This document shows, piece after piece, positions 1 to 59,744 of a stretch of DNA of 59,744 bases (within the stretch, counting starts at the first letter, position 1; the number at the start of each line of letters is the position of its first letter). A program made the position numbers and the translations under genes. This DNA comes from Escherichia coli. Lineage in GTDB: Bacteria; Pseudomonadota; Gammaproteobacteria; Enterobacterales; Enterobacteriaceae. The DNA lies in the NCBI RefSeq assembly GCF_003334255.1, contig NZ_QOWU01000029.1. One strand, given 5' to 3'. The notes beneath the pieces were generated by a model. That model made no database searches, was not told where the DNA came from, and saw nothing but the letters and a program-made list of their open reading frames with translations.

Positions 1-10
1 AATTAAGAGA

Positions 11-29
11 TGGTGCATCCGGGAGGATT
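11..29 (-). other. 19-nt fragment identical to the 3-prime end (T-arm half, acceptor stem, CCA) of the tRNA-Arg at 145-221; not part of a complete tRNA
   Basis: tggtgcatccgggaggatt repeats the first 19 nt of the tRNA-Arg gene as read on the + strand; the flanking sequence does not continue the tRNA. Confidence 0.6.
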
Positions 30-144
30 ACTCGCCTTGCGGCTCGCCCTTCGGGCCGTTGCTAAAGCAACGTTATCCTCCCTGGTGCCTGCGGTTATTA
101 CCGCCACCTCTTCCATACCTTCATCGCTGAAAGTACGTAGAATA

Positions 145-221
145 TGGTGCATCCGGGAGGATTCGAACCTCCGACCGCTCGGTTCGTAGCCGAGTACTCT
201 ATCCAGCTGAGCTACGGATGC
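145..221 (-). tRNA. argV: tRNA-Arg (anticodon ACG), 77 nt
   Basis: Reverse complement reads GCATCCGTAGCTCAGCTGGATAGAGTACTCGGCTACGAACCGAG...GGATGCACCA, a cloverleaf with ACG anticodon and encoded CCA. Confidence 0.93.
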
Positions 222-224
222 AAA

Positions 225-317
225 TGGCGGTGAGGCGGGGATTCGAACCCCGGATGCAGCTTTTGACCGCATACTCCCTTAGCAGGGGAGCGCCTTCAGC
301 CTCTCGGCCACCTCACC
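225..317 (-). tRNA. serV: tRNA-Ser (anticodon GCU), 93 nt with long variable arm
   Basis: Reverse complement reads GGTGAGGTGGCCGAGAGGCTGAAGGCGCTCCCCTGCTAAGGGAG...GGTTCGAATCCCCGCCTCACCGCCA. Confidence 0.93.
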
Positions 318-632
318 ACACGCCTCTTACGAGTGCTTCGAAGAACTTGTTTATCGCTCATCGTCGCTGCGTGGCGCACATATTACTTTCTGAGACTTAT
401 AAGTCAAACAATTTTTCCTACACTTTTATCGTTTGCACACTTCACGTTCAATTAGTCTGTAAAAACGTCAAAAAGAGTGTTTTATCAACAGAAGAATGGA
501 GGTCTGACAGATAGTAGTAATGCAAAAAAATGGAGACTTAAGTTGAATGAACGGGAGTAAAGCGAAAAGACTATAGAGTGAAGGAGAAATTTTGAGGGTG
601 CGTCTCACCGATAAAGATGAGACGCGGAAAGA

Positions 633-818
633 TTAGTAACTGGACTGCTGGGATTTTTCAGCCTGGATACGCTGGTAGATCTCTTCACGGTGAACAGAAA
701 CTTCCTTCGGGGCATTTACGCCAATACGTACCTGGTTGCCCTTTACCCCTAAAACTGTCACGGTGACCTCATCCCCAATCATGAGGGTCTCACCAACTCG
801 ACGAGTCAGAATCAGCAT
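633..818 (-). CDS. csrA: Carbon storage regulator CsrA (RNA-binding global regulator), 61 aa
   Basis: ORF track; translation [48 protein letters not shown] is the CsrA sequence. Confidence 0.97.
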
Positions 819-1052
819 TCTTTGCTCCTTGAAAGATTAAAAGAGTCGGGTCTCTCTGTATCCCGGCATTATCCATCATATAACGCCAAAAAGTAAGCAA
901 TGACAAACACATTACATCTAAGCAGTCATGGCATTACATTCTGTTAAACCTAAGTTTAGCCGATATACACAACTTCAACCTGACTTTATCGTTGTCGATA
1001 GCGTTAATGCGAATGCCGTGAAGCGAGTCCACGGCATTGCCTGACGCTTATA

Positions 1053-3683
1053 TTATTGCAATTTCGCGCTGACCCAGCCTTTCACACTGGCTAACGCTGC
1101 AGGTAAGGCCGCAGCATCCGTACCACCGGCTTGCGCCATGTCAGGACGTCCACCACCCTTGCCGCCCACCTGCTGAGCGACCATACCAATCAGTTCCCCT
1201 GCTTTCACACGATCTGTGACGTCCTTAGATACGCCTGCAATCAGAGAAACCTTACCTTCGACTACCGTTGCCAGCACGATAATTGTCGACCCCAGCTGAT
1301 TTTTTAAATCGTCAACCATGGTACGCAACATTTTCGGCTCAACACCGCTAAGCTCGCTAACCAACAGCTTAACACCATTAACATCAATTGCCTTACTGGA
1401 AAGATTTGCGCTCTCCTGTGCGGCAGCTTGTTCTTTAAGCTGTTGTAACTCTTTTTCCAGCTGACGCGTACGTTCCAGTACTGAGCGCACTTTATCAGCC
1501 AGATTATTGCTATCGCCTTTCAGCAGATGCGCGACTTCGCTTAAGCGATCGCTGTCTGCATGAACGGTGGCGATAGCACCTTCTCCGGTTACCGCTTCGA
1601 TACGACGAACGCCTGCAGCAGTACCCGATTCAGAGATGATGCGGAACAGACCAATATCACCAGTGCGGCTGGCGTGAGTACCGCCACACAACTCGGTAGA
1701 GAAATCGCCCATGCTCAGCACGCGTACGCGCTCATCATACTTCTCGCCGAACAGCGCCATCGCACCTTTCGCTTTCGCCGCTTCGAGATCCATGATGTTG
1801 GTTTCGATCGGCAAATTGCGACGAATCTGTGTGTTCACCAGGTCTTCGACCGCACGAATCTCTTCTGGTTTCATCGCTTCGTTGTGTGAGAAGTCGAAGC
1901 GCAGCACCTTGTCGTTAACCAGTGAACCTTTCTGCGATACATGAGTACCCAGAACCTGGCGCAGCGCAGCGTGCATCAGGTGCGTTGCGGAGTGATTCAG
2001 ACGAATACGGGCGCGACGAGCCTCATCAACATCAGCCTGCACCGCGTCGCCCACTTTCAGAGAACCCGCAGCAAGTTTACCGATGTGACCAATCGCCTGG
2101 CCGTATTTCTGCGTATCTTCCACCGCAAAGGAGAAGTTAGCGCCTTTCAGTTCGCCTTTATCGCCAACCTGACCGCCGGATTCCGCATAGAATGGCGTTT
2201 GATCCAGCACGACCACAGCTTCCTGGCCTGCATTGATGGCATCAACCGCTTTACCATCAACAAACAGCGCAGTCACTTTGCCGTTCAGTTCCAGATGGTC
2301 ATAGCCTTTAAATTCAGATGCACTGTCAACACGGATCATTGCGTTGTAATCGGCACCAAAGCCGCTGGCTTCGCGCGCGCGACGACGCTGCTCTTCCATT
2401 GCAGCTTCAAAACCAGCTTCGTCAACTTTGATGTTGCGCTCACGACAAACATCAGCCGTCAGGTCAACCGGGAAGCCATAGGTGTCGTACAGACGGAAAG
2501 CAGTTTCACCATCCAGCGTATCACCAGAAAGTTTTGCCAGCTCTTCATCCAGCAACGCCAGACCGCGCTCCAGAGTACGAGCAAACTGCTCTTCTTCAGT
2601 CTTCAGCACCTGCTCAACCTGCGCCTGCTGGCGTTTCAGGTCTTCACCCGCAGAGCCCATAACGTCGATCAGCGGACCAACCAGTTTGTAGAAGAAGGTT
2701 TCTTTCGCGCCGAGCATATTACCGTGACGCACTGCGCGACGAATGATACGACGCAGTACATAACCACGGTTTTCATTGGACGGCATTACGCCATCCGCGA
2801 TCAGGAACGCACAAGAACGAATGTGGTCAGCGATTACGCGCAGCGATTTATTGCTCAGATCGGTTGCGCCAGTGACTTTCGCTACCGCCTGGATCAGCGT
2901 GCGGAACAGGTCGATGTCATAGTTAGAGTTAACGTGTTGCAGCACCGCAGCAATACGCTCCAGACCCATACCGGTATCTACAGACGGCTTCGGCAGCGGT
3001 TCCATCGTGCCATCGGCCTGGCGGTTGAACTGCATGAAGACGATGTTCCAGATCTCAATGTAGCGGTCGCCGTCTTCTTCCGGGCTTCCCGGAGGGCCCC
3101 CCCAAATGTGGTCGCCGTGATCGTAGAAGATTTCGGTGCACGGGCCGCACGGACCAGTGTCACCCATCTGCCAGAAGTTGTCAGATGCGTATGGCGCACC
3201 TTTGTTATCGCCGATGCGAATAATACGTTCGCGCGGGATCCCTACTTCTTTTTCCCAGATTTCGTAGGCTTCGTCGTCGCTTTCATAGACGGTAACCCAC
3301 AGACGCTCTTTCGGCAGGGCAAACCATTTTTCGCTGGTCAGCAGTTCCCATGCAAACTGAATGGCATCGTGTTTGAAATAGTCGCCGAAGCTGAAGTTGC
3401 CCAGCATTTCGAAGAAGGTATGGTGACGCGCGGTGTAACCGACGTTTTCCAGGTCGTTGTGTTTACCACCCGCACGCACGCAGCGTTGGGAAGTGGTAGC
3501 GCGGGAATAATTACGCTTGTCGAGCCCAAGGAACACATCCTTGAACTGGTTCATCCCGGCGTTGGTAAACAACAAAGTTGGGTCGTTATGGGGTACCAGG
3601 GAGCTGCTGGCAACTACCTGATGTCCCTTACTATGGAAAAAGTCGAGAAACGCCTGACGGATCTCAGCGGTGCTCTTGCTCAT
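1053..3683 (-). CDS. alaS: Alanine--tRNA ligase, 876 aa
   Basis: ORF track; 876-aa product with class II aaRS N-terminus and editing-domain HxxxH motifs; position between csrA and recX. Confidence 0.97.
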
Positions 3684-3810
3684 AATTATCCTGAAATCAA
3701 GCTAACGAAATATCGCCACCAGCTCCAGCGTGTCTTAACCGCCGGGCTGGTAACTGAAAAGTGGGAATAAGATAAGTTTTCTTGACTGGGAAGTAAAATA
3801 CCGTATGCGT

Positions 3811-4311
3811 TCAGTCGGCAAAATTTCGCCAAATCTCCTGGATATCTTCCATCAGATAGCCACGATAGAGCAGAAAACGCTGGATCTTAACTTTTTCTGA
3901 AAAGACAGTTGGCAAAGGTTCGCCATATTTTCGCGTCGCCTGATCGCGCGCCAGTGCGCACCAGTCGATGTCACATTCACGCATCGCTTTTTCTGTCGCT
4001 TCGCGGGAAATACCTTTCTGATTCAGTTCCTGGCGAATACGCGCAGGTCCATAACCTTTGCGGCTACGGCTGGCGATAAAGCGCGCAACAAATCGGCTGT
4101 CATCGAGATAGCCATGTTCATGGCACCAGGCAATAACGCGCTCGTAATCTTCTGCCGTAGCATCAATCTCTTCTGGGCCATTTTTGCCCATAATCGGTGC
4201 CGCGAGTTTACGTCGCAGTTCTTGCTCACTGTGATCGCGCACCGCCAGAATGCGTACCGCACGATCCAACAGGCGAGCATATGCCGGGCGACGGGATGTT
4301 GATTCTGTCAT
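3811..4311 (-). CDS. recX: RecA regulator RecX, 166 aa
   Basis: ORF track; immediately downstream of recA on the same strand; sequence recognised as RecX. Confidence 0.93.
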
Positions 4312-4327
4312 GGCATATCCTTACAAC

Positions 4328-4362
4328 TTAAAAAAGCAAAAGGGCCGCAGATGCGACCCTTG
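4328..4362 (-). terminator. Putative intrinsic terminator between recA and recX
   Basis: Minus strand reads an imperfect GC-rich hairpin (gggtcgcatctgcggccc) followed by a T-rich run (ttttgctttttt) just after the recA stop. Confidence 0.5.
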
Positions 4363-4379
4363 TGTATCAAACAAGACGA

Positions 4380-5518
<1,139 letters not shown>

Positions 5519-5520
5519 TA

Positions 5521-6021
5521 TCAAGTGTTTTGTAGAAATTGTTGCCACAAGGTCTGCAATGCATACGCAGTAGCCTGACGACGCACCGCATCACGGTCGC
5601 CGCTGAAGCATTCCCGCCGGGTAATGCCTTCACCGCGGGCAGTGGCAAAAGCAAACCAGACGGTGCCGACAGGCTTCTCTTCACTGCCGCCATCCGGCCC
5701 GGCGATACCACTAATAGACACGGCATAATCAGCACGAGCCGCTTTCAGTGCGCCTATCGCCATTTCCACCACGACGGGTTCACTCACCGCGCCATGCTGC
5801 GCCAGCGTCTCTTCGCGTACGCCGATCATCTGCGCTTTGGCTTCGTTACTGTAGGTGACAAATCCGCGTTCAAACCAGGCGGAGCTACCGGCAATATCGG
5901 TAATCACTTTCGCTACCCAACCACCGGTACAAGACTCGGCAGTTGTTACGGTTGCGCCACGGGCTTTCAGCGCCTGCCCAACCTGTTCACTTAACTGCAT
6001 CAGTTCACTGTCAGTCATCAC
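5521..6021 (-). CDS. pncC: NMN amidohydrolase PncC (CinA-family C-terminal domain protein), about 165 aa
   Basis: ORF track; upstream of recA on the same strand; sequence MTDSELMQLSEQVGQALKARGATVTTAESCTGGW typical of the CinA C-terminal domain. Confidence 0.9.
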   Translation of the reverse strand: MMTDSELMQLSEQVGQALKARGATVTTAESCTGGWVAKVITDIAGSSAWFERGFVTYSNEAKAQMIGVREETLAQHGAVSEPVVVEMAIGALKAARADYAVSISGIAGPDGGSEEKPVGTVWFAFATARGEGITRRECFSGDRDAVRRQATAYALQTLWQQFLQNT

Positions 6022-6162
6022 AACCTCTGTCAGTCAAAAATTTATGCCGGACAAGATAGCACTTTCGTCAGGAAGATGGTGTTGGCGTTGCAATTTTACG
6101 AGGAGGATTCAGAAAAAAGCTGATTAGCCAGAGGGAAGCTCACGCCCCCCTCTTGTAAATAG

Positions 6163-7248
6163 CTACTGTACTCGCGCCAGCGCCACGGCTTGTCCTAACT
6201 GCCAGACCGCCATTGCGTAATGGGTGCTGTGGTTGTAACGGGTGATGGTGTAGAAGTTCGGCAGACCGTACCAGTACTGGTAGCCGGTGCCAACATCCAG
6301 ACGCAGCAGGCTGGCTTGTTGATGGTTGCCCAGCGGCTGCTGTGGCGTTAAACCTGCGGCGGCAAGCTGCGAAATGCTGTACTTAGTTTTGAAGCCATTT
6401 GGCAAGCCTGGAGCCTGACCGTTTGCCATTACCGCGACCTGATCGCCTTTCACCCAGCCGTGCGCTTTGAAATAGTTCGCCACGCTACCGATCGCATCAA
6501 CCGGATCCCACAGGTTGATATGCCCGTCGCCGCTGAAATCTACCGCATATTGTTTGTAAGACGACGGCATAAACTGTCCGTAGCCCATCGCCCCGGCAAA
6601 GGAACCTTTCAGATTGAGCGGATCGTCCTGCTCGTCGCGCGCCATCAACAGGAAGGTTTCCAGCTCGCCAGAGAAATACTCCGCGCGGCGTGGGTAGTTA
6701 AATGACAGCGTTGCCAGCGCATCGAGGATGCGAGTTTTCCCCATCACGCGCCCCCAGCGGGTTTCAACGCCGATAATCCCGACGATAATTTCCGGCGGTA
6801 CTCCATACACCTGCCACGCGCGATTCAACGCATCTTCATACTGATTCCAGAAAACCACACCGTTCTGCACGTTGTCCGGCGTAATAAATTTTTTGCGATA
6901 ACGGAGCCATGCGCCGTTCGGACCTGATGGCGGTTTCACCGATGTGGTTGGTGCCTGGTTATCCATCAGCCGCAGTACCGAATCCAGACGCTTCGCCTGG
7001 GAGAGAATTTCCTGCAACTGCTGACGATCGAAACCGTGTTTGTTCACCATTTTGTCGATGAACTGCTGGGCATTCGGGTTATTAGCGAAATCGCCGCCCA
7101 TCTGCATCACATTGTGCTGCGGCTCAAGCAGGAAGCCGCCAGACGGCGTTCCGGTGGTCGTATCAGTCTCAGTAGGTTTTGGCTTGCTGCTACAGGCGGC
7201 AAGCAACACAAAAAGGGGAAGCAATGTTACATAACGACGCTTGAACAT
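6163..7248 (-). CDS. mltB: Membrane-bound lytic murein transglycosylase B (lipoprotein), about 361 aa; the track ORF is extended to 7353
   Basis: ORF track; the internal Met followed by a lipobox (LLAAC) marks the likely real start. Confidence 0.9.
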   Translation of the reverse strand: MFKRRYVTLLPLFVLLAACSSKPKPTETDTTTGTPSGGFLLEPQHNVMQMGGDFANNPNAQQFIDKMVNKHGFDRQQLQEILSQAKRLDSVLRLMDNQAPTTSVKPPSGPNGAWLRYRKKFITPDNVQNGVVFWNQYEDALNRAWQVYGVPPEIIVGIIGVETRWGRVMGKTRILDALATLSFNYPRRAEYFSGELETFLLMARDEQDDPLNLKGSFAGAMGYGQFMPSSYKQYAVDFSGDGHINLWDPVDAIGSVANYFKAHGWVKGDQVAVMANGQAPGLPNGFKTKYSISQLAAAGLTPQQPLGNHQQASLLRLDVGTGYQYWYGLPNFYTITRYNHSTHYAMAVWQLGQAVALARVQ

Positions 7249-7485
7249 GAGGGGTCCATTTAACAGATTCAACCAGGGGCAAGTATGGTAAAGCATCACG
7301 CCCCGCACAAGGAAGCGGTAGTCACTGCCCGATACGGACTTTACATAACTCAACTCATTCCCCTCGCTATCCTTTTATTCAAACTTTCAAATTAAAATAT
7401 TTATCTTTCATTTTGCGATCAAAATAACACTTTTAAATCTTTCAATCTGATTAGATTAGGTTGCCGTTTGGTAATAAAACAATAA

Positions 7486-9023
<1,538 letters not shown>

Positions 9024-9033
9024 AGGCTGAAAC

Positions 9034-10188
<1,155 letters not shown>

Positions 10189-10232
10189 TCAACAGCGGAG
10201 ATCCATTAAGGATCTCCGTGAGACTATAGAAT

Positions 10233-10257
10233 GCCTGATGCGCTACGCTCATCAGGC
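10233..10257. repeat. REP-like palindromic element in the srlD-gutM spacer, adjacent to a second hairpin at about 10196-10218
   Basis: gcctgatgcgctacgctcatcaggc resembles REP half-sites; preceded by the perfect hairpin cggagatccattaaggatctccg. Confidence 0.5.
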
Positions 10258-10292
10258 ATACAGGACTTCCGCCACTACATTAAGGAAAAGTT

Positions 10293-10652
10293 ATGGTATC
10301 CGCACTCATCACCGTCGCCGTTATCGCCTGGTGTGCGCAACTGGCCTTAGGCGGCTGGCAAATTTCTCGTTTTAACCGTGCCTTCGACACACTATGCCAG
10401 CAAGGGCGGGTTGGCGTGGGCCGTTCCAGCGGGCGCTTTAAACCGCGGGTCGTGGTCGCCATCGCGCTGGACGATCAGCAGCGCATCGTCGACACCTTGT
10501 TTATGAAAGGACTGACCGTCTTCGCCCGACCGCAAAAAATTCCCGCAATTACCGGTATGCATGCGGGTGATTTACAGCCCGATGTGATCTTTCCCCATGA
10601 TCCACTATCACAGAATGCTCTATCATTGGCGCTTAAACTGAAACGTGGATAA
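10293..10652 (+). CDS. srlM: Glucitol operon activator GutM, 119 aa
   Basis: ORF track; small protein with an N-terminal hydrophobic segment, between srlD and srlR. Confidence 0.9.
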   Translation: MVSALITVAVIAWCAQLALGGWQISRFNRAFDTLCQQGRVGVGRSSGRFKPRVVVAIALDDQQRIVDTLFMKGLTVFARPQKIPAITGMHAGDLQPDVIFPHDPLSQNALSLALKLKRG

Positions 10653-10718
10653 TTTCGTTGTGAATGTTACTTGCTTGCGAAGTTATCATTTTGAAACCTA
10701 AATCAGGTAATCACGCCC

Positions 10719-11492
10719 ATGAAACCTCGTCAGCGTCAGGCCGCCATTCTGGAGTATCTGCAAAAGCAGGGTAAATGCTCGGTTGAAGAATTGGCGCAAT
10801 ACTTTGACACCACAGGCACAACCATTCGCAAAGATCTGGTCATTCTGGAACATGCCGGAACCGTCATTCGTACTTATGGCGGAGTGGTGTTGAATAAAGA
10901 GGAATCCGATCCGCCTATCGATCATAAAACACTCATCAACACCCACAAGAAAGAGCTGATTGCAGAAGCTGCCGTTAGTTTTATCCATGATGGCGATTCG
11001 ATCATTCTTGATGCTGGCAGTACCGTTTTGCAGATGGTTCCCCTGCTCTCGCGCTTTAATAACATCACGGTGATGACCAACAGCCTGCATATCGTCAATG
11101 CGCTATCCGAACTGGATAACGAACAAACTATCCTGATGCCAGGCGGAACGTTTCGCAAAAAATCGGCCTCATTTCACGGGCAACTGGCAGAGAATGCCTT
11201 CGAGCATTTCACCTTCGATAAATTGTTTATGGGCACCGACGGCATCGATCTCAATGCGGGCGTAACCACCTTTAACGAGGTTTATACCGTCAGTAAGGCA
11301 ATGTGCAATGCCGCGCGCGAAGTGATTTTGATGGCGGACTCATCAAAGTTTGGCCGTAAAAGCCCCAACGTAGTTTGCAGTCTTGAAAGCGTCGATAAGC
11401 TGATTACCGACGCAGGTATCGATCCGGCGTTTCGTCAGGCGCTGGAAGAGAAAGGGATCGATGTGATCATAACCGGAGAGAGCAATGAGTGA
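10719..11492 (+). CDS. srlR: DeoR-family glucitol operon repressor, 257 aa
   Basis: ORF track; N-terminal helix-turn-helix and DeoR C-terminal sugar-binding domain. Confidence 0.93.
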
Positions 11493-12450
11493 AGCACTAC
11501 TGAACGCGGGACGTCAGACGTTAATGCTGGAGTTGCAGGAAGCAAGCCGTTTACCGGAACGTCTGGGCGATGATTTTGTTCGCGCCGCCAATATCATCCT
11601 GCACTGTGAAGGCAAAGTGGTGGTTTCGGGAATTGGCAAATCGGGCCACATTGGTAAGAAAATCGCCGCAACGCTTGCCAGTACCGGCACTCCGGCTTTT
11701 TTTGTCCATCCGGCAGAAGCGCTGCACGGCGATCTGGGGATGATCGAAAGCCGCGATGTGATGCTGTTTATCTCTTACTCCGGTGGCGCGAAGGAACTGG
11801 ATCTGATTATTCCGCGTCTGGAAGATAAATCTATCGCGCTGCTGGCGATGACCGGCAAACCGACGTCACCGCTGGGCCTGGCGGCAAAAGCGGTGCTGGA
11901 TATCTCCGTAGAACGCGAAGCCTGCCCGATGCACCTTGCGCCGACCTCCAGCACCGTCAATACCCTGATGATGGGTGACGCGCTGGCGATGGCGGTCATG
12001 CAGGCGCGCGGATTTAATGAAGAAGATTTTGCCCGCTCCCACCCAGCCGGGGCACTGGGCGCTCGCTTGCTGAATAAAGTGCATCATCTGATGCGCCGTG
12101 ACGATGCCATCCCACAGGTGGCGTTAACCGCCAGCGTGATGGATGCGATGCTGGAACTCAGCCGCACCGGTCTGGGGCTGGTGGCGGTATGTGACGCTCA
12201 ACAACAGGTACAAGGCGTCTTTACCGACGGCGATTTACGTCGCTGGCTGGTTGGCGGCGGCGCACTCACCACGCCAGTCAATGAAGCGATGACGGTCGGC
12301 GGCACCACGTTGCAATCGCAAAGTCGCGCCATCGACGCCAAAGAGATCCTGATGAAGCGCAAAATCACTGCCGCACCGGTGGTGGATGAAAACGGCAAAC
12401 TCACCGGCGCAATAAACCTGCAGGATTTCTATCAGGCCGGGATTATTTAA
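11485..12450 (+). CDS. gutQ: D-arabinose 5-phosphate isomerase GutQ (SIS and CBS domains), 321 aa
   Basis: ORF track; SIS-domain motif and tandem CBS domains; start overlaps the srlR stop. Confidence 0.93.
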
Positions 12451-13961
12451 TCCTTCAATCCCAGACGTTTCGCCAGCCGATGCAGGTTGGCGACGTCGGT
12501 TTCCAGCATCCGCGCGCAGGCAGCCCAGTTGTGATGATTTTGTGCCAGTGCCTGACGAATAGTTTCACGCTGGAACGCTTCTGTCGCTTCACGCAGGTTT
12601 TGCTTAACAACGGGCACCGCCGCCACTTCTGGCGTCGGCAACGTCACCTCAGGAAAAGCAAAATGTTGCGCCTCAAGAATCACTTCATCGCCGCTGCGGG
12701 TGGCTCTCGCCAGAACTACCGCCCGATGAATAGCATGTTCCAGTTCGCGCACGTTTCCCGGAAAACTGTAGTGTTGCAGTAAATTTCGCGCTCCGGCACT
12801 TAATACCACGCGGGAGAGCCCCTGCCGCAAACGACACTGCTCGCAGAAATACCCCGCCAGCAGAATGACATCATCGCCCCGCTCACGCAGCGGCGGCACC
12901 GAAAGTGGAAACACGCTCAGGCGATGAAACAAATCGGCGCGGAATCGCCCTGCCAGCACCTCTTCGCGTAAATCGCGGTTAGTCGCCGCCAGCACGCGCA
13001 CATCGACCCGCAAACAACGGTCATCGCCAACGCGCTGAATATCGCCATACTGCAACACCCTCAGCAGCTTGGCCTGCAATGCCAACGACAACTCGCCGAT
13101 CTCATCCAGAAACAGCGTGCCGTTATCCGCCATTTCAAACTTCCCGCTGCGATTACTGATAGCGCCAGTAAACGCTCCTTTCACATGCCCGAACAACTCA
13201 CTTTCCGCCACACTTTCCGGCAGTGCAGCACAGTTGAGATAGACCAGCGGATTCACCGCCCGTGGCGAGGCTTCATGAATCGCTTTCGCCACCAGCTCCT
13301 TACCGGTTCCAGTCTCACCGCTGATCAGGACGTTGAGATCGGACGCCGCCACAATCTCAATCTCTTTTTTCAGTTGCGTCATGCCAGGGGACAAGCCAAT
13401 CATCTGCGTCTGTTTCACCGCTTCAAACGGCGTGGCATCGCCTGGCAGCATATTCTGGCTTTCCAGTTGTTCAATCAGCAACGCATTGCTTAACGCTCCC
13501 GCCGCCAGCGCAGCAATCAGCCGTAGCTCTTCGTCGCTGAAAACATCGAACTGATCGGGCTGCATCCCGTCGAGCGTCAGTGCGCCGATCAGGTTTTGCC
13601 CGGCAAACAATGGCAGACCAACGCAGGCGTGAACCTTCAGACTCTCCTGCCCAGGAATCAAACCGTCATAGGGATCGGGCAATTCGCTGTCTGCGGGAAA
13701 GCGCACCACATCCCCGGCGCGGGCAATCGCTTCCAGCCGTGGATGCCCTTCCAGCGCAAAGCGTCTACCGAGTACATCCTTTGCCAGACCGTCGATGGCA
13801 AGCGGAATAAACTGCCGCGAATCGTAACGTAGCAACGCAGACGCATCGCACTCCAGCACCTGACGTAGCGTGGTGATCAGGCGCTGAAAACGATCCTGGT
13901 GACCAATCCCACGCTGCAATTCGATGGCGATATTCGCCAGCACATCAACGGAAAAACTCAT
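12447..13961 (-). CDS. norR: Sigma54-dependent NO-responsive regulator NorR, about 504 aa; the track ORF is extended to 14036
   Basis: ORF track; GAF domain, AAA+ sigma54-activator core ([14 protein letters not shown]) and C-terminal HTH. Confidence 0.95.
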
Positions 13962-13973
13962 CTTTGCCTCACT

Positions 13974-14029
13974 GTCAATTTGACTATAGATATTGTCATA
14001 TCGACCATTTGATTGATAGTCATTTTGAC
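13974..14029. promoter_or_regulatory. Three NorR enhancer sites (GT-N7-AC) in the norR-norV intergenic region
   Basis: gtcaatttgac (13974-13984), gtcatatcgac (13995-14005) and gtcattttgac (14019-14029) seen directly. Confidence 0.75.
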
Positions 14030-14084
14030 TACTCATTAATGGGCATAATTTTATTTATAGAGTAAAAACAATCAGATAAAAAAC

Positions 14085-14100
14085 TGGCACGCAATCTGCA
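14085..14100 (+). promoter_or_regulatory. Sigma54 (-24/-12) promoter for norVW
   Basis: TGGCACgcaatcTGCA about 50 bp upstream of the norV start codon. Confidence 0.85.
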
Positions 14101-14147
14101 ATTAGCAAGACATCTTTTTAGAACACGCTGAATAAATTGAGGTTGCT

Positions 14148-15587
14148 ATGTCTATTGTGGTGAAAAATAACATTCATTGGGTTGGTCAACGTGACTGGGA
14201 AGTGCGTGATTTTCACGGCACGGAATATAAAACGCTGCGCGGCAGCAGCTACAATAGCTACCTCATCCGCGAAGAAAAAAACGTGCTGATCGACACCGTC
14301 GACCATAAATTCAGCCGCGAATTTGTGCAGAACCTGCGTAATGAAATCGATCTGGCGGATATCGATTACATCGTGATTAACCATGCAGAAGAGGACCACG
14401 CTGGGGCGCTGACCGAACTGATGGCACAAATTCCCGATACGCCGATCTACTGTACTGCCAACGCTATCGACTCGATAAATGGTCATCACCATCATCCGGA
14501 GTGGAATTTTAATGTGGTGAAAACTGGCGACACGCTGGATATCGGCAACGGCAAACAGCTCATTTTTGTCGAAACACCAATGCTGCACTGGCCGGACAGC
14601 ATGATGACTTACCTGACAGGCGACGCGGTGCTGTTCAGTAACGATGCTTTCGGTCAGCACTACTGTGACGAGCATCTGTTCAACGATGAAGTGGATCAGA
14701 CGGAGCTTTTCGAGCAGTGCCAGCGTTACTACGCCAATATCCTGACGCCGTTCAGCCGCCTGGTAACGCCGAAAATTACCGAGATCCTGGGCTTTAACTT
14801 ACCAGTCGATATGATAGCGACCTCCCACGGCGTGGTCTGGCGCGATAACCCGACGCAAATTGTCGAGCTGTACCTGAAATGGGCGGCTGATTATCAGGAA
14901 GACAGAATCACCATTTTCTACGACACCATGTCGAATAACACCCGCATGATGGCTGACGCTATCGCCCAGGGGATTGCGGAAACCGACCCACGCGTGGCGG
15001 TGAAAATTTTCAACGTCGCCCGAAGCGATAAAAACGAAATCCTGACCAATGTCTTCCGCTCAAAAGGCGTGCTGGTCGGCACTTCGACGATGAATAACGT
15101 GATGATGCCGAAAATCGCCGGGCTGGTGGAGGAGATGACTGGTTTACGCTTCCGTAACAAACGCGCCAGTGCTTTCGGCTCTCACGGCTGGAGCGGCGGT
15201 GCGGTGGATCGTCTTTCCACGCGCCTGCAGGATGCGGGTTTCGAAATGTCGCTCAGCCTGAAAGCCAAATGGCGACCAGACCAGGACGCTCTGGAGTTAT
15301 GCCGTGAACACGGTCGCGAAATCGCCCGTCAGTGGGCGCTCGCGCCGCTGCCGCAGAGCACGGTGAATACGGTAGTTAAAGAAGAAACCTCTGCCGCCAC
15401 GACGGCTGACCTCGGCCCACGGATGCAGTGCAGCGTCTGCCGGTGGATTTACGATCCGGCAAAAGGCGAGCCAATGCAGGACGTTGCACCAGGAACGCCG
15501 TGGAGTGAAGTCCCGGATAACTTCCTGTGCCCGGAATGCTCCCTCGGCAAAGACGTCTTTGACGAACTGGCATCGGAGGCAAAATGA
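14148..15587 (+). CDS. norV: Anaerobic nitric oxide reductase flavorubredoxin, 479 aa
   Basis: ORF track; metallo-beta-lactamase-like, flavodoxin and C-terminal rubredoxin (CxxC...CxxC) domains. Confidence 0.96.
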
Positions 15588-16717
15588 GCAACGGCATTGT
15601 GATCATTGGTTCGGGCTTCGCCGCCCGACAACTGGTGAAAAATATTCGCAAACAGGACGCCACTATTCCATTAACCTTGATTGCCGCCGACAGCATAGAT
15701 GAGTACAACAAACCTGACCTCAGCCATGTTATCAGTCAGGGGCAACGTGCCGACGACCTTACCCGCCAGACGGCGGGTGAATTTGCCGAGCAGTTTAATC
15801 TGCGCCTGTTTCCGCACACCTGGGTGACGGATATCGATGCCGAAGCCCATGTGGTGAAAAGCCAGAATAATCAGTGGCAATACGACAAGTTAGTGCTGGC
15901 AACCGGTGCCAGCGCCTTTGTCCCGCCTGTGCCTGGGCGTGAGTTAATGCTGACGTTAAATAGTCAGCAAGAGTATCGCGCCTGTGAAACGCAACTGCGG
16001 GATGCCCGACGCGTGTTGATTGTTGGCGGTGGTTTGATTGGTAGCGAACTGGCGATGGATTTTTGTCGTGCAGGCAAAGCGGTCACGCTAATCGACAACG
16101 CTGCCAGTATTCTGGCGTCGTTAATGCCACCGGAAGTAAGCAGCCGCTTGCAGCATCGGTTGACGGAGATGGGTGTTCATCTGCTGTTGAAATCTCAGTT
16201 GCAGGGGCTGGAAAAAACGGATTCTGGCATTCTGGCAACGCTGGACCGCCAGCGTAGCATCGAAGTGGATGCGGTAATTGCCGCCACCGGACTGCGCCCG
16301 GAAACCGCCCTGGCACGACGCGCCGGGCTGACGATTAATCGCGGCGTTTGCGTCGATAGTTATCTGCAAACCAGTAATACCGATATTTACGCGCTGGGCG
16401 ATTGCGCGGAAATTAACGGTCAGGTATTGCCGTTCCTCCAGCCGATTCAACTTAGCGCGATGGTGCTGGCAAAAAATCTTCTCGGCAATAACACGCCGCT
16501 GAAACTCCCGGCGATGCTGGTGAAAATCAAAACGCCGGAATTACCGCTGCATCTGGCAGGCGAAACCCAGCGTCAGGATTTACGCTGGCAAATTAATACC
16601 GAACGCCAGGGAATGGTGGCGCGCGGCGTTGACGATGCTGACCAGCTTCGCGCCTTTGTGGTCAGTGAGGATCGGATGAAAGAGGCATTTGGATTGTTGA
16701 AAACATTGCCGATGTAG
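15584..16717 (+). CDS. norW: Flavorubredoxin NADH reductase, 377 aa
   Basis: ORF track; FAD/NAD-binding GxGxxG motifs; start overlaps the norV stop. Confidence 0.95.
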
Positions 16718-16727
16718 GTGGGCTACT

Positions 16728-16826
<99 letters not shown>

Positions 16827-16844
16827 GTCCAAATGCAACACGTT

Positions 16845-19097
16845 TTATCCGTTCTGGACTTCACCCGCTAACCAACGCGCCGCAGCAATAACCCCCTGCC
16901 CCAGAGACAAACCGCCATCACCCGCCGGTAAACTCTGTGGAAAGAGCAATGTGAAATCAGCGAGATAATGCGCCAGACGTGCACGCAGCAAACGGTTATG
17001 AATAACCCCGCCGCTAAATACCAGCGTAGTGATACCACGCATCGTGGCCTGCTCACGCATCAACGCGGCAAAACCCTGCGCCAGCGCATCATGAAACGCC
17101 CACGCGCGTTGATTAACCGGTGCCTGCCAGTTCAGCCACTGCTGCCAGAAAGTGGCGAGATCCAGTTGATTGTCCACCCGCGGCATTGTCACCGGATGCG
17201 TCACTCCGTGGCATGAGGCTGCGAGCGCCTCCAGAGCACAAGCCGCTTCACCTTCATAACTTAACGTGGCTGGCGCACAGCCCAGTGCCGCCGCCACTGC
17301 ATCGAAAAAACGCCCACACGATGACGCCAGCGGCGCGTTAATTCCACGCTCAATGGCCCGCGCCAGCACGCTCCAGTTTTGCTGTTGCACACTTGCTGTT
17401 TCAGAGTAATTCTGCCACTCCGGCACAAAGCGCAGGCACTGCGCCAGCAGGTTTCGCCACGGCTGCTTCGCTGCCAAATCGCCACCCGGAAGCGCCACTG
17501 CAGGCAAGCCGCCCAGGTGCTCACATTCGCGATAGTTCACCCGCAGGCACTCGCCGCCCCACAAAGCGCCGTTCTCCCCCATACCGATACCGTCGAGCGT
17601 CAAAGCAATGACATCACCGCCATCCAGCGGCCACTGATGCTCTGCCAGACACGCCGCTGCATGGGCATGATGATGCAGTACCGTTTGCGTCGGCAGATTC
17701 ATTTCACGCGCCCACTGGCTGGAGACATAGCCCGGATGCGCGTCATGCACAACGTATTGCGGGGTAAAATCGTAGATGTTTTGCATCAGGCGTAACGCTT
17801 CGCGCCACTGCATCTGGATGCCATCGTCACTTAAATCGCCCAGATGCTGACTCAACACCGCTTGTTCACCGCGCACCAGGCAGAAGGTATTTTTCAGATC
17901 CGCGCCGAGACACAGCACAGGCGGAACATTTTTAAAGCCCGGAGGCAAAGCCAGCGCATCCGGCACATACCCCCGCGAACGGCGCAGCATTTCGCCGCTT
18001 TCGCGCACCACCGAATCATCCATCCGCTGCACGATGTCGCGGTTATGTATCAAGAATCCGTCGGCAATGCCCTGCAAATCCGCCAGCGCCTGTTCGTTGC
18101 TGATAGCTGGTGGTTTACCGCTCAGGTTGCCGGAGGTCATCACCAGCGGGCATTGCAGTTCCTGTAACAGCAAATGCTGGAGCGGGTTCGCAGGCAACAT
18201 TACCCCGACTTCGTTAAGGTCAGGGGCGATATCATCACAAAGCTCAGGAACGTATTTTTTATCCACCAGCACAATCGGCGCGGCGGGCGTGGTAAGCAAC
18301 TGGCGCGCAGCGTCTGGTAAACCGTCAGCCACTGGCAACATGACCGCCAGCGGTTTCGCCGGGCGATGTTTGCGCGCCCGAAGTGTCGCCACCGCGTTAC
18401 TGTTACGTGCATCGCAGGCAAGATGAAATCCGCCAATCCCTTTGATGGCGACAATTTTGCCCATTTTTAACTGTGCGATAGCTGCCTGTAATGCCGCCTC
18501 TTGTTCCGCATGTTCACCATGACTTACCCATTCAAGATGCGGGCCACACTCCGGGCAGGCCACCGGCTGGGCGTGGAAGCGACGATCGAGCGGGTCACGG
18601 TACTCTTTGTCACAGGCCGGACATAGCGGAAACGCCGCCATCACGGTAAACGGGCGGTCGTAAGGCATGGCGCGAATAATGGTGAAACGCGGGCCGCAGT
18701 GGGTACAGTTGATAAACGGATAACGATAACGCCGTTCGCCTGGGGTATTCATTTCGGCAAGGCAAGCAGGGCAAGTAGCGGCATCGGGAACAATTTGCGT
18801 ATTCATGGTGCCGCCTGTGCTCTGGCGTATAGTGAACTCGGTGGGCAGTTGTGACCAGATAAACGGCTCACGCTCGACGCTATCAATACGCGCCAGCGGC
18901 GGGCAGTGCTGATACAATTGAACAAGAAACGTTTCCGGGTCTTCCCGCAGCCGGACTTCTACGCCATCGCCGTCATTACAGACATCGCCGTGAAGATTTA
19001 ATTGCTGTGCCAGCTGCCAGACAAACGGACGAAAACCGACGCCCTGCACTTTGCCACGAATACGCAGTTGGACACCGCAAGATGTGTTTTTTGCCAT
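16845..19097 (-). CDS. hypF: [NiFe]-hydrogenase maturation carbamoyltransferase HypF, about 750 aa; the track ORF is extended to 19169
   Basis: ORF track; acylphosphatase domain, two zinc-finger CxxC pairs, YrdC and Kae1-like domains. Confidence 0.95.
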
Positions 19098-19249
19098 TGA
19101 GTTATTCCCGCCATCATGAATTGCGTAACCCGCCCTGCCGGACACGACAGCGTCGCATCCGGCAGTCACAGGTCGGCGATACCGCCCGCTCCGTATTCTA
19201 CGAATATTTCCGGGAATTCCTTTGATGCCAGAACAGTTCTGTAAGATTT

Positions 19250-19777
19250 TTAGAACATCAGCGCCGTACGGCGGCGTTTTTCTGCGCTCAGTTGTTCAAG
19301 TTTATTACGATCGACACAAATCAGCGCATGAGTCGGGCAAGCCGCCATACACGCCGGGCCGTCTTCACGATGGTTGCACAGGTCGCATTTATTGGCTTCG
19401 GCTTTGTCAGCCCGTACATTCAGACCCGCGCCGCTGTTGCGGATCACCGGACGTACCACCACTTCCATCGCACCATACGGGCAAGCCACAACGCAGGTTT
19501 TGCAACCAATGCAACGTTCCTGCATCACATGAACAAACCCTTTATCACGGCTGATAGCACCATTCGGGCAGACGTTAGCGCACGGTGCATCTTCACACTG
19601 ACGGCAAACTGTCGCCGTGGAAATGTTCACACCTTTAATGACATGGATACGCGGTAAAAAAGTTTCCGGGGTCAGCGATGCACAGTCCTGATTTTCCTGA
19701 TGAGAAACCACGCACGCTACTTCACAGGTACGGCAACCAATACATTTACTCGCGTCAGCAATGATGAAACGGTTCAT
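19250..19777 (-). CDS. hydN: Ferredoxin-like 4Fe-4S electron-transfer protein HydN, about 175 aa; the track ORF is extended to 19792
   Basis: ORF track; four CxxCxxCxxxCP cluster motifs. Confidence 0.93.
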
Positions 19778-19925
19778 CAAATTCTCCAGCAATGACAGTT
19801 AATGCGCCGATACATTCACAAATCATGCCAGTTTTTAATTTACTGTTATTTAAGGAAATTAATTTCTGTAATGCAGGAAAAACGATGTCATCGACACTAG
19901 TGACGATGACATGTGATGACAATGT

Positions 19926-20939
19926 TTATCGCGAAGGAGCAATGAGTGAGTCGCGGCGGATCAGTTTTCCGCTGAAGGTTTTCGGCGGTGAGAAATCCCC
20001 GCCATCGAGCATAAAAATCAGCCGTCCAATAATTTCCTGAATCATCTCAGTCACCGGAATTTTTACGCTGGAGAGCGCCGGAACGGTGTAGGGGGCAATA
20101 GCGATATCATCGAATCCGATAACTGACACCTGCTCTGGCACCGCTACGCCGCGCTCGTGTAACGCTTTCATCGCACCTATCGCCATATCGTCGTTACTGG
20201 CAACTAACGCGCTAAATTTAGCCCCACGTTCGAGCAACATTTCTACCCCTTCGGCCCCGCTGGCAGGCGTCCATTTACCGTTAGCGATAAGTTTTTCATT
20301 GAGCGCAATACCATGCTGCGCCAGCGCGTCTTTATACCCGGCAAGACGTTCAATGCTGGTGGGGGAATCCATCGAGCCGGTAAGGAAAGCAATCTCCTGA
20401 TGCCCGGCGTTTATCAACTCTGCCACGGCGTTAAAACTGGTCTGTTTATGATCGCACCAGACGCTATGGCTGCTGTTTTTGCGCAGGCGGCGATTAAGCA
20501 CCATTATCGGCTGACTGTGCGCGTCAATGATGTCATCGATCTCATCCACGCTTAAAAAACGCGGGTAAATCATGATCGCGTCGCAGCGCAGATCCAGCAG
20601 ATACTGAATCGCCTGGCGCTCTTCTTCTGCGCTGTGTTTACCATCTGCCAATAGCAACTGCCGCCCTTTCTCTTCCGCCATTCGCGCGGCATGAAAGAGT
20701 AATTCACTAAAATAAATGCCGTGGTAAAGCGTGTTGGTCACTACCAGCCCCAGCGTCTGAGTACTCTTCGCCGACAGATTGCGCGCCAGCAAGTTTGGAC
20801 GGTAACCGCTCTCTTCTACCGCCTGAAACACGCGATCTTTAGTCTCCTGGCTGACGTAGCCATTACCTGAAAGCACGCGGGAAACGGTCGCTTTTGAAAC
20901 CCCGGCGCGCTTCGCCACTTCCAGCATCGTCGTCATCAT
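19926..20939 (-). CDS. ascG: LacI/GalR-family repressor of the asc operon, about 337 aa; start uncertain, track ORF runs to 21002
   Basis: ORF track; N-terminal HTH (ATVSRVLSG) and periplasmic-binding-like domain. Confidence 0.9.
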   Translation of the reverse strand: MMTTMLEVAKRAGVSKATVSRVLSGNGYVSQETKDRVFQAVEESGYRPNLLARNLSAKSTQTLGLVVTNTLYHGIYFSELLFHAARMAEEKGRQLLLADGKHSAEEERQAIQYLLDLRCDAIMIYPRFLSVDEIDDIIDAHSQPIMVLNRRLRKNSSHSVWCDHKQTSFNAVAELINAGHQEIAFLTGSMDSPTSIERLAGYKDALAQHGIALNEKLIANGKWTPASGAEGVEMLLERGAKFSALVASNDDMAIGAMKALHERGVAVPEQVSVIGFDDIAIAPYTVPALSSVKIPVTEMIQEIIGRLIFMLDGGDFSPPKTFSGKLIRRDSLIAPSR

Positions 20940-21195
20940 TTTCATCCCTTTACACGCAATCAACGCAGTGTACTGCACCGTTTGCCGATTGTCCTTGCAC
21001 AATCGGCGGGAAAAATATTCAGGTGACCGGTTTCACAAATATAAAAAATGAACAATTCACTCTCTTGCTTATTTAGTGACAACTATTCATGATTTTGTAA
21101 AACCGGTTTCTTAATTCCGTTTCAGCATCGGCATTTTTCCGTCACGTCGACTGATAACAACTACATCTACCCTACTGATAACAGGATAAAATCCG

Positions 21196-24086
<2,891 letters not shown>

Positions 24087-24093
24087 GTAACAG

Positions 24094-24175
24094 TGCCGGA
24101 TGCGGCGTGAACGCCTTATCCGGCCTACATGTCGCACGAACCATGAAGGCCCGATAAGCGCAGCGCATCGGGCAA
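24094..24175. repeat. REP cluster between ascB and hycI
   Basis: gtgccggatgcggcgtgaacgccttatccggcctac and a second REP-like unit gaaggcccgataagcgcagcgcatcgggca. Confidence 0.85.
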
Positions 24176-24244
24176 TTTAGCATTTGGCATCAGAGCTGGT
24201 TCACCCCATCAAGAACATCCCTGTCCTGATTCCTTAATGAAAAA

Positions 24245-24715
24245 CTACTCTTCTTCCACCGCTAACTGCGCGAAGCCGCCATTTCCTTCCCAGCCTTCCA
24301 GTCGTTGATAAACGGTTTCTACCGCATCTTTAATCGGCTGGGTCATCGGGTAGTAAAAGCCGACGATATCCGGCTGAATGCCGAGGAAAATCACTTCGCC
24401 AATATCTTCTTTCAACTGGTCGATAAGGTAATTCAACGGCATGTTATGGGTAGTCATCATAAACATCTCGGCGATATCATCCGGGTCGATGATGCGGATC
24501 TCGCCGGGGTTTAGCCCCATATCCGTGGCGTCGACAATCAGCAGTCGTGTCGGGCGCAGTTCACGGATAGCGACGATGTCGTTTTCCGGTGCGCTACCGC
24601 CGTCAATCACCACCCAGTTACCTTTCGGCGCGGCGGCGCACTTTTCCGCCAGCAGCGGACCTGCGCCATCATCGCCCATCATGCTATTGCCAACACAGAG
24701 TAAAACGTCAGTCAC
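24245..24715 (-). CDS. hycI: Hydrogenase 3 maturation endopeptidase HycI, 156 aa
   Basis: ORF track; last gene of the hyc operon. Confidence 0.93.
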   Translation of the reverse strand: MTDVLLCVGNSMMGDDGAGPLLAEKCAAAPKGNWVVIDGGSAPENDIVAIRELRPTRLLIVDATDMGLNPGEIRIIDPDDIAEMFMMTTHNMPLNYLIDQLKEDIGEVIFLGIQPDIVGFYYPMTQPIKDAVETVYQRLEGWEGNGGFAQLAVEEE

Positions 24716-25118
24716 GCAGTCTCCTCACCATCAAATAGATGGCGTTTTCCTGATGAATATCATGCAGCATACTTAACAGCATTGTACTCCATTCCTGCTG
24801 CTGCGAAGTTTGCGCTGCCCGGGCTTTATCGAATGCGTTGGCCAGCATCGGCACATGGTTAATGTCGATGACGATCTCACCATATTTCGGCACGCCTTCC
24901 ATTTTGCGGCGGGCTTCACTGCCTGCCTCCAGAGTGGCAATCCATGCCAGATATTCATCCCACGGGCTGGTGAGCGCCGCTTCCAGGCAATCGATAACCC
25001 CAAGGTGGTGACCAATCGCCAGGCTGTAATAGACCACCTGCTGCGCCTCGGCGGGCGTGGCATCGTTCTCATCAATAAATTTACGGCTCAGTTGACTGAA
25101 CACCACCTTTTCACTCAT
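24708..25118 (-). CDS. hycH: Formate hydrogenlyase maturation protein HycH, 136 aa
   Basis: ORF track; operon position. Confidence 0.9.
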
Positions 25119-25882
25119 CGGATACGCGCCTCTTCAACAACATGATTCAGATGGCTGACAATCTCGTTCAGACGCGGATCGTTTTCCGCTTCCAGCCAGC
25201 GTGCAACCTGTTCTTCGCCCTGCCCTAACTGTGTAAGGTAATCATCGGCAATCTGACGACCGTAACGATAACCCGCCAGGCGACGTGCTTCGCGATCCAC
25301 TTTCACGCGCAGCGGCTGCACCATATCACCATGCAGGATCTCCGCCGGTTGTTCATCCAGTTCACCCGGCCCACGGGCGTGAATTTTCTGCTCCAGCAGG
25401 CCGAGCGCCATTGCAAAGCCGTACAGCGTGGCGGCAGGCGTTGGCGGGCAGCCAGGGATATAAACATCCACAGGGACAATTTTATCCGTACCGCCCCACA
25501 CGCAGTAGAGATCGTGGAAGATCCCGCCACTGTTACCGCAGGCACCGTAGGAGATACAAATTTTCGGGTCCGGCGCGGACTGCCACGCACGCAGCGCAGG
25601 GGATCGCATTGCACGGGTGACCGCGCCGGTAAACAGTAAAATATCCGCATGACGCGGTGAAGGAACGACTTTAATGCCGAAGCGTTCTGCATCAAACAGC
25701 GGCGAAAGCGTGGCGAAAATTTCGATTTCGCAACCGTTGCAGCCGCCGCAGTCCACGCGGTAAACATAGGCAGAACGTTTGATTTTTTTCAGTAACGACG
25801 CCTTCATGCTGGCGATGGATTCATCCACCGTCATGGGGACCGGAATGCCGTTGGCGTCACGGGGGCCTAATAAATTGCTCAT
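25115..25882 (-). CDS. hycG: Hydrogenase 3 small subunit HycG (NuoB-like), 255 aa
   Basis: ORF track; NuoB-type cysteine motifs. Confidence 0.94.
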
Positions 25883-26424
25883 CAGATGGCCTCTTTCATA
25901 TGGCGAGTCAGTTCAATACGGTCGGACGGCACCAGGCATTTCTGGCGCTTACATTCCGGGCAAGTCTCAAAGCTTTCGCGGTGGTTTTCCGCGCGGCTGT
26001 CGCCGTTGTGCTTAAGCAGCGCAATGGCGTAGTCGATCTCTTTCTGGACGGCGAAAGGACGATTGCAGACGCGGCAGTTGCACAGCGCGAAGCGGGACTG
26101 TTGCAGGAAGTCTTCTTTCTTCCACACCGCCAGTTCGTACTCTTGCGACAGTTTGATCGCCGCCGTCGGGCAGACTTCTTCGCAGCGTCCACAGAAGATG
26201 CAGTGCCCAAGATTAAACTCCCAGGCAAGCTCTCCTGTGGCGAGGTCAGTTTCAACCGTTAAGGCGTTTGACGGGCAGGCATTGACGCAGGCCGCGCAGC
26301 CGATGCACTGCTGCGGGTTCTGCTCTGGCTTACCACGGAAGTTTTTATCAACCGCAATCGGCTCCAGCGGATAAGACGAGGTCGCCGTGCCGGTTTTGAT
26401 GACTTTTTTGATAAAGGTAAACAT
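25882..26424 (-). CDS. hycF: Formate hydrogenlyase 4Fe-4S subunit HycF, 180 aa
   Basis: ORF track; two ferredoxin-type CxxCxxCxxxCP motifs. Confidence 0.94.
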
Positions 26425-26433
26425 GGCGATTCC

Positions 26434-28143
26434 TTATTTCAGCGGCGAGTTTTTACGCTCAATGCTGTAACGCTCGAGTTCTTTGTACGGCACCACTTTG
26501 CTCTTCTTCTTACGCACATCGACCACGGTCATGCGGTCGGTACAGGAGTAGCAAGGGTCGAGGCTACCGATAATCAGCGGCGCATCGGAAACGGTGTTGC
26601 CGCGCAGCATGTAGCGCAGGGTCGGCCAGTTCGCGTAGGTCGCGGCACGGCAGCGCCAGCGGTACAGCTTCTGGTTGTCGCCGGTCATGCTCCAGTGGAT
26701 ATCATCGCCGCGCGGCGCTTCGGCAAAGCCCAGCGCAAAGCGGTGCGGAATGTAGGTAAAGCCTTCCACCATCAGTGGGCCACCCGGCAGGTTATCCAGA
26801 CCGTAGTCGATCATGTTCAGCGCGGTATAGACTTCGTTGATACGCACTTTCAGACGGGAAATAACGTCGCAGCCCTGCTCGCTGTGGACTTCCATTGGCA
26901 GCAGGCCATAGCCGACAAACGGGTGATCGGCGCGGGTATCACGGGCGTGACCGCTGGCACGGACCATCGGGCCGACGTTACTGAAGTCGCGAGCGATTTC
27001 CGGGTCCAGACGACCAATGCCGACAGTGCGCTGTTCCATGTTCGGAGTGCTCAGCAGCACATCCACCAGCTCCTGCACTTCACGACGCATCTGTTGTGCC
27101 AGCTGGCGGGTCTGGATCATGTCGTCTTTCAGCAGATCGCGACGAATCCCGCCGATCAAGTTCAGGCCGTAGGTTTTACGCGCACCGGTAAGGATCTCTG
27201 CCATTTTCATGGAGGTTTCACGCACGCGGAAGAACTGCATAAAGCCGGAGTCGAAGCCGGTAAAGTGACAGGCCAGGCCAAGGTTGAGCAGATGCGAGTG
27301 CAAGCGTTCTACCTCCAGCAGAATGGCGCGGATCATCTGCGCACGTTCTGGCACCTGAATACCCATCGCGTTTTCCACCGACGTGGTGTAGGCGGTGCTG
27401 TGGGCAAAGCCGCAGATCCCGCACACACGGTCAGAGAGGAAGGTCACTTCGTTATAACCCATACGGGTTTCCGCCAGTTTTTCCATGCCGCGATGGACGT
27501 AGAACAGACGGTAGTCGGCGTCGATAATGTTTTCGCCATCGACGAACAGACGGAAGTGGCCCGGTTCATCAGAAGTGACGTGCAGCGGACCAATCGGCAC
27601 GACGTTGTTTTTCTTGTCGCCCAGTTCGTTGATGAACTCGTAGGTTTCAGCATCGGTGGTCGGTGCCGGACGCTGACGATAATCCATGCTGTCTTTACGC
27701 AGCGGATAAAGTTCATCCGGCCAGTCATCCGGCAGCACCAGACGACGTTCATCCGGCAGACCAACCGGAATCAAACCGTACATATCGCGCACTTCACGCT
27801 CGCCCCACACCGCCGCCGGAACGCGCGGCGTCACGGACGGATATTCCGGTTTGTTGGCGTCAACTTCGACGCGAACCGTAATCCAACACTTAGTGCCCTT
27901 CTCCATCGACAGCACGTAGTAAACGGCGTAATGACCATTCAGTTTGCGTTCGTCGTTACCAAACAGCACCGACAGCCAGCCACCCTGTTTGTAGTAAAGA
28001 AACTCCACCACTTCCGGCAGGTAGTTCACCTTTACGGTGACAGTCAGCTGATCTTTGGTCTGCCAGGCGTGGTCCAGCACGACGCCCGGAAATGCCTCAT
28101 TCAGCGCGGCGAGATAATGTTGACCTAATTTTTCTTCAGACAT
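26434..28143 (-). CDS. hycE: Hydrogenase 3 large [NiFe] subunit HycE, about 569 aa; the track ORF is extended to 28164
   Basis: ORF track; NuoC/NuoD-like fusion with N-terminal RxCGxC and C-terminal DPCxxC nickel-binding motifs. Confidence 0.95.
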   Translation of the reverse strand: MSEEKLGQHYLAALNEAFPGVVLDHAWQTKDQLTVTVKVNYLPEVVEFLYYKQGGWLSVLFGNDERKLNGHYAVYYVLSMEKGTKCWITVRVEVDANKPEYPSVTPRVPAAVWGEREVRDMYGLIPVGLPDERRLVLPDDWPDELYPLRKDSMDYRQRPAPTTDAETYEFINELGDKKNNVVPIGPLHVTSDEPGHFRLFVDGENIIDADYRLFYVHRGMEKLAETRMGYNEVTFLSDRVCGICGFAHSTAYTTSVENAMGIQVPERAQMIRAILLEVERLHSHLLNLGLACHFTGFDSGFMQFFRVRETSMKMAEILTGARKTYGLNLIGGIRRDLLKDDMIQTRQLAQQMRREVQELVDVLLSTPNMEQRTVGIGRLDPEIARDFSNVGPMVRASGHARDTRADHPFVGYGLLPMEVHSEQGCDVISRLKVRINEVYTALNMIDYGLDNLPGGPLMVEGFTYIPHRFALGFAEAPRGDDIHWSMTGDNQKLYRWRCRAATYANWPTLRYMLRGNTVSDAPLIIGSLDPCYSCTDRMTVVDVRKKKSKVVPYKELERYSIERKNSPLK

Positions 28144-28160
28144 GCTCAAACTCTCTTTAA

Positions 28161-29084
28161 TCACGCCGCCAGCAAGGAGACGAACGCTAAAAATGCAAAG
28201 CCAAACCCAGCCCAGGTAATGCGCGGAGTAATATCAAGACGCAGACGGGCCATGCTGTTTTCGAACAGCGCGATAACCAGGACGCCGACCACCAGTTTTA
28301 CGATGGCAATCACCAGCGCCAGCAGCAGTCCACCGGCGGTGAAGGTTTCCATTTGTCCCCACGGAATAAACACCCCGACGAACATCTGCAACACCACCAG
28401 CTGTTTCAGGCTGATACCCCATTTCATGACGCCAAAGCCGCTGCCGCTGTATTCAGAGAGCGGGCCTTCCTGCAGCTCCTGCTCGGCTTCCGCCAGGTCG
28501 AACGGCAGTTTGCCCATTTCGATAAAGGTGGCGAACGCACAGGCACAAAGCGCCAGTACCAGCGGGATGCTCTGGCTCAGCGGCCAGTGATAAACGGTGT
28601 CGGTGATGTTGCTGATGTTGGTGGAACCGGCAACCTGTGCGGCAACCCACAGACCAAGCAGCAGCATCGGTTCGACCAGCACGCCAAGCATCGCTTCACG
28701 GCTCGCGCCGATAGCGGTAAACGGGCTACCGGTATCCAGACCAGAAATGGCAAAGAAGAAACGCGCGATGGCAAAGAGATACAGTAAGGTGATCAAATCA
28801 CCCAGTTGCGGCAGCGGAGAACCGACGGTCACCACCGGCAGCGCAGTAGCGATAGTCAGCATGACGCCCACCATCACATACGGCGTCAGGCGGAACACCC
28901 AGCCGGAGGCATCCGGGCCGACGCTCTGACGCCCCAGCAGTTTGATAATGTCGCGATACTCCTGCAACACGCCCGGCCCGCGACGGTTATGCAAGCGGGC
29001 GCGCGCCACGCGGGTTATACCGGAGAGCAGCGGCGCAACGGCAAATAACACCAGCGCCTGAATTAACGGATATAAAACACTCAT
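28161..29084 (-). CDS. hycD: Formate hydrogenlyase membrane subunit HycD (NuoH-like), 307 aa
   Basis: ORF track; polytopic membrane protein. Confidence 0.93.
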   Translation of the reverse strand: MSVLYPLIQALVLFAVAPLLSGITRVARARLHNRRGPGVLQEYRDIIKLLGRQSVGPDASGWVFRLTPYVMVGVMLTIATALPVVTVGSPLPQLGDLITLLYLFAIARFFFAISGLDTGSPFTAIGASREAMLGVLVEPMLLLGLWVAAQVAGSTNISNITDTVYHWPLSQSIPLVLALCACAFATFIEMGKLPFDLAEAEQELQEGPLSEYSGSGFGVMKWGISLKQLVVLQMFVGVFIPWGQMETFTAGGLLLALVIAIVKLVVGVLVIALFENSMARLRLDITPRITWAGFGFAFLAFVSLLAA

Positions 29085-29086
29085 TC

Positions 29087-30913
29087 TCAGGCTCCTCGTG
29101 AAACAATAATCACCACCAGTACCGCCAGTTCAACCAGCGCCATCCGGCGGAACAGCAACGCACTCCCCTCGCACTGCCAGCCCGGCACCAGAGACACCGG
29201 ATTCAGCCATTTGCGTAGTTTCAGCACCGGCGCAAACGCCTGTTTCACCGGCATGGCAAAACCGTGAGCGGTAATCACCATTGATTTTTCGTGGTCGTAA
29301 CCGCACACCCAGGCCGCACCGCGGGAACGCGATGGCAAACGATCGCCTTTGCAAATCGCCATAATGATGAATGGCAGCAGCGGGCAGGCAATCAGCAGCA
29401 ACGTGATCATCGGTTGAGAAACGGTGGTGTTAGCAGGCTCCAGCGGCAGAGGTACAGCAGCAGAGAGCATCGGCAGTAGCCACGGCGCAGCAACACCGCC
29501 AATTACGCAGCAAATCGCCAGTGCCACTACGCTTACGCTCATCAGGAGCGGCGCACAGGTGGCGTTTTCGGCTTCTTTGGTGCGCGGCGCGCCGAGGAAC
29601 GTGACGCCATAGACTTTCGCCATACACATCACCGCCAGCGCACCGGTAATTGCCAGCCCCACAGCGAGCAGCGGCCCCAGCAGACGGGCAACAAACGCGC
29701 CACTATTGCTCAGTTTGAAAAATGATTGATAGATAACCCATTCCCCGGCAAAACCATTCAGCGGCGGCAGCGCAGCCATTGCCATCAGCCCGACTAACAT
29801 GGCGATGGAGATAACCGGCATTTTCTTGCCAATACCACCGAGTTTTTCGATATCGCGATGACCGGTACGGAACCAGACGCTCCCCGCCCCGAGGAACAGT
29901 ACGCTTTTGAACAGGCTATGGTTAAGCAGATGGTACAGACCACCGACCAGGCCAAGAGCAATCAGCGCCGGTTGTTCGAGCGCGATACCCGTTACGCCAG
30001 CGCCCAGCCCCAGCAGGATGATGCCGATATTTTCCAGGGTGTGGTAAGCCAGCAGGCGCTGGATGTTGTGCTCCACCAGCGCATACAGACCACCGACAAA
30101 CGCGGTGATCATGCCGAGCACCAGCAGCGCGATCCCCCACCACAGCGGTGCATTACCGCCCAGCAGTGACAGGGTTAAAATGCCCAGCAGGCCAATTTTC
30201 ATGACTACCGTAGAAAACAACGCGGCAGCTGGCGCAGAGGCGTTCGCATGTGCCTGCGGCACCCAGCCGTGCAGCGGAATAATCCCGGCCAGCAGGCCAA
30301 AGCCAATCACTCCGAGCAGCCAGATATCGGAACCGAGCGGCAGCTGTTGCATACGCATATCCAGCAGGCGCAGATCCAGCGTGCCGTAACGCTGCCACAG
30401 CAGCCAGCAAGCAATCGCCAGCAGCAGAGTGCCAAGACGCCCCAGCGCAAACCACAGTTTGCCCTCTTTGCTGTTGCTGGTGAGGAACACCGCGCACAGG
30501 GCCATGATTTCGGCCATTACCACGAACATGCCGAGGTTGCTGGCAATGACGGCGCAGACGGCGGCAGCCATCAACATATTGATCTGCAAGCCGTTGCACT
30601 TCACCTGCGCGTGGCGATGCCAGTCAATGTTGTAGAGGCTGACAAACAGACCGCACAGACCGAGCGTAATCAGCCAAATCGCGTTAAGCGGAGAGATTTG
30701 CACATCGTAGCTTACCAGCGACAGCGCACCGCTCACGCCAACCGCGCCAGTCAGTACAGTGAAGCCCGCGGCTGCCGTATACAGACTACCAACCGCGCCG
30801 CCAATTCCAGCTATCCAGCCACTTAACGCTTTTTGAAAAGAAAAGAGAAATGCCAGAACAGCGGCGGCGACAAACCACGCCACGCCGCTATTGATCAGGG
30901 AAATTGCGCTCAT
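29087..30913 (-). CDS. hycC: Formate hydrogenlyase membrane subunit HycC (NuoL/antiporter-like), 608 aa
   Basis: ORF track; polytopic membrane protein. Confidence 0.93.
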   Translation of the reverse strand: MSAISLINSGVAWFVAAAVLAFLFSFQKALSGWIAGIGGAVGSLYTAAAGFTVLTGAVGVSGALSLVSYDVQISPLNAIWLITLGLCGLFVSLYNIDWHRHAQVKCNGLQINMLMAAAVCAVIASNLGMFVVMAEIMALCAVFLTSNSKEGKLWFALGRLGTLLLAIACWLLWQRYGTLDLRLLDMRMQQLPLGSDIWLLGVIGFGLLAGIIPLHGWVPQAHANASAPAAALFSTVVMKIGLLGILTLSLLGGNAPLWWGIALLVLGMITAFVGGLYALVEHNIQRLLAYHTLENIGIILLGLGAGVTGIALEQPALIALGLVGGLYHLLNHSLFKSVLFLGAGSVWFRTGHRDIEKLGGIGKKMPVISIAMLVGLMAMAALPPLNGFAGEWVIYQSFFKLSNSGAFVARLLGPLLAVGLAITGALAVMCMAKVYGVTFLGAPRTKEAENATCAPLLMSVSVVALAICCVIGGVAAPWLLPMLSAAVPLPLEPANTTVSQPMITLLLIACPLLPFIIMAICKGDRLPSRSRGAAWVCGYDHEKSMVITAHGFAMPVKQAFAPVLKLRKWLNPVSLVPGWQCEGSALLFRRMALVELAVLVVIIVSRGA

Positions 30914-31521
30914 TTAGCCTCTCCACTTTGAGCCTGCTGAAACAAGGTGAGATCGCCAAAGTCCGTGTTAAAGGTCAGCTCACGCTTACGTTTGCTGACG
31001 CGGGCGATATCGGTGTTATCCACCAGATGCAGGGCTTTAGTCGGGCACATCCGCACGCAGGCCGGACCTTGTTCATCAAAGCTACAAAGGTCACATTTGA
31101 CGGCGATCGCGCGAATACCTGGCACCCAGTCAAGCAATGTGCTGACACGCGCCGGAGCAGGCGGTGCCGGTGGCGCTTTCGGGGTATTGGCGTTTGCCGG
31201 AATATCCAGCGGACGGCTGCCGGAAAATTCAATTGCGCCAAACGGGCAGGCGATGCCGCACAGCTTGCAGCTTACGCACAGGCTTTCATTCAACTGCACG
31301 GCCCCATCGACGCGGGTGATGGCGTTAACCGGGCAGACCACCGCGCAGGGTGCATCTTCACAGTGGTGACAGAGCTGCGGCGCAGATTCTTTTTCATTCA
31401 GCATCACTCTCAGGCGCGGCATTGATTGCAGGCCGTGCTGGCGATGCGTCTCTGAACAGGCGGCCTCACAAGTGTGGCAGCCGATACAGAGCGTGGAGTC
31501 AGCAATTACAAAACGATTCAC
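30910..31521 (-). CDS. hycB: Formate hydrogenlyase 4Fe-4S subunit HycB, 203 aa
   Basis: ORF track; multiple ferredoxin-type Cys motifs. Confidence 0.93.
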   Translation of the reverse strand: MNRFVIADSTLCIGCHTCEAACSETHRQHGLQSMPRLRVMLNEKESAPQLCHHCEDAPCAVVCPVNAITRVDGAVQLNESLCVSCKLCGIACPFGAIEFSGSRPLDIPANANTPKAPPAPPAPARVSTLLDWVPGIRAIAVKCDLCSFDEQGPACVRMCPTKALHLVDNTDIARVSKRKRELTFNTDFGDLTLFQQAQSGEAK

Positions 31522-31645
31522 CAGGCATTCCTCAGGTGATTGTCATTTTTGACGAAAACATGCCGATGAAATGTCATTTTCGACACTCATCGACACGCCC
31601 ATCCCCAAACAGGCGTAACGCCTGCAAAACGGGCAAAGCCTCAGC

Positions 31646-32107
31646 TCATGCTGCCGGGCTTTGTCCCTTTACCAGTTGGCTTAAATTCACCGGCACATTG
31701 TTTTCAATAGCGGTGTATAAGCTGTCGTAAACGCCAGCGATTTTTTCGAGATAGTGTTCCAGAACCTGTTCGCGATCGCGGATGTTGACCTTGCCATCAA
31801 TCATGCCGTCAATGCTCAGTTGCGCCTGCGCAATCCGCTGTTTGTCTTCGCCATCTTTTGTTTCGACGTAATACTCGATGGTGTGGCTGTTAAAGCCATC
31901 CGCCAGGGTGACGTAAATGCGAAAATGTTCAAAAAGGACGAAACAGAGTTCTTTGTCCGGCGCGCAGCTCATGGCGTGATGCAGGCGCGCTTTCGATAAC
32001 GTGATCCCCTGAACCAGCGAATTGCAGTAGATGTGCCACTGGTCCTGTAGGCGACGATGCCGCTGTGCGATGTAATCGGCTTTCTCGCTTATTTCCCAAA
32101 TAGTCAT
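31646..32107 (-). CDS. hycA: Formate hydrogenlyase regulatory protein HycA, 153 aa
   Basis: ORF track; first gene of the hyc operon, divergent from hypA. Confidence 0.92.
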   Translation of the reverse strand: MTIWEISEKADYIAQRHRRLQDQWHIYCNSLVQGITLSKARLHHAMSCAPDKELCFVLFEHFRIYVTLADGFNSHTIEYYVETKDGEDKQRIAQAQLSIDGMIDGKVNIRDREQVLEHYLEKIAGVYDSLYTAIENNVPVNLSQLVKGQSPAA

Positions 32108-32142
32108 TGTCAGGTTACCCGTTTAACAGAGATGCCAGCTTT

Positions 32143-32159
32143 AAGCATTTTTTGTGCCA
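32143..32159 (-). promoter_or_regulatory. Putative sigma54 (-24/-12) promoter for the hyc operon
   Basis: Minus strand reads tTGGCACaaaaaaTGCtt about 36 bp upstream of hycA. Confidence 0.6.
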
Positions 32160-32216
32160 ACTTTTAATTTATTGTTATTAAAGAGATTTTTAAGCTAAAG
32201 ATGAATTTCGTCGCCG

Positions 32217-32246
32217 TGTCGACGTGTCATTTCGACATCATCGACA
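32217..32246. promoter_or_regulatory. Putative FhlA upstream activating sequence between the hyc and hyp promoters
   Basis: tgtcgacgtgtcatttcgacatcatcgaca contains repeated TGTCG / CGACA inverted elements midway between the two sigma54 promoters. Confidence 0.45.
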
Positions 32247-32273
32247 TTATTCACCGCAGGGATAATCAACACT

Positions 32274-32290
32274 GGCACAATTATTGCTTG
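32274..32290 (+). promoter_or_regulatory. Putative sigma54 (-24/-12) promoter for hypABCDE-fhlA
   Basis: TGGCACaattaTTGCtt about 30 bp upstream of the hypA start. Confidence 0.65.
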
Positions 32291-32318
32291 TAGCTGGCAA
32301 TAGTTAATGGGAGGCGAT

Positions 32319-32669
32319 ATGCACGAAATAACCCTCTGCCAACGGGCACTGGAATTGATCGAACAGCAGGCCGCAAAACACGGCGCAAAACGCGTAACTG
32401 GGGTCTGGCTCAAAATTGGCGCATTTTCTTGTGTCGAAACCAGCTCTCTTGCCTTTTGTTTTGATCTGGTTTGCCGCGGCAGCGTGGCGGAAGGTTGTAA
32501 ACTGCACCTCGAAGAACAAGAGGCCGAATGCTGGTGTGAAACATGCCAACAGTATGTGACGCTACTGACCCAGCGCGTCCGCCGCTGTCCACAGTGTCAT
32601 GGTGACATGCTGCAGATTGTGGCAGACGACGGTTTACAGATTCGGCGGATAGAAATAGACCAGGAGTGA
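32319..32669 (+). CDS. hypA: Hydrogenase nickel-incorporation protein HypA, about 116 aa; the track ORF starts 12 nt upstream at 32307
   Basis: ORF track; MHEITLCQ start and C-terminal CxxC...CxxC zinc site. Confidence 0.94.
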   Translation: MHEITLCQRALELIEQQAAKHGAKRVTGVWLKIGAFSCVETSSLAFCFDLVCRGSVAEGCKLHLEEQEAECWCETCQQYVTLLTQRVRRCPQCHGDMLQIVADDGLQIRRIEIDQE

Positions 32670-32672
32670 GCG

Positions 32673-33545
32673 ATGTGTACAACATGCGGTTGCGGTGAAG
32701 GCAACCTGTATATCGAGGGTGATGAACATAACCCTCATTCCGCGTTTCGTAGCGCGCCATTTGCCCCGGCGGCACGCCCGAAGATGAAAATCACCGGCAT
32801 TAAAGCGCCTGAATTTACCCCCAGCCAGACTGAAGAAGGCGACCTGCATTACGGTCATGGCGAAGCGGGCACTCACGCACCGGGCATGAGCCAGCGTCGG
32901 ATGCTGGAAGTCGAAATTGACGTGCTGGACAAAAATAACCGTCTGGCTGAACGCAACCGCGCGCGCTTTGCTGCCCGCAAGCAACTGGTGCTCAACCTGG
33001 TTTCCAGCCCTGGTTCCGGTAAAACCACCCTGCTGACGGAAACCCTAATGCGCCTGAAAGACAGCGTTCCGTGCGCAGTTATTGAAGGCGACCAGCAAAC
33101 CGTGAACGATGCCGCACGCATTCGCGCTACCGGCACACCAGCGATTCAGGTGAACACCGGTAAAGGCTGCCATCTTGACGCACAGATGATTGCCGACGCC
33201 GCACCGCGTCTGCCACTGGACGATAACGGTATTCTGTTTATCGAAAACGTTGGCAACCTCGTATGCCCGGCCAGCTTCGATCTCGGTGAAAAACACAAAG
33301 TGGCGGTGCTTTCCGTTACCGAAGGTGAAGACAAACCGCTGAAATATCCGCATATGTTTGCCGCCGCCTCGCTGATGCTGCTCAACAAAGTTGACCTGTT
33401 GCCGTATCTCAACTTTGACGTTGAAAAGTGCATCGCCTGCGCCCGCGAAGTCAATCCAGAAATTGAAATCATCCTTATTTCCGCCACCAGCGGCGAAGGG
33501 ATGGACCAGTGGCTGAACTGGCTGGAGACACAGCGATGTGCATAG
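32673..33545 (+). CDS. hypB: Hydrogenase maturation GTPase/nickel-binding protein HypB, 290 aa
   Basis: ORF track; N-terminal [10 protein letters not shown] metal-binding motif and GSGKTT P-loop. Confidence 0.95.
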
Positions 33546-33808
33546 GCGTTCCCGGCCAGATCCGCACCATTGACGGCAACCAGGCGAAAGTCGACGTCTG
33601 CGGCATTCAGCGCGATGTCGATTTAACGTTAGTCGGCAGCTGCGATGAAAACGGTCAGCCGCGCGTGGGCCAGTGGGTACTGGTACACGTTGGCTTTGCC
33701 ATGAGCGTAATTAATGAAGCCGAAGCACGCGACACTCTCGACGCCTTACAAAACATGTTTGACGTTGAGCCGGATGTCGGCGCGCTGTTGTATGGCGAGG
33801 AAAAATAA
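33536..33808 (+). CDS. hypC: Hydrogenase maturation chaperone HypC, about 90 aa; the track ORF starts at 33509
   Basis: ORF track; canonical MC(I/L)G(V/I)P N-terminus (MCIGVPGQI). Confidence 0.93.
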
Positions 33809-34929
33809 TGCGTTTTGTTGATGAATATCGCGCGCCGGAACAGGTGATGCAGTTAATTGAGCATCTGCGCGAACGTGCTTCACATCTCTCTTACACCGCC
33901 GAACGCCCTCTGCGGATTATGGAAGTGTGTGGCGGTCATACCCACGCTATCTTTAAATTCGGCCTCGACCAGTTACTGCCGGAAAACGTTGAGTTTATCC
34001 ACGGTCCGGGGTGCCCGGTGTGCGTACTGCCGATGGGTAGAATCGACACCTGCGTGGAGATTGCCAGCCATCCGGAAGTCATCTTCTGTACCTTTGGCGA
34101 CGCCATGCGCGTGCCGGGGAAACAGGGATCGCTGTTGCAGGCAAAAGCACGCGGTGCCGATGTGCGCATCGTTTACTCGCCGATGGATGCGTTGAAACTG
34201 GCGCAGGAGAATCCAACCCGCAAAGTGGTGTTCTTCGGCTTAGGTTTTGAAACCACTATGCCGACCACCGCTATCACTCTGCAACAGGCGAAAGCGCGTG
34301 ATGTGCAGAATTTTTACTTCTTCTGCCAGCACATTACGCTTATCCCGACGTTGCGCAGTTTGCTGGAACAGCCGGATAACGGTATCGATGCGTTCCTCGC
34401 GCCGGGTCACGTCAGTATGGTTATCGGCACCGACGCCTATAATTTTATCGCCAGCGATTTTCATCGTCCGCTGGTGGTTGCTGGATTCGAACCCCTTGAT
34501 CTACTACAAGGCGTGGTCATGCTGGTGCAGCAGAAAATAGCGGCCCACAGCAAGGTAGAGAATCAGTATCGTCGAGTGGTACCGGATGCCGGTAACCTGC
34601 TGGCGCAACAGGCGATTGCCGATGTGTTCTGTGTCAACGGCGACAGCGAATGGCGCGGCTTAGGCGTGATTGAATCTTCTGGCGTGCACCTGACGCCGGA
34701 TTATCAACGATTCGATGCCGAAGCACATTTCCGCCCGGCACCGCAGCAGGTCTGCGATGACCCGCGCGCGCGTTGTGGTGAGGTATTAACGGGCAAATGT
34801 AAGCCGCATCAATGCCCGCTGTTTGGTAACACCTGTAATCCTCAAACCGCGTTTGGTGCGCTGATGGTTTCCTCCGAAGGAGCGTGCGCCGCGTGGTATC
34901 AGTATCGTCAGCAGGAGAGTGAAGCGTGA
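33808..34929 (+). CDS. hypD: Hydrogenase maturation factor HypD, 373 aa
   Basis: ORF track; conserved CGxH, GPGCPVC and CPVC motifs. Confidence 0.95.
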   Translation: MRFVDEYRAPEQVMQLIEHLRERASHLSYTAERPLRIMEVCGGHTHAIFKFGLDQLLPENVEFIHGPGCPVCVLPMGRIDTCVEIASHPEVIFCTFGDAMRVPGKQGSLLQAKARGADVRIVYSPMDALKLAQENPTRKVVFFGLGFETTMPTTAITLQQAKARDVQNFYFFCQHITLIPTLRSLLEQPDNGIDAFLAPGHVSMVIGTDAYNFIASDFHRPLVVAGFEPLDLLQGVVMLVQQKIAAHSKVENQYRRVVPDAGNLLAQQAIADVFCVNGDSEWRGLGVIESSGVHLTPDYQRFDAEAHFRPAPQQVCDDPRARCGEVLTGKCKPHQCPLFGNTCNPQTAFGALMVSSEGACAAWYQYRQQESEA

Positions 34930-35936
34930 ATAATATCCAACTCGCCCACGGTAGCGGCGGCCAGGCGATGCAGCAATTAATCAACAGCCTGTTTATGGAA
35001 GCCTTTGCCAACCCGTGGCTGGCAGAGCAGGAAGATCAGGCACGTCTTGATCTGGCGCAGCTGGTAGCGGAAGGCGACCGTCTGGCGTTCTCCACCGACA
35101 GTTACGTTATTGACCCGCTGTTCTTCCCTGGCGGTAATATCGGCAAGCTGGCGATTTGCGGCACAGCCAATGACGTTGCGGTCAGTGGCGCTATTCCGCG
35201 CTATCTCTCCTGTGGCTTTATCCTCGAAGAAGGATTGCCGATGGAGACACTGAAAGCCGTAGTGACCAGCATGGCAGAAACCGCCCGCGCGGCAGGCATT
35301 GCCATCGTTACTGGCGATACTAAAGTGGTGCAGCGCGGCGCGGTAGATAAACTGTTTATCAACACCGCTGGCATGGGCGCAATTCCGGCGAATATTCACT
35401 GGGGCGCACAGACGCTAACCGCAGGCGATGTATTGCTGGTGAGCGGTACACTCGGCGACCACGGGGCGACTATCCTTAACCTGCGTGAGCAGCTGGGGCT
35501 GGATGGCGAACTGGTCAGCGACTGCGCGGTGCTGACGCCGCTTATTCAGACGCTGCGTGACATTCCCGGCGTGAAAGCGCTGCGTGATGCCACCCGTGGT
35601 GGTGTAAACGCGGTGGTTCATGAGTTCGCGGCAGCCTGCGGTTGTGGTATTGAACTTTCAGAAGCGGCACTGCCTGTTAAACCTGCCGTGCGTGGCGTTT
35701 GCGAATTGCTGGGACTGGACGCCCTGAACTTTGCCAACGAAGGCAAACTAGTAATAGCTGTTGAACGCAACGCGGCAGAGCAAGTGCTGGCAGCGTTACA
35801 TTCCCATCCACTGGGGAAAGACGCGGCGCTGATTGGTGAAGTGGTGGAACGTAAAGGTGTTCGTCTTGCCGGTCTGTATGGCGTGAAACGAACCCTCGAT
35901 TTACCACACGCCGAACCGCTTCCGCGTATATGCTAA
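34926..35936 (+). CDS. hypE: Hydrogenase maturation carbamoyl dehydratase HypE, 336 aa
   Basis: ORF track; PurM-like fold with C-terminal PRIC motif. Confidence 0.95.
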   Translation: MNNIQLAHGSGGQAMQQLINSLFMEAFANPWLAEQEDQARLDLAQLVAEGDRLAFSTDSYVIDPLFFPGGNIGKLAICGTANDVAVSGAIPRYLSCGFILEEGLPMETLKAVVTSMAETARAAGIAIVTGDTKVVQRGAVDKLFINTAGMGAIPANIHWGAQTLTAGDVLLVSGTLGDHGATILNLREQLGLDGELVSDCAVLTPLIQTLRDIPGVKALRDATRGGVNAVVHEFAAACGCGIELSEAALPVKPAVRGVCELLGLDALNFANEGKLVIAVERNAAEQVLAALHSHPLGKDAALIGEVVERKGVRLAGLYGVKRTLDLPHAEPLPRIC

Positions 35937-36009
35937 TAAAATTCTAAATCTCCTATAGTTAGTCAATGACCTTTTGCACCGCTTTGCGGTGCTTTCCTGG
36001 AAGAACAAA

Positions 36010-38088
36010 ATGTCATATACACCGATGAGTGATCTCGGACAACAAGGGTTGTTCGACATCACTCGGACACTATTGCAGCAGCCCGATCTGGCCTCGCTGT
36101 GTGAGGCTCTTTCGCAACTGGTAAAGCGTTCTGCGCTCGCCGACAACGCGGCTATTGTGTTGTGGCAAGCGCAGACTCAACGTGCGTCTTATTACGCGTC
36201 GCGTGAAAAAGACACCCCCATTAAATATGAAGACGAAACTGTTCTGGCACACGGTCCGGTACGCAGCATTTTGTCGCGCCCTGATACGCTGCATTGCAGT
36301 TACGAAGAATTTTGTGAAACCTGGCCGCAGCTGGACGCAGGTGGGCTATACCCAAAATTTGGTCACTATTGCCTGATGCCACTGGCGGCGGAAGGGCATA
36401 TTTTTGGTGGCTGTGAATTTATTCGTTATGACGATCGCCCCTGGAGCGAAAAAGAGTTCAATCGTCTGCAAACATTTACGCAGATCGTTTCTGTCGTCAC
36501 CGAACAAATCCAGAGCCGCGTCGTTAACAATGTCGACTATGAGTTGTTATGCCGGGAACGCGATAACTTCCGCATCCTGGTCGCCATCACCAACGCGGTG
36601 CTTTCCCGCCTGGATATGGACGAACTGGTCAGCGAAGTCGCCAAAGAAATCCATTACTATTTCGACATTGACGATATCAGTATCGTCTTACGCAGCCACC
36701 GTAAAAACAAACTCAACATCTACTCCACTCACTATCTTGATAAACAGCATCCCGCCCACGAACAGAGCGAAGTCGATGAAGCCGGAACCCTCACCGAACG
36801 CGTGTTCAAAAGTAAAGAGATGCTGCTGATCAATCTCCACGAGCGGGACGATTTAGCCCCCTATGAACGCATGTTGTTCGACACCTGGGGCAACCAGATT
36901 CAAACCTTGTGCCTGTTACCGCTGATGTCTGGCGACACCATGCTGGGCGTGCTGAAACTGGCGCAATGCGAAGAGAAAGTGTTTACCACTACCAATCTGA
37001 ATTTACTGCGCCAGATTGCCGAACGTGTGGCAATCGCTGTCGATAACGCCCTCGCCTATCAGGAAATCCATCGTCTGAAAGAACGGCTGGTTGATGAAAA
37101 CCTCGCCCTGACCGAGCAGCTCAACAATGTTGATAGTGAATTTGGCGAGATTATTGGCCGCAGCGAAGCCATGTACAGCGTGCTTAAACAAGTTGAAATG
37201 GTGGCGCAAAGTGACAGTACCGTGCTGATCCTCGGTGAAACTGGCACGGGTAAAGAGCTGATTGCCCGTGCGATCCATAATCTCAGTGGGCGTAATAATC
37301 GCCGCATGGTCAAAATGAACTGCGCGGCGATGCCTGCCGGATTGCTGGAAAGCGATCTGTTTGGTCATGAGCGTGGGGCTTTTACCGGTGCCAGCGCCCA
37401 GCGTATCGGTCGTTTTGAACTGGCGGATAAAAGCTCCCTGTTCCTCGACGAAGTGGGCGATATGCCACTGGAGTTACAGCCGAAGTTGCTGCGTGTATTG
37501 CAGGAACAGGAGTTTGAACGTCTCGGCAGCAACAAAATCATTCAGACGGACGTGCGTCTAATCGCCGCGACTAACCGCGATCTGAAAAAAATGGTCGCCG
37601 ACCGTGAGTTCCGTAGCGATCTCTATTACCGCCTGAACGTATTCCCGATTCACCTGCCGCCACTACGCGAGCGTCCGGAAGATATTCCGCTGCTGGCGAA
37701 AGCCTTTACCTTCAAAATTGCCCGTCGTCTGGGGCGCAATATCGACAGCATTCCTGCCGAGACGCTGCGCACCTTGAGCAACATGGAGTGGCCGGGTAAC
37801 GTACGCGAACTGGAAAACGTCATTGAGCGCGCGGTATTGCTAACACGCGGTAACGTGCTGCAGCTGTCATTGCCAGATATTGTTTTACCGGAACCTGAAA
37901 CGCCGCCTGCCGCAACGGTTGTCGCCCTGGAGGGCGAAGATGAATATCAGTTGATTGTGCGCGTGCTGAAAGAAACCAACGGCGTGGTTGCCGGGCCTAA
38001 AGGCGCTGCGCAACGTCTGGGGCTGAAACGCACGACCCTGCTGTCACGGATGAAGCGGCTGGGAATTGATAAATCGGCATTGATTTAA
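36010..38088 (+). CDS. fhlA: Formate hydrogenlyase transcriptional activator FhlA (sigma54-dependent), about 692 aa; the track ORF starts at 35974
   Basis: ORF track; GAF domains, AAA+ sigma54-interaction core ([14 protein letters not shown]) and C-terminal HTH. Confidence 0.95.
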   Translation: MSYTPMSDLGQQGLFDITRTLLQQPDLASLCEALSQLVKRSALADNAAIVLWQAQTQRASYYASREKDTPIKYEDETVLAHGPVRSILSRPDTLHCSYEEFCETWPQLDAGGLYPKFGHYCLMPLAAEGHIFGGCEFIRYDDRPWSEKEFNRLQTFTQIVSVVTEQIQSRVVNNVDYELLCRERDNFRILVAITNAVLSRLDMDELVSEVAKEIHYYFDIDDISIVLRSHRKNKLNIYSTHYLDKQHPAHEQSEVDEAGTLTERVFKSKEMLLINLHERDDLAPYERMLFDTWGNQIQTLCLLPLMSGDTMLGVLKLAQCEEKVFTTTNLNLLRQIAERVAIAVDNALAYQEIHRLKERLVDENLALTEQLNNVDSEFGEIIGRSEAMYSVLKQVEMVAQSDSTVLILGETGTGKELIARAIHNLSGRNNRRMVKMNCAAMPAGLLESDLFGHERGAFTGASAQRIGRFELADKSSLFLDEVGDMPLELQPKLLRVLQEQEFERLGSNKIIQTDVRLIAATNRDLKKMVADREFRSDLYYRLNVFPIHLPPLRERPEDIPLLAKAFTFKIARRLGRNIDSIPAETLRTLSNMEWPGNVRELENVIERAVLLTRGNVLQLSLPDIVLPEPETPPAATVVALEGEDEYQLIVRVLKETNGVVAGPKGAAQRLGLKRTTLLSRMKRLGIDKSALI

Positions 38089-38124
38089 CTGCAAATTGCC
38101 GGACAGATCTGCCTGTCCGGCATA

Positions 38125-38478
38125 CTATTCATGAGGTTTTTTCGGACGATATTTTTCCGGCAGTTCTGGCACCGGACGCTTGTCATCGATGAGATGACGC
38201 ACGGTTAAGATCGGATGACGCCACAGCATTCTCGGCCCGGCCCAACGCATAATCTGTTTCATCTCTTCACGCTTTGCAGGCTGGTAACAGTGCACCGGAC
38301 ACTGCTTACAGGCTGGTTTCTCTTCGCCGAACACACATTTATCCAGCCGCTTTTGCGCGTAAACAAACAACGCCTCGTAATGCTCCGGCTCCGCTGACGC
38401 CTGCGGGCATTTCGTTTGATAAAGATCGATCATTTTTTTAATCGTCAGTTTTTCACGAGAGATACGCTTGCCGGACAT
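38125..38478 (-). CDS. ygbA: Nitrous oxide-stimulated promoter family protein YgbA, 117 aa
   Basis: ORF track; cysteine-containing small protein between fhlA and mutS. Confidence 0.85.
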   Translation of the reverse strand: MSGKRISREKLTIKKMIDLYQTKCPQASAEPEHYEALFVYAQKRLDKCVFGEEKPACKQCPVHCYQPAKREEMKQIMRWAGPRMLWRHPILTVRHLIDDKRPVPELPEKYRPKKPHE

Positions 38479-38495
38479 GCTGCCTCCACCTCATT

Positions 38496-38518
38496 AAGAT
38501 GTATTTATATTACATCTT
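38496..38518. promoter_or_regulatory. NsrR-type operator palindrome just upstream of ygbA
   Basis: aagatgtattt-a-tattacatctt is a near-perfect 11-1-11 inverted repeat about 18 bp upstream of the ygbA start. Confidence 0.7.
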
Positions 38519-38764
38519 AATCTTAAAGGGCACTATGACTCCAAAGAAGAAGGGTTAGCCAACCGATACAATTTTGCGTACTTGCTTCATAAGCATCACG
38601 CAAAAGCTGCAAAACAGCATCTTTCCCGGAACCAGCATCAAGAACTCGCCGTTCGCTTCTTCCCCTGAAATGATTAACTCCGGTATCATGTGCGCCTTAT
38701 GTGATTACAACGAAAATAAAAACCATCACACCCCATTTAATATCAGGGAACCGGACATAACCCC

Positions 38765-41326
38765 ATGAGTGCAATAGAAAATTTCGACGCCCATACGCCC
38801 ATGATGCAGCAGTATCTCAGGCTGAAAGCCCAGCATCCCGAGATCCTGCTGTTTTACCGGATGGGTGATTTTTATGAACTGTTTTATGACGACGCAAAAC
38901 GCGCGTCGCAACTGCTGGATATTTCACTGACCAAACGCGGTGCTTCGGCGGGAGAGCCGATCCCGATGGCGGGGATTCCCTACCATGCGGTGGAAAACTA
39001 TCTCGCCAAACTGGTGAATCAGGGAGAGTCCGTTGCCATCTGCGAACAAATTGGCGATCCGGCGACCAGCAAAGGTCCGGTTGAGCGCAAAGTTGTGCGT
39101 ATCGTTACGCCAGGCACCATCAGCGATGAAGCCCTGTTGCAGGAGCGTCAGGACAACCTGCTGGCGGCTATCTGGCAGGACAGCAAAGGTTTCGGCTACG
39201 CGACGCTGGATATCAGTTCCGGGCGTTTTCGCCTGAGCGAACCGGCTGACCGCGAAACGATGGCGGCAGAACTGCAACGCACTAATCCTGCGGAACTGCT
39301 GTATGCAGAAGATTTTGCTGAAATGTCGTTAATTGAAGGCCGTCGCGGCCTGCGCCGTCGCCCGCTGTGGGAGTTTGAAATCGACACCGCGCGCCAGCAG
39401 TTGAATCTGCAATTTGGGACCCGCGATCTGGTCGGTTTTGGCGTCGAGAACGCGCCGCGCGGACTTTGTGCTGCCGGTTGTCTGTTGCAGTATGCGAAAG
39501 ATACCCAACGTACGACTCTGCCGCATATTCGTTCCATCACCATGGAACGTGAGCAGGACAGCATCATTATGGATGCCGCGACGCGTCGTAATCTGGAAAT
39601 CACCCAGAACCTGGCGGGTGGTGCGGAAAATACGCTGGCTTCTGTGCTCGACTGCACCGTCACGCCGATGGGCAGCCGTATGCTGAAACGCTGGCTGCAT
39701 ATGCCAGTGCGCGATACCCGCGTGTTGCTTGAGCGCCAGCAAACTATTGGCGCATTGCAGGATTTCACCGCCGGGCTACAGCCGGTACTGCGTCAGGTCG
39801 GCGACCTGGAACGTATTCTGGCACGTCTGGCTTTACGAACTGCTCGCCCACGCGATCTGGCCCGTATGCGCCACGCTTTCCAGCAACTGCCGGAGCTGCG
39901 TGCGCAGTTAGAAACTGTCGATAGTGCACCGGTACAGGCGCTACGTGAGAAGATGGGCGAGTTTGCCGAGCTGCGCGATCTGCTGGAGCGAGCAATCATC
40001 GACACACCGCCGGTGCTGGTACGCGACGGTGGTGTTATCGCATCGGGCTATAACGAAGAGCTGGATGAGTGGCGCGCGCTGGCTGACGGCGCGACCGATT
40101 ATCTGGAGCGTCTGGAAGTCCGCGAGCGTGAACGTACCGGCCTGGACACGCTGAAAGTTGGCTTTAATGCGGTGCACGGCTACTACATTCAAATCAGCCG
40201 TGGGCAAAGCCATCTGGCACCCATCAACTACATGCGTCGCCAGACGCTGAAAAACGCCGAGCGCTACATCATTCCAGAGCTAAAAGAGTACGAAGATAAA
40301 GTTCTCACCTCAAAAGGCAAAGCACTGGCACTGGAAAAACAGCTTTATGAAGAGCTGTTCGACCTGCTGTTGCCGCATCTGGAAGCGTTGCAACAGAGCG
40401 CGAGCGCGCTGGCGGAACTCGACGTGCTGGTTAACCTGGCGGAACGGGCCTATACCCTGAACTACACCTGCCCGACCTTCATTGATAAACCGGGCATTCG
40501 CATTACCGAAGGTCGCCATCCGGTAGTTGAACAAGTACTGAATGAGCCATTTATCGCCAACCCGCTGAATCTGTCGCCGCAGCGCCGCATGTTGATCATC
40601 ACCGGTCCGAACATGGGCGGTAAAAGTACCTATATGCGCCAGACCGCACTGATTGCGCTGATGGCCTACATCGGCAGCTATGTACCGGCACAAAAAGTCG
40701 AGATTGGACCTATCGATCGCATCTTTACCCGCGTAGGCGCGGCAGATGACCTGGCGTCCGGGCGCTCAACCTTTATGGTGGAGATGACTGAAACCGCCAA
40801 TATTTTACATAACGCCACCGAATACAGTCTGGTGTTAATGGATGAGATCGGGCGTGGAACGTCCACCTACGATGGTCTGTCGCTGGCGTGGGCGTGCGCG
40901 GAAAATCTGGCGAATAAGATTAAGGCATTGACGTTATTTGCTACCCACTATTTCGAGCTGACCCAGTTACCGGAGAAAATGGAAGGCGTCGCTAACGTGC
41001 ATCTCGATGCACTGGAGCACGGCGACACCATTGCCTTTATGCACAGCGTGCAGGATGGCGCGGCGAGCAAAAGCTACGGCCTGGCGGTTGCAGCTCTGGC
41101 AGGCGTGCCAAAAGAGGTTATTAAGCGCGCACGGCAAAAGCTGCGTGAGCTGGAAAGCATTTCGCCGAACGCCGCCGCTACGCAAGTGGATGGTACGCAA
41201 ATGTCTTTGCTGTCAGTACCAGAAGAAACTTCGCCTGCGGTCGAAGCTCTGGAAAATCTTGATCCGGATTCACTCACCCCGCGTCAGGCGCTGGAGTGGA
41301 TTTATCGCTTGAAGAGCCTGGTGTAA
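38765..41326 (+). CDS. mutS: DNA mismatch repair protein MutS, 853 aa
   Basis: ORF track; mismatch-binding N-terminus and Walker [10 protein letters not shown]. Confidence 0.97.
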
Positions 41327-41332
41327 TAACAA

Positions 41333-41364
41333 TTCCCGATAGTCTTTTGCTATCGGGAATATTA
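41333..41364 (+). terminator. Putative intrinsic terminator downstream of mutS
   Basis: Hairpin ttcccgatagtcttttgctatcgggaa followed by tatt immediately after the mutS stop. Confidence 0.55.
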
Positions 41365-41431
41365 ACGACAACTGACGAATAAAATAAAAACACCCTGTAT
41401 AATAGGAAAGCTTATTTTACAGGGTAAAACC

Positions 41432-42088
41432 ATGCCATCTACACGCTATCAAAAAATCAATGCCCATCACTATCGCCATATATGGGTCGTTGGTGATATT
41501 CATGGTGAATATCAGTTATTACAATCCCGCTTACATCAACTCTCTTTTTTCCCCGAAATCGACTTACTTATTTCTGTCGGCGATAATATTGATCGTGGAC
41601 CGGAGAGTCTTGACGTCCTGCGCCTGCTAAACCAACCCTGGTTTACGTCGGTTAAAGGCAACCACGAAGCGATGGCGCTTGAGGCATTCGAAACTGGCGA
41701 TGGCAATATGTGGCTTGCCAGCGGTGGTGACTGGTTTTTCGATTTAAATGATTCAGAGCAACAAGAGGCAATAGATCTGTTGCTGAAATTCCATCACCTT
41801 CCACATATTATTGAAATCACTAACGACAACATAAAATATGCCATCGCACATGCAGATTATCCGGGGAGTGAATATCTCTTTGGTAAAGAAATAGCGGAGA
41901 GCGAATTACTCTGGCCTGTTGATCGTGTGCAGAAATCGCTTAATGGCGAGTTACAACAAATAAACGGCGCTGATTATTTTATATTTGGACATATGATGTT
42001 TGATAACATTCAGACGTTCGCTAACCAGATTTATATTGATACCGGATCGCCGAACAGCGGGCGGCTGTCATTTTATAAAATAAAGTAG
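41432..42088 (+). CDS. pphB: Serine/threonine protein phosphatase 2 (lambda-phosphatase-like), 218 aa
   Basis: ORF track; metallophosphatase motifs GDIHG, GDNIDRG, GNHE. Confidence 0.93.
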   Translation: MPSTRYQKINAHHYRHIWVVGDIHGEYQLLQSRLHQLSFFPEIDLLISVGDNIDRGPESLDVLRLLNQPWFTSVKGNHEAMALEAFETGDGNMWLASGGDWFFDLNDSEQQEAIDLLLKFHHLPHIIEITNDNIKYAIAHADYPGSEYLFGKEIAESELLWPVDRVQKSLNGELQQINGADYFIFGHMMFDNIQTFANQIYIDTGSPNSGRLSFYKIK

Positions 42089-42089
42089 T

Positions 42090-42117
42090 CTCATGCTTCT
42101 TCTGTGAAGCATGAGTA
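42090..42117. terminator. Hairpin between convergent pphB and ygbI, candidate bidirectional terminator
   Basis: ctcatgcttcttctgtgaagcatgag perfect stem; a T-rich tract follows on the minus strand. Confidence 0.45.
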
Positions 42118-42138
42118 ACCCGGTGTTATTGCAGGCCA

Positions 42139-42936
42139 TTATTCATTTTTCGCTACCAGCAAAGAGAGATCCTGCTTCACCAGCGCGCGACTGGCACTCT
42201 CCGGCAAACCGTCGTCTGTAATAATCTGATCAAACTCGCTTAATGGTAACGCCAGCCATGTCGCCACCTGACCATATTTCGTCGCATCACAGACCAAAAC
42301 TCGCTGGCGGCTGGCACTGGCAATCGCCCGTTTCACCGTGACTTTATCTTCCGCTGGCGTAGAAATCCCCCGCACACTCCATGACGATGCAGAAATAAAA
42401 GCCTGATCAATCATCAGGCTGCGCAGCATGGTCGCAGCGGCTTCCCCGACACAGGAACGGTTTTCCCGACACACTGCACCGCCAGTGTGAATAATTGTGC
42501 AATTACTGTTGTCGAGCAAGTAGTCCGCAATAACGAAATCGTTTGTGACCACAGTCAGTGACTCCATGTGAATCAGATGCTGTGCTATCGCTAACGTGGT
42601 CGTTCCCGCATCCAGATAGATACAACTTCCCGGCTGAACAAGACTTGCCGCCAGCTTGCCAATAGCCGCTTTTTGCGTCATTGCCAGCGCAGTTTTTACC
42701 TGATGAGAAGGTTCATGCGCCACGCGTCCCGGAGACTGGACGCCTCCGGACACCAGCACAACGGCTCCCTGCTGCTCCAGTTTTTGTAAATCCCGACGAA
42801 TGGTCATATGTGACACATTCATTCTGTCCGTTAGTTCAGCAATACTGACAATGCCTTTTTCAGCTACCATCTCAAGGATGATTTGGCGACGCTCTACGGG
42901 TATCAACTTTTGCTCCTTCCTTTGTCCTGCTGACAT
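42139..42936 (-). CDS. ygbI: DeoR-family transcriptional regulator YgbI, up to 265 aa; start uncertain
   Basis: ORF track; DeoR HTH (MNVSHMTIRRDL) and sugar-phosphate-binding C-terminal domain; divergent from ygbJ. Confidence 0.88.
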   Translation of the reverse strand: MSAGQRKEQKLIPVERRQIILEMVAEKGIVSIAELTDRMNVSHMTIRRDLQKLEQQGAVVLVSGGVQSPGRVAHEPSHQVKTALAMTQKAAIGKLAASLVQPGSCIYLDAGTTTLAIAQHLIHMESLTVVTNDFVIADYLLDNSNCTIIHTGGAVCRENRSCVGEAAATMLRSLMIDQAFISASSWSVRGISTPAEDKVTVKRAIASASRQRVLVCDATKYGQVATWLALPLSEFDQIITDDGLPESASRALVKQDLSLLVAKNE

Positions 42937-43101
42937 TCTACGCTATTTGCCTGCGAAACGTGCGCGGCGCAACTAACGCTTAGTTCACATAAAATAACAC
43001 ACAATGTTAATTTATGTGAATCAGATCACCATATCGTTATCTTCCAGCGCTTACATTCACAATATCAAACAAAATATCACTTAAATTAACAAGGAGAGCA
43101 G

Positions 43102-44010
43102 ATGAAAACGGGATCTGAGTTTCATGTCGGTATCGTTGGCTTAGGGTCAATGGGAATGGGAGCAGCACTGTCATGTGTCCGCGCAGGTCTTTCTACCTGG
43201 GGCGCAGACCTGAACAGCAATGCCTGCGCTACGTTGAAAGAGGCAGGTGCTTGCGGGGTTTCTGATAACGCCGCGACGTTTGCCGAAAAACTGGACGCAC
43301 TGCTGGTGCTGGTGGTCAATGCGGCCCAGGTTAAACAGGTGCTGTTTGGTGAAACAGGCGTTGCACAACATCTGAAACCCGGTACGGCAGTAATGGTTTC
43401 TTCCACTATCGCTAGTGCTGATGCGCAAGAAATTGCTACCGCTCTGGCTGGATTCGATCTGGAAATGCTGGATGCGCCAGTTTCTGGTGGTGCAGTAAAA
43501 GCCGCTAACGGTGAAATGACTATCATGGCCTCCGGTAGCGATATTGCCTTTGAACGACTGGCACCCGTGCTGGAAGCCGTTGCCGGAAAAGTTTATCGCA
43601 TAGGTGCAGAACCGGGACTAGGTTCGACCGTAAAAATTATTCACCAGTTGTTAGCGGGCGTACATATTGCTGCCGGAGCCGAAGCGATGGCACTTGCAGC
43701 CCGTGCGGGGATCCCGCTGGATGTGATGTATGACGTCGTGACCAATGCCGCCGGAAATTCCTGGATGTTCGAAAACCGGATGCGTCATGTGGTGGATGGC
43801 GATTACACCCCGCATTCAGCCGTCGATATTTTTGTTAAGGATCTTGGTCTGGTTGCCGATACAGCCAAAGCCCTGCACTTCCCGCTGCCATTGGCCTCAA
43901 CAGCATTGAATATGTTCACCAGCGCCAGTAACGCGGGTTACGGGAAAGAAGACGATAGCGCAGTTATCAAGATTTTCTCTGGCATCACTCTACCGGGAGC
44001 GAAATCATGA
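43102..44010 (+). CDS. ygbJ: NAD-dependent 3-hydroxyisobutyrate dehydrogenase-family oxidoreductase (L-threonate dehydrogenase-like), 302 aa
   Basis: ORF track; Rossmann motif VGIVGLGSMGMGAA. Confidence 0.9.
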   Translation: MKTGSEFHVGIVGLGSMGMGAALSCVRAGLSTWGADLNSNACATLKEAGACGVSDNAATFAEKLDALLVLVVNAAQVKQVLFGETGVAQHLKPGTAVMVSSTIASADAQEIATALAGFDLEMLDAPVSGGAVKAANGEMTIMASGSDIAFERLAPVLEAVAGKVYRIGAEPGLGSTVKIIHQLLAGVHIAAGAEAMALAARAGIPLDVMYDVVTNAAGNSWMFENRMRHVVDGDYTPHSAVDIFVKDLGLVADTAKALHFPLPLASTALNMFTSASNAGYGKEDDSAVIKIFSGITLPGAKS

Positions 44011-45269
44011 TCAAGATTGGCGTTATCGCCGATGATTTTACCGGCGCGACGGATATCGCCAGTTTTCTGGTGGAAAACGGTCTACCAACGGTACAAATTA
44101 ACGGTGTTCCAACAGGTAAAATGCCGGAAGCAATCGACGCACTGGTGATCAGCCTGAAAACGCGCTCCTGTCCAGTGGTTGAAGCCACACAGCAATCGCT
44201 GGCGGCTCTGAGCTGGTTGCAACAGCAAGGTTGCAAACAGATCTATTTCAAATACTGCTCTACTTTCGACAGTACGGCGAAAGGTAATATTGGCCCGGTT
44301 ACCGATGCCTTAATGGATGCTCTCGACACGCCGTTTACGGTCTTCTCTCCGGCCCTGCCGGTCAACGGACGTACGGTTTATCAGGGGTATTTGTTCGTAA
44401 TGAATCAACTGCTGGCCGAATCCGGGATGCGCCATCACCCGGTAAATCCCATGACCGACAGCTATCTTCCCCGTCTGGTTGAAGCGCAATCCACAGGGCG
44501 CTGCGGCGTCGTTTCGGCACATGTTTTCGAACAAGGTGTGGATGCCGTTCGTCAAGAGCTGGCTCGCTTACAGCAAGAGGGCTACCGCTACGCGGTGCTT
44601 GATGCGCTGACCGAACACCATCTGGAAATTCAGGGAGAAGCCTTGCGCGATGCCCCACTGGTAACGGGCGGTTCTGGTCTGGCGATTGGCCTGGCCCGGC
44701 AGTGGGCGCAAGAAAACGGTAACCAGGCTCGCAAAGCAGGGCGTCCGCTCGCTGGGCGCGGCGTAGTGCTCTCCGGTTCATGCTCTCAAATGACCAACCG
44801 CCAGGTAGCACATTACCGTCAAATTGCACCAGCCCGTGAAGTTGATGTGGCACGCTGCCTCTCAATTGAAACTCTGGCCGCTTATGCACACGAACTGGCA
44901 GAGTGGGTTCTGGGCCAGGAAAGTGTACTTGCTCCACTGGTTTTTGCCACCGCCAGCACTGACGCATTGGCAGCAATTCAACAGCAATACGGTGCACAAA
45001 AAGCCAGTCAGGCAGTAGAAACACTGTTTTCTCAACTAGCGGCGCGGTTAGCAGCGGAAGGCGTGACACGCTTTATTGTCGCAGGCGGTGAGACCTCCGG
45101 CGTAGTCACACAGAGCCTGGGAATAAAAGGGTTTCATATTGGCCCAACCATTTCCCCCGGCGTGCCGTGGGTAAACGCACTGGATAAGCCTGTCTCACTC
45201 GCCCTTAAATCTGGCAACTTCGGTGATGACGCCTTTTTTTCACGAGCCCAAAGAGAGTTTTTATCATGA
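44007..45269 (+). CDS. ygbK: DUF1537-family four-carbon acid-sugar kinase (3-oxo-tetronate kinase-like), 420 aa
   Basis: ORF track; N-terminus MIKIGVIADDFTGATD typical of the family; start overlaps the ygbJ stop. Confidence 0.88.
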   Translation: MIKIGVIADDFTGATDIASFLVENGLPTVQINGVPTGKMPEAIDALVISLKTRSCPVVEATQQSLAALSWLQQQGCKQIYFKYCSTFDSTAKGNIGPVTDALMDALDTPFTVFSPALPVNGRTVYQGYLFVMNQLLAESGMRHHPVNPMTDSYLPRLVEAQSTGRCGVVSAHVFEQGVDAVRQELARLQQEGYRYAVLDALTEHHLEIQGEALRDAPLVTGGSGLAIGLARQWAQENGNQARKAGRPLAGRGVVLSGSCSQMTNRQVAHYRQIAPAREVDVARCLSIETLAAYAHELAEWVLGQESVLAPLVFATASTDALAAIQQQYGAQKASQAVETLFSQLAARLAAEGVTRFIVAGGETSGVVTQSLGIKGFHIGPTISPGVPWVNALDKPVSLALKSGNFGDDAFFSRAQREFLS

Positions 45270-45904
45270 GCGATTTCGCAAAAGTAGAGCAGTCTTTGCG
45301 AGAGGAGATGACGCGGATTGCCAGTTCATTCTTTCAGCGCGGCTATGCAACCGGTTCGGCTGGCAATCTGTCGCTGCTTTTACCTGACGGGAATTTACTG
45401 GCGACACCGACAGGTTCATGCCTGGGCAATCTCGATCCGCAGCGGCTTTCCAAAGTCGCCGCGGATGGCGAATGGTTAAGTGGTGACAAACCCTCGAAAG
45501 AGGTGCTCTTTCATCTGGCGCTGTATCGCAACAATCCGCGTTGTAAAGCGGTGGTGCATTTGCACAGCACATGGTCGACGGCGCTTTCCTGCCTGCAAGG
45601 GCTGGACAGCAGCAACGTTATTCGTCCGTTCACACCATACGTGGTGATGCGGATGGGAAATGTCCCGCTGGTGCCTTATTACCGACCGGGCGATAAACGC
45701 ATCGCACAGGATCTGGCGGAACTGGCAGCAGACAATCAGGCTTTTTTACTGGCAAATCATGGCCCAGTGGTTTGCGGTGAAAGCCTGCAAGAAGCCGCCA
45801 ACAATATGGAAGAGCTGGAGGAAACGGCAAAGCTGATTTTTATTCTCGGTGACCGCCCGATCCGTTATCTGACCGCAGGTGAAATTGCGGAATTAAGGAG
45901 TTAA
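45266..45904 (+). CDS. ygbL: Class II aldolase/adducin-family protein (3-oxo-tetronate 4-phosphate decarboxylase-like), 212 aa
   Basis: ORF track; class II aldolase fold features; start overlaps the ygbK stop. Confidence 0.88.
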
Positions 45905-45908
45905 TGCA

Positions 45909-46685
45909 ATGCCTCGTTTTGCAGCTAATTTATCCATGATGTTCACCGAAGTGCCTTTTATTGAACGCTTCGCCGCAGCGCGAAAAGCCGGGTTCGATGC
46001 TGTGGAATTTCTGTTTCCCTATGACTACTCCACCCTGCAAATCCAAAAGCAACTGGAGCAAAACCATCTGACACTGGCGCTGTTCAATACCGCTCCCGGA
46101 GATATTAATGCGGGGGAATGGGGATTATCCGCCCTTCCCGGACGTGAGCACGAAGCACACGCAGACATCGACCTGGCACTGGAATATGCATTGGCGCTCA
46201 ATTGTGAACAAGTCCATGTGATGGCAGGCGTCGTGCCCGCTGGCGAAGATGCTGAACGGTACCGGGCAGTATTTATCGATAATCTCCGCTACGCTGCCGA
46301 CCGCTTTGCGCCACACGGCAAGCGAATATTAGTTGAAGCACTCAGCCCCGGCGTTAAGCCTCATTATCTCTTCTCCAGCCAGTATCAGGCACTGGCTATT
46401 GTTGAAGAAGTTGCGCGAGATAACGTGTTTATTCAACTAGATACTTTTCATGCGCAAAAAGTAGATGGCAACCTGACGCATTTAATCCGCGACTACGCCG
46501 GGAAATATGCGCACGTACAAATTGCCGGACTACCTGATCGACATGAACCGGACGATGGAGAAATCAACTATCCGTGGCTGTTCCGCCTGTTCGATGAGGT
46601 GGGATATCAGGGCTGGATCGGTTGTGAATATAAACCTCGTGGCCTCACCGAAGAAGGGCTTGGCTGGTTTGACGCCTGGCGCTAA
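45909..46685 (+). CDS. ygbM: Xylose-isomerase-like TIM-barrel protein (hydroxypyruvate isomerase family; 2-oxo-tetronate isomerase-like), 258 aa
   Basis: ORF track; family recognised from sequence. Confidence 0.88.
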
Positions 46686-46773
46686 TTCGTTAAATCCCTA
46701 ATTACAACGTACCCATACATCCCCCCATCTACGGATGGGGTAGGTTAACTATAACTTTCAGACAGGGTTTCCC

Positions 46774-48138
46774 ATGTCCACAATTACATTGTTATGCATT
46801 GCGTTAACTGGCGTAATCATGCTGTTGCTGCTGGTCATCAAGGCAAAGGTACAACCATTCGTTGCTCTGCTCCTCGTCAGCCTGTTAGTCGCACTTGCGG
46901 CGGGTATACCGGCGGGCGAAGTGGGTAAAGTGATGATCGCCGGGATGGGCGGTGTGCTTGGTTCCGTCACTATTATTATTGGTCTGGGCGCTATGCTGGG
47001 GCGTATGATCGAACACTCTGGTGGTGCAGAGTCACTGGCTAATTATTTCAGTCGCAAGTTAGGTGACAAACGAACTATCGCTGCGCTGACTCTGGCAGCG
47101 TTCTTCCTCGGTATTCCCGTCTTCTTTGATGTCGGCTTTATTATTCTTGCGCCAATCATTTACGGTTTTGCCAAGGTTGCCAAAATATCGCCACTCAAAT
47201 TTGGCCTGCCTGTCGCTGGGCTCATGCTCACTGTTCACGTGGCGGTACCGCCGCATCCAGGCCCTGTCGCCGCAGCGGGGTTACTCCACGCAGACATCGG
47301 CTGGCTAACCATCATCGGTATTGCGATTTCTATTCCCGTAGGGGTTGTTGGCTACTTTGCAGCGAAAATAATCAATAAGCGCCAATATGCGATGTCAGTA
47401 GAAGTACTGGAACAGATGCAACTGGCTCCGGCCAGTGAGGAAGGCGCGACAAAATTAAGCGATAAAATAAATCCACCGGGCGTCGCGCTGGTCACCTCGC
47501 TAATTGTTATTCCTATCGCGATTATCATGGCGGGTACGGTTTCCGCAACACTGATGCCGCCTTCGCATCCCCTGCTTGGTACGCTACAGCTGATCGGCTC
47601 ACCAATGGTAGCTCTAATGATTGCGCTGGTGCTGGCATTCTGGTTATTGGCTTTACGTCGCGGCTGGAGCTTACAACACACCAGCGACATTATGGGCTCA
47701 GCGCTTCCTACTGCGGCGGTAGTGATTTTGGTTACTGGTGCTGGAGGGGTATTTGGCAAAGTGCTGGTGGAATCGGGCGTCGGCAAAGCCCTTGCCAACA
47801 TGCTACAAATGATTGACCTGCCTCTGTTACCAGCCGCATTTATTATTTCACTGGCGCTGCGTGCATCGCAGGGGTCAGCAACCGTAGCAATACTGACAAC
47901 CGGCGGGTTACTCTCAGAAGCGGTGATGGGATTGAATCCGATTCAGTGCGTATTGGTGACGCTGGCAGCCTGCTTTGGTGGGCTTGGTGCGTCACATATT
48001 AATGACTCAGGGTTCTGGATTGTGACCAAATATCTGGGGTTATCGGTAGCAGACGGTCTGAAAACCTGGACAGTGTTAACGACCATTCTCGGTTTTACCG
48101 GATTCTTAATTACCTGGTGCGTATGGGCGGTAATTTGA
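46774..48138 (+). CDS. ygbN: GntP-family acid-sugar permease, 454 aa
   Basis: ORF track; polytopic GntP-type membrane protein. Confidence 0.9.
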   Translation: MSTITLLCIALTGVIMLLLLVIKAKVQPFVALLLVSLLVALAAGIPAGEVGKVMIAGMGGVLGSVTIIIGLGAMLGRMIEHSGGAESLANYFSRKLGDKRTIAALTLAAFFLGIPVFFDVGFIILAPIIYGFAKVAKISPLKFGLPVAGLMLTVHVAVPPHPGPVAAAGLLHADIGWLTIIGIAISIPVGVVGYFAAKIINKRQYAMSVEVLEQMQLAPASEEGATKLSDKINPPGVALVTSLIVIPIAIIMAGTVSATLMPPSHPLLGTLQLIGSPMVALMIALVLAFWLLALRRGWSLQHTSDIMGSALPTAAVVILVTGAGGVFGKVLVESGVGKALANMLQMIDLPLLPAAFIISLALRASQGSATVAILTTGGLLSEAVMGLNPIQCVLVTLAACFGGLGASHINDSGFWIVTKYLGLSVADGLKTWTVLTTILGFTGFLITWCVWAVI

Positions 48139-48150
48139 CCTTAATAAAAA

Positions 48151-48176
48151 GGTCCGATGGGCATCGGACCTTTTAT
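48151..48176 (+). terminator. Intrinsic terminator downstream of ygbN
   Basis: Hairpin ggtccgatgggcatcggacc followed by ttttatt. Confidence 0.75.
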
Positions 48177-48186
48177 TGTGCACAGA

Positions 48187-48218
48187 AAAGGCCAGCCTCG
48201 CTTGAGACTGGCCTTTCT
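48187..48218 (-). terminator. Intrinsic terminator downstream of rpoS
   Basis: Minus strand reads the hairpin ggccagtctcaagcgaggctggcc followed by ttttct. Confidence 0.75.
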
Positions 48219-48231
48219 GACAGATGCTTAC

Positions 48232-49224
48232 TTACTCGCGGAACAGCGCTTCGATATTCAGCCCCTGCGTTTGCAGGATTTCACGCAAACGGCGCAGGCC
48301 TTCAACCTGAATCTGGCGAACACGTTCACGGGTGAGGCCAATTTCACGACCTACATCTTCCAGTGTTGCCGCTTCGTACCCCAGCAAACCGAATCGACGT
48401 GCCAGCACTTCACGCTGTTTGGCGTTCAGCTCGAACAGCCATTTGACGATGCTCTGCTTCATATCGTCATCTTGCGTGGTATCTTCCGGACCGTTCTCTT
48501 TTTCATCGGCCAGGATGTCCAGCAACGCTTTTTCGGAATCACCACCCAGCGGGGTGTCTACCGAGGTAATGCGCTCGTTAAGACGAAGCATACGGCTGAC
48601 GTCATCAACTGGCTTATCCAGTTGCTCTGCGATCTCTTCCGCACTTGGTTCATGGTCCAGCTTATGGGACAACTCACGTGCGGTTCGCAGGTAAACGTTC
48701 AGCTCCTTTACGATGTGAATCGGCAAACGAATAGTACGGGTTTGGTTCATAATCGCCCGTTCAATCGTCTGGCGAATCCACCAGGTTGCGTATGTTGAGA
48801 AGCGGAAACCACGTTCCGGGTCAAACTTCTCTACCGCGCGGATCAGCCCCAGGTTGCCCTCTTCGATAAGGTCCAGCAACGCCAGACCACGATTGCCATA
48901 ACGGCGGGCAATTTTTACCACCAGACGCAAGTTACTCTCGATCATCCGGCGGCGAGAGGCGACATCTCCACGCAGTGCGCGACGCGCAAAATAAACTTCT
49001 TCTTCGGCCGTTAACAGTGGTGAATAACCAATCTCACCAAGGTAAAGCTGAGTCGCGTCCAACACACGCTGTGTGGCTCCCTGCGATAACAGTTCCTCTT
49101 CGGCCAAATCGTTATCACTGGGTTCCTCTTCTACTAAGGCCTTTTCGTCAAAAACCTCAACTCCGTTCTCATCAAATTCCGCATCTTCATTTAAATCATG
49201 AACTTTCAGCGTATTCTGACTCAT
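48232..49224 (-). CDS. rpoS: RNA polymerase sigma factor RpoS (sigma-38), about 330 aa; the track ORF is extended to 49260
   Basis: ORF track; sigma70-family regions 2-4; canonical start [21 protein letters not shown]. Confidence 0.97.
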
Positions 49225-49286
49225 AAGGTGGCTCCTACCCGTGATCCCTTGACGGAACATTCAAGCAAAAGCCTGGTTCCGCCGAT

Positions 49287-50426
49287 TTATCGCTGCGGCA
49301 AATAACGCAGCGGGTTTACGGATTTCCCCTTGTAACGAATTTCAAAATGCAAGCGTGTTGAACTGGTTCCGGTGCTACCCATGGTTGCTATTTTTTGCCC
49401 CGCCTTCACTTCTTGTTGTTCCCGGACCAGCATTGTGTCGTTATGGGCGTAGGCACTCAGGTAATCATCATTATGTTTGATGATAATCAGATTACCGTAG
49501 CCGCGCAGCGCGTTACCAGCATAAACAACGCGGCCATCTGCGGTCGCGATAATTGCCTGTCCTTTGCTGCCTGCGATATCAATCCCCTTGTTGCCCCCCT
49601 CAGAAGCGCCAAAGGTTTCGATCACTTTGCCCTCAGTCGGCCAGCGCCAGGTGGAGATAGGCGTACTGGTTGATGTACTGCTGACAGTTGGCTCGGTTGT
49701 GCTTGCTGTTGGTACCGTTACAGGCGCTGTGACCGTGGTCGCAGCTGGCTTGTTGTTCGGCAACATTTTGTTAGCACTCTGTTCACCCGAAGATTCAGAA
49801 TACGTAATTGTCGGTTGCGACGCAACAGCAACGGTGGAATTTTGTGCAGGCTTGATCACAACTCCTTGCTCTGCTGCGTCGGCCTGGGTAATGGCATTTC
49901 CGCCAGTGATTGGCGTACCGGAAGCATTACCCACCTGCAAGGTCTGACCAACGTTCAGCGCGTATGGTGCCTGAATATTGTTGCGCTGAGCAAGGTCACG
50001 GAAATCGTTGCCAGTAATCCAGGCGATATAGAAAAGTGTGTCGCCTTTTTTCACGGTATAGGTACTGCCGCTATAACTGCCTTTCGGAATGTTCCCATAC
50101 TGACGGTTATAGACGATGCGTCCGTTTTCCATCTGTACCGGCTGCTGAGCTACTGGCTGCACTGGCTGGATTTGCGGTTGTTGAGTAGCCTGAATTTGTG
50201 GCTGCTGTACCGGCTGAATTTGCGGTTGCTGCGCTGTAGACGTCGTCCCCATTTTCGGCGGCGGCGTAATCAACATACCAGAATTAGTATTTGCAGGCGC
50301 ATTGCCATTAACGGAGCTGACCGGTGCCGGTGGATTTGAAGTGTCAGAACAGCCTGCCAGCCATAGCGAAACCAGTGACAAAGCCGCAATGCGGCGAACG
50401 GTGAATTTTGGGCTTCCCGCGCTCAT
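49287..50426 (-). CDS. nlpD: Murein hydrolase activator NlpD (LysM and LytM domains, lipoprotein), 379 aa
   Basis: ORF track; lipobox LAGCS, Q/P-rich repeat, LysM and M23-peptidase-like C-terminus. Confidence 0.95.
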
Positions 50427-50565
50427 TTATCCCCCAGGAAAAATTGGTTAATAACCAGTGACATAATTACCGTGCAAGGCACCCTACTGAACACTGGAAA
50501 AGATGTTCACGATACGCTGACCTGCGGCAAAATAACCAGGAAAAATCCAGGTATTTCCTCACGTT

Positions 50566-51927
<1,362 letters not shown>

Positions 51928-51947
<20 letters not shown>

Positions 51948-52977
51948 AATCACCTGTTGTGTTGATAAGTTCCCTGACAACGCTGGTTGCAAAACTACCC
52001 GCCGGAAGCCAGAAACGGATCTCTACGGTGACGTCATCCCACCAATTCCAGCTTAATTGTTGCGGATACAGCAGCATCGCTCTGCGCGCGGCTTCAACTT
52101 TTTCGCGCACCAGTAAAGCTTGTAATTCAGTTTCTGCGGCGACAGCTGCTTGTTCGAATGCCAGCGCTTCACGCTGAGTTCCCCATTCGCCACTGCCCGG
52201 CAATGCGGCGGTTATCATCAGCTCTTTATCGTTAACGCGACGCTGTAATTCCGCCAGTTCTTCGGTGGTTGCGACAAACCAGCTACCACGTCCGGCTAAT
52301 TGTAGCGCATCGCCGTCAACAACTTGATTAACGTCTGCTTTTTTGAGGCGCTCAGCAACAATCTGATTAAACAACGCACTGCGGGCTGCCGACAACCAAA
52401 AACTCCGTTTATTGCGATCGCGCACCGGAGTATTGGTTTGCGCCCAGCGCTGCGCCCCCTGCAAGTTGCTACCGCCAATCCCAAAACGTTGGGCACCGAA
52501 GTAGTTCGGTACACCTTTTACGCAAATATCGTTCAGACGTTGTTCAACGTCATCGCGATTGCTCACTTCGCGCAGAACCAGGGTAAAGGCGTTTCCTTTC
52601 AGCGCCCCTAAACGCAGCTTGCGCTTGTGCCGCGCATACTCCAGCACCTGGCAGCCTTCCAGTTGAAAGGCGCTCAGATCGGGCATTTCCTTGCCCGGCA
52701 CGCGAGCGCATAACCACTGTTCCGTAACAGCATGTTTGTCTTTTTGCCCAGCGAAGCTGACTTCACGGGCATGAATTTTCAGGAATTTCGCCAGTGCATC
52801 CGCCACAAAACGGGTATTGCAGCCGTTTTTGAGGATTCTAACCAGAATATGCTCACCTTCACCATCAGGCTCAAAGCCCAAATCTTCCACCACCACAAAG
52901 TCTTCCGGATTGGCTTTCAGCAGCCCGGTGCCTTGCGGTTTACCGTGGAGGTAAGTGAGATTATCAAACTCAATCAT
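51928..52977 (-). CDS. truD: tRNA pseudouridine(13) synthase TruD, 349 aa
   Basis: ORF track; position between ispF and surE. Confidence 0.94.
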
Positions 52978-53453
52978 TTTGTTGCCTTAATGAGTAGCGC
53001 CACCGCTTCACAGGCAATCCCTTCCCCACGTCCGGTAAATCCCAGTTTTTCCGTAGTAGTGGCTTTCACGTTAACATCATCCATATGGCAGCCGAGATCT
53101 TCGGCAATAAACACGCGCATTTGTGGAATGTGCGGCAACATCTTCGGTGCCTGAGCGATGATAGTGACATCGACGTTGCCAAGGGTATAACCCTTCGCCT
53201 GAATACGACGCCAGGCTTCGCGTAGCAGCTCGCGGCTATCGGCACCTTTAAATGCCGGATCGGTATCCGGGAACAGCTTGCCGATATCCCCCAGCGCCGC
53301 CGCGCCAAGCAATGCATCGGTCAACGCATGGAGCGCCACGTCGCCATCAGAATGCGCCAGCAATCCTTTTTCGTAAGGAATGCGTACGCCACCAATGATA
53401 ATTGGGCCTTCACCGCCAAAGGCATGTACGTCAAAACCGTGTCCAATTCGCAT
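52974..53453 (-). CDS. ispF: 2-C-methyl-D-erythritol 2,4-cyclodiphosphate synthase, 159 aa
   Basis: ORF track; N-terminal [12 protein letters not shown] zinc-binding motif. Confidence 0.96.
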
Positions 53454-54163
53454 TATGTATTCTCCTGATGGATGGTTCGGGTGAGGTAAAACTCGGCCAG
53501 TGCCAAATCTTCCGGGCGCGTGACTTTAATGTTATCCGCACGGCCTTCGACCAACTGAGGATGGAATCCGCAATATTCCAGCGCCGAGGCTTCGTCGGTA
53601 ATAGTCGCGCCTTCATTTAGAGCGCGCGTCAGACAGTCATGTAACAGCTCACGAGGGAAAAATTGCGGCGTCAGCGCGTGCCATAAGCCGTTGCGATCAA
53701 CGGTATGAGCAATGGCATTTTTGCCCGGTTCGGCACGTTTCATAGTATCGCGCACTGGTGCGGCGAGGATCCCCCCCGTGCGGCTGGTTTCGCTCAACGC
53801 CAACAATCGCGCGAGGTCATCCTGATGCAAACAAGGACGAGCGGCGTCATGCACCAATACCCACTGCGCGTCGCCAGCGGCTTTCAGACCTGCCAGCACG
53901 GAATCGGCACGCTCATCACCGCCATCTACAACGGTGATTTGCGGATGATTCGCCAGAGGAAGTTGTGCAAAACGGCTATCGCCAGGACTTATGGCAATGA
54001 CGACTCGTTTCACCCGGGGATGCGCCAGCAGCGCATGCACCGAGTGTTCAAGAATGGTTTGATTACCGATTGAGAGATATTGCTTAGGACATTCCGTTTG
54101 CATTCGACGGCCAAATCCGGCCGCCGGAACCACGGCGCAAACATCCAAATGAGTGGTTGCCAT
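53453..54163 (-). CDS. ispD: 2-C-methyl-D-erythritol 4-phosphate cytidylyltransferase, 236 aa
   Basis: ORF track; N-terminal [10 protein letters not shown] motif. Confidence 0.96.
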
Positions 54164-54181
54164 GTTAATTCCCGGGCTGAT

Positions 54182-54493
54182 TTATCGATTGTTTTGCCCC
54201 GCAGACTGTGCGCGCTTCGACGCGTCAGGCACCAGACGATAAAAAGTTTCGCCCGGCCTGGTCATGCTGAGTTCATTACGCGCACGCTCTTCGAGCGCCT
54301 CCTGGCCGCCATTGAGATCGTCAATTTCGGCAAAAAGTTGATCGTTTCGCGCTTTAAGTTTCGCGTTTGTAGCTTGCTGTGCCGCCACATCATCATTGAC
54401 GCGGGTATAGTCATGTATACCGTTCTTACCGAACCACAGCGAATACTGTAGCCAGACCAGAATAGCCAGCAACAGCAGCGTTAGTTTACCCAT
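54182..54493 (-). CDS. ftsB: Cell division protein FtsB, 103 aa
   Basis: ORF track; N-terminal transmembrane segment followed by a coiled coil. Confidence 0.94.
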
Positions 54494-54686
54494 CCTGCCC
54501 CCTGAAAAACGGCATCATCATCCCATGCATCCGAAGACGACTCTACATCCTCTGTTGGGGATACCGCGACAACGCGGGCAAATGTACCACATTTGTCCAT
54601 TGTTACGTATACCCAGGGCGTGCAGAACATAATCTCATTATTAGTTACGGTTTGAATTATGAACAGAGGAGACGGGAAAGTACAAA

Positions 54687-55010
54687 TTAGCCCAGTAGCC
54701 ACATAAACAGTGCGCCAAACATAATGCCTACTGTCACCAGGGTGAAAACAATACTGTAGCGTAGCTTTCCGTCCATCAATGAATGCAGCGCAATCCCCAC
54801 CACTACCGCGACGGGCATCAGCGCAAGAAAGAAAGGCCAGGTGTAGATAAAGAAGAACAGCGTGTTAGAGCCATAAATCAACATCGGCATCGCCAGCGCA
54901 AATAACCAGGAGATAAAACCGACCACGGCACCAGGCAGTGACCATGTGGTTTCTTCATCCTCAGTAAGGCTGTCGTTATTTGTTAGTGTAATGTTATGGC
55001 TATTACGCAT
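54687..55010 (-). CDS. ygbE: Inner membrane protein YgbE (DUF3561), 107 aa
   Basis: ORF track; small hydrophobic protein between cysC and ftsB. Confidence 0.8.
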   Translation of the reverse strand: MRNSHNITLTNNDSLTEDEETTWSLPGAVVGFISWLFALAMPMLIYGSNTLFFFIYTWPFFLALMPVAVVVGIALHSLMDGKLRYSIVFTLVTVGIMFGALFMWLLG

Positions 55011-55059
55011 ATTTGATCCTGTTACTTTGACGAACCGGGCATGGAAACCCGGTGGTGTC

Positions 55060-55665
55060 TCAGGATCTGATAATATCGTTCTGTCTCAACAGATCTAATA
55101 ATTGCTGTACCAAATTTGTTACTAATTGTTCACCATTGAGATGAATTTCTGCCGATTCAGGCGCTTCGTAAACGGAATCTATTCCCGTAAAGTAGCGCAG
55201 TTCACCGGCACGCGCTTTCTTATATAAGCCTTTTGGATCGCGGGCTTCGCAAATCGCCAGCGGCGTATCGACAAACACTTCGATAAAGCGCCCTTCTCCT
55301 ACGCGTTCACGAACCATCTGGCGTTCGGCGCGGTGTGGCGAGATAAATGCGGTCAGCACCACCAGTCCGGCTTCAACCATCAAATTCGCCACTTCACCGA
55401 CGCGACGGATATTCTCTTTACGATCGGCATCGCTAAAACCGAGATCGCTGCATAATCCGTGGCGAACATTATCGCCATCCAGCAGATACGTACTGACGCC
55501 GAGTTTATGTAACGCCTCCTCCAGCGCCCCGGCGACCGTTGATTTACCGGACCCGGAGAGGCCGGTAAACCACAGCACTACACCACGATGACCGTGGTGT
55601 AGCTCGCGTTGTTGCACAGTGACCGGATGGCTATGCCAGACGACGTTTTCGTCATGCAGCGCCAT
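55060..55665 (-). CDS. cysC: Adenylyl-sulfate kinase, 201 aa
   Basis: ORF track; P-loop GLSGSGKST. Confidence 0.96.
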
Positions 55666-57092
55666 TATTTATCCCCCAGCAAATCGCGCGCGCCCCAGTG
55701 TGGAAAGTGGCGGCGAACCAGGGCATTCAATTCCAGTTCGAATGCACTAAATTCAGATGGCGCAGCAGTTGCCTGGCTAACTGGCTCATGCACCATACCG
55801 GCACCTACGGTCACATTGCTCAGGCGATCGATAAAAATCAGCCCACCGGTAACCGGGTTTTGCTGATAACGATCTAACACCAGTGGCTCGTCAAAAGTGA
55901 GATCCACCAGGCCGATGCCGTTCAGCGGCAGGTTTTCAACTTCGCGTTGGGTAAGGTTATTAATATCAACCTGATAACGAATGCCATCAACACGAGCACG
56001 CGTCTTCTTACCGGCAATTTTGATGTCATAACTCTGGCCCGGGGAAAGCGGCTGTTCCGCCATCCATACCACATCCACCGACGCGCTCTGCACAGCTGGT
56101 AACGCTTCGTCTGCCGCCAGCAGCAGATCGCCACGGCTGATGTCGATCTCATCCGTCAGCACCAGGGTGATCGCTTCTCCGGCAAAGGCTTCTTCGCGAT
56201 CGCCATCAAAAGTCACGATCCGGGCGACGTTTGATTCCACACCAGAGGGCAGCACTTTGACTCGTTGCCCGACTTCTACGCGACCGGATGCCAGCGTTCC
56301 GGCGTAACCACGAAAATCGAGATTCGGGCGATTAACGTACTGCACCGGGAAGCGCATTGGCTGAGCATCCACCACTCGCTGGATCTCCACGGTTTCCAGC
56401 ACTTCGAGCAGTGTTGGACCGCTGTACCACGCCATACTTTCACTTTGCGAAGCCACGTTGTCGCCTTCCAGTGCAGAGAGCGGCACAAAGCGGATATCCA
56501 GATTACCCGGCAGCTGCCCGGCAAAGGTCAGATAATCTTCACGAATACGGGTGAACGTCTTTTCACTGTAATCCACCAGATCCATTTTGTTGATCGCCAC
56601 GACCAGATGTTTGATCCCCAACAGTGTGGAGATAAAACTGTGACGACGGGTTTGATCGAGCACGCCTTTACGGGCATCGATCAGTAAGATCGCCAGTTCA
56701 CATGTCGATGCGCCAGTCGCCATATTGCGGGTGTACTGCTCGTGCCCTGGGGTGTCGGCGATAATAAATTTACGCTTCTCGGTAGAGAAATAGCGGTAAG
56801 CCACGTCAATGGTGATGCCCTGTTCGCGCTCAGCTTGCAGGCCGTCCACCAGCAGTGCCAGATCCAGCTTTTCGCCCTGGGTGCCGTGACGTTTACTGTC
56901 GTTATGCAGCGATGAGAGCTGATCTTCGTAGATTTGGCGGGTATCGTGCAGCAGGCGACCAATCAGGGTACTTTTGCCGTCATCGACGCTACCACAGGTC
57001 AGAAAACGCAGCAGGCTTTTATGTTGTTGCGCAATCATCCAGGCTTCGACGCCGCCTTCATTGGCGATTTGTTGTGCAAGTGCGGTGTTCAT
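55665..57092 (-). CDS. cysN: Sulfate adenylyltransferase subunit 1 (GTPase), 475 aa
   Basis: ORF track; GTP-binding motifs GSVDDGKST and DTPGH. Confidence 0.96.
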
Positions 57093-57093
57093 C

Positions 57094-58002
57094 TTAAAAA
57101 TACCCCTGACGTTTTTTCAGCTCCATAGACCCCGCCTGGTCGCGGTCAATCACGCGGCCCTGACGTTCACTGGTGGTAGAAACCAGCATCTCTTCGATGA
57201 TCTCCGGTAGTGTTTGTGCATTTGACTCCACCGCACCGGTCAGCGGCCAGCAGCCCAGCGTACGGAAACGCACCATCCGTTTTTTAATCACTTCGCCCGG
57301 TTGCAGGTCGATACGGTTGTCATCAATCATCATCAACATACCGTCGCGTTCCAGAACCGGACGTTCCGCAGCGAGATACAGCGGCACAATGTCGATATTT
57401 TCCAGCCAGATGTATTGCCAGATATCCTGCTCGGTCCAGTTAGAGAGCGGGAAGACGCGGATGCTTTCGCCTTTGTTAATTTGCCCGTTGTAGTTGTGCC
57501 ACAGCTCTGGGCGCTGATTTTTCGGATCCCAGCGATGGAAGCGGTCACGGAAAGAGTAGATTCGCTCTTTAGCGCGGGATTTCTCTTCGTCACGGCGCGC
57601 ACCACCGAAGGCGGCATCAAAACCGTATTTGTTCAGCGCCTGTTTCAGGCCTTCAGTTTTCATAATATCGGTATGTTTCGCGCTGCCGTGCACGAATGGA
57701 TTAATCCCCATCGCCACGCCTTCCGGGTTTTTATGCACCAGCAGCTCGCAGCCGTAGGCTTTCGCCGTACGATCGCGGAACTCATACATCTCGCGGAATT
57801 TCCAGCCGGTATCGACATGCAGCAACGGGAAAGGCAGCGTACCTGGATAAAACGCCTTGCGCGCCAGATGCAGCATGACGCTGGAATCTTTACCGATAGA
57901 GTAGAGCATCACCGGATTTGAGAATTCTGCCGCCACCTCGCGAATAATGTGGATGCTTTCCGCCTCCAGTTGCCGCAGGTGAGTAAGTCGTATTTGATCC
58001 AT
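57094..58002 (-). CDS. cysD: Sulfate adenylyltransferase subunit 2, 302 aa
   Basis: ORF track; PAPS-reductase-like fold, N-terminal [17 protein letters not shown]. Confidence 0.96.
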
Positions 58003-58253
58003 AACCGTTCCTTTGCAATACCGCTATTTTCTTGCCATCAGATGTTTCGACTATAGGGAGCGTAAGAGAACGAATGAAATTACCAATTAGAATGAGTAGT
58101 TCCTTAACGGAATAACGATTTGGCAAAGCTAATATCAAAAAGTGCTTAAGGCACCGGATTTCGGGCGTTTAGGAAGATTTGAAATTGTTTTAGCGCAGCG
58201 GCAGTTTCATACTATGGCGGTAAAAAAATTTGCATGGTATTTAAGGACTCACT

Positions 58254-59291
58254 ATGTTTTCCGCATTGCGCCACCGTACCGCTGCCCTAGCGCTCGGCGT
58301 ATGCTTTATTCTCCCCGTACACGCCTCGTCACCTAAACCTGGCGATTTTGCTAATACCCAGGCACGACATATTGCTACTTTCTTTCCGGGACGCATGACC
58401 GGAACTCCAGCAGAAATGTTATCTGCCGATTATATTCGCCAACAGTTTCAGCAAATGGGTTATCGCAGTGATATTCGGACATTTAATAGTCGGTATATTT
58501 ATACCGCCCGCGATAATCGCAAGAACTGGCATAACGTGACAGGAAGTACGGTGATTGCCGCTCATGAAGGCAAAGCGCCGCAGCAGATCATCATTATGGC
58601 GCATCTGGATACTTACGCCCCGCTGAGCGATGCTGACGCCGATGCCAATCTCGGCGGGCTGACGTTACAAGGAATGGATGATAACGCCGCAGGTTTAGGT
58701 GTCATGCTGGAATTGGCAGAACGCCTGAAAAATACGCCTACCGAGTATGGTATTCGATTTGTGGCGACCAGCGGCGAAGAGGAAGGGAAATTAGGCGCTG
58801 AGAATTTACTCAAGCGGATGAGTGACACCGAAAAGAAAAATACGCTGCTGGTGATTAATCTCGATAACTTAATTGTTGGCGATAAATTGTATTTCAACAG
58901 CGGTGTAAAAACCCCTGAAGCAGTAAGGAAATTAACGCGCGACAGGGCGCTGGCAATTGCGCGCAGTCACGGAATAGCCGCAACGACCAATCCGGGTTTG
59001 AATAAAAATTATCCGAAAGGCACTGGGTGTTGTAATGACGCAGAAATATTCGACAAAGCGGGCATTGCTGTACTTTCGGTGGAAGCGACTAACTGGAATC
59101 TTGGGAATAAGGATGGTTATCAGCAACGCGCAAAAACAGCCGCATTCCCTGCGGGAAATAGCTGGCATGACGTAAGACTGGATAATCAACAGCATATTGA
59201 TAAGGCACTTCCTGGAAGAATAGAACGTCGCTGCCGTGACGTTATGCGGATAATGCTACCGTTGGTGAAGGAGCTGGCGAAGGCGTCTTGA
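58254..59291 (+). CDS. iap: Alkaline phosphatase isozyme conversion aminopeptidase, 345 aa
   Basis: ORF track; signal peptide and M28-type peptidase motifs; immediately upstream of the CRISPR array. Confidence 0.94.
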   Translation: MFSALRHRTAALALGVCFILPVHASSPKPGDFANTQARHIATFFPGRMTGTPAEMLSADYIRQQFQQMGYRSDIRTFNSRYIYTARDNRKNWHNVTGSTVIAAHEGKAPQQIIIMAHLDTYAPLSDADADANLGGLTLQGMDDNAAGLGVMLELAERLKNTPTEYGIRFVATSGEEEGKLGAENLLKRMSDTEKKNTLLVINLDNLIVGDKLYFNSGVKTPEAVRKLTRDRALAIARSHGIAATTNPGLNKNYPKGTGCCNDAEIFDKAGIAVLSVEATNWNLGNKDGYQQRAKTAAFPAGNSWHDVRLDNQQHIDKALPGRIERRCRDVMRIMLPLVKELAKAS

Positions 59292-59313
59292 TGGGTTTGA
59301 AAATGGGAGCTGG

Positions 59314-59646
59314 GAGTTCTACCGCAGGGGCGGGGGAACTCCAAGTGATATCCATCATCGCATCCAGTGCGCCCGGTTTATCCCCGCTGACGCGGGGAAC
59401 ACACATGAATGTCGGTTCAGACCGTGTTTTTACCCGGTTTATCCCCGCTGGCGCGGGGAACACGGAATGATATTTCAATAAATAATTATAACAATCGGTT
59501 TATCCCCGCTGGCGCGGGGAACACCCCTCACACCGATTCGCCAAACGGTGGAGAAGCGGTTTATCCCCGCTGGCGCGGGGAACACAGCCGGGCGAAATTT
59601 TGATTCATCGTGATGACCGGTTTATCCCCGCTGGCGCGGGGAACAC
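59314..59646 (-). CRISPR. Type I-E-style CRISPR array end: five 29-bp repeats with four 32-bp spacers, plus a degenerate terminal repeat and a 31-bp spacer-like segment on the iap side
   Basis: Repeats cggtttatccccgctggcgcggggaacac at 59374, 59435, 59496, 59557 and 59618; the first carries G to A (gctgacgcg); a degenerate unit lies at about 59314-59342; + strand shows the reverse complement of the I-E repeat, so transcription is inferred on the minus strand. Confidence 0.93.
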
Positions 59647-59744
59647 CCTGAACGGTGGGGAAAAACCCCATAAGCGCTAACTTAAGGGTTGAACCATCTG
59701 AAGAATGCGACGCCTCGGTGCCTCGTTAAGACGATGCCTCGCGT

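Follow-up and report, generated by a model that had tools for sequence, protein, structure and literature searches.

The 93-bp gap between the convergent genes ygbN and rpoS is best explained as two back-to-back Rho-independent terminators, and we hold this joint explanation with high confidence: a hairpin on the rpoS side (hp2) serves rpoS and a hairpin on the ygbN side (hp1) serves ygbN. The evidence comprises the two structures, the strand asymmetry of hp2, the position of the rpoS 3' end in vivo and conservation across strains and species. The window, meaning the whole stretch of DNA that was analyzed (59,744 nucleotides), is an Escherichia coli locus of the K-12 type, with 99.4–100% identity to E. 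coli chromosomes around the gap. Window coordinates equal MG1655 coordinates minus 2,818,327. On the MG1655 map, the last base of ygbN is 2866465 and rpoS spans 2866559–2867551. The features in and around the gap are as follows.

46774–48138, plus strand: ygbN coding sequence (GntP-family transporter), from the open reading frame list and the RefSeq annotation of identical or near-identical DNA.
48136–48138, plus strand: ygbN stop codon, TGA.
48143–48177, both strands: hp1, a palindromic hairpin, from folding, inverted repeats, terminator score and comparative position.
48177–48189, plus strand: spacer TGTGCACAGAAAA, an exact copy of IS200 nt 1–13, interpreted as an IS200 remnant.
48183, minus strand: primary rpoS mRNA 3' end, from Term-seq (PMC7815308), converted from MG1655 2866510.
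48183–48219, minus strand: hp2, the rpoS intrinsic terminator, with its core stem-loop at 48190–48213, from structure, score and Term-seq.
48232–48234, minus strand: rpoS stop codon, TAA.
48232–49224, minus strand: rpoS coding sequence, 330 codons as annotated, from the open reading frame list and RefSeq annotations.

The original prediction described a 93-bp gap at 48139–48231 between convergent genes, and both the open reading frames and the RefSeq annotation bear this out. Its hairpin coordinates, 48151–48176 and 48187–48218, are accurate when compared with the output of folding and of an inverted-repeat finder. It also contrasted this junction with that of gutQ and norR, where the convergent reading frames overlap by 4 bp, and the contrast holds. 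At that second junction, a gutQ-like reading frame (11485–12450, plus strand) and a norR-like reading frame (12447–14036, minus strand) share positions 12447–12450, which leaves no space for a terminator. The mechanically called rpoS reading frame (48232–49260) encodes 342 amino acids, extended by an in-frame upstream ATG, and the RefSeq product has 330 amino acids (993 nt).

Both strands of the 93-nt gap are strongly structured. The gap folds at -40.2 kcal/mol on the plus strand (z -6.4) and at -44.4 kcal/mol on the minus strand (z -8.1), and none of 200 dinucleotide shuffles matches the fold energy on either strand. When hp1 and hp2 are folded singly, z ranges from -5.1 to -6.5 relative to shuffles. 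A simple consensus terminator scan of the region returns 5 sites against 4.4 expected, and neither hp1 nor hp2 is listed. Presumably, both are missed because their stems reach into the A/T runs and consume the T-tract that the scan requires. The miss is a limitation of that scan and is not evidence against either hairpin. The terminator scores given below come from our own approximate re-implementation of a d'Aubenton-Carafa-type score with modern energy parameters, in which hairpin energy per nucleotide is combined with a weighted T-tract term.

The core of hp2 (48190–48213) reads GGCCAGCCTC-GCTT-GAGACTGGCC on the plus strand, with flanks AAAA and TTTCTG. Its inverted-repeat arms are 13 nt long and 92% complementary. 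On the minus strand, the hairpin is GGCCAGUCUC-AAGC-GAGGCUGGCC, a stem of 10 bp that includes one U-G wobble and is followed by UUUUCUG (48189–48183). It folds at -18.6 kcal/mol in this direction, with a z of -6.3 relative to shuffles. The terminator score is +24.2 on the minus strand, the direction of rpoS, and -8.3 on the plus strand, the direction of ygbN. This asymmetry arises because the U-G wobble of the minus strand becomes a C-A mismatch on the plus strand, where the tail is only UUUCUGAC. Therefore, hp2 is an rpoS-directed terminator.

The rpoS T-tract of the K-12 type is the weakest of those compared, and the terminator score is 24 versus 40–51 in the other E. coli patterns, Escherichia albertii and Salmonella. 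The U-rich tract directly 3' of its stem is UUUUCUGUG, which has a T-tract score of 3.65 versus 4.5–5.1 in relatives. At the same position (48183–48189 in the window), the other E. coli patterns, E. albertii and Salmonella have UUUUUUCUUUC or UUUUUCUUUU, and the version in patterns I and IV is UUUUUUCUUUC.

The published Term-seq map of MG1655 RNA 3' ends (Adams et al. 2021, eLife, PMC7815308) places the end of the rpoS mRNA at this hairpin. In the LB OD 2.0 sheet of its Supplementary file 1, the 'primary' 3' end of rpoS is MG1655 2866510 on the minus strand. The same entry is also labelled antisense to ygbN, and its printed context is ...GGCCAGTCTCAAGCGAGGCTGGCCTTTTCTG/TGCACAATAA (here and below, a slash marks an end or a junction). 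The table prints a sequence for each entry in which base 51 is the 3' end, as verified on sgrS. The end corresponds to window position 48183, the G of ...GGCCUUUUCUG, and is 7 nt beyond the stem of hp2. No other curated 3' end falls in the 2866xxx interval, on either strand or in any of the three conditions (PMC7815308). Choe et al. 2022 (PMC9023263) report strong termination strength for the RpoS terminator in their Term-seq analysis. The 3'-end mapping that had been proposed as a check is thus already available for rpoS in published Term-seq data, and its result agrees with the hairpin. We conclude that hp2 ends rpoS transcripts in vivo. Expression of rpoS is expected to be low at OD 0.5. 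This is the density of the experiment with and without bicyclomycin in which Rho-dependent regions were mapped, and the names rpoS and ygbN are absent from the resulting Rho-region file (PMC7815308).

The rpoS terminator is conserved well beyond E. coli. A degenerate pattern made from the last ten rpoS codons and the stop codon retrieves 120 loci, mainly from Enterobacterales, in species-representative genomes. An element consisting of an A-tract, a GC hairpin and a T-tract follows the rpoS stop codon in 116 of the 120 species loci, at a median distance of 20 nt and with a median energy of -14.8 kcal/mol. The stem sequence differs among genera. For example, it contains GGCCAG in Escherichia, Citrobacter and Salmonella, GGCCCG in Enterobacter, GGCTCAATC in Klebsiella, and GCGGTGG or GGTGAC in Pantoea and Erwinia. 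In a set of 35 distinct hairpins (8-bp stems, 4-nt loops), no stem position has fewer than two Watson-Crick pair types, and the number of pair types at each position ranges from 2 to 6. These 35 hairpins were picked by folding and are paired by construction, so that only the diversity of the pairs is informative. The loop also varies within E. coli, where one lineage has ATAA instead of GCTT and an unchanged hp2 stem. The element is kept in Enterobacterales, including genera with unrelated DNA downstream.

The second hairpin, hp1, is more symmetric. Its core stem pairs 48151–48158 with 48163–48170 (GGTCCGAT/ATCGGACC) around the loop GGGC, with AATAAAAA at 48143–48150 on one side and TTTTATT at 48171–48177 on the other. 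The complement of 48143–48150, TTTTTATT, is its T-tract on the minus strand. The inverted-repeat arms are 13 nt long and 100% complementary. The stem has a core of 8 bp (12–13 bp when A-U pairs are included) and folds at -11.8 kcal/mol. The z value is -5.1 on the plus strand and -6.5 on the minus strand, and the terminator scores are +11.7 and +18.7, respectively. The hairpin begins 12 nt past the ygbN stop codon and has the tail UUUUAUU on the plus strand, which gives the ygbN transcript strand a GC-rich stem-loop and a U-tract just past the stop. On these features, the assignment of hp1 as the putative ygbN terminator is well founded. The hairpin is symmetric and carries U-tracts on both strands, as is found in bidirectional terminators of convergent genes. 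As its stem is perfectly palindromic and each strand carries a T-tract, hp1 is predicted to act as a bidirectional terminator rather than as one for ygbN only. The original prediction had assigned one hairpin to each gene on opposite strands. This is correct for hp2 and rpoS, but the U-tract of hp1 is not confined to the ygbN strand.

From these features, the course of termination can be set out for each strand. On the minus strand, RNA polymerase leaving rpoS transcribes the 10-bp GC-rich hairpin of hp2 and then UUUUCUG, and releases the RNA 7 nt past the stem. The rpoS mRNA is left with a 3' UTR of 49 nt. Any read-through would meet hp1 24 nt beyond hp2, and hp1 may then serve as a second terminator in tandem. 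On the plus strand, transcripts of the ygb operon would end at the hp1 hairpin and UUUUAUU. For ygbN, there would be one good terminator (hp1) followed by a poor one (hp2, with its negative score on the plus strand). The net effect would be that neither transcript runs antisense into the other gene, and little antisense RNA is expected. Insulation of rpoS from the ygb operon, as the original prediction had it, is a reasonable functional reading of this arrangement.

Both hairpins resemble canonical E. coli intrinsic terminators, which have a GC-rich stem-loop, a U-tract after it and an A-tract before it, and lie just past the stop codon. The 3' end of rpoS in vivo, 7 nt past the stem, adds to this likeness for hp2. 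Nothing essential differs from canonical terminators; in the K-12 type, the U-tract of the rpoS terminator is broken early (UUUUCUGUG), versus UUUUUCUUUU in most relatives. A different known design is the single bidirectional terminator shared between convergent genes, which is reported to have been described by Ju et al. 2019. A possible example is hpt/can, with 3' ends at 142003 on the plus strand and 141973 on the minus strand around one hairpin (PMC7815308). In its palindromic sequence and its T-tracts on both strands, hp1 is like these shared terminators, and it is the sole element in the 38-bp gap of the pattern IV strain described below. The K-12-type window is unlike such pairs in that it has two hairpins, one per gene, and in that hp2 is strand-biased.

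The side-by-side position of hp1 and hp2 varies among strains. A 691-bp query across the gap was compared with 5,426 complete E. coli genomes. The rpoS side of the query is matched in 5,415 of these genomes, and it is joined to ygbN in 1,950, so that the K-12-type junction is present in about 36% of complete E. coli genomes. Where this junction is missing among the sampled genomes, the match starts at query position 347. This corresponds to window position 48186, in the spacer between hp1 and hp2. The sampled genomes without an adjacent ygbN retain hp2 together with rpoS. In some genomes rpoS itself is damaged: in the laboratory strain ET12567 it is annotated as a pseudogene with an internal stop codon, and another genome has a truncated rpoS adjoining mutS. 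Loss mutations in rpoS are frequent, and these damaged copies fit with this.

The homology break is the edge of the known polymorphic region between mutS and rpoS, and it falls between hp1 and hp2. In the passages of Ewers et al. 2014 (PMC4209514) that treat this region (mutS-rpoS, or o454-nlpD), E. coli is divided into patterns I–IV, of which pattern II is the K-12 type. The window, where ygbN/o454 adjoins rpoS, corresponds to pattern II. In the same passages, the other patterns carry decarboxylase and slyA-like genes or other open reading frames between o454 and rpoS, and one strain has an IS200 between o454 and rpoS. Our genome survey reproduces these arrangements. For example, rpoS of O157:H7 is preceded by pphB, a decarboxylase BCD cluster and a MarR/slyA-like gene, and ygbN is missing. 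In strain C3, which has pattern IV, the order is ygbN, decarboxylase cluster, MarR gene and rpoS. Here, hp1 is unchanged and occupies by itself the 38 bp that separate ygbN from the convergent gene for decarboxylase subunit D, and hp2 still adjoins rpoS, with other DNA before it. From these arrangements it follows that hp1 is part of the ygbN block and hp2 part of the rpoS block. The adjacency of the two is specific to the K-12-type arrangement. In pattern IV, two convergent genes have no candidate terminator other than hp1, and this fits its symmetric design. The passages of PMC4209514 give gene content and PCR sizes rather than junction sequence, and the word 'terminator' is absent from them. 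Beyond what they describe, the present comparison places the boundary at the end of the T-tract of the rpoS terminator and identifies the pattern II spacer with IS200 nt 1–13.

Two observations concern REP elements. Patterns with the MarR/slyA-like gene have a REP-like palindrome (gccggatgcgacgc...gcgtcttatcc) between this gene and the rpoS terminator, and it is not in the K-12-type window. A REP element in the window was considered and rejected on our own comparison with the REP consensus.

The spacer between the hairpins matches the left end of IS200. Positions 48177–48189, which include the A-run ahead of hp2, are identical at 13 of 13 nucleotides to IS200 nt 1–13 in the tnpA-sense orientation, and this is the only copy in the window. 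A 13-nt match to any part of IS200 occurs in 2 of 1,000 shuffled gaps when positions are unconstrained, and the argument for a remnant therefore rests on the start at nt 1 and on the canonical target. In junction comparisons, IS200 is 711 bp long and runs from TGTGCACAGAAAACCCCCAGC... to ...GGAGGATATTTAT. This numbering agrees with the published position of the bidirectional terminator hairpin that IS200 carries at its own left end, at nt 12–34 (Ellis et al. 2015, PMC4513863). The spacer is like an IS200 left end in its identical nt 1–13 and in the usual insertion point after a hairpin and TTTTAT. It is unlike one in that it stops after 13 nt; the hairpin of IS200, its tnpA and its right end are missing, and hp2 stands in the place of the hairpin.

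Intact IS200 copies show where the element inserts. In one E. coli lineage, IS200 lies between the MarR gene and hp2, and IS200 copies at unrelated loci match the sequence of that lineage up to ...GGGGGTTTTCTGTGCACAAAAA. With a chimeric query, IS200 is found between ygbN and hp1 in K-12-type strains and likewise in pattern IV strains; a third arrangement, in which it adjoins hp2, is found in other strains. In all 11 intact copies examined, from nine E. coli loci, nt 1 of IS200 abuts the T-run that follows a GC hairpin. These loci are downstream of yafE, malM, rnb and yiaA, within ypdA, and at hp1 and hp2, and most are at the 3' end of a gene in the same orientation (the first four named). The left flanks of the intact copies include cctttttat/, ccgtttat/, cctttat/ and cctttt/, and the right flank is TT or TA in 10 of the 11 copies and TC in the other. 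IS200 thus appears to insert into terminator T-tracts in E. coli. This target preference may be partly known already, given a 2026 preprint in which terminator-like sequences are enriched just upstream of IS200/IS605 elements. The K-12 sequence ggaccttttat/TGTGCACAG fits the same target rule, and the full K-12-type junction is ggaccttttat/TGTGCACAGAAAA/ggccag. The uninterrupted pattern IV sequence has ggaccttttat/ttaacgc at hp1 and ...ccgaaagaaaaaa/ggccag at hp2.

On this comparison, we lean slightly toward reading the K-12-type junction as a scar left by IS200 insertion and a later deletion rather than as an evolved double insulator. In this scheme, IS200 would have entered the T-tract of the ygbN terminator (ggaccttttat/tt) in an ancestor that still had the decarboxylase and slyA-like genes. 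A deletion of about 3.6 kb would then have occurred between GAAAA (IS200 nt 9–13) and the GAAAAAA that precedes the rpoS terminator. It would have removed the body of IS200 together with four genes (decarboxylase and MarR/slyA-like) and fused the two terminators. The same event would have replaced the distal part of the rpoS U-tract, and hence may account for the shorter K-12-type version (UUUUCUGUG). In the predicted intermediate, IS200 and the decarboxylase D gene would come after the junction ...GGACCTTTTAT/TGTGCACAGAAAACCCCCAGC.... When hp1, IS200 in the plus orientation and decarboxylase D are searched as one sequence, none of the 5,426 complete genomes covers at least 80% of it. A reverse-orientation IS200 adjoining hp2 was also considered and is less likely. 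It would leave only the palindromic 8-mer TGTGCACA, an 8-nt versus a 13-nt match, its flank ttttc/ is unlike those of intact copies, and the deletion would have ends without microhomology.

A related reading holds that the hairpins matter mainly as DNA: they would be hot spots of rearrangement and mark boundaries in the mutS-rpoS polymorphic region, with IS200 entering their T-tracts, and their side-by-side position in K-12 would be an accident of an IS200-associated deletion. We regard this as marginally more probable than its negation. The homology break at 48186, between hp1 and hp2, is consistent with it, as are the three or more arrangements in which IS200 adjoins one of the hairpins, the correspondence of 48177–48189 with IS200 nt 1–13, the hairpin T-tracts abutted by 11 of 11 IS200 copies and the restriction of the back-to-back arrangement to 1,950 of 5,426 genomes. 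However, this reading explains the origin of the arrangement and not the action of the hairpins, and it is not in conflict with terminator function. Moreover, hp2 demonstrably ends the rpoS RNA and is conserved across Enterobacterales.

The two remaining readings concern how the ygbN transcript ends and what the gap encodes. The absence of ygbN ends from the mapped 3' ends is presumably due to ygbN being unexpressed in the media used, LB or M63 glucose. In the curated Term-seq table of Adams et al. 2021, which covers three conditions, there is no 3' end at hp1 on either strand, and the TERMITe supplement has no match to ygbN, rpoS or the coordinates. The empty plus strand at hp1 would also be expected if Rho, or collision with polymerases coming from rpoS, were the main cause of ygbN termination, with hp1 incidental on that strand. 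Collision-driven termination between convergent E. coli genes has been proposed (bioRxiv 10.1101/2022.10.23.513370). Of the two stems, that of hp1 is the shorter (8 bp, -11.8 kcal/mol), and its plus-strand value of +11.7 is the lowest of the positive scores. We consider this reading unlikely. The missing end could equally mean a lack of ygbN expression in these media, and the Rho-dependent file of PMC7815308 has no region named for ygbN or rpoS. In addition, hp1 has every sequence feature of an intrinsic terminator 12 nt past the stop codon, and it is intact beside ygbN in strains where the neighboring gene is different. The strong structure of both strands would likewise suit a small RNA or another structured regulatory RNA encoded in the gap, and this is very improbable. 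A permissive Rfam search gives three sub-threshold matches to unrelated families (E 0.23–0.98), well under their gathering scores. A consensus scan finds no promoter-like site in the gap, and no RNA end other than that of the rpoS mRNA is mapped there. The reading as two terminators, hp2 for rpoS and hp1 for ygbN, is retained.

The pair of hairpins is a known and ordinary feature, in which the rpoS terminator has already been mapped and the polymorphism of the region is well described. It adds little, as Term-seq had placed the rpoS terminator and convergent genes that end in terminator hairpins are textbook material. Its value is that of a clean positive control, where a prediction from sequence is right and the existing 3'-end data agree. 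The IS200 remnant is a modest and plausible addition, which offers a possible origin, at the nucleotide level, for one of the four classic variants of the region. The IS200 copies compared here show a consistent preference for terminator T-tracts. If IS200 favors such tracts, terminators would be preferred breakpoints in the mutS-rpoS polymorphic region. The trimmed U-tract of the K-12 type could slightly change the formation of the rpoS 3' end relative to other E. coli lineages.

Follow-up and report, generated by a model that had tools for sequence, protein, structure and literature searches.

The window analysed here, a stretch of 59,744 nucleotides of Escherichia coli DNA, carries the nlpD-rpoS operon in its canonical enterobacterial form, internal promoter included, a reading to which we assign a probability of about 95%. 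The arrangement, in which the main rpoS promoter and a 567-nt leader lie inside nlpD, is already known, and the current understanding of the locus is unchanged. What the present analysis adds is a map of the constrained parts of the region, which comprise the promoter with its start site, the sites for Hfq, and the final ~20 codons of nlpD plus the intergenic gap. It establishes the identities of both genes, their geometry with a 62-nt gap, promoter hexamers identical to those of K-12, a localised constraint on synonymous sites, the complementarity between DsrA and a conserved pairing hub, a predicted pairing of that hub with the rpoS ribosome-binding site (RBS), and a covarying hairpin in the gap.

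On the minus strand of 50426..48232, two tandem open reading frames (ORFs) follow each other, nlpD and then rpoS (Table 1). The product of the first was identified by the NCBIfam equivalog NF008123 (678.7 bits against a cutoff of 311), and its reading frame closes with a TAA stop codon at 49289-49287; the product of the second was identified by NF004207, with a score of 604.6 bits that is well above the cutoff. A segment of 1,351 nt, comprising nlpD and the beginning of rpoS, agrees at every base (100% identity) with many complete E. coli genomes, such as ATCC 8739, and when used as a query it was matched in 5,422 of 5,426 genomes, every time on the chromosome. Across 80 rpoS loci, fetched as one genome per species, nlpD is located directly upstream of rpoS on the same strand in all sampled loci with sufficient upstream sequence, with the exception of two loci of Ca. 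Pantoea edessiphila.

Table 1. Features of the nlpD-rpoS region in window coordinates; negative positions of the promoter hexamers and positive positions are relative to the transcription start, all other negative positions are relative to the rpoS ATG.
Feature	Window position	Strand	Basis
nlpD CDS, 379 aa, murein hydrolase activator lipoprotein	49287..50426	(-)	ORF, NCBIfam, Pfam, RefSeq annotation of identical or near-identical DNA
LysM domain of NlpD, aa 123-165	50060-49932	(-)	Pfam
Peptidase_M23/LytM domain of NlpD, aa 279-372	49592-49311	(-)	Pfam
Putative -35 hexamer TTGCGT (-34..-29), nlpD codons 201-203	49820..49825	(-)	17 nt upstream of the -10
Putative -10 hexamer TATTCT (-11..-6), nlpD codons 209-210	49797..49802	(-)	placed from the published start site
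Main rpoS transcription start	49791	(-)	transferred from the literature on K-12 (567 nt upstream of the ATG)
rpoS 5' leader, 567 nt	49225..49791	(-)	published start site and arithmetic; raised synonymous-site conservation inside
Start-proximal conserved block (+1..+52)	49740..49791	(-)	third-position identity
(AAN)4 Hfq distal-face motif AACAACAAGAAG (-196..-185), nlpD codons 336-340	49409..49420	(-)	motif match; function from PMC3458560, PMC3783183
A6 Hfq-binding element CAAAAAAT (-173..-166), nlpD codons 344-346	49390..49397	(-)	motif match; PMC3458560, PMC3783183
sRNA pairing hub, putative cis-antisense strand TTGAAATTCGTTACAAGGGGAAATCCGTAAACCC (-121..-88), nlpD codons 361-372	49312..49345	(-)	conservation and duplex energies
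Hairpin CGCTGCG-N8-CGCAGCG, last nlpD codons (372-379)	49291..49312	(-)	MFE fold and consensus fold of 39 sequences
Covarying hairpin in the intergenic gap (-59..-27)	49251..49283	(-)	folds of short-gap Enterobacterales loci
rpoS ribosome-binding region GGGATCACGGGTAGGAGCCACCTT-ATG..., 3' strand of the predicted inhibitory stem	49205..49250	(-)	MFE fold; invariant in Enterobacteriaceae
rpoS CDS, 330 aa and stop	48232..49224	(-)	ORF, NCBIfam; ATG at 49224-49222

Between the last base of the nlpD stop codon and the first base of the rpoS ATG lie 62 untranslated nt (49286..49225), and the RefSeq annotation of MG1655 also gives 62 bp (nlpD 2867614-2868753, rpoS 2866559-2867551). The first-pass annotation had placed rpoS 26 bp downstream of nlpD, which is wrong for both genomes and inconsistent with its own positions of 49287 for the nlpD stop and 49224 for the rpoS start; the figure is either 62 transposed or the outcome of confusing two start codons. 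The ATG at 49224 is the real rpoS start. It is preceded by the Shine-Dalgarno (SD) sequence AGGAG at -12..-8 (49236-49232), and the GGGATCACGGGTAGGAGCCACCTTATG segment at the rpoS start shows no or almost no variation among 22 Enterobacteriaceae; the stretch around 49260 lacks such conservation. The chance that translation begins instead at the in-frame ATG at 49260, which would yield a 342-aa protein, a 26-nt gap and a leader shorter by 36 nt, is in our judgement vanishingly small. That codon does lie exactly 26 nt past the nlpD stop, as in the earlier figure, and in the mechanical ORF list the rpoS frame begins there; nevertheless, the 342-aa ORF start was rejected, since no SD sequence precedes it, it sits within the 3' arm of the conserved gap hairpin, and neither the ATG nor its reading frame is conserved outside Escherichia. 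Among the sampled Enterobacterales loci whose rpoS start aligns to an ATG, none has a 26-nt gap; the gaps there range from 48 to 126 nt and are not multiples of three apart, so that the frame is not kept. Moreover, the alignment to the NCBIfam RpoS model (329 positions) begins with the first residue of the 330-aa product, which is also the product annotated in RefSeq.

The internal promoter of K-12, rpoSp, and its 567-nt leader were reportedly described by Lange and Hengge-Aronis in 1994 and by Lange et al. in 1995. According to published work, rpoS transcription starts mainly at a site within nlpD that precedes the ATG by 567 nt (PMC10948607, PMC8545128, PMC6582626); in the window, this position belongs to nlpD codon 212, which is part of the linker joining the LysM and M23 domains. 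The putative -35 and -10 hexamers are located inside nlpD at about -600..-573 from the rpoS ATG, separated by a 17-nt spacer, and both are identical to those of K-12 MG1655. In the alignment of 22 Enterobacteriaceae, the GTTGC of the -35 region is invariant, and ACAATTACGTATTCTGA, which forms the -10 block (window 49813-49797 region), is invariant in 22/22, third codon positions included. A sigma-70 consensus scan called no promoter anywhere in 48100-50700, rpoSp being passed over because its hexamers match the sigma-70 consensus at only 7/12 positions by our count; this silence fits a weak, regulated promoter and provides no positive evidence for one.

The same silence inside nlpD would be expected if rpoS were essentially the second gene of a simple operon, transcribed from promoters upstream of nlpD, with the interior of nlpD having no separate regulatory role. 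The two genes are indeed co-oriented, the 62 nt that separate them contain no terminator-like site, and the literature accepts for exponential phase a low level of bicistronic nlpD-rpoS mRNA driven by promoters that precede nlpD (PMC10948607). We nonetheless consider such a simple operon very unlikely, given that published mapping puts the main stress-responsive start inside nlpD, that the synonymous sites of the promoter block do not vary among 22 genera, and that synonymous constraint climbs precisely where the promoter lies and a second time over the Hfq and sRNA sites, a pattern unexplained by a pure coding role. The core of what the first-pass annotation had proposed, a main rpoS promoter and a leader of several hundred nucleotides within nlpD as the target of sRNAs and Hfq, is therefore borne out by the literature start site, the K-12-identical hexamers and the synonymous-site footprint, with the correction that part of rpoS transcription starts upstream of nlpD. 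Its derivation of the internal promoter from the shortness of the gap is a non sequitur, as nothing about an internal promoter follows from the closeness of two genes.

Constraint on synonymous sites was quantified as the pairwise identity at third positions of codons with a conserved amino acid, in an alignment of 22 Enterobacteriaceae. The identity is 0.49 upstream of the promoter (n=91) versus 0.72 in the leader part of nlpD (n=125), with a Mann-Whitney p=7e-12 that overstates independence, the species being related, although comparing one gene across the same taxa controls for most of that. Invariant third positions number 4/91 upstream of the promoter and 32/125 in the leader, and codons 201-220 reach an identity of 0.79. 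Codon alignments of 50 Enterobacterales resolve the pattern further: against background identities of 0.45 in pcm, 0.52 in rpoS and 0.47 in nlpD codons <200, the values are 0.76 for nlpD codons 201-220 (promoter and start site), 0.41-0.52 for codons 222-320 (middle of the leader), 0.67 for codons 321-338 (the (AAN)4 region) and 0.89 for codons 361-379, from the sRNA hub to the stop. Judged from these alignments, the extra constraint is confined to three blocks, one at the promoter and start site, one around the (AAN)4/A6 motifs for Hfq, and one in the final ~20 codons. The earlier claim that any variation in the 3' half of nlpD is also regulatory variation for rpoS overreaches, because the middle of the leader (codons ~222-320) is under no extra constraint; mid-leader variants should not be taken as regulatory by default.

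Wherever an Enterobacterales locus has an intact nlpD upstream of rpoS, the hub shows 0-3/34 mismatches, and it is frozen even where the whole NlpD protein is only ~52-60% identical. The same codons show 6-13/34 mismatches in Vibrionales, Aeromonadales and Alteromonadales, groups in which homologues of the E. coli sRNAs were not found (PMC8545128). The conservation of synonymous sites in the 3' part of nlpD could in principle stem from another cause, such as selection on the translational efficiency of nlpD, an antisense transcript, or a locally low rate of mutation or recombination; conservation alone does not name its cause, and within E. coli the density of variable sites declines gradually towards the 3' end without sharp blocks, albeit in a small sample. 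We regard such a cause as extremely unlikely, since the peaks coincide with independently defined elements (promoter, (AAN)4/A6 and sRNA hub), the hub is complementary to DsrA, and its freeze does not extend beyond the order from which these sRNAs are reported. The background values of pcm, rpoS and the mid-leader are likewise contrary to a regional effect on mutation rate. Regulation of rpoS by elements embedded in nlpD remains the preferred explanation.

The first 505 nt of the leader correspond to nlpD codons 212-379 and the stop codon, with the whole M23 domain included, and the last 62 nt to the gap. In its start-proximal block, a second GAACAACAAG motif occurs at 49758-49749, which is the window's only other copy of the (AAN)4 core, and a pattern match identified a CRP-like TGCGA-N6-TCACA at 49743-49728, centred at +56.5, which presumably corresponds to the published CRP site. 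At synonymous sites, the first ~50 nt of the leader (49791-49740) match the promoter in conservation. Conceivably, they hold an uncharacterised element, for example a second determinant of Hfq binding, RNA stability or Rho loading, rather than only an ArcA/CRP footprint, and separately the common A/G polymorphism at 49794 (-3) could make the promoter stronger or weaker in different E. coli lineages; we consider these suggestions tentative and rather unlikely. Further downstream, the (AAN)4 motif and the A6 element correspond to the Hfq sites described in the rpoS leader (PMC3458560, PMC3783183). The (AAN)4 motif carries 0-2 mismatches in most Enterobacteriaceae and lies 60-80 nt upstream of the sRNA site, matching the published spacing of the Hfq site, and Hfq is predicted to bind here.

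Pairing of the leader with sRNAs was evaluated with sRNA sequences taken from the MG1655 record, using seed-restricted segments for the duplexes. For the single-stranded 5' part of DsrA, the most stable leader duplex lies at -127..-96, with a dG of -31.8 kcal/mol against -18.1 for any other site, a margin of 13.7. The best site of RprA, at -133..-94, is also the hub, with a margin of only 3.5 kcal/mol, and ArcZ pairs at -114..-96 with a dG of -18.1 kcal/mol, although other leader sites are better by energy alone. Two other procedures were discarded: whole-length RNAduplex runs of the sRNAs against the full leader gave meaningless long-loop duplexes, and when full-length sRNAs were used in windowed duplexes, GC-rich terminator hairpins prevailed and the outcome was no better than for shuffles. 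No Rfam family was found over the rpoS leader, either in the whole window at gathering thresholds or in 47500-51500 at E<=1. The Rfam searches returned only two weak chance matches, both in the rpoS 3' terminator area.

In the minimum free energy fold of 49375-49195, the hub pairs with the SD and AUG region, with a z of only -1.94, modestly better than shuffles. In the window's own fold, 13/19 nucleotides of the RBS are paired with the hub. Single-sequence folds of 39 Enterobacterales have 8-17 of the 19 RBS nucleotides paired in every one, and RBS-hub pairing of at least 8/19 nt appears in 21/39. The published inhibitory stem between hub and RBS was not recovered in the RNAalifold consensus of the 39 distal leaders; this stem is beyond the reach of covariation because hub and RBS are nearly invariant. 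The hairpin over nlpD codons 372-379 is present in the 39-sequence consensus fold, where one of its pairs varies from CG to UA or UG. The gap hairpin occurs in 39/39 short-gap loci, in 36 distinct sequences with many compensatory stem changes; its mean z is -3.6, and z falls below -2 in 35/39 loci. As far as the aligned sequences tell, this hairpin is clearly maintained by compensatory changes.

The region was also compared with reference strains for polymorphisms in the leader, as the first-pass annotation had suggested. The window differs from K-12 MG1655 by 8 substitutions in 2,501 nt, with no indels. Six are in nlpD, one of them upstream of the promoter (50208, synonymous) and five in the promoter and leader: A for G at 49794 (-3 from the start site; synonymous, Glu211), G for A at 49745 (+47), which gives NlpD Ala228 instead of Thr, and synonymous changes in the leader at 49689, at 49407 directly 3' of (AAN)4 and at 49386, 3' of A6. 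In rpoS, codon 33 is GAG (Glu) in the window versus CAG (Gln) in MG1655, and one further change is synonymous. Every nlpD difference from MG1655 recurs in other sampled E. coli alleles, and position 49821 in the -35 hexamer is G/T polymorphic in the species. Among complete E. coli genomes, the promoter 61-mer of the window is found exactly in 1,623/5,420 and the Hfq-site 66-mer in 4,286/5,426; these counts denote exact copies of the window stretches rather than single-SNP alleles, and for the 66-nt query K-12-type double variants fall below the megablast word size. The five promoter and leader differences are therefore common E. coli polymorphisms and not private variants, with genome-wide counts bearing on three of the nlpD differences. 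Across 11 E. coli alleles picked over the identity range, which show a trend in a small sample, the density of variable sites per 100 nt is 4.0 in the 5' part of nlpD, 3.3 in the promoter block, 2.6 in the mid-leader, 1.4 in the distal block and 1.6 in the 62-nt gap, and no variable site occurs from the hub to the nlpD stop in these 11 alleles.

The mechanism proposed for this locus follows the known system, and the start site, Hfq binding, sRNA activation and Rho attenuation are taken by analogy from the literature on it. RNA polymerase would start the main rpoS transcript inside nlpD at ~49791 (codon 212), generating the 567-nt leader. In this transcript, the 34-nt segment encoding NlpD residues 361-372 is predicted to fold onto the rpoS SD/AUG, limiting translation. 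Hfq bound to (AAN)4 and A6, 40-85 nt upstream, would aid the pairing of DsrA, RprA or ArcZ with the same 34-nt segment, and this pairing would free the RBS. In published work, DsrA, RprA and ArcZ act together with Hfq to open the inhibitory stem, and Rho attenuates transcription in the leader (PMC10948607, PMC8545128, PMC3458560, PMC3783183, PMC6582626); on that literature, the action of sRNAs and Hfq may here also counteract Rho-dependent termination within the leader. Low-level rpoS expression would additionally derive from nlpD-rpoS read-through transcripts begun upstream of nlpD. Deletion of nlpD phenocopies the loss of rpoS, the main rpoS promoter being removed (PMC5745457). Disruption of nlpD thus removes the main rpoS promoter, and therefore some "silent" nlpD changes are not silent for RpoS.

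Compared with the nlpD-rpoS operon of E. coli K-12, the window has the same genes, order, strand and 62-nt gap, and the -35/-10 hexamers, (AAN)4, A6, sRNA hub, gap sequence and RBS are identical; it differs by the six nlpD and two rpoS substitutions. With the "anti-antisense" activation of rpoS by DsrA, RprA and ArcZ it shares an upstream strand predicted both to sequester the RBS and to pair with the sRNAs, as well as A-rich Hfq sites 60-80 nt upstream, and nothing sets it apart at the sequence level. Here the promoter, the sites for Hfq and the antisense strand all double as protein-coding sequence, a known peculiarity of rpoS. In other Gammaproteobacteria, nlpD is likewise directly upstream of rpoS in all sampled loci of Vibrionales, Aeromonadales and Alteromonadales, and start sites inside nlpD with a long leader are also described in Vibrio cholerae and Pseudomonas aeruginosa (PMC8545128). 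Unlike in Enterobacterales, the hub codons of Vibrionales, Aeromonadales and Alteromonadales drift at synonymous sites, which is consistent with different sRNA regulators in these groups.

The rpoS leader contains a motif, GAACAACAAG, that is present in two copies in the whole 59.7-kb window, against 0.17 expected by chance, and both of them are located within the leader (table below). One copy is part of a published Hfq-binding motif, and the other falls in a block with raised synonymous conservation. The leader also includes a G-poor, C-rich segment in which the C/G ratio reaches 2.0 (78-nt windows). Rho attenuation has been published for this leader, and the segment is a candidate site of Rho utilisation. 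A comparable C-rich stretch is present in the 5′ part of nlpD, which makes the signal non-specific.

Coordinates of sequence features in the window
Feature	Position	Strand	Remarks
GAACAACAAG copy	49412-49421	minus	forms the core of the published (AAN)4 Hfq motif
GAACAACAAG copy	49749-49758	minus	+34..+43 relative to the start site
C-rich leader segment	49634-49776	minus	candidate Rho-utilisation region
C-rich stretch, nlpD 5′ part	50244-50141
Hairpin	49251-49283	minus	immediately 3′ of the nlpD stop
nlpD start, RefSeq/PGAP	50381	minus	in-frame TTG, codon 16; 364 aa
nlpD start, K-12 record	50426	minus	ATG; 379 aa
rpoS codon 33	49128	minus	GAG (Glu)
tRNA genes, two adjacent	148-317	minus

The untranslated interval between nlpD and rpoS harbors a hairpin that is maintained by compensatory changes in 39/39 short-gap Enterobacterales loci; among these, 36 different sequences occur and z averages -3.6. 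The hairpin lacks a downstream U-run and therefore does not resemble an nlpD terminator. In several Enterobacteriaceae (rpoS loci L002, L006, L007, L008, L015, L020 and L044) the gap extends to 103-126 nt, owing to an insertion of ~45-65 nt that lies after the nlpD stop and before the conserved ribosome-binding (RBS) block of rpoS.

The annotated start of nlpD differs between records: the TTG is used by RefSeq/PGAP in all nine sampled genomes, versus the upstream ATG in the K-12 record, and the choice between them has no effect on the rpoS leader. Elsewhere, the two tRNA genes are the only gathering-level Rfam matches across the whole window.

Damaged alleles of the nlpD-rpoS locus are easily found in other genomes. 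A frameshifted rpoS is annotated in two of the nine sampled E. coli genomes, O157:H7 86-24 (L088) and ATCC 25922 (L093), while in STEC409 (hit H1) an IS1 element is inserted within nlpD. The rpoS gene on the contig of the E. albertii type strain (NBRC 107761, L052:2501-3802) carries an in-frame internal duplication of ~312 nt, repeating amino acids ~61-164. The insect-symbiont genomes of Candidatus Pantoea edessiphila (L053 and L054) retain rpoS, and upstream of it the NlpD C-terminal coding sequence, the 34-nt sRNA pairing site (hub) and the conserved RBS block were not found. Within the rpoS coding sequence of the window, codon 33 encodes Glu, versus CAG (Gln) in the K-12 reference MG1655; this position is a classic polymorphism of the K-12 lineage (Gln or amber), with Glu the usual allele of natural isolates.

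What the first reader, a model, noticed from the sequence alone, without database searches (positions are those of the whole stretch)
59314..59646. CRISPR array begins 23 bp after iap; repeats decay toward iap; cas genes not in window
Five 29-bp direct repeats are spaced by exactly 32 bp. Reading toward iap, the first repeat has one substitution and the unit before it (about 59314-59342, gagttctaccgcaggggcgggggaactcc) is recognisably repeat-derived but heavily degenerate. That is the expected pattern for the leader-distal (oldest) end of an array. Spacers on the + strand: S0 aagtgatatccatcatcgcatccagtgcgcc, S1 acatgaatgtcggttcagaccgtgtttttacc, S2 ggaatgatatttcaataaataattataacaat, S3 ccctcacaccgattcgccaaacggtggagaag, S4 agccgggcgaaattttgattcatcgtgatgac. 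The repeat is the E. coli type I-E consensus in reverse complement. No cas gene lies in this window, so I cannot say whether the array is part of an intact system.
Basis: partly seen in the sequence, partly recalled or inferred. Interest (0 to 1): 0.55.

Follow-up and report, generated by a model that had tools for sequence, protein, structure and literature searches.

The report
IS421-truncated E. coli CRISPR array fragment
This is the old, iap-side end of the well-known E. coli type I-E CRISPR array, cut off from its leader and cas genes by an IS421 insertion sequence sitting in its sixth spacer; it is an ordinary arrangement of a kind already described.

Summary
Five 29-nt repeats lie at an exact 61-nt period (59374-59646). 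A degenerate terminal repeat (59314-59342) starts 22 nt after the iap stop codon. There are no cas genes in the window.

It is not a leader. Bases 59647-59669 are the first 23 nt of a sixth spacer. Bases 59670-59744 are the terminal 75 nt of IS421, a 1337-bp IS4-like element with its transposase on the minus strand. Strain NCTC9041 carries this spacer intact.

Of 5,426 complete E. coli genomes, 23 have this junction. All seven I read carry a cas-E1 operon beyond the IS (eight genes annotated; cas3 marked frameshifted in two), either in normal orientation or inverted between two IS421 copies. A further 251 genomes have IS421 in the opposite orientation at the same site. Most of those are probably cas-less, like E. 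coli C, though I read only four.

Spacer S3 matches IncF plasmids 32/32 with a canonical AAG PAM. S1 matches P7-like phages 32/32.

IS-driven remodelling of this locus was described by Almendros et al. 2014. The finding is of low interest. The fragment is a stranded record with no leader of its own.

The parts
58254..59291 (+). iap gene (alkaline phosphatase isozyme conversion aminopeptidase). It is the conserved flank of the CRISPR-I locus.
   Evidence: 345-aa ORF. Annotated as iap in all relatives.
59314..59342 (-). Degenerate terminal (leader-distal) repeat.
   Evidence: Aligns to the repeat with score 9 against a background of 2.5 +/- 1.5. Identical in 10 relatives and one base different in K-12. 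Described as a conserved 'degenerated repeat + spacer' tandem in PMC3903273.
59343..59373 (-). Spacer S0 (31 nt), the conserved anchor spacer.
   Evidence: Identical in K-12 MG1655 and in all relatives compared. No phage or plasmid match.
59374..59402 (-). Repeat R1, with one substitution at 59390.
   Evidence: The change falls in the hairpin loop and leaves the predicted fold unchanged at -15.2 kcal/mol.
59403..59434 (-). Spacer S1.
   Evidence: 32/32 match to phages P7 and SJ46 and to P1-like records, in gene upf94.2. 28/32 match to P1 lxr.
59435..59463 (-). Repeat R2 (consensus).
59464..59495 (-). Spacer S2 (AT-rich).
   Evidence: No match found, but BLAST's low-complexity filter may have hidden hits. 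Relatives carry an extra spacer (AGTGCTGG...) before it, or carry that spacer instead.
59496..59524 (-). Repeat R3 (consensus).
59525..59556 (-). Spacer S3.
   Evidence: 32/32 match inside a TIR-domain protein gene of IncF conjugative E. coli plasmids, followed by CTT, which corresponds to an AAG PAM.
59557..59585 (-). Repeat R4 (consensus).
59586..59617 (-). Spacer S4.
   Evidence: No phage or plasmid match.
59618..59646 (-). Repeat R5 (consensus), the last repeat in the window.
59647..59669 (-). First 23 nt of a sixth spacer (S5) cut by IS421. The last 12 nt, GGGAAAAACCCC (59658-59669), are one copy of the target-site duplication.
   Evidence: In P13-6 the other side of the IS reads GGGAAAAACCCCCTCTTAACT followed by a repeat. 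Removing the IS and one duplication copy gives a 32-nt spacer. That intact spacer exists in NCTC9041.
59670..59744 (-). Terminal 75 nt of IS421 (IS4-like), at the transposase 3' end. The 22-bp terminal inverted repeat is at 59670-59691.
   Evidence: Window 59647-59744 is identical to P13-6 L004 14108-14205. RefSeq annotates an 'IS4-like element IS421 family transposase' on the minus strand next to it. The element is 1337 bp with 22-bp perfect inverted repeats.

Best explanation
The feature is the leader-distal (iap-proximal) fragment of the E. coli CRISPR-I / CRISPR2.1 type I-E array. It belongs to the lineage whose relatives carry the cas-E1 operon and L1-type leader.

The fragment consists of a degenerate terminal repeat, the conserved anchor spacer S0, five repeats and four full spacers. 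Its sixth spacer is interrupted after 23 nt by a 1337-bp IS421 element inserted with a 12-bp target duplication. The window ends 75 nt into that IS.

In an intact system the array is transcribed on the minus strand from the leader next to cas2. Cas6e cuts each repeat at the base of its hairpin. Cascade-crRNA complexes find protospacers next to an AAG-type PAM, and Cas3 degrades the target. These steps follow from established knowledge of the E. coli I-E system.

This fragment has no leader or promoter of its own. It therefore cannot acquire spacers, which are added at the leader-proximal repeat. Its spacers can be expressed only by transcription that runs through or out of IS421. The IS421 transposase gene points into the fragment in the crRNA sense direction.

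The rest of the array, the leader and the cas operon most probably lie beyond the IS. They would be either in normal orientation or inverted between this IS421 and a second, inverted copy upstream of cas3.

Shown: the anatomy, the IS junction, the spacer matches and the architectures in relatives. Inferred: what lies beyond position 59744 in this genome, and whether the fragment is expressed.
For: Array periodicity and repeat identity. The repeat hairpin is predicted at -15.2 kcal/mol, and the R1 substitution falls in the loop.

The sequence after R5 is identical to the spacer-stump/IS421 junction in P13-6 and G1/2. A 12-bp duplication (GGGAAAAACCCC) flanks the IS, and the 32-nt spacer can be reconstructed. 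The same spacer is uninterrupted in NCTC9041, within a 22-repeat array followed by the leader and cas2.

23 of 5,426 complete genomes share the window's junction at 80% coverage or more. All seven that I read (G1/2, ECCHD184, P13-6, NCTC9087, UMNF18, ETEC4073, and G6/7-type by identity) have all eight cas genes annotated beyond the IS, with cas3 marked frameshifted in NCTC9087 and ETEC4073. Seven of the 23 have the inverted operon.

The two IS421 copies in P13-6 are 100% identical over 1337 bp, which makes them a ready substrate for inversion.

S3 has a 32/32 protospacer with an AAG PAM on IncF plasmids. S1 is 32/32 to P7 and SJ46.

The degenerate repeat plus S0 is shared with K-12, as the literature states (PMC3903273). 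That paper also describes IS insertions in and around this array driving cas-E loss.
Against: The window stops 75 nt into IS421, so nothing beyond the IS is observed for this genome.

The window's exact combination is in none of the 5,426 complete genomes. That combination is spacer set S1, S2, S3, S4 without the AGTGCTGG... spacer, together with IS421 in minus orientation. Its only exact array matches have IS421 in the opposite orientation. The one of them I read (Z1323CEC0012) is cas-less.

Flank SNPs (0-3 in 12.4 kb) do not place the window with any one architecture.

No expression data exist. No strong terminator was found on the minus strand of the IS, but the scan is crude. Rfam gives no CRISPR-DR hit.
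Confidence: 0.87

Rival explanations
1. The fragment is an orphan remnant in a cas-less strain. The leader, the rest of the array and all cas-E genes would have been deleted, as in E. coli C. The array would then be a pure fossil with no partner proteins.
For: 251 of 5,426 complete genomes carry this same array fragment joined to IS421. In E. coli C and Z1323CEC0012 the IS is followed directly by hok and cysH, with no cas genes. Z1323CEC0012 has exactly the window's spacer set.
Against: In those genomes IS421 is in the opposite orientation. Their sequence diverges from the window after the shared 22-bp inverted repeat, at 59692. The window's 59692-59744 matches the other IS end. In all seven genomes read, that end is followed by cas genes. 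A cas-less genome with the window's orientation was not seen, but it cannot be excluded.
Confidence: 0.1
2. It is an intact, leader-attached array, and the 98 nt after the last repeat are the start of the leader. The operon cas2-cas1-...-cas3 would follow directly on the minus strand. This is the layout the first reader implicitly expected.
For: This is the standard layout in K-12 and NCTC9041.
Against: The 40 nt after the last repeat match neither leader: not the cas-E1-type leader (ACTAAGCATACATAACTG...) nor the K-12 leader (TCTAAAAGTATACATTTG...). They are instead identical to a spacer stump plus the IS421 inverted repeat.
Confidence: 0.01
3. The junction with IS421 is an assembly artefact. 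A contig end would have been wrongly extended into a multicopy IS, and the real genome would have an uninterrupted array.
For: Both ends of the window lie in repeated DNA: a tRNA-Arg/Ser cluster at the start and IS421 at the end. This suggests a short-read contig.
Against: The same base-exact junction is present in 23 independently finished genomes. It has the spacer cut at the same base, followed by the IS end. The reciprocal junction with a matching 12-bp duplication is present in those read.
Confidence: 0.02

Closest known systems
E. coli CRISPR-I locus / CRISPR2.1 array (type I-E), cas-E1/L1 variant, as catalogued by Diez-Villasenor 2010 and Almendros 2014 (PMC3903273)
   Same: It lies immediately after iap. 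It has the same 29-nt repeat and 32-nt spacers, and the same conserved degenerate terminal repeat plus anchor spacer. Spacer order is shared with many sequenced strains.
   Different: In the window the array is only a five-repeat fragment with no leader. An IS421 end replaces the continuation.
K-12 MG1655 CRISPR I array (iap-cas2, cas-E2/L2 variant)
   Same: The degenerate repeat differs by one base and S0 is identical. The repeat core is the same.
   Different: K-12 repeats end ...AACTC rather than ...AACAC on this strand. All other spacers differ and the leader differs. In K-12 the array runs uninterrupted into the leader and cas2.
IS-remodelled CRISPR-I arrangements of Almendros et al. 2014 (arrangements D-G and the predicted two-IS intermediates AH1/AH2 with IS186 or 'ISu')
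   Same: An IS sits inside the array and a second copy lies upstream of cas3. Loss of the leader and cas-E1 follows by events between the two copies, leaving a short array stump next to iap.
   Different: The paper left its IS uncharacterised ('ISu'). I did not establish that it is IS421.

The window's orientation gives an inverted IS pair. In relatives this yields inversion of the cas operon (7 genomes) rather than deletion. The direct-orientation pair, which can delete by simple recombination, also exists (HSP425).
E. coli C / WG5-type cas-less CRISPR-I remnant
   Same: The iap-side spacers are the same, and the spacer stump is cut at the same base next to IS421.
   Different: There IS421 is in the opposite orientation and is followed directly by hok-cysH. 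The window diverges from these genomes at 59692.

Membership tests
CRISPR array | Short direct repeats of constant length, regularly interspaced by unique spacers of near-constant length | tested here: met
   Five 29-nt repeats with a 61-nt period. Spacers are 32 nt and unrelated to each other.
CRISPR array | AT-rich leader flanking one end of the array | tested here: not met
   The window has no leader. After the last repeat come a 23-nt spacer stump and IS421. In relatives the leader lies beyond the IS, next to cas2. The window therefore holds a fragment of an array, not a complete one.
E. coli type I-E CRISPR2.1 (CRISPR-I locus) | Repeat sequence of the type 2 / I-E family, identical to the repeats of arrays that adjoin type I-E cas operons | tested here: met
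   The same 29-mer forms the arrays next to annotated cas2e...cas3 in P13-6, NCTC9041, UMNF18 and others.
E. coli type I-E CRISPR2.1 (CRISPR-I locus) | Location between iap and cysH, with the conserved degenerate repeat plus anchor spacer at the iap end | tested here: met
   iap ends at 59291. The degenerate repeat and S0 are shared with K-12 and ten other strains. The feature is described in PMC3903273. The cysH side is outside the window.
E. coli type I-E CRISPR2.1 (CRISPR-I locus) | Repeat transcript forms the stem-loop that Cas6e recognises | tested here: met
   A 7-bp GC stem with a 4-nt loop is predicted at -15.2 kcal/mol, z = -3.2. It is unchanged by the R1 substitution. This is a prediction only; Cas6e binding was not tested.
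E. coli type I-E CRISPR2.1 (CRISPR-I locus) | [quoted passage not shown] | not testable with these tools
   None is in the window. The window ends inside IS421. Seven of seven relatives read that carry the same junction have all eight cas genes annotated (cas3 frameshifted in two).
E. coli type I-E CRISPR2.1 (CRISPR-I locus) | Spacers derived from mobile elements, with an AAG-type PAM next to the protospacer | tested here: met
   S3 is 32/32 on IncF plasmids with AAG. S1 is 32/32 on P7 and SJ46 but with CTG at the PAM position, and 28/32 on P1 with ATG. The four other spacers have no match.
IS421 (IS4 family insertion sequence) | Terminal inverted repeats and a target-site duplication flanking a DDE transposase gene | tested here: inconclusive
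   Only one end (75 nt) is in the window. It is identical to the end of the 1337-bp elements annotated as IS421 in relatives, which have 22-bp perfect inverted repeats and 12-bp duplications. The transposase gene and the second end lie outside the window.

The most novel reading that the evidence does not exclude
The pair of identical, inverted IS421 copies would act as a recurrent flip-flop. It would invert the whole cas-E1 operon, the leader and the younger half of the array. The older fragment seen in the window would stay in place and remain expressed, without a leader, by read-through from the IS421 transposase gene. Old immunity to IncF plasmids and P7-like phages would then persist independently of the leader promoter.
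Probability: 0.07. Interest if true: 0.4.

Novelty: already known. Interest (0 to 1): 0.1.

Why it matters
It matters little beyond correct annotation. The array should be recorded as an IS421-truncated, leader-less fragment of CRISPR2.1, not as a complete array.

From this window alone, the presence of cas genes should not be assumed or excluded. The orientation of the IS end is a useful marker. In finished genomes the window's orientation goes with a retained cas-E1 operon, sometimes inverted. The opposite orientation usually goes with cas loss.

The spacer content is usable for strain typing. It records past contact with IncF plasmids and P7-like phage-plasmids.

Tried and rejected
- **Tandem Repeats Finder** found nothing. 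Units made of a repeat plus an unrelated spacer fall below its similarity threshold, so this does not refute the array.
- **Rfam**, at both E-value and gathering thresholds, gave no CRISPR-DR family. This is uninformative.
- **Single-junction queries.** I planned to separate the normal from the inverted cas architecture this way. I dropped the idea because recombination inside the IS preserves all four IS-end/flank junctions. A 1.9-kb query spanning the whole IS was used instead.
- **Counting genomes with an uninterrupted sixth spacer** from the '80% coverage' figure (183) is not meaningful, because the repeats alone give partial coverage. Only three genomes match at 100%. NCTC9041 does so in one piece, and it is the only one I read.
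- **Flank SNPs.** I tried to infer the window's architecture from SNPs in the 12.4-kb left flank. Nearly all relatives differ by 0-3 SNPs whatever their architecture.
- **First plasmid search.** Using the whole array as query, it was swamped by repeat hits. I repeated it with concatenated spacers. The 5 extra matching bases before S3 in that search come from my concatenation and are a coincidence.
- **Spacers against E. coli chromosomal prophages** were not searched, because hits to the arrays themselves would dominate.
- **Literature search for 'IS421' with 'CRISPR'** gave only MGE inventory tables.

Full report
**Observation**

The region was read directly and scanned with a repeat finder. 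Five copies of a 29-nt unit occur with start-to-start spacing of exactly 61 nt. A mismatch scan of both strands of the whole 59.7-kb window finds exactly five sites within 8 mismatches of CGGTTTATCCCCGCTGGCGCGGGGAACAC. They are at 59374, 59435, 59496, 59557 and 59618. Four are perfect, and the first has a single G->A change at 59390.

Spacers S1-S4 are each 32 nt and S0 is 31 nt. The iap ORF is 58254-59291, so the degenerate unit at 59314-59342 begins 22 nt after the stop codon.

The degenerate unit aligns to the repeat with score 9, against 2.5 +/- 1.5 for random window 29-mers; 0.3% of those reach 9. That is modest on its own. It becomes convincing because the unit sits at the periodic position and is conserved together with S0. 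The pair is identical in ten relatives and differs by one base in K-12 MG1655.

Tandem Repeats Finder returns nothing and Rfam has no hit. Both results are expected for units of a repeat plus an unrelated spacer, and neither weighs against the array. tblastn with the eight Cas proteins of a relative finds nothing in the window; the best hit is E = 0.036 over 55 residues.

The 98 nt after the last repeat are not a leader. They match neither the cas-E1-type leader (ACTAAGCATACATAACTG...) nor the K-12 leader (TCTAAAAGTATACATTTG...). They are base-for-base identical to a junction found in finished genomes:

- 59647-59669 (CCTGAACGGTGGGGAAAAACCCC) is the start of a sixth spacer.
- 59670-59744 is the end of an element that RefSeq annotates as IS421. 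It is IS4-like, and its transposase gene is on the minus strand.

In strain P13-6 the element is 1337 bp with 22-bp perfect terminal inverted repeats. The far side reads GGGAAAAACCCCCTCTTAACT followed by a normal repeat. Removing the IS and one copy of the 12-bp duplication GGGAAAAACCCC reconstitutes a 32-nt spacer. That spacer exists uninterrupted in NCTC9041, inside a 22-repeat array that runs into the leader and cas2. This is therefore a simple IS insertion into a spacer of a once-continuous array.

**What lies beyond the window, judged from relatives**

Among 5,426 complete E. coli genomes, 23 have the window's junction, with the same IS orientation, at 80% coverage or more. I read seven of them.

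- **Normal orientation.** P13-6, NCTC9087, UMNF18 and ETEC4073 have this order: iap, fragment, IS421(-), 13-21 more repeats, leader, cas2-cas1-cas6e-cas5-cas7-casB-casA-cas3 on the minus strand, a second IS421(+), hok, cysH.
- **Inverted segment.** In G1/2 and ECCHD184 the whole segment between the two IS copies is inverted, so cas3...cas2 lie on the plus strand. A 1.9-kb query spanning the IS shows seven genomes in this inverted state.

The two IS copies in P13-6 are identical over all 1337 bp, so homologous recombination between them explains the inversion. Both states occur on two different variants of the iap-side fragment. This suggests that the flip has happened more than once, but I did not test it on a phylogeny.

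A further 251 genomes carry the same fragment, cut at the same base, but joined to IS421 in the opposite orientation. In E. coli C and Z1323CEC0012 that IS is followed directly by hok and cysH, and the leader and all cas genes are gone. At least three genomes (HSP425, ES4 and one other) have a direct-orientation IS pair that still flanks array and cas material. This is the obvious precursor of the deletion.

The window diverges from all opposite-orientation genomes at 59692, just after the shared inverted repeat. It therefore belongs with the 23. Its exact combination (spacers S1, S2, S3, S4 plus IS in minus orientation) is in none of the finished genomes. SNPs in the 12.4-kb flank (0-3) do not tell the architectures apart. 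Whether this strain has a normal or an inverted operon cannot be decided from the window. A new cas-less variant also cannot be excluded.

**Spacers**

- **S3** matches a TIR-domain protein gene on conjugative IncF plasmids of E. coli 32/32. It is followed by CTT, the complement of the canonical AAG PAM. About 145 Klebsiella and Enterobacter plasmids match with two mismatches over the 37-nt alignment.
- **S1** matches phages P7 and SJ46 and P1-like records 32/32, in gene upf94.2. The PAM position reads CTG there, which is not a consensus interference PAM (my own knowledge). Phage P1 itself has ATG but four mismatches, one of them at seed position 4.
- **S0, S2, S4 and the reconstructed S5** have no phage or plasmid match at E <= 10. 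BLAST's low-complexity filter may have masked the AT-rich S2.
- No spacer has a second site in the window within 5 mismatches.

**How it works**

By homology, the array is transcribed on the minus strand, from the leader toward iap. The repeat transcript folds into a 7-bp GC stem with a 4-nt loop at -15.2 kcal/mol. The R1 substitution is in the loop and changes nothing. Cas6e processing, Cascade targeting next to an AAG-type PAM and Cas3 degradation follow from established knowledge of the E. coli I-E system. They were not tested here.

The fragment in the window has no leader. It cannot receive new spacers, and it has no promoter of its own beyond a chance-level sigma-70 match inside S2. The IS421 transposase gene is co-oriented with crRNA transcription. 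No convincing terminator was found on that strand of the IS. Read-through from the leader (normal orientation) or from the transposase gene (either state) could therefore in principle still express S1-S4. That is inference only.

All relatives share the same leader-proximal spacers and differ only by internal losses. This fits the general view that these arrays are not actively acquiring spacers.

**Comparison with what is known**

This is the CRISPR-I/CRISPR2.1 locus of E. coli. Almendros et al. 2014 (PMC3903273) describe:

- the iap-cysH location;
- the conserved degenerate repeat plus spacer at the iap end, regardless of cas-E variant;
- the two cas-E/leader variants;
- IS186 and an uncharacterised 'ISu' inserting in the array and upstream of cas3;
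- loss of the leader and cas-E1 through events between two IS copies, with the two-IS intermediates drawn as hypothetical.

The finished genomes examined here show such two-IS intermediates with IS421, in both inverted and direct orientation. I did not establish that 'ISu' is IS421.

**Verdict**

The useful addition is that the array is an IS421-truncated, leader-less fragment. The kind of feature is already known, and interest is low.

Noticed in passing
window 1-320 and 59670-59744: The window starts inside the tRNA-Ser/tRNA-Arg cluster downstream of csrA, with tRNAs at 148-221 and 228-317 on the minus strand. Its first ~30 nt resemble a tRNA-Arg 3' end. It ends 75 nt into multicopy IS421. 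Both ends lie in repeated DNA, so the window is probably a whole short-read contig that cannot be extended within its assembly.
   Followed up: partly
window 59658-59669; L004 15468-15479, 25076-25087, 26425-26436: The two IS421 insertions at this locus used very similar 12-bp targets: GGGAAAAACCCC in the spacer and GGGTTTTACCCC upstream of cas3. This suggests a GGG-W5-CCCC target preference. The spacer site is occupied by IS421 in both orientations in different genomes, which would fit a hot spot.
   Followed up: partly
L001 14941-26833; L003 14301-28205: In 7 of 5,426 complete genomes the whole cas-E1 operon, the leader and the younger part of the array are inverted between two identical, inverted IS421 copies. 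Normal and inverted states both occur on the same iap-side spacer variants, which hints at recurrent flipping.
   Followed up: partly
L014 12407-19893 (HSP425); L015 (ES4): A direct-orientation IS421 pair flanks array and cas material. This is the kind of two-IS intermediate drawn as hypothetical in Almendros 2014. HSP425 additionally has an internal deletion fusing cas2 to a casA remnant. ES4 has ISVsa5, IS1, IS903B and IS26 in and around the locus.
   Followed up: no
window 59467-59494, minus strand: A sigma-70-like match (TTGTTA, 16 nt, TATCAT; 9 of 12) lies inside the AT-rich spacer S2 and points toward iap. One match was found against 0.6 expected, so it is at chance level.
   Followed up: no
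L004, L008-L010, L012 arrays: All cas-E1 relatives share the same two leader-proximal spacers. They differ only by internal spacer losses, for example the window lacks AGTGCTGGACCATTTCAAATTCACAATAGATT between S1 and S2. There is no sign of recent spacer acquisition.
   Followed up: partly
L007 1259-1963 (plasmid NZ_CP027448.1): The S3 protospacer lies in a gene annotated as a TIR-domain protein. The gene is carried by IncF plasmids of E. coli and, with two mismatches, by about 145 Klebsiella and Enterobacter plasmids.
   Followed up: no
L005 2643-3624; L008 2693-3685: rpoS is annotated as a pseudogene in E. coli C (frameshift) and NCTC9087 (internal stop). I did not check the state of rpoS in the window.
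   Followed up: no

Follow-up and report, generated by a model that had tools for sequence, protein, structure and literature searches.

Five intact type I-E CRISPR repeats near the end of the window (the whole 59,744-nt stretch of E. coli DNA that was analyzed) are followed by sequence in which no repeat can be recognized, and the question that this locus raises is whether the array really ends there. An earlier note on the window offered three explanations: a short, strain-specific array with a diverged leader, an array truncated by deletion, or an orphan array in a cas-less background. The E. coli type I-E leader is AT-rich, contains a promoter and an IHF site, and lies beside cas2.

The window is E. 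coli chromosome, with its last 25 kb (mutS...rpoS...cysDNC-iap) matching many complete genomes at 99.8 to 100% identity, and RefSeq genomes have iap and a CRISPR array annotated at the position that corresponds to the array in the window. The array end comprises two features:

59313-59341, minus strand, degenerate terminal leader-distal type I-E repeat (GGAGTTCTACCGCAGGGGCGGGGGAACTC), adjoining the iap stop codon
59342-59646, minus strand (crRNA sense), leader-distal block of CRISPR2.1 (CRISPR-I), with five 32-nt spacers and five intact 29-nt repeats

The intact repeats start at 59374, 59435, 59496, 59557, and 59618 with a period of 61 nt, and the degenerate repeat is in register, 61 nt ahead of the first of them. 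The partly palindromic 29-nt repeats, the 32-nt spacers, and the location downstream of iap identify a type I-E array. The repeats, which have pairwise identities of 88 to 100%, read CGGTTTATCCCCGCTG, then G or A, then CGCGGGGAACAC on the plus strand. The crRNA-sense repeat, GTGTTCCCCGCGCCAGCGGGGATAAACCG, is on the minus strand, and this orientation together with the degenerate repeat at the iap end demonstrates that the high-coordinate side is leader-proximal, as the earlier note had deduced. In complete genomes the leader and cas2 are located on that side. The fifth intact repeat (59618-59646) is the last; scanning both strands with up to 8 mismatches allowed revealed no additional repeat copies in the window, confirming the description of five intact repeats followed by exactly 98 bp (59647-59744) without one. 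A search of positions 59000-59744 against Rfam at the gathering score gave no match, a result that is uninformative for such short repeats. The 98 bp have a GC content of 54.1%, close to that of the whole window (53.3%) and unlike the 25 to 26% of the true leaders, adjoining cas2, at nine sequence-checked loci that are introduced below. Thus, the segment is neither AT-rich nor leader-like, and both observations of the earlier note stand.

The five spacers, the fifth of which carries AGCCGGGCGAAATTTTGATTC, are the same set as in strain Z1323CEC0012 and a subset of the sets in BS74R-D and MLI104K2. This exact spacer set in combination with the orientation of the insertion sequence in the window was not found in any complete RefSeq genome; the best full-length matches to a 495-nt query were 97.3% identical and came in two pieces. 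Leader-distal spacer content differs among near-identical loci (window positions 59403-59524 compared with the loci of G1/2, MLI104K2, and ECCHD184). Spacers beginning AGTGCTGG and GGAATGAT are both present in MLI104K2 and BS74R-D and are both missing from ECCHD184. The window and Z1323CEC0012 have only the one beginning GGAATGAT, and G1/2 has only the one beginning AGTGCTGG. This variation is consistent with repeated losses of single units.

Most of the 98 bp proved to be the end of a mobile element:

59670-59744, minus strand, terminal 75 nt of IS186 at the transposase-stop end, 100% identical to the K-12 and G1/2 copies
59670-59691, IS186 terminal inverted repeat, ATAAGCGCTAACTTAAGGGTTG

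In relatives, the 1,337-bp element carries the inverted repeat ATAAGCGCTAACTTAAGGGTTG, 22 to 23 bp in length, at each of its ends; past this repeat the window reads AACCATCT. There were no differences over the full 1,337 bp between the K-12 copy that was compared, which is located between mokC and dnaJ, and either of the two copies in G1/2. The transposase gene would be on the minus strand, past the window end. In relatives its product is named an IS4-like IS421-family transposase in RefSeq and matches the NCBIfam model NF033592 for the IS4 family with 133 bits, compared with a cutoff of 115. The window contains 75 nt of the element, and we infer from other genomes both that the element is complete and what lies downstream of it. 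In a megablast search of complete E. coli genomes, the 98 bp had matches at 8,808 places in 2,250 of 5,426 genomes, with a median of 3 per genome and with 848 of the places on plasmids. Being present in multiple copies on chromosomes and plasmids is the behavior of a mobile element and is unlike that of a leader. K-12 has 3 matching places, and it carries 3 copies of IS186 (insL) (PMC3032704, Table 3).

The remaining part of the 98 bp belongs to a spacer that the element has split:

59647-59669, minus strand, leader-distal 23 nt (CCTGAACGGTGGGGAAAAACCCC) of an interrupted 32-nt spacer that reads CCTGAACGGTGGGGAAAAACCCCCTCTTAACT in full on the plus strand
59658-59669, no strand assigned, IS186 target-site copy GGGAAAAACCCC, 12 bp, the core of the hairpin described in the earlier note

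At ten related loci (L006 to L015) the opposite flank of the IS is GGGAAAAACCCCCTCTTAACT, joined directly to a repeat, and in a genome that retains the cas genes the other half of the spacer would meet the element at the junction ...GTTAGCGCTTAT / GGGAAAAACCCCCTCTTAACTCGGTTTATCC. Removal of the IS and of one copy of the 12-bp duplication from these sequence-checked loci restores the exact 32-nt spacer. Both IS ends are flanked by GGGAAAAACCCC in BS74R-D, P13-6, HSP425, and others of the ten; the window itself includes one target copy, and the paired copies were read in those loci. Taking the IS ends as C...G gives a duplication of 10 bp, GGAAAAACCC. In G1/2 the missing 9 nt and the second duplication copy are found on the inverted side of a rearrangement described below. 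The unsplit repeat-spacer-repeat is present in one piece, at 100% identity, in strains C10, OSUCMP42NDM, and NCTC9041. A blastn search of 50,697 phage records with the rebuilt spacer, at E values up to 1, gave no protospacer match.

The hairpin reported in the earlier note is present. The sequence at 59654-59670 is ggtggggaaaaacccca, within which TGGGG-AAAAA-CCCCA (59656-59670) could fold into a stem of 5 bp around an AAAAA loop, and the stem-loop was predicted in the minimum-energy and the centroid structures alike. Reconstruction of the spacer from the flanks of the IS demonstrates that this hairpin is the IS186 target. Other IS186 sites are GGGAGTGATCCC in K-12 and GGGTTTTACCCC upstream of cas3, and the pattern G3-4 N5-6 C4-5 fits each of the three distinct IS186 sites that were examined. 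The target consensus attributed to saiSree in 2001 reportedly consists of at least four G residues, N3-6, and at least four C residues, and it is these three distinct sites that back it in this analysis. The motif alone is unremarkable: GGGGN5CCCC occurs twice in the window, where 0.6 occurrences would be expected, and two or more were counted in 16 of 100 shuffles. Its sole other occurrence in the window, GGGGTTTAGCCCC at 24506-24518, where open reading frames overlap on both strands, is a potential IS186 target that is unoccupied. The three sites agree with the preference of IS186 for GC-rich targets noted, with citation of Chong 1985, in PMC3903273.

These results leave little doubt that the 98 bp are the 23-nt stub of a split spacer followed by the first 75 nt of IS186, and that the element breaks into an array that does not stop at this point. 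The earlier note was right to see something abnormal at this end, namely an IS186 that splits a spacer. The splitting of an E. coli CRISPR-I array by IS186 is in itself an already known, ordinary event.

To place the junction in context, complete genomes with the same junction were surveyed. The exact junction of the window (spacer 5, repeat, 23-nt stub, and the same IS end) was found in 19 of the 5,426 complete E. coli genomes that formed the census set. Counts based on at least 80% coverage, which concerned the intact spacer (2,393) and simple insertions (275 and 74), were dropped because CRISPR repeats from any array merge into one "place" under that threshold; one-piece rows at 100% and direct inspection of loci were used instead. 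Twelve of the 19 genomes have a simple insertion, in which the array resumes after the IS with 12 to 22 more repeats, followed by the leader and cas2. Nine of these were read at the sequence level (BS74R-D, P13-6, ETEC1716, LZHX12, IAL7250, NCTC9100, NCTC9087, TO6, and ET846) and are the source of the true leaders cited above, and three (UMNF18, 160-11H1, and X14-3) were assigned by annotation only. The suggestion of a short array is thus not borne out, since the window stops 75 nt into an IS beyond which arrays resume in these relatives. The earlier note had also named further repeats just beyond the window end as evidence that would speak against its reading. They are present in these 12 relatives, but about 1.28 kb beyond the end rather than directly after it.

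The other 7 of the 19 genomes (G1/2, G6/7, G8, 52F4, MLI104K2, ECCHD184, and 64EVA) have an inversion, with the order iap, about five spacers, IS (minus), cas3 to cas2, leader, leader-proximal array, IS (plus), hok, and cysH. The inverted block, of about 9.6 kb, consists of the cas operon, the leader, and the leader-proximal array, and the second, opposed IS belongs to the site upstream of cas3. Writing S for the spacer site and U for the site upstream of cas3, the junctions in G1/2 are those expected for an exchange between the IS copies: S-left, IS, and the reverse complement of U-left at one end, and the reverse complement of S-right, IS, and U-right at the other. In a genome that retains the cas genes, the junction of the IS on the cas3 side would be ...GCGCTTAT / GGGGTAAAACCCCGCGTACTG. 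BS74R-D represents the uninverted state with both IS copies. Among the possibilities in the earlier note, truncation by deletion came closest, in that the distal block is cut off from its leader. What cuts it off is a 1.3-kb insertion or, in these 7 of the 19 genomes, an inversion.

Several of these loci have undergone additional changes. In MLI104K2 (L004, 27497-32556 and 18003-23960) the second IS186 is bordered on its outer side by GGGATTTCTCACCGCC, after which come hydN-hypF-norW rather than hok-cysH, a sign of another rearrangement associated with IS186; the annotation of this strain lists cas3, casA, and cas7e as pseudogenes. In the inversion strain ECCHD184 (L001, 22410-24098), tnpA, tnpB, and tnpC of the IS66 family split the leader-proximal array after four repeats. 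An internal cas deletion is common to BS74R-D (L006, 16057-16701, for example), IAL7250 (L010), and HSP425 (L015). It brings a short cas2e (WP_240726065.1) up against a casA fragment and removes cas1, cas6e, cas5e, cas7e, and casB. The spacer IS is in the minus orientation in two of these three strains and in the plus orientation in one.

A layout without cas genes, in which iap, the same spacers, and the same 23-nt stub are followed by the IS, hok, and cysH, was found in 261 of the 5,426 genomes. In the deletion-layout loci that were read, the IS is oriented opposite to that in the window, with its transposase-start end at the stub and with TGGTATTA after the inverted repeat. Identity between the deletion-layout genomes and the window extends only to 59691, where the inverted repeat ends. 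In this layout GGGTTTTACCCCCGCGTGG and then hok would be expected on the far side of the IS. In strain HSP425 (NZ_CM136999.1; locus L015, 12426-20082), a plus-oriented IS occupies the same spacer position and is flanked by the same 12-bp duplication. Another IS186 lies in direct orientation upstream of cas3, and the two copies still enclose the array and cas genes. This strain was the sole full-coverage match to the direct-orientation query among the 5,426 complete genomes. HSP425 and the deletion layout, compared with the window, demonstrate that IS186 occupies one spacer position in both orientations.

IS orientation matches the outcome, with opposed copies accompanying inversion and direct copies accompanying cas loss. 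Counted as genomes, which are not independent events, opposed copies are uninverted in 12 and inverted in 7, and direct copies are represented by 1 intermediate and 261 deleted genomes. Two opposed copies can persist together stably, at times with inversion, and direct copies are nearly always seen after collapse to a deletion. One acquired spacer with a G4A5C5 stretch would have made the locus an IS186 hot spot, and this spacer has been hit in both orientations.

The distribution of orientations bears directly on whether the window could come from a cas-less strain, in which recombination between two IS186 copies would have deleted the leader together with the leader-proximal array and the whole cas operon, so that a single IS links an orphan array to hok-cysH. 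Such a layout is common, as the count of 261 illustrates. Two of its representatives, Z1323CEC0012 and 1332KP, have the five spacers of the window, its direct-repeat precursor exists in the form of HSP425, and an IS186 route to it was proposed by Almendros et al. in 2014 (PMC3903273). However, the IS has the opposite orientation in every locus of this kind that was read, and identity with the window ends at 59691. Cas genes are retained in 19 of 19 genomes with the IS orientation of the window, none of which is cas-less even though some have internal cas deletions or pseudogenes. Thus, the orphan layout suggested in the earlier note does exist, but with the other IS orientation, and it is very unlikely to be the state of the genome from which the window comes.

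Two other readings take the 98 bp to be an element in their own right. The proposal that they are a strain-specific, diverged, GC-balanced leader of an array that truly has five or six units draws on their location where the repeat orientation predicts a leader, which is their only likeness to a type I-E leader. The window segment differs from one in GC content (54% compared with 26%) and in consisting of mobile-element sequence without similarity to it. Seventy-five of the 98 nt are the end of a multicopy IS at 100% identity, with plasmid copies included. The remaining 23 nt belong to a spacer that is known intact elsewhere, and the true leader of the related cas variant, at 26% GC, adjoins cas2. 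In local alignment with the true leader the 98 bp scored 7, compared with a shuffle mean of 7.3 and with 365 of 500 shuffles scoring as high. The earlier note had allowed that an AT-rich leader with a promoter might yet be found in the segment, but no sigma-70-like site was found in 59647-59744, and the GC content is as given above. The diverged-leader reading, already refuted by the IS186 identity, retains a negligible probability. It is also possible to view the GGGG-AAAAA-CCCC hairpin as a functional element at the array end, either a terminator or a protein-binding stem-loop, because a G+C-rich stem of 5 bp and a loop of 5 nt are predicted. However, the hairpin is part of a spacer that was acquired in the ordinary way and sits in register with the repeats on either side, and the 98-nt segment showed no excess of folding stability over shuffled sequences (z = -1.19; as good a fold in 26 of 200 shuffles). 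Furthermore, there is no T-run after the stem, a terminator-like site was not found, and the one documented role of the hairpin at this locus is as an IS186 insertion site in both orientations. A functional hairpin is therefore extremely improbable, if slightly less so than a diverged leader.

The preferred reading remains that of an interrupted array. An IS186 of the IS4 family, an element of 1,337 bp, entered the G4-A5-C5 stretch within one spacer of the iap-proximal array, duplicating 10 to 12 bp, with the transposase gene and crRNA transcription pointing in the same direction. From the relatives, the AT-rich leader, the remaining array, and the cas genes are expected to lie past the window end. 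The source genome probably has the leader-proximal array, leader, and cas genes directly after the IS in native order, although only with moderate confidence. It is less likely, with roughly one chance in three, that the block of about 9.6 kb with the cas genes, leader, and leader-proximal array is inverted between two opposed IS186 copies. There is only a slight chance of any other state beyond the window.

The inversion and the deletion may both have arisen by homologous recombination between IS copies. Intramolecular transposition from the IS upstream of cas3 was considered as an alternative source of both. The four junctions expected from this alternative do not differ from those of two independent insertions followed by homologous recombination, and therefore the junctions cannot separate the two routes. 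The existence of uninverted genomes with both IS copies (12 opposed and 1 direct) indicates that the two-step route is sufficient.

The apparent end of the array may also reflect the limits of the data. The window starts with a minus-strand tRNA cluster, comprising a 19-nt 3' fragment of tRNA-Arg (11-29), tRNA-Arg(ACG) (145-221), and tRNA-Ser(GCT) (225-317). Because it starts in this cluster and ends within a multicopy IS, the window may represent an entire short-read contig delimited by repeats, in which case the array could appear to end simply where the contig does.

The split spacer is presumably destroyed and non-functional, and at least 1.3 kb of IS would stand between the leader promoter and the five distal spacers. 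Because these spacers are cut off from the leader, their expression would need read-through or transcription from within the IS. Scanning for promoters and terminators, both at the array end and within the IS of G1/2, gave results at chance level, so that read-through into the distal spacers is neither supported nor opposed. If the source genome is inverted, the five spacers in the window would be a leaderless block for which the IS186 transposase gene is the sole possible origin of sense transcription. A single sigma-70-like site was found near the array, on the minus strand at 59494-59467 in crRNA sense, within the AT-rich spacer GGAATGATATTTCAATAAATAATTATAACAAT. With 9 of 12 matches, and 0.3 such sites expected, it is probably fortuitous, although transcription of the two oldest spacers could start from it.

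Arrangements of IS186 at iap-cysH have been described previously (Almendros, Mojica, Diez-Villasenor, Guzman, and Garcia-Martinez 2014, mBio, PMC3903273), with arrangements A to I distinguished. As in the genomes analyzed here, the article has IS186 within a CRISPR2.1 cassette, a second IS186 between cas3 and hok/sok, and GC-rich hot spots. It also has recombination between IS186 copies, through which the array is shortened and the leader and cas-E genes are lost. There are three differences from the text of the article. Its hot spots are "mostly within the repeats," whereas here the target is a G4A5C5 run in a spacer. The words "inversion" and "inverted" do not occur in that text, whereas seven complete genomes here are inverted. 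Its double-IS intermediates are hypothetical (AH1), whereas here they are represented by HSP425 for direct copies and by twelve genomes for opposed copies. An inverted cas layout between IS186 copies was not found in a search of the full-text literature. Relative to that text, the spacer hot spot, the real double-IS intermediates, and the inverted cas layout go slightly beyond what was described, as refinements of a known process. Insertion of IS186 at lon is similar in its repeated, position-specific entry into a short G-run/C-run target and in its 12-bp duplication (given as +12 bp in PMC3861542, Table 1). However, a promoter is lost there, whereas here a CRISPR array is split and a recombination partner is created.

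For annotation, the array in the window should be regarded as split by an IS, rather than as short or as leaderless by divergence, and its source is probably not a cas-less strain. Spacer counters and CRISPR-typing tools that halt at the IS undercount spacers in such strains. The locus is a natural example of how the sequence of a spacer can itself attract IS186. Across E. coli lineages, the orientation of the insertion relative to the second copy matches whether the cas genes are inverted or deleted, which refines the published picture of IS186 at this locus.
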